From assembly GCA_038833255.1 (NCBI GenBank), contig JAWBIX010000010.1, positions 1 through 12,580 on the forward strand: a DNA stretch of 12,580 bases, read 5' to 3'. Below are positions 1-12,580 of this stretch, piece after piece. The position numbers and the translations under genes were made by a program. The notes under the pieces were generated by a model, which was given only the letters and a program-made list of their open reading frames with translations, had not been told where the DNA came from and ran no database searches. Each line of letters starts with the position of its first letter. Positions within the stretch are counted from its first letter, which is position 1. The DNA comes from Nanopusillaceae archaeon (GTDB lineage: Archaea; Nanobdellota; Nanobdellia; Nanobdellales; Nanobdellaceae).

Positions 1-239
1 AAATAATTTGCCTCTGGAGTACTTCCTTTTCCAAAATCAAGAATATTATGAGTATGTGTTAAAGCGGAAACAAGAATATTTCTAATTCTTTCTGAATGAA
101 TTCTCACATCTCTTAATATTCCTATAGTATTGTCTTCTGAAAAAAACTTTCCTATCGCTAAACCAATTTTAAAAATAATTTCGTCTGTTAAATCCACATT
201 ATATTTTCCTCTTATATCATAAAGTTTGAATATCCCCAT
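1..239 (-). CDS. alpha-D-phosphohexomutase (phosphomannomutase/phosphoglucomutase/GlmM family), N-terminal fragment running off the window
   Basis: Not in the ORF track because it is open at the window edge. The reverse complement of 1..239 reads MGIFKLYDIRGKYNVDLTDEIIFKIGLAIGKFFSEDNTIGILRDVRIHSERIRNILVSALTHTHNILDFGKGSTPEANY. The FK-YDIRG start followed by IG-AIG and RD-R-S is the usual N-terminus of this family. The catalytic Ser loop would lie beyond the window. ATG 237-239 overlaps the TAA of the upstream ORF by 1 nt (TAATG on the minus strand). Confidence 0.7.
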   Translation of the reverse strand, partial: MGIFKLYDIRGKYNVDLTDEIIFKIGLAIGKFFSEDNTIGILRDVRIHSERIRNILVSALTHTHNILDFGKGSTPEANY

Positions 240-664
240 TATTTTAATTTTAATAAAGGTATTTTTTTCTTATAAGATAAATAAACATAAATTATTGATA
301 CTATTCCTATAATTATAAGTAAAATTCCTGTTATTAATGATGCCACGCTTCTTTCAATATAATAAATGTATAATGCTAAAATAAAAAGAAAAACAAAAAT
401 TATTGTTGTAAGTATTACTTGATGTTTAGATGCATATAAATTAAAATTATATTCAACTAAATACGGTACTTTTTCTTTATAAGATAAATAAGAAAAAATT
501 AAAATAGCTATAAAAATTAATATAAAAATTGATATAATTACTAAATCATAAAAAGAAGTTCCAATCAAATATAAATCCAAAAATATTGCAGATGTTATAA
601 TTATAAAAAATACTAAAATTATGTAAAAATACTGTTTTGGTATATAAATATTTTTTTCTTCCAT
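239..664 (-). CDS. hypothetical integral membrane protein, 4 predicted TM helices built from an internal 69-residue duplication
   Basis: The 141-aa ORF is almost entirely hydrophobic, in four segments. Each half ends in the same motif: SYLSYKEKVPYL and VYLSYKKKIPLL. It is translationally coupled to the downstream phosphohexomutase gene. I recognise no family. Confidence 0.55.
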   Translation of the reverse strand: MEEKNIYIPKQYFYIILVFFIIITSAIFLDLYLIGTSFYDLVIISIFILIFIAILIFSYLSYKEKVPYLVEYNFNLYASKHQVILTTIIFVFLFILALYIYYIERSVASLITGILLIIIGIVSIIYVYLSYKKKIPLLKLK

Positions 665-694
665 TTTAATATTTAAATTGAAAATCTTTTAAAA

Positions 695-743
695 TCTGAG
701 CTCAAGACCCTCATCATTTTTCAGCCGATGAGTTTTTCTTCAT
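695..743 (-). ncRNA. candidate box C/D sRNA (2'-O-methylation guide) with dual guides against tRNA-Leu
   Basis: Minus strand 743->695 reads AUGAAGA(C)-AAAACUCAUCGG-CUGA(D')-AAA-AUGAUGA(C')-GGGUCUUGAGCU-CAGA(D). Both spacers are exactly 12 nt and the D'-C' linker is 3-4 nt, which is the canonical archaeal C/D architecture. The internal boxes are perfect. The terminal boxes each differ from consensus at one position. Both guides are complementary to the tRNA-Leu at 3110..3209 (details in findings). Box C contains the UGA stop of the DHH gene. Confidence 0.6.
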
Positions 744-1621
744 TTAGAATTATTATTAATAAAGAATTCTTTAATCTTTTCTATAACTTTTTCCTTATTA
801 TCAAATTGAAAACCTGCTGCATAAAGATGTCCTCCACCACCCAAATACTTTGCTATTTCTAAAACATTTTTATTTGTAGTTGTTCTGATCTCCCCTCTAT
901 TTTCATAAAGAATTATCACATAGTCTAAACTTTCTCCTATTTTTTTCTTTAGAATGTCTAAAATTAAAAAAGAGGGAATGTTATCGTCAATTTCAACAGT
1001 CACAATTTTATTATTTTTAAAATTATGTATTTTTGTTGACAAAATAACTTCATCTTCTTTATTCTTTATATACTCTCTAAATTTCTTTAATATATGCTCT
1101 CTTTTTTCAATAATTTTATCTATTCTTTCTCCTAAATATAATTCTTTTGCTATTGATATAAAAAAGATAGGATATGTCTTAGGATTATAAAATCTTATAG
1201 CTGAAACTAGATCCCTAAAATCCCTTTCAATTTCTTCTTTTATATTATTTGAATCTATGTTATCTGCAATTTTAACTATGGGATCTTCTAAGTTAAAATA
1301 TCTTGCCACAACTGCTGCAGCAGATTTTTCATTTAGAATATATATGTTAACTCTAGACGTCTTTTCAAAACTATTTACGAAATGATGATCTATCCATGTT
1401 GCTTTTTTAAAACAAGATGCTAAAAAAATTCCTTCTTGATTTGGAGATATATCTGCAATATATAGTTCTTCATTATTTTTCCCTTCATAAATTAATTTTG
1501 CTAGGGTTTTGTTTATTATTCTAGGTCCAGAGAAATATACTTTAAATGTATCTCCAAATTTTTTATAAAATAAATATAAACAAAGTAATCCATCTACATC
1601 CCAATGTGTTATTAAAATCAT
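740..1621 (-). CDS. DHH/DHHA1 family phosphoesterase (NrnA-like nanoRNase/pAp phosphatase type)
   Basis: 293 aa. Motif I is HWDVDG near the N-terminus, followed by an acidic motif YIADIS and motif III WIDHH. The C-terminal DHHA1 signature is GGGGHLYAAGF. The size fits the small single-module DHH enzymes rather than RecJ/GAN. Confidence 0.8.
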   Translation of the reverse strand: MILITHWDVDGLLCLYLFYKKFGDTFKVYFSGPRIINKTLAKLIYEGKNNEELYIADISPNQEGIFLASCFKKATWIDHHFVNSFEKTSRVNIYILNEKSAAAVVARYFNLEDPIVKIADNIDSNNIKEEIERDFRDLVSAIRFYNPKTYPIFFISIAKELYLGERIDKIIEKREHILKKFREYIKNKEDEVILSTKIHNFKNNKIVTVEIDDNIPSFLILDILKKKIGESLDYVIILYENRGEIRTTTNKNVLEIAKYLGGGGHLYAAGFQFDNKEKVIEKIKEFFINNNSK

Positions 1622-1638
1622 ATAAAAAATAAAAGATT

Positions 1639-3069
1639 TTATCTACCTGCCGAAATGTTATTTCTAACTCCAGTTCTATTTAATTCTTCACAAGGTACAA
1701 TTCTCCAAAGTGGAGGGACATTACATGGTGTTGGAAATTCTAAACATCTTCCAAAAGGATTACATGCACATACTATTACTTGTGCACACATTTTTTCTTC
1801 CCTAATACGGTTAATAATTCTTAATCTGGCTAATTCTAATAATTTTTCTTTAATTTGCAAAGGATCAGGCATCCATATTGTTATTCTTTCCTCTATTAAT
1901 TCTTTATCTGATGTAAGATTTTCAAAAACTTTTCTATAGGCTCTAGCTATATTCTCTCTTATAATATCTATTTGCTGTTTTTTAAAATCTTTAACAAAAA
2001 TTTCTTTATTCCATCTATATTTATTTATTTCTGATAAACAGTTTAAAATTTCTTTATATGTGTCTTCTTTATTTTCATTAATTATACTAGCTACTTTATA
2101 ATAACACTCTTTATATTCTTCAGGAATATCTTCTAATCTTAGTATAATATCAACAAAAATATCATATATTCTTTCCTTTAATATATTTGTTAACCTTTCC
2201 GTTACTTTCTTTCTTTTTTCTATCATTTCATGATAAACGAAGTTTTCCCTAAATTTTAATACATCTGATAAATTCAATATAATTACAGAGATATTTTGCT
2301 CTTTTAAATATTCTTCACTGATATTTTCTAAAGGAACAATCTCAATACATCTTCCATAAATTAATATCTCTTGTGTTAAATTCCATAAAGCATCTGAGGG
2401 AACTCCTATCCTTAAAACATTACAATTCTTTGCTAACTTTTCTCTTTTTATTTCATAACTTATATTTAGAGATTCTAATTCTTCAGGAATATCTCCTAAA
2501 TTTCCAGTAATTGTAAATATTTTAACTCTTTTTACTCCCAAAGATATAAGTGCATCTAATACATTTTTTTCAAGATTTCCTGGAGTTGTAATAAGCAACG
2601 GAACTTTATTATTTATAGAATATTCTACCGCTTCTCTAACTAAACTTAAAATTCTAAAATTGGCTCTCTCATTAGCTAATTCTTCAGTAATTAATACTGC
2701 TTCTTCTGAATTTTCCCAAAAGTATTTGGCGACTAAAGCTGATGTTTCGAATCTTTCTACACCCCAAATTCTTATAACATTATATCCTAAATCAATTAAT
2801 TCTTTTTCTACATTAAAAGATACTACTGCTGGACCACCAATAATTAAAATCTCCGTTATATTTAATTCTCTTAATTTATTTATAGTTTCATTAGAAAGCT
2901 TATCTCTTTCTAAAAGAATTTGTGGATATCCAAAAATTTCTGATACAACTTTTGCCAATATTGTATCTGCATAAGTTATTTTTGTTGTTGCTAAAACAGT
3001 TTCTGCGCTGATAGGTGTAAATAAAACTAGGCAAGAAGATATAATAACAATTATTTTCCTAATGTCCAT
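1639..3069 (-). CDS. secreted protein with N-terminal signal peptide, putative cell-wall-binding (CWB2-like) repeats, a helical charged region and a Cys-rich C-terminus
   Basis: 476 aa. The N-terminus MDIRKIIVIISSCLVLFTPISA-E looks like a signal peptide. YADTILAKVV..PQILLERDKLSNETINKLRELNITEILIIGGPAVVSFNVEKEL and RIWGVERFETSALVAKYF match the CWB2 repeat pattern (A-a-a-pilL...l...l-I-GG-aVs ; RI-G-dRyeTs-iA). A second repeat (VPLLITTPGNLEKNVLDALISLGVKRVKIF) and a third degenerate repeat follow. The last about 50 aa carry 6 Cys. Confidence 0.55.
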   Translation of the reverse strand: MDIRKIIVIISSCLVLFTPISAETVLATTKITYADTILAKVVSEIFGYPQILLERDKLSNETINKLRELNITEILIIGGPAVVSFNVEKELIDLGYNVIRIWGVERFETSALVAKYFWENSEEAVLITEELANERANFRILSLVREAVEYSINNKVPLLITTPGNLEKNVLDALISLGVKRVKIFTITGNLGDIPEELESLNISYEIKREKLAKNCNVLRIGVPSDALWNLTQEILIYGRCIEIVPLENISEEYLKEQNISVIILNLSDVLKFRENFVYHEMIEKRKKVTERLTNILKERIYDIFVDIILRLEDIPEEYKECYYKVASIINENKEDTYKEILNCLSEINKYRWNKEIFVKDFKKQQIDIIRENIARAYRKVFENLTSDKELIEERITIWMPDPLQIKEKLLELARLRIINRIREEKMCAQVIVCACNPFGRCLEFPTPCNVPPLWRIVPCEELNRTGVRNNISAGR

Positions 3070-3109
3070 TTATATATAAACAGCAAAAAGACATATATAA
3101 TTAACATAT

Positions 3110-3209
3110 TGCGGGGGCGGGGATTTGAACCCCGGACGGGCCTAAACCCATCGGGTCTCTTACTTTTCGGTCTTAAGCCCGACCCCTTTGACCTCTCGGG
3201 CACCCCCGC
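3110..3209 (-). tRNA. tRNA-Leu (anticodon UAA), class II long variable arm, with a 15-nt intron at the canonical 37/38 position; no encoded CCA
   Basis: Minus strand reads GCGGGGG-UG-CCC-GAGAGGUCAAA-GGG-G-UCGGG-CUUAAG[ACCGAAAAGUAAGAG]A-CCCGA-UGGGUUUAGGCCCGUC-CGGGG-UUCAAAU-CCCCG-CCCCCGC-A. There is a perfect 7-bp acceptor stem, a 5-bp T stem with UUCAAAU loop, a 3-bp D stem typical of class II tRNAs, a 16-nt variable region, and discriminator A73. The intron folds into a bulge-helix-bulge motif. Confidence 0.92.
3157..3171 (-). other. tRNA intron (15 nt) in a bulge-helix-bulge splice motif
   Basis: CUUA (positions 32-35) pairs with UAAG inside the intron to give the 4-bp central helix. It is flanked on opposite strands by two identical 3-nt bulges, AGA and AGA. 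Cleavage after the second bulge nucleotide yields a 7-nt loop CUUAAGA. Because the intron starts with A and is followed by A, the boundaries can shift by 1 nt without changing the product. Confidence 0.8.
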
Positions 3210-3227
3210 TTATTCAATTAATTTAGG

Positions 3228-3250
3228 ATAAAGAATTTTAAATGCTTTAT
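3228..3250. promoter_or_regulatory. putative shared bidirectional archaeal promoter (BRE-TATA-BRE palindrome) for tRNA-Leu (-) and rps8e (+)
   Basis: ATAAAGAATTTTAAATGCTTTAT is a near-perfect palindrome with ATAAAG/CTTTAT arms around ATTTTAAAT. The A/T octamer is centred about 26 nt from ATG 3266 on the plus side and about 27-30 nt from the tRNA 5' end (3209) on the minus side. A purine-rich AAAG element sits upstream of the TATA in both orientations. Confidence 0.4.
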
Positions 3251-3265
3251 TATCTAATTCAATTA

Positions 3266-3688
3266 ATGGTAACAATTTACAAAAAACTTGGATTATCGAT
3301 TTATCAAGGAAGAGATTGGAGAAAAGAAAGTGGTAAAAAGATTACTCCATTTAAAAAAAAGAGAAAATATGAATATGGAAGATTTCCTATATTAACAAAA
3401 ATAGGTAATGATGAACTAAGATATGCTGTAAGAACAAAGGGAGGACTAATTAAAATAAAATTAAAAAATGCTGTTTATGCAAATGTTTTAGATCCTGAAA
3501 CTAAGATAGTAAAAAAAGCTAAAATAATTGATGTTGTAAAAAATCCTTCTGATAGAAATTTAGACAGAATGAAGGTTATAACTAAAAATTGTATTATAAA
3601 AACAGAGATTGGAGATGCTATAGTAACTTCAAGACCAGGTCAGGATGGAGTAATAAATGCTATACTTATAAAGCCTCAAGGAAAATAA
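3266..3688 (+). CDS. rps8e: 30S ribosomal protein S8e
   Basis: LSIYQGRDWRKESGKK..., ...KIKLKNAVYANVLDPETK... and IVTSRPGQDGVINAILI match the S8e family pattern (QGR--RK-SGG ; YANV-DP-T ; VTSRPGQ-G-VNA-L). The ORF-track start at 3242 lies inside the TATA-like element, so I prefer ATG 3266 as a leaderless start. The alternative extent is 3242..3688. Confidence 0.85.
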   Translation: MVTIYKKLGLSIYQGRDWRKESGKKITPFKKKRKYEYGRFPILTKIGNDELRYAVRTKGGLIKIKLKNAVYANVLDPETKIVKKAKIIDVVKNPSDRNLDRMKVITKNCIIKTEIGDAIVTSRPGQDGVINAILIKPQGK

Positions 3689-3719
3689 AAATTTAAATTT
3701 TACTTTATCCTATTTGGAT

Positions 3720-3938
3720 ATGGAAATATCAAGACCTTTAGATATAATAAATCAATCTAAAGGAAAGCTAGTAATAGTAGAGATGAAAAATGGAAAGCAA
3801 TATAAAGGAAAATTGGTTGCATGGGACGCTCATCCAAATATAGTATTAGAGGATGTGATAGAAATAGATAATAATAATAAGTACCCTTGGATATTTTTGA
3901 GAGGTGATAACGTATCTTGTGTAAAACCGGGTGAGTAG
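3720..3938 (+). CDS. Sm-like archaeal protein (SmAP/LSm)
   Basis: RPLDIINQSKGKLVIVEMKNGKQYKGKLVAWDAHPNIVLEDV (Sm1) and IFLRGDNVSCVKP (Sm2) fit the Sm fold motifs (G-L--FD-HMNLVL-D ; RGDN). The track starts at TTG 3714. ATG 3720 sits about 21 nt downstream of TATA-like AATTTAAAT and is the more likely start. The stop TAG overlaps the GTG start of the next gene by 1 nt. Confidence 0.85.
   Translation: MEISRPLDIINQSKGKLVIVEMKNGKQYKGKLVAWDAHPNIVLEDVIEIDNNNKYPWIFLRGDNVSCVKPGE
3929..3934 (+). promoter_or_regulatory. Shine-Dalgarno-like GGGTGA upstream of the GTG start of the GTPase gene
   Basis: GGGTGA lies 3 nt upstream of GTG 3938 and is complementary to the conserved archaeal 16S 3' tail (..UCACCUCC). 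It is the only clear SD-like element I saw, and it precedes an internal operon gene. Confidence 0.4.
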
Positions 3939-5125
3939 TGGTTGTTATAGGAATAGTTGGAAAACCGAATGTTGGTAAATCTACTTTTTTTAGATCAGTT
4001 ACTCTTCTTCCTGTAAAAATAAGTAATTATCCTTTTACAACTGTTCAACCATATGTCGGAACCGGGTACTTAGTTATAGATTGTATAGAATCATATTTTA
4101 AAGTTAAATGCAATCCTAGGAGTGGAACATGTAGAAAGGGAAAGAGATATATACCAGTAGAAATAGTAGATATTCCTGGATTAGTAGAAGAAGCACATAA
4201 GGGAAAGGGACTCGGTAATAAATTTTTAGATGTAATTAGAAATGTTGATGTTTTGCTAAATATAATTGATATTGCAGGTACAACAGATGAAAATGGTAAA
4301 CCTGTTCCAGAGGGAAGTTATAATCCATTAAAAGATTTTGTTTGGGTTGAGAATGAAATAGATACATGGTTCTTTTATAAAATAAAAAATAATATATACA
4401 AAATATACAAAAAATATGGGAATGATGATAAAAAATTAAAGGAAAAAATTCTTATTTTATTTTCTTCTTTTAAAATAAAAAAAGAAATAGTGACTTATGT
4501 AATAGATAAATTTAAGAAATCTATAGAAGAAATAATCAAAGATAATGAAACTTTATTTAGTTTTTGTAGAGAAATAAGAAAAATTGGAAAACCAATGATT
4601 TACATTGCAAACAAAATAGATTTAGAATATGGAAAAAGATACTATAAAAAAGCACTAGAAGAATATTCTGATAAGATAATTATTCCTACTTCAGCTTATG
4701 TTGAACTTGGCTTAAGAATTATGGATATGGAAGGCAAAATAGAATATATTCCTGGAGAAGATATAGAAATTAAAATAAATGATCCTCAAGTAGAAGTTTT
4801 TGTTGAATATGCTAAACACAGCGTCATAGATAAATTTGGAAGTACTGGAGTCCAAGAAGCACTAAATGCGGCCATTTTTAATGCTTTAGGATATATTGCT
4901 GTATGGCCAGTAGCAACTGAAGATCTTAAAGATACTAAAGGAAGAATCCTACCAGATGTAATTTTATTACCGCCGGGATCAAAAGTAAAGGATTTGGCAA
5001 TGAAATTACATACAGATCTATATAATAAGATGATTTTAGCTAAGGAACTAAAAAGTGGTAAAATACTTAAAAAAGAAGATTTATTAGAACATAACGATGT
5101 AATAAATATAATAACTAAAAAATAA
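3938..5125 (+). CDS. Obg/YchF-type P-loop GTPase with C-terminal TGS domain (archaeal YchF/OLA1-like, translation-associated)
   Basis: G1 is GKPNVGKST at the extreme N-terminus, which is YchF-like and unlike DRG. Other motifs are YPFTT (G2), DIPGL (G3) and NKID (G4, hence GTP-type specificity). The C-terminal ILPDVILLPPGSKVKDLAMKLHTDL...LLEHNDVINIITK resembles a TGS domain. GTG start with an SD-like motif. Confidence 0.8.
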   Translation: MVVIGIVGKPNVGKSTFFRSVTLLPVKISNYPFTTVQPYVGTGYLVIDCIESYFKVKCNPRSGTCRKGKRYIPVEIVDIPGLVEEAHKGKGLGNKFLDVIRNVDVLLNIIDIAGTTDENGKPVPEGSYNPLKDFVWVENEIDTWFFYKIKNNIYKIYKKYGNDDKKLKEKILILFSSFKIKKEIVTYVIDKFKKSIEEIIKDNETLFSFCREIRKIGKPMIYIANKIDLEYGKRYYKKALEEYSDKIIIPTSAYVELGLRIMDMEGKIEYIPGEDIEIKINDPQVEVFVEYAKHSVIDKFGSTGVQEALNAAIFNALGYIAVWPVATEDLKDTKGRILPDVILLPPGSKVKDLAMKLHTDLYNKMILAKELKSGKILKKEDLLEHNDVINIITKK

Positions 5126-5129
5126 AATT

Positions 5130-5381
5130 TTAAACTAGTTCCTCTTCAGAAACAACCAAAAAATCTCCAACAGCCTTAACAGAAGAATAAGGAACTATAT
5201 ATCCTTCCTTCGTTTTTTCTAATCCTAATTTTATAGCATTTTCAGTTGGATTTTTTAATATAATATGAATTATTTCTCCTGTTCTCTCATCAAATATAAG
5301 ATCTGCTACTTCTCCTAATTTTCTTCCTTTATCAGTTACTACTGGTCTATTGATTATTGTTGAAGCTTCAATCCTATCCAT
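5130..5381 (-). CDS. PRC-barrel domain protein
   Basis: 83 aa. The pattern INRPVVTDKGRKLGEVADLIFDERTGEIIHIIL ... YIVPYSSVKAVGDFLVV is the typical archaeal stand-alone PRC barrel (V----G--lG-V-D---D---G-i--l-v ... v-a-gd-i-v). Confidence 0.7.
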   Translation of the reverse strand: MDRIEASTIINRPVVTDKGRKLGEVADLIFDERTGEIIHIILKNPTENAIKLGLEKTKEGYIVPYSSVKAVGDFLVVSEEELV

Positions 5382-5412
5382 TCATATATTTTAGTTTATT
5401 ATTATTAAAAAG

Positions 5413-6390
5413 CTATACGTCTCTTATTCCTTCATCAACTATTCTAAATATAGCTTCTCTTTCTGGTAAATGTGGTGCATCTATAAGTCTAGCAATTCTT
5501 GTTTTTTCTTTACCCCTTCTTAAGAATAGTCTATAAGTTATGGCATGTGCTAAAACATGTCCACCAACAGCCTGAACTAAATCCAATCCAAAAAATCCAT
5601 CAGGTTTTGCCATAACTTGATTAGTAACATATACAGCAAGATTGTAAACTGTTGCAATTTTTAATAAATCTCTAAGATGCTGATTTAATTTTTGCTGTCT
5701 CTCTGCTAAAACTCCTCTACCAACATATTCTGCTCTAAAATGAGCAGTAATTGAATCTATTACTATTAATCTTATATTGTTTCCTTCTTGAATTAATTTT
5801 GGTATTTTTTTAATAACTCTCATTTGATGATCCGTATTAAATACTTTAACATAAAATATATTTCTAAGAGTTTTTTCAGGATCTAAACCTAAAGCTTTAG
5901 CCATACTTTCTATTCTTTCTGGTCTAAAAGTTCCTTCACTATCTATATAAACTACTTTGACCTCAGGATCATTTGAAGTTGCCAATCCTCCTCTCTCTTT
6001 AGGAAGTTGAACATTAACAGATAACTGATGGCCTAATTGTGTTTTTCCACTACCAAATTCTCCAAAAGCTTCTAAAATTGCCTGAGTTTCAACACCTCCT
6101 CCTAATAAATCATCTAAAGCATTAGAACCTGTAGTTATTCTTTCTACATTTTTTCTACTTAAGTAAAAATCGTATGCTGACATAAATCCTTTTCCTACAA
6201 TTTCATCTGCTATTTCTATCAATTTCTTGGCTGTTTCTTCTCCTAAACCAGCTCTTTCAACTAATTCATGAACAGAAGACATTGCAAGATCTTCTATAGT
6301 ATATATTCCGATTTCTCTTAATTTTTGGGCCGTTTTTGGACCAACTCCTGGAAGATCTTCCAACCTTTTAGGTAGCTCTTCTTTTGGCAT
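5413..6390 (-). CDS. radA: DNA repair and recombination protein RadA
   Basis: 325 aa. The N-terminal HhH module is [27 protein letters not shown]. Walker A is GEFGSGKTQ and Walker B is RLIVIDS. The L2-type region is NQVMAKPD...GGHVLAH. This is the canonical archaeal RadA/Rad51 layout. Confidence 0.95.
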
Positions 6391-6425
6391 TTTTCATATC
6401 TATATTTGAATGTTATAAATCTTAT

Positions 6426-7031
6426 CTATATTTTTAAAAAACTTTTTTCCAAAAGATTTATTATACTTTCTTTAGAAAAGCTTTTTGATTCTAGATAAAA
6501 AAGTTGATCCTCTGTTAATTTAATTTTTTTAGATGAGTGTTTTACTATACACTTTTTTTCTTTCACATCTAAAATTGGTAGATTTATTATTTTCCCATTT
6601 TTAAACATCATAAAATATTGATTTAATTCTATTTCTGAATTTAAAGCTTCTTCTGGAACTATTAATCTATATATATTAACATATTCCCCTAAAACTAAAG
6701 TTTTTTCTAATATTTTTGCTTTAGATTGTTTGTTGCCTATTATTTCTAAAGCCAAACAAGTCTTACTAAGAATTTTTCCAAAGATATTTAAATCTAACTC
6801 TGAATTATTAGACAAAGATATAGAAACATAAGATATTGCATTTTTTAATTTCGATACATCCAAAATAATTTTAGATTTTCCAATTAAATTAATTTTTATA
6901 ATATTAGCAGAATTTTCTCTAAAATTTATAACAAAATTTTCATCTTTTATATTAATTTCCTTTTTATTTATATCTAAATTCTCAAATTCCTTTGGAAAAT
7001 ATTTTCCAAATATTTTAACCAATTCCTCCAT
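6426..7031 (-). CDS. sufD: truncated SufD-like (SufBD family) Fe-S assembly protein
   Basis: 201 aa, overlapping the sufB 3' end by 17 nt. The C-terminus KLTEDQLFYLESKSFSKESIINLLEKSF is paralogous to the SufB C-terminus LDEERIFYLESKGIEKNKATKLAILGYF. Its position after sufC-sufB matches sufD. It is only about half the usual SufD length. Confidence 0.55.
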   Translation of the reverse strand: MEELVKIFGKYFPKEFENLDINKKEINIKDENFVINFRENSANIIKINLIGKSKIILDVSKLKNAISYVSISLSNNSELDLNIFGKILSKTCLALEIIGNKQSKAKILEKTLVLGEYVNIYRLIVPEEALNSEIELNQYFMMFKNGKIINLPILDVKEKKCIVKHSSKKIKLTEDQLFYLESKSFSKESIINLLEKSFLKI

Positions 7032-8367
7032 ATTTTTCTAAATCTAGATTTATTGCTCTTTTTATTTCTAATTTATATAAATCTGGCAAATTATTAGCTA
7101 TATCCTCAAAATATCCTAAGATTGCTAGTTTTGTTGCTTTATTTTTTTCTATTCCTTTACTCTCTAAATAAAATATTCTCTCTTCGTCTAAATATTCTGT
7201 TTTACTTTCATTATTATAATAGAAGTCTTCTTCTTCTATAATAAATCTTGGATAAGATTCTACCTTTCCTGCAAATAAAAGAGATTTACAACTACTATTA
7301 ACCATGGAATTTTTTGCTCCTTTAGATGCATATATATCTATCCTATGAACTATCTTTGAGTTTTTATCTAAACAAATTCCTATAGAATTTATGATGGCTC
7401 TAGAATTCTTTCCATGAAAATAAACCTTTCCACCGCTATCAAAAATTTGTCCTTCTTTAGCCATCGAAAAGGAATATACTTCTGCTGATGAATTATTATT
7501 GAGGATAACACTAGGATATAACATTGTAACTTTACTACCAAGCTCTACAGAAATCCATCTTATTCTGCCTTCATCTTCAACGTATGCTCTCTTTGTTGGT
7601 AAATTGTATACATTTCTAGACCAATTTTGTAGTGTAATATAATTAACATTAGCATTCTTATGTACATAAACCTCCACAACAGCAGCATGTAAAGAAGCAG
7701 TTGAATATATTGGTGCTGAACATCCTTCTACATACGTTAAACTACTATTTTCTTCAGCAATAATTAATGTTCTTTCAAATTGTCCTATACCTTCCAAGTT
7801 TATTCTAAAGTATGCATGAAGTGGTATATCCACTTTTACATTTTTTGGAACATATATAAAAACTCCTCCAGACCAAACAGCGGTATTTAAAGCAGAATAT
7901 TTATTCTCTGAATAAGAAATTATCTTTGAAAAATATTTTTTTATAATTTCTGGGTATTCTTTGATAGCTTCCGACATTGACATAAAAATTACACCTATGC
8001 TTTCCAAATATTCTTTTATTTTTCTAAAAATTGGAGATGAATCATATTGAAATACTACACCTCCAAAATATTTTTCTATATATTCTTTATCTAAACCGAG
8101 CTTTCTATATGTTTCTCTTATAAATTCTGGCAAATCTTCCCACTTAACTGGTTTTGGGTATATTAAAGGAGACCCAAAATATATTATTTTATTAAAATCT
8201 ATTTTAGATAAATCTGGACCCCAAGCCGGATTTTCAAGCTTTTTAAAATATTCTAATCCTTTTAACCTATAATCCAAAACCCAATCCGGCTCATCTAAAA
8301 TACTATGTATCTCTCTAACAATTTCTTCATTCAACTCCCCTTTTAATATTTTTTTATATTCACTCAT
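7015..8367 (-). CDS. sufB: Fe-S cluster assembly scaffold protein SufB
   Basis: 450 aa with typical SufB blocks: WGPDLSKIDF, SAL-NTAVWSGGVFIYVPKNVKVDIPLHAYFRIN, FERTLIIAEENSSLTYVEGCSAP, MLYPSVIL, and the C-terminal FYLESKGI. ATG overlaps the sufC stop (ATGAGTGA). Confidence 0.9.
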   Translation of the reverse strand: MSEYKKILKGELNEEIVREIHSILDEPDWVLDYRLKGLEYFKKLENPAWGPDLSKIDFNKIIYFGSPLIYPKPVKWEDLPEFIRETYRKLGLDKEYIEKYFGGVVFQYDSSPIFRKIKEYLESIGVIFMSMSEAIKEYPEIIKKYFSKIISYSENKYSALNTAVWSGGVFIYVPKNVKVDIPLHAYFRINLEGIGQFERTLIIAEENSSLTYVEGCSAPIYSTASLHAAVVEVYVHKNANVNYITLQNWSRNVYNLPTKRAYVEDEGRIRWISVELGSKVTMLYPSVILNNNSSAEVYSFSMAKEGQIFDSGGKVYFHGKNSRAIINSIGICLDKNSKIVHRIDIYASKGAKNSMVNSSCKSLLFAGKVESYPRFIIEEEDFYYNNESKTEYLDEERIFYLESKGIEKNKATKLAILGYFEDIANNLPDLYKLEIKRAINLDLEKYGGIG

Positions 8368-9028
8368 AACTTATCTTTCTTATACTTTCTGGCTTTTCAG
8401 AACCAACTATTTTTCCATTCTTCATAATGTAGAGCTTATCTGGTAAAAAATTTTTAAAAAGACGATTTGTATGAGTAATTATTATTACACACTTCCCTGC
8501 TTCTTTTAATTTTTTTATAATTTCAGAAACTTTCCTTATAGATTCTTCATCTAATCCAGAATCAGGTTCATCAAATACATAAACTTTATAATCTCTTAAC
8601 AAAGATAATAAGATTTCGAATTTTTTTCTTTCTCCTCCAGATAAGCCATAATTTACCCCTCTGTTAATTATATCTTCTGGAAGTTCTAAGTAATGTATTA
8701 GGTCTTCTACTTTTTCTCTATTTTCATAAAAACTTTCTAAAAAGATACCTGTATTTAAATATTCTATTTCTGGAGGATATTGAAAAGCAAAATATATCTT
8801 CTCTGCTATTTTATAAGTTTCTAGATTTGTTATATCTTCTCCATCTAATATTATTTTACCTTCTTTTCTTAATCTTCTATCATTCAGTATTGCTCTAGCT
8901 AAAGTTGATTTTCCAGATCCATTAGGACCAATAATAACAGATATTTCAGAATATTTAAACTCTGCATTTATATTTTCTAAAATCTTTTTATTATCTATCC
9001 AAACATTTAAATTTTTTATTAAAAGCAT
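8360..9028 (-). CDS. sufC: Fe-S cluster assembly ATPase SufC
   Basis: Walker A GPNGSGKST, ABC signature LSGGERKK, Walker B VYVFDEPDSGLD, H-loop ITHT. There is no TM domain. It lies immediately upstream of sufB. Confidence 0.9.
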   Translation of the reverse strand: MLLIKNLNVWIDNKKILENINAEFKYSEISVIIGPNGSGKSTLARAILNDRRLRKEGKIILDGEDITNLETYKIAEKIYFAFQYPPEIEYLNTGIFLESFYENREKVEDLIHYLELPEDIINRGVNYGLSGGERKKFEILLSLLRDYKVYVFDEPDSGLDEESIRKVSEIIKKLKEAGKCVIIITHTNRLFKNFLPDKLYIMKNGKIVGSEKPESIRKISYE

Positions 9029-9034
9029 AAAGAC

Positions 9035-9574
9035 TTAAATTTTTTCTCTTATTGCTGCTAATCTTTTTCTATTTCTTGGAGTTAATCCTCTCAAAGCTCT
9101 TTTTCTATGTTTTGGCATAGTAATCCAAGAATATTCTTCTCTAGATAAAATTGATGGTTCATTTGGATCAATTAAAATTACTTCATACCATTTATAAATT
9201 CCGTCCTCTCCAACATAATATGAGTTTAAAACTTCTAAGTTAGGATATTTTCTAGCAGCTCTTTGTTCTGCAATAACTTGTAAAGGTATATCTAAAGGTC
9301 TATACCATCTATAATTTTTTGGTTTTCTTCCTCTAGGAAATTCTTTTCTTTTTCTCCATCCCTTTTTAACCCTAACTCTAACCAAAATTATTCCTCTAAT
9401 TGGTTTCCATCCAAGTCTTCTAGCTCTATCTAATCTTGTTGGTCTTTCTATTCTAACTATTGCTGGCTCTCTTCTCCATCTACTTATTCTTTCTTTCCAC
9501 AATCTAATTAAATTTGGATCTTTAGATTTATTTTTCCAAGTTCTAGAAATATAAAAATAAAAAGATTTTGACAT
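9035..9574 (-). CDS. rpl15e: 50S ribosomal protein L15e
   Basis: MSKSFYFYISRTWK...RLWKERISRWRREPAIVRIERPTRLDRARRLGWKPIRGIILVRVRVKKG...YPNLEVLNSYYVGEDG..KWYEVILIDP is the conserved L15e pattern. Confidence 0.9.
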   Translation of the reverse strand: MSKSFYFYISRTWKNKSKDPNLIRLWKERISRWRREPAIVRIERPTRLDRARRLGWKPIRGIILVRVRVKKGWRKRKEFPRGRKPKNYRWYRPLDIPLQVIAEQRAARKYPNLEVLNSYYVGEDGIYKWYEVILIDPNEPSILSREEYSWITMPKHRKRALRGLTPRNRKRLAAIREKI

Positions 9575-9584
9575 CTTATTTTTG

Positions 9585-9818
9585 TTATTTAGCCTCTTTT
9601 TCTTCTTCCTTAAGCTCCTTTTCTATTTCCGCTAGTTCTTTTTCTAATTTTTTATCTTCATATCCTATCCATAATAATAATAAACCAATTAACAATATAA
9701 TTGGTCCTATTGCCCCTTTTAACACAAATATTACTTCCTCTAACCAATAATATATCCCTAATATACCTAATAGAGTTAATACTATTCCTATTATGACTTC
9801 GAGCAACCATTCTTTCAT
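9585..9818 (-). CDS. hypothetical small membrane protein (2 TM helices plus charged coiled-coil-like tail)
   Basis: 77 aa with two clean hydrophobic segments followed by EDKKLEKELAEIEKELKEEEKEAK. It ends 10 nt upstream of rpl15e on the same strand. A TATA-like TTTTAAAA is centred about 26 nt upstream of its ATG. No family recognised. Confidence 0.5.
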   Translation of the reverse strand: MKEWLLEVIIGIVLTLLGILGIYYWLEEVIFVLKGAIGPIILLIGLLLLWIGYEDKKLEKELAEIEKELKEEEKEAK

Positions 9819-9847
9819 TTAAGTTTTTATATAACAATCTTTTTAAA

Positions 9848-10738
9848 ATGATTGATTTAGATAGTTTCATAAAAGAATTAATAAACCAAATTCCTGAAGG
9901 GAGAATTTCTACATTTAAATGTATTTCAGATGCTTTAGGGAGTCATTATGCAATAAAATATGTTGCTTCTATATATAAAAAACTTGAATGTCCGTGGTGG
10001 AGAGTTGTTAATGAATCTGGAATTGTAAATGATGATTTTCAAAAGAAAAAGCTAATTGAAGAAGGAATAGAGATTATAAATAATAAAATAGATATAAAAA
10101 AATATCTTTTTAAAGATTTTAAAATAAAAATAAAACCACTAGAATATTTAAGAAAGATTCAAATTGAGATGTCTAAAAAGATTTCTTTAAATGACGAGTT
10201 TGAAAAAATAGAATATATTGGTGGCGTTGATATTGGATATAAAAATAATGTTGCAAAAGTTGTTTATGTAATATTAGACAAAAATCTTATTTTATTGAAA
10301 AAGTATATTTTTATAGAAAAGATAGAGTTTCCATATATTCCTACGTTTTTATCTTTTAGAGAAGGAGAACCGATAATTAAAACATTTAATAAAATCGATA
10401 AAATTGATATTTTATTTGTAAATGGTTTTGGAATAGCCCATCCTGTTAAAATGGGATTGGCAAGTTGGATTGGAGTAAAATTAGATATACCAACAATTGG
10501 TATAACAAAATCTCTTTTATATGGAAAGGTAGTAGAAGATAAAATAATTGATGAAAAAAGTAACGAAATTTTAGGATATGTTATTAGAAAGTTTAATAAA
10601 AAAATTTATACATCTCCTGGAAACAAAGTTTCGTTAAAAACTTGTAAAGAATTATCAGAAAGATTTTGGATTAAAGGAAATTATCCAGAGCCAATAAGAC
10701 TTGCTGATGAGATTAGTAAAAAAATATCTATTCCTTAA
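9848..10738 (+). CDS. nfi: fusion protein: N-terminal alkyltransferase-like (MGMT DNA-binding fold, no acceptor Cys) domain plus C-terminal endonuclease V
   Basis: The N-terminal about 75 aa read FIKELINQIPEGRISTFKCISDALGSHYAIKYVASIYKKLECPWWRVVNESG. This follows the MGMT C-domain pattern (IP-G---tY--iA--lG ... PCHRVv---G) but has PWWRV in place of PCHRV. The remainder aligns unambiguously to endonuclease V: GGVDIGY, FPYIPTFLSFREGEP, VNGFGIAHPVKMGLASWIG, IPTIGITKSLLYG, PEPIRLAD. Confidence 0.85.
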   Translation: MIDLDSFIKELINQIPEGRISTFKCISDALGSHYAIKYVASIYKKLECPWWRVVNESGIVNDDFQKKKLIEEGIEIINNKIDIKKYLFKDFKIKIKPLEYLRKIQIEMSKKISLNDEFEKIEYIGGVDIGYKNNVAKVVYVILDKNLILLKKYIFIEKIEFPYIPTFLSFREGEPIIKTFNKIDKIDILFVNGFGIAHPVKMGLASWIGVKLDIPTIGITKSLLYGKVVEDKIIDEKSNEILGYVIRKFNKKIYTSPGNKVSLKTCKELSERFWIKGNYPEPIRLADEISKKISIP

Positions 10739-11129
10739 AAATTTGCACTATTATTTTTTCTCCAACATCCCAAACTAGCACTCTATTTCCTTCCACAATC
10801 TTCCCTTTTAATTCATCATTAACTACTTTTGCTTCAAAAGTTTCATATGTTTCCATATCCATAACCAAATATACATTATCTGAAATTTTAGAAACAACTT
10901 GTCCTTTTATTTTTCTAATAACTGGAACTTCTATTGGATCTTGGGTTGGTTTAACTATTTCGGCAACTTTTCCAGATGTTATAGATCTCATAACAACTCT
11001 TGCTTTTGCAGATCCGTGCTTTCCTGTTTTTGAAGTTTCTATTTCCAATACTTCATAAACTTCGTTATTATACCATACGTATGATCCTTTTCTTAAATCT
11101 ATTACTTTTTTTATTTGTATCTCTGGCAT
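10728..11129 (-). CDS. eif5a: translation initiation factor 5A (aIF5A)
   Basis: 133 aa. The hypusine loop TSKTGKHGSAKARV places the modifiable Lys at residue 37. There is an N-terminal SH3-like region and a C-terminal OB-like region (KGQVVSK...YLVMDMETYETFE). The 3' end overlaps the convergent nfi gene by 11 nt. Confidence 0.9.
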   Translation of the reverse strand: MPEIQIKKVIDLRKGSYVWYNNEVYEVLEIETSKTGKHGSAKARVVMRSITSGKVAEIVKPTQDPIEVPVIRKIKGQVVSKISDNVYLVMDMETYETFEAKVVNDELKGKIVEGNRVLVWDVGEKIIVQIFKE

Positions 11130-11162
11130 AAGATATTAAAAATAAACTAAAATTTAAATAAT

Positions 11163-12359
11163 ATGTTAATTCATAAAGAAATCTTAGATAACGGAATAGA
11201 ATTATATTCTATTCCAATAAAAGGAGTAAATACAATAGGAATTGCTATTGTAGTAAATATAGGAAGTATATATGAAGAATCTGAATATAGAGGAATTTCG
11301 CATTTTTTAGAACATATGATGTTCAAATCAAATAAAAAATATAGTTATGAGCAAATAGATCTTGGGTTAGAATTAAACGGAGGGATTGCAAATGGTTTTA
11401 CTTCAAAGGACTGTACAGAATATGTTGTAGAATGTTCAAAAGGCGGGTTTGAAAATATTATTGATATTTTGTATTCGATGTTTGAAAATAAAGAATATAA
11501 AGAAGAAGAATTCGAAAATGAAAAAAAAGTAATTATGAGTGAAATAGAAAGAATAAACAACGATCCTGAGAGTAAATTATCTATATTAGTTAAAAAAAGC
11601 GTTTTTGGAGATTCAGATTATGGAGATGATATTGGAGGGACTAGAGAGACAATTCAAAATATAACAAAAGATATTTTAGAAGAATTTAAAGAGAAATATT
11701 ATACTCCAAAAAATATGACAATCTTTTTAGAAGGAAATGTTACTAAAAAAGATATAGAAATTGTTAAAAAATATTTTTCAAAATTAGAGGGAGATAAACC
11801 AAAATTAAAAAAACCTTCTATAGGAAAAGGAAGAGACATAACAGAATATATGGATACGAAAAATCAAATATATTATTCTTTAGGAATAGATTTTAACATA
11901 GATGACTTCTTTGATCTCTTAACTTTATCTGTATTATTATCTGGAGGAATGTCCTCTAAAACATTTCAAATATTCAGAAATAAATATGGAATAGGGTATC
12001 ATATTGATTTAGGATTTGCAGGTCAGTATCCCGATAAAGTTATATATAATTTGGAGATTCCGGGATTTGAAACTGAAAAAGAAAAAGTTTTGTATAATGC
12101 CATAGAAGATTTTGTAAATTCTAAAGTAGATGAAACCTATATTAATGGAAGACTTAAAAGATATGAATTAAAATTTGAAAAAAAGAGAAAGGATGTATTT
12201 GAAAGACTTTTAGTAGATCCAATTGGATATAAAAGGTTTAGAGTAATATATGACAACATTTTAGAGATTGTAAAAGAAAAATCAAAAGATTTTGAAAGTT
12301 TAAGAAAAAAATTAGAAAAATTATTGGATGGTTATGAAGTATGGATAAGACAGAAATAA
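11163..12359 (+). CDS. M16 (pitrilysin/insulinase) family zinc peptidase
   Basis: The inverted zinc motif HFLEH sits in GISHFLEHMMFKS. The downstream block GGIANGFTSKDCTEY is typical of M16 (GG--NA-Ts-d-T-Y). A glutamate-rich segment follows (EEEFENEKKVIMSEIE). The about 400 aa size fits a two-lobed single-chain archaeal/bacterial M16B-like peptidase. Confidence 0.8.
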   Translation: MLIHKEILDNGIELYSIPIKGVNTIGIAIVVNIGSIYEESEYRGISHFLEHMMFKSNKKYSYEQIDLGLELNGGIANGFTSKDCTEYVVECSKGGFENIIDILYSMFENKEYKEEEFENEKKVIMSEIERINNDPESKLSILVKKSVFGDSDYGDDIGGTRETIQNITKDILEEFKEKYYTPKNMTIFLEGNVTKKDIEIVKKYFSKLEGDKPKLKKPSIGKGRDITEYMDTKNQIYYSLGIDFNIDDFFDLLTLSVLLSGGMSSKTFQIFRNKYGIGYHIDLGFAGQYPDKVIYNLEIPGFETEKEKVLYNAIEDFVNSKVDETYINGRLKRYELKFEKKRKDVFERLLVDPIGYKRFRVIYDNILEIVKEKSKDFESLRKKLEKLLDGYEVWIRQK

Positions 12360-12580
12360 ATAATATAATAAAAAAAATAATATCTTTTTCTGATAAAATT
12401 GAAGATAAATTAGCCGCTCCAGAAATATGGAAAAATTTTAAAGATCCATTTAAAGTTTTAATAACAGCAATAATATCTATAAGAGTTAGAGAAGAAACGA
12501 CAATAAAAGTTTCTGAGAAATTTTTCAATAGATTTAAAACTTTGGAAGATATAAGAAATTCTAGTGAAGATGAAATAAAA
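12341..12580 (+). CDS. nth: endonuclease III (Nth, HhH-GPD superfamily), N-terminal fragment running off the window
   Basis: Not in the ORF track because it is open at the window edge. ATG 12341 opens MDKTEINNIIKKIISFSDKIEDKLAAPEIWKNFKDPFKVLITAIISIRVREETTIKVSEKFFNRFKTLEDIRNSSEDEIK. The block DPF-vLI-tILS-rt-D-tt--v---LF--f-t-e-la-a--eei is the standard start of Nth. It overlaps the M16 gene 3' end by 19 nt in another frame. Confidence 0.7.
   Translation, partial: MDKTEINNIIKKIISFSDKIEDKLAAPEIWKNFKDPFKVLITAIISIRVREETTIKVSEKFFNRFKTLEDIRNSSEDEIK

What the first reader, a model, noticed from the sequence alone, without database searches (positions are those of the whole stretch)
695..743. Unannotated box C/D sRNA whose two guides both target the tRNA-Leu(UAA) in this window, predicting Um34 (wobble) and Um44
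The 75-nt spacer between the DHH gene and the membrane-protein gene reads, on the minus strand, AUGAAGA-AAAACUCAUCGG-CUGA-AAA-AUGAUGA-GGGUCUUGAGCU-CAGA. That is C-12nt-D'-linker-C'-12nt-D, with the spacing characteristic of archaeal C/D sRNAs. (1) D' guide: 3'-GGCUACUCAAA-5' pairs with tRNA 5'-CCGAUGGGUUU-3' (C40 into the variable arm). This gives 11 contiguous pairs, 10 Watson-Crick plus 1 G.U. (2) D guide: 3'-UCGAGUUCUGGG-5' pairs with the spliced tRNA 5'-GGCUUAAGACCC-3' (G30-C41), giving 12 contiguous pairs, 10 Watson-Crick plus 2 G.U. With the intron-containing precursor it gives 11 pairs, because the intron also begins ACC. By the N+5 rule the D guide selects U34 (window position 3175) and the D' guide selects U44 (position 3150). 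Two independent 11-12-bp matches from a 49-nt element to one 100-nt gene are very unlikely by chance. My rough estimate, allowing G.U, is well below 1e-4. Guide-directed ribose methylation of tRNA position 34 has precedents in archaea: the pre-tRNA-Trp intron, and a trans guide for elongator tRNA-Met. A dual guide dedicated to a class II tRNA-Leu with a position-44 target is unusual. Caveat: the pair at the U34 target site is G.U. A tRNA-Leu(CAA) with the same anticodon arm would give a perfect Watson-Crick match and could be the primary substrate (Cm34). In the mature tRNA the two target sites overlap at C40-C41. In the precursor they are separated by the intron, so simultaneous engagement would only be possible before splicing; this point is inference. 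The two guides are also colinear with the antisense of the tRNA, so origin from an inverted partial tRNA copy is conceivable; this is speculation.
Basis: partly seen in the sequence, partly recalled or inferred. Interest (0 to 1): 0.85.

Follow-up and report, generated by a model that had tools for sequence, protein, structure and literature searches.

The report
Methylation guide RNA for leucine tRNAs
This is a real, conserved but unannotated small guide RNA of a tiny hot-spring archaeon, built to direct sugar methylation of the anticodon of its leucine tRNAs, and it is a new example of a well-known class rather than a new kind of element.

Summary
The element is at window 695-743 (minus strand), exactly as described: C-12nt-D'-3nt-C'-12nt-D. 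It is the only such motif in the window, against about 0.0007 expected by chance.

It is a genuine archaeal box C/D sRNA gene.
- It forms a sharp island of conservation (36 of 49 columns invariant, against 1 of 51 in the flanks) in seven Nanopusillaceae lineages, in three different gene contexts.
- Its unusual UGAAGA/CAGA box pair is the variant found in RNA-seq-verified Nanoarchaeum equitans sRNAs. One lineage has switched both boxes together to UGAUGA/CUGA.

Both guides pair with the window's intron-containing tRNA-Leu(UAA), and N+5 falls on U34 and U44, as claimed. However, the D guide makes only a G.U pair at U34. It matches intronless tRNA-Leu(CAA) genes that I found in relatives perfectly (G-C at C34).

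The same guide core occurs in N. equitans sRNA12. Position-34 guides for tRNA-Leu(CAA) and tRNA-Leu(UAA) were already predicted in Pyrococcus.

The most likely function is Cm34 on tRNA-Leu(CAA), possibly Um34 on tRNA-Leu(UAA), and Um44 on tRNA-Leu(UAA) through the D' guide. It is a new member of a known kind, of moderate interest. No expression or methylation data exist.

The parts
695..743 (-). Core of the box C/D sRNA gene (49 nt). The transcript probably extends a few nt further on each side.
   Evidence: Sequence. Only C/D-architecture match in the window. Conserved island in 7 lineages.
737..743 (-). Box C, AUGAAGA (variant of RUGAUGA). Contains the TGA stop codon of the DHH gene (742-740).
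   Evidence: UGAAGA goes with CAGA in 7 of 9 N. equitans sRNAs, while UGAUGA goes with CAGA in 0 of 13.
725..736 (-). D' guide AAAACUCAUCGG. Pairs with C40 through the 5' strand of the variable arm of tRNA-Leu(UAA). N+5 is U44.
   Evidence: Core AAACUCAUCG kept in 5 of 7 lineages.
721..724 (-). Box D', CUGA
   Evidence: Invariant in all orthologs.
718..720 (-). D'-C' linker (AAA). Free to vary: TTT, TAT, GAT, TAA or AA in orthologs.
711..717 (-). Box C', AUGAUGA (consensus)
699..710 (-). D guide GGGUCUUGAGCU. The core GGUCUUGAGC is invariant. Pairs with G30/31-C40/41 of tRNA-Leu. N+5 is position 34, giving G.U with U34 of UAA and G-C with C34 of CAA.
   Evidence: Same core as the D' guide of N. 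equitans sRNA12.
695..698 (-). Box D, CAGA (variant of CUGA that matches the UGAAGA box C)
   Evidence: Ortholog L031 has UGAUGA plus CUGA, a double change.
691..694 (-). T-run directly after box D, a possible archaeal termination signal (inference)
   Evidence: Present after box D in 5 of 7 orthologs and in many N. equitans sRNA genes.
3110..3209 (-). tRNA-Leu(UAA) gene, class II, with an intron
   Evidence: Rfam tRNA, 47.9 bits. Exons identical in L001, L003, L005 and L030.
3157..3171 (-). 15-nt intron at 37/38 (ACCGAAAAGUAAGAG). Its first three nt, ACC, repeat A38-C39-C40.
   Evidence: ACC is invariant in 13 distinct introns of 15-25 nt.
3169..3179 (-). D-guide target in the precursor (G30-G37 plus intron ACC). 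U34 is at 3175.
3144..3154 (-). D'-guide target (C40 to the variable arm). U44 is at 3150.

Best explanation
Window 695-743 (minus) is a bona fide archaeal box C/D methylation-guide sRNA gene of a Nanopusillaceae (Nanoarchaeota) organism. It is a lineage-wide 'tRNA-Leu(UUR)' guide.

Inferred from the established C/D RNP mechanism: the RNA folds into a terminal C/D k-turn and an internal C'/D' k-turn, binds L7Ae, Nop5 and fibrillarin, and methylates the 2'-OH of the target nucleotide paired to the fifth guide nucleotide upstream of D or D'.

The D guide is a wobble-position guide. Its invariant 10-nt core is perfectly complementary to G31-C40 of tRNA-Leu(CAA), giving Cm34. It pairs with tRNA-Leu(UAA) with a single G.U exactly at U34, so Um34 is possible but not assured.

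The D' guide pairs with the 3' strand of the anticodon stem and the 5' strand of the variable arm of tRNA-Leu(UAA) and selects U44.

On the mature tRNA the two target sites abut or overlap. The intron of pre-tRNA-Leu(UAA) starts with ACC, a copy of A38-C39-C40. Both guides can therefore engage the precursor together, separated by a linker of about 14 nt. This last point is inference.
For: Architecture and chance:
- The layout is 7-12-4-3-7-12-4 nt and is the only such motif in the window. About 0.0007 are expected.
- There are weak but consistent hits to six archaeal C/D Rfam families at exactly this place and strand.

Box variant:
- UGAAGA/CAGA is the pair seen in RNA-seq-verified N. equitans sRNAs: 7 of 9 against 0 of 13, Fisher p = 2e-4.
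- Ortholog L031 changed both boxes together to UGAUGA/CUGA.

Conservation:
- 36 of 49 element columns are invariant against 1 of 51 flank columns, p = 4e-15. Flanking-protein identity falls to 46% in these lineages.
- Variation is confined to the linker and to guide nucleotides 1 and 12.
- The element keeps its sequence while sitting after DHH, after a CWB2 gene, or before DHH.

Targets:
- 11-12 bp to tRNA-Leu(UAA) for both guides, p about 1e-4 each.
- tRNA-Leu(CAA) genes were found in L152 (25.5% GC Nanopusillaceae MAG), in L154 (Nanoclepta, the same assembly as sRNA locus L006) and in L155 (Nanobdella, the same genome as sRNA locus L010). They give a Watson-Crick pair at C34.
- The D' guide of N. 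equitans sRNA12 gives 11 Watson-Crick bp to its tRNA-Leu(CAA).

Precedent:
- Pyrococcus guides for position 34 of tRNA-Leu(CAA) and tRNA-Leu(UAA).
- One third of Pyrobaculum sRNAs target tRNAs, including position 34.
- N. equitans has fibrillarin and Nop56.
Against: - There are no expression or modification data for any of these organisms.
- All Rfam scores (16-21 bits) are below the gathering thresholds of 36-45 bits.
- The pair at U34 of the window's own tRNA is G.U. A Watson-Crick pair at the site is considered critical.
- I found a tRNA-Leu(CAA) gene in relatives, not in the window's own genome.
- The D' duplex shrinks to 9 bp in Nanobdella. In L031 it is 8 bp with a mismatch at guide nucleotide 2.
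- I know of no report of Um44 in archaeal tRNA.
- No rRNA of this lineage was available, so an rRNA target for the D' guide cannot be excluded.
- Genes for fibrillarin, Nop5 and L7Ae were not seen in the small part of these genomes that I held.
Confidence: 0.8

Rival explanations
1. The sRNA is dedicated to the tRNA-Leu(UAA) encoded 2.4 kb away and installs both Um34 and Um44 on it, and tRNA-Leu(CAA) is irrelevant.
For: Both guides pair best, in number of base pairs, with tRNA-Leu(UAA): 12 and 11 bp. In Nanobdella the arms of the D guide fit UAA (11 bp) better than CAA (9 bp). The D' guide fits only UAA well.
Against: Guide nucleotide 5 is G in all seven Nanopusillaceae orthologs and in N. equitans sRNA12. 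An A would give a Watson-Crick pair with U34 and is only one transition away in genomes of about 26% GC. The G gives a Watson-Crick pair with C34 of the CAA isoacceptor in every genome where I could find that gene. A non-Watson-Crick pair at the target site is thought to block methylation.
Confidence: 0.12
2. Only the D guide is a methylation guide. The D' guide is either a non-catalytic anchor or chaperone arm that increases affinity for (pre-)tRNA-Leu(UAA), or it has a different true target such as rRNA.
For: In Pyrobaculum about 80% of tRNA-targeting sRNAs have only one productive guide. Double guides are proposed to stabilise binding and to act as chaperones even where one site is not methylated. 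The D' duplex is eroded in L031 and Nanobdella. N. equitans sRNA12 combines the tRNA-Leu position-34 guide with an rRNA guide.
Against: The D' guide has a clean A-U pair at N+5 and 11 contiguous pairs in three lineages. Such a match to the same 21-nt stretch of the same tRNA has a chance probability of about 1e-4. Its 10-nt core is conserved far above the flanks. No comparable match was found in 234 kb of Nanoarchaeota DNA or in an unrelated archaeal rRNA operon.
Confidence: 0.25
3. The element is not an RNA gene. It is a chance box-like motif, a conserved 3'-UTR or terminator element of the DHH operon, or a decaying inverted fragment of a tRNA-Leu gene.
For: The two guides are colinear with the antisense of the mature tRNA. 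The element overlaps the DHH stop codon and is followed by a T-run. Rfam scores are below threshold.
Against: The motif is not expected by chance. It is conserved as a discrete 49-nt island while its neighbouring genes change. The insertion between the two antisense segments is exactly a D'/linker/C' module. The C and D boxes change together. A decaying fragment would not keep 36 of 49 positions invariant while the 3-nt linker randomises.
Confidence: 0.02

Closest known systems
Nanoarchaeum equitans C/D box sRNA12 (Randau 2012, PMC3491384, Additional file 2)
   Same: It comes from the same phylum and was verified by RNA-seq. Its guide AGGUCUUGAGCC has the same 10-nt core (GGUCUUGAGC) as the D guide here. 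It gives 11 Watson-Crick bp to N. equitans tRNA-Leu(CAA) with N+5 at C34. The overall format is the same compact 12-nt-spacer layout.
   Different: In sRNA12 the tRNA-Leu guide sits in the D' slot and the other guide is an rRNA guide (23S-2309). The published target prediction considered only rRNA (a weak 23S-17 hit), so its tRNA-Leu target was not noted. There is no U44 guide.
[quoted passage not shown] Also the snoRNAdb predictions for P. furiosus: tRNA-Leu(CAA) C34 and tRNA-Leu(UAA) G47 (PMC7668247).
   Same: The chemistry, the substrate family and the wobble-position target are the same. A variable-region target in tRNA-Leu(UAA) is also predicted there.
   Different: According to that review, Pyrococcus uses separate sRNAs for the two isoacceptors. 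Here a single guide with G at N+5 faces both C34 and U34, and the second guide hits the same tRNA at U44. The Pyrococcus predictions were not confirmed by mass spectrometry in the tRNAs analysed.
The pre-tRNA-Trp intron C/D guide (Cm34 and Um39) and the rare dual-guide tRNA sRNAs of Pyrobaculum (sR46, sR61, sR123, sR126; PMC6009581)
   Same: Two guides of one C/D RNA address two sites in the anticodon arm region of one tRNA. Action on an intron-containing precursor is established for tRNA-Trp.
   Different: The element here is a free-standing gene acting in trans, not an intron. Its second site lies at the junction with the variable region (position 44), not at 39.
Protein-only enzymes for the same modification: bacterial TrmL (Cm34 and cmnm5Um34 of tRNA-Leu CAA/UAA) and eukaryotic Trm7/FTSJ1. 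For Um44, yeast Trm44, which acts on tRNA-Ser (own knowledge).
   Same: They modify the same nucleotide (ribose of position 34) in the same two isoacceptors (abstracts of PMC4615657 and PMC3763551). This suggests the same decoding role at UUR codons.
   Different: Their mechanism and ancestry are unrelated: protein recognition rather than RNA guidance.

Membership tests
Archaeal box C/D sRNA (2'-O-methylation guide) | Box C (RUGAUGA) near the 5' end and box D (CUGA) near the 3' end, able to form a k-turn | tested here: met
   The boxes are AUGAAGA and CAGA, so the U.U position of the k-turn is A.A. The same pair occurs in 7 of 9 N. equitans sRNAs with UGAAGA and in 0 of 13 with UGAUGA. L031 carries UGAUGA plus CUGA, a double change. 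Actual k-turn formation is inferred.
Archaeal box C/D sRNA (2'-O-methylation guide) | Internal C' and D' boxes | tested here: met
   AUGAUGA and CUGA both match the consensus. D' is invariant, and C' is invariant except for UGACGA in L011.
Archaeal box C/D sRNA (2'-O-methylation guide) | Two guide spacers of about 12 nt, a short D'-C' linker and a total length of about 50-60 nt | tested here: met
   The spacers are 12 and 12 nt, the linker is 3 nt and the core is 49 nt. The format is the same as the 26 N. equitans sRNAs.
Archaeal box C/D sRNA (2'-O-methylation guide) | At least 9 contiguous guide-target pairs to a stable RNA, spanning the N+5 nucleotide, with a Watson-Crick pair at that nucleotide | tested here: met
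   D' guide: 11 bp with A-U at U44 of tRNA-Leu(UAA). D guide: 10-12 bp with G-C at C34 of tRNA-Leu(CAA) in relatives, and 12 bp but G.U at U34 of the window's tRNA-Leu(UAA).
Archaeal box C/D sRNA (2'-O-methylation guide) | Boxes and guide cores conserved in orthologs while linker and flanks drift | tested here: met
   36 of 49 element columns are invariant against 1 of 51 flank columns. The linker is randomised.
Archaeal box C/D sRNA (2'-O-methylation guide) | Score above the gathering threshold of a curated Rfam C/D family | tested here: not met
   Best scores are 21.3 bits (snoPyro_CD, threshold 45) and 20.3 bits (sR14, threshold 38). These models are lineage- and guide-specific, so a miss is expected for a new guide family. 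It is not a defining biological feature.
Archaeal box C/D sRNA (2'-O-methylation guide) | Accumulates as a stable small RNA bound by L7Ae, Nop5 and fibrillarin | not testable with these tools
   No transcriptome is available. N. equitans has fibrillarin (NEQ125) and Nop56 (NEQ342). None of these genes lay in the roughly 250 kb of Nanoarchaeota loci I held.
Archaeal box C/D sRNA (2'-O-methylation guide) | Predicted nucleotides are actually 2'-O-methylated | not testable with these tools
   No modification data exist for any Nanopusillaceae tRNA.
Ortholog of N. equitans sRNA12 | Same guide sequence in the same slot, with the same partner guide | tested here: not met
   The guide core is identical at 10 of 10 positions, but it lies in the D' slot of sRNA12 and in the D slot here. 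The partner guides are unrelated: 23S rRNA there, tRNA-Leu U44 here. The guide is homologous, but this is not a one-to-one ortholog in architecture.

The most novel reading that the evidence does not exclude
One sRNP serves both UUR-decoding leucine tRNAs of these reduced genomes. The invariant G at N+5 is retained because it can face both C34 (CAA) and U34 (UAA).

The weak G.U site on tRNA-Leu(UAA) is rescued by two-point capture of the unspliced precursor. The intron's invariant 5' ACC mimics A38-C39-C40, so the D guide can form its full 10-bp core without touching exon 2. The D' guide then clamps exon 2 (C40/41 to the variable arm) across a linker of about 14 nt.

If so, wobble and position-44 methylation of tRNA-Leu(UAA) would be obligatorily pre-splicing. 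The retention of this intron in every Nanopusillaceae genome examined (13 distinct introns), while tRNA-Leu(CAA) is always intronless, would be explained by the guide RNA.
Probability: 0.2. Interest if true: 0.6.

Novelty: new member of a known kind. Interest (0 to 1): 0.4.

Why it matters
The finding adds an unannotated, lineage-wide RNA gene to Nanopusillaceae genomes. These are among the smallest archaeal genomes, so anything retained is probably important.

It gives a better target assignment for an experimentally detected N. equitans sRNA (sRNA12), namely tRNA-Leu(CAA) C34.

It supports the view that ribose methylation of the wobble nucleotide of UUR tRNA-Leu occurs in all three domains. 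Bacteria use TrmL, eukaryotes use Trm7, and archaea appear to use C/D guides.

It also offers a compact natural test case for two open mechanistic questions. The first is whether a C/D RNP can methylate across a G.U pair at the target site. The second is whether tRNA introns are kept because guide RNAs need the precursor.

Tried and rejected
- ARAGORN on the window found no tRNA. This was a false negative caused by the intron, and Rfam found the gene.
- An exact-sequence look-up of the window's DHH protein found nothing. Homologs did.
- PMC92551 (Clouet d'Orval 2001) is not held, so the Pyrococcus precedent is cited through reviews. One literature query returned nothing and three were rejected for syntax.
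- Nanobsidianus stetteri (L007) and MC-1 (L008) have a DHH gene but no sRNA next to it. Synteny is broken there, and the sRNA, if present, lies elsewhere.
- The genome-wide pattern for tRNA-Leu required the TCGGG/CCCGA arm. It therefore missed the Nanopusillus-type and Nanobdella-type CAA genes. Those were recovered from the metagenome scan and through synteny with the phosphoglycerate mutase gene (apgM).
- tblastn with fibrillarin and L7Ae sequences recalled from memory found no hit in the held Nanoarchaeota loci. This is uninformative because those loci cover little of the genomes.
- No Nanoarchaeota rRNA is among the held loci. A scan of an unrelated archaeal rRNA operon gave only 8-9 bp background hits.
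- The guide/target comparison produced no clean compensatory change. The tRNA target is nearly invariant, and the one core change in the D' guide (A to G in Nanobdella and L031) only turns an A-U pair into G.U.
- The 9-10 bp matches of the D guide to the S8e and LSm coding regions are at background frequency, and I set them aside.
- ViennaRNA folds of the precursor anticodon arm do not model the bulge-helix-bulge motif. I used them only to list the introns.
Full report
**What is in the sequence**

The minus strand of window 743..695 reads ATGAAGA-AAAACTCATCGG-CTGA-AAA-ATGATGA-GGGTCTTGAGCT-CAGA. It lies in the 75-nt spacer between a DHH-family ORF (740-1621) and a 141-aa membrane ORF (239-664), both on the minus strand. 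The DHH stop codon TGA is part of box C.

A permissive regular expression for C-spacer-D'-linker-C'-spacer-D finds this site and no other in the 12.6 kb, on either strand. In 3000 first-order Markov shuffles of the window the loose motif occurred 0.0007 times per window and a stricter one never.

Rfam in E-value mode gives weak hits to six archaeal C/D families at exactly this place and strand (16-21 bits). All are below the gathering thresholds of 36-45 bits.

**The tRNA**

ARAGORN reported no tRNA. Rfam's tRNA model matches 3110-3209 (minus) at 47.9 bits with a 17-nt insertion in the anticodon loop.

Read directly, this is a class II tRNA. Its anticodon stem is UCGGG/CCCGA and its loop is C-U-U-A-A-G-[intron]-A, so it is tRNA-Leu(UAA). 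It carries a 15-nt intron (ACCGAAAAGUAAGAG) at the canonical 37/38 site.

The intron's UAAG can pair with C32-A35, as expected for a bulge-helix-bulge splice motif. That is my reading and was not tested.

**The complementarities**

I recomputed these.
- The D guide forms 12 contiguous pairs with G30-C41 of the spliced tRNA (2 G.U) and 11 with the precursor. The fifth nucleotide upstream of box D faces U34 (window 3175) as a G.U pair.
- The D' guide forms 11 contiguous pairs (1 G.U) with C40 through the 5' strand of the variable arm. Its fifth nucleotide faces U44 (window 3150) as an A-U pair.

Random or shuffled 12-mers reach these scores against this tRNA in 8-9 of 40000 trials (D) and 2-19 of 40000 trials (D').

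Across 234 kb of Nanoarchaeota DNA, both strands, hits of 11 bp or more were confined to three classes: tRNA-Leu genes, the element's own antisense, and two isolated sites.

**Source organism**

The DHH protein's best homologs (94%, 79% and 64% identity, and lower) are from Nanopusillaceae MAGs, Nanoclepta (NZ13-N), strain YN1 and Nanobdella aerobiophila. The window has about 26% GC, while its tRNA has 64% GC. This fits a thermophilic nanoarchaeon.

**Conservation**

Loci carrying the DHH homologs and one locus from the tRNA scan contain the same element in seven distinct forms.

In the alignment, 36 of the 49 element columns are invariant against 1 of 51 flanking columns (Fisher p = 4e-15). 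The variable positions are the 3-nt D'-C' linker (AAA, TTT, TAT, GAT, TAA, AA), the first and last nucleotide of each guide, and a few box-flanking bases.

From my own knowledge of published C/D RNP structures, only about 10 of the 12 spacer nucleotides pair with substrate. The observed pattern of variation matches that expectation.

The D-guide core GGUCUUGAGC is invariant. The D'-guide core is AAACUCAUCG in five lineages and AGACUCAUC(G/A) in two.

The element keeps its sequence while its neighbours change.
- It follows DHH in the window clade and in Nanoclepta.
- It follows a CWB2-domain gene in YN1 and Nanobdella.
- It directly precedes DHH in L011.

That behaviour fits an independent gene, not a UTR of one particular mRNA.

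**The odd boxes are the nanoarchaeal variant**

Box C here is UGAAGA and box D is CAGA. This replaces the U.U pair of the consensus k-turn with A.A.

I parsed the 26 RNA-seq-verified N. equitans sRNAs from Randau 2012.
- UGAAGA as box C goes with CAGA as box D in 7 of 9 cases.
- UGAUGA goes with CAGA in 0 of 13 cases (Fisher p = 2e-4).

The internal C'/D' pair of the element is the consensus UGAUGA/CUGA. In the Nanopusillus MAG of L031 the terminal pair has switched on both sides to UGAUGA/CUGA. This is a concerted change that preserves a like-with-like pair.

This is the strongest structural evidence available without experiments.

**What the guides are for**

I tested this in four steps.
1. 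A genome-wide pattern scan recovered tRNA-Leu(UAA) genes, always with a 37/38 intron, from 13 Nanopusillaceae genomes. It also recovered intronless tRNA-Leu(CAA) genes with the same anticodon arm in N. equitans and in MAG MC-1.
2. A metagenome scan added low-GC Nanopusillus-type CAA genes and two more with the window-type arm.
3. In these contigs the CAA gene sits upstream of the phosphoglycerate mutase gene (apgM) and the S3 and L22 genes. I used that synteny to fetch the region. The sources were a 25.5%-GC Nanopusillaceae MAG (L152), Nanoclepta NZ13-N (L154, the same assembly as sRNA locus L006) and Nanobdella (L155, the same genome as sRNA locus L010 and the tRNA-Leu(UAA) gene in L016).
4. 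All three loci carry an intronless tRNA-Leu(CAA), confirmed by ARAGORN.

The pairing table shows the following.

| Lineage | D guide vs CAA | D guide vs UAA | D' guide vs UAA | D' guide vs CAA |
|---|---|---|---|---|
| Window clade | 12 bp (core 10 bp all Watson-Crick), G-C at C34 | 12 bp, G.U at U34 | 11 bp | 8 bp |
| Nanoclepta | 10 bp, all Watson-Crick, G-C at C34 | 10 bp, G.U at U34 | 11 bp | 8 bp |
| Nanobdella | 9 bp, Watson-Crick at C34 | 11 bp, G.U at U34 | 9 bp | none |
| N. equitans sRNA12 (guide in D' slot) | 11 bp, all Watson-Crick | not available | not applicable | not applicable |

The guide nucleotide facing position 34 is G in all seven Nanopusillaceae orthologs and in N. equitans sRNA12. 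A single G-to-A transition would give a Watson-Crick pair with U34, in genomes that are about 75% A+T.

Dennis et al. 2015 treat a Watson-Crick pair at the target site as critical. They regard guides with a mismatch there as binding without methylating.

My reading is as follows.
- The D guide is primarily a Cm34 guide for tRNA-Leu(CAA).
- It may also serve U34 of tRNA-Leu(UAA), because G can face both bases.
- The D' guide is a U44 guide that prefers tRNA-Leu(UAA).

**Precursor versus mature tRNA (inference)**

On the mature tRNA the two duplexes overlap at C40-C41. If only the 10-nt cores pair, they abut at C40/C41.

All 13 distinct tRNA-Leu(UAA) introns (15-25 nt, otherwise highly variable) begin with ACC and end with G-U-A-(A/G)-G-A-N. 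The 3' block is explained by the splice motif.

Of the 5' ACC, the first C can pair with an invariant G upstream of UAAG. The second C has a partner in only 8 of 13 lineages, and the window's lineage is not among them. The A lies in a bulge.

ACC repeats A38-C39-C40. The D-guide core can therefore be fully paired within exon 1 plus the intron, which leaves exon 2 free for the D' guide with a linker of about 14 nt.

This is consistent with two-point capture of the precursor. It is also consistent with the intron being present in UAA and absent from CAA. Shared ancestry and splice-motif constraints are alternative explanations.

**Comparison with what is known**

C/D guides for tRNAs are well established.
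- snoRNAdb predicts C34 of tRNA-Leu(CAA) and G47 of tRNA-Leu(UAA) in P. furiosus. Neither was detected in the tRNAs analysed by mass spectrometry (PMC7668247).
- In Pyrobaculum one third of sRNA families target tRNAs, several at position 34. Dual guides for one tRNA are rare: four families (PMC6009581).
- The very same guide core is present in N. equitans sRNA12. There the published prediction considered only rRNA and gave a weak 23S-17 hit.

The element is therefore a new member of a known kind. Its mildly unusual features are three: both guides address one tRNA, the second site is position 44, and one guide faces two isoacceptors.

**What could not be tested**

- Expression, RNP assembly and methylation could not be tested.
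- Fibrillarin, Nop5 and L7Ae are not in the window or in the held nanoarchaeal loci. N. equitans has fibrillarin and Nop56.
- No nanoarchaeal rRNA was available, so an rRNA target of the D' guide is not excluded. An unrelated archaeal rRNA operon shows only background matches.
- The tRNA-Leu(CAA) gene was found in relatives, not in the window's own assembly.

**Verdict**

My confidence is about 0.95 that this is a functional box C/D sRNA gene. It is about 0.8 for the full explanation given above. Interest is moderate (0.4).

Noticed in passing
window 3110-3209 (-): ARAGORN does not call the intron-containing tRNA-Leu(UAA); only the Rfam tRNA model finds it. The same gene, always with a 15-25 nt intron at 37/38, is present in 13 Nanopusillaceae genomes. 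tRNA-Leu(CAA) is always intronless.
   Followed up: yes
window 740-742; L009 12193-12195; L010 12064-12066; L005 6898-6900; L011 314-316: The sRNA boxes double as translation signals of neighbouring genes. The UGA of box C is the stop codon of DHH (window) and of the CWB2 gene (YN1, Nanobdella). In Nanoclepta the DHH ORF runs on to the UGA of box D'. In L011 the last A of box D is the A of the DHH start codon. This is extreme gene packing.
   Followed up: partly
N. equitans sRNA12 (genome 315990-316045; table in PMC3491384): Its D' guide AGGUCUUGAGCC was published with a weak 23S-17 prediction. It is an 11-bp Watson-Crick match to N. equitans tRNA-Leu(CAA) (L024 58-143) with N+5 at C34. The published target should probably be reassigned.
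   Followed up: yes
N. equitans sRNA19 (genome 359412-359470; table in PMC3491384): It has the same box layout as the window element (AUGAAGA-12-CUGA-AAA-AUGAUGA-13-CAGA). Its D' guide AGGCUUUAAGCU is the complement of AGCUUAAAGCCU, which looks like a UAA-type anticodon loop. It may be the tRNA-Leu(UAA) guide of N. equitans. I did not have that tRNA sequence to check.
   Followed up: no
L129 2482-2530 (+); L026 364-412 (+): Another candidate C/D sRNA with UGAAGA/CAGA boxes lies within about 100 nt of the tRNA-Leu(CAA) gene in two nanoarchaeal contigs. Examples: GTGAAGA-TGCCGAGGACAG-CTGA-TTT-ATGATGA-TTCTCTGTTACT-CAGA and ATGAAGA-GGTTGAAAGATAT-CTGA-AT-ATGATGA-ATCCCTGTTACA-CAGA. The targets are unknown.
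   Followed up: no
L031 7112-7160 (-): A further candidate C/D sRNA in the Nanopusillus MAG: GTGATGA-TGCAAGGCAATA-CTGA-ATA-GTGAAGA-TACAACGATGTT-CTGA. It was not analysed.
   Followed up: no
window 3157-3171 (-) and the tRNA-Leu(UAA) genes in L001, L003, L005, L012, L014-L016, L018-L021, L023, L027, L029-L031: The intron always starts with ACC, a copy of A38-C39-C40, although the rest of its 5' half is hypervariable. The second C lacks a pairing partner in about 5 of 13 introns, so the splice motif alone does not obviously explain its invariance.
   Followed up: partly
window 1639-3069 and 740-1621 compared with L009 and L010 10001-12200: The order of the DHH gene and the CWB2-domain surface-protein gene is inverted between the window clade (CWB2 then DHH) and YN1 and Nanobdella (DHH then CWB2). 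The sRNA stays next to the small membrane protein and phosphoglucomutase genes.
   Followed up: partly
window 9848-10738 (+): This 296-aa ORF combines an N-terminal 6-O-methylguanine-DNA-methyltransferase-type DNA-binding domain (PF01035) with endonuclease V (PF04493). It appears to be a fused repair protein.
   Followed up: no
window 3626-3637 and 3726-3737 (+): The D guide also has 9-10 bp complementarity (with G.U pairs) to the sense strand of the S8e and LSm coding regions, and this recurs in several relatives. The match length is at background frequency, so this is probably coincidence arising from conserved codons.
   Followed up: partly
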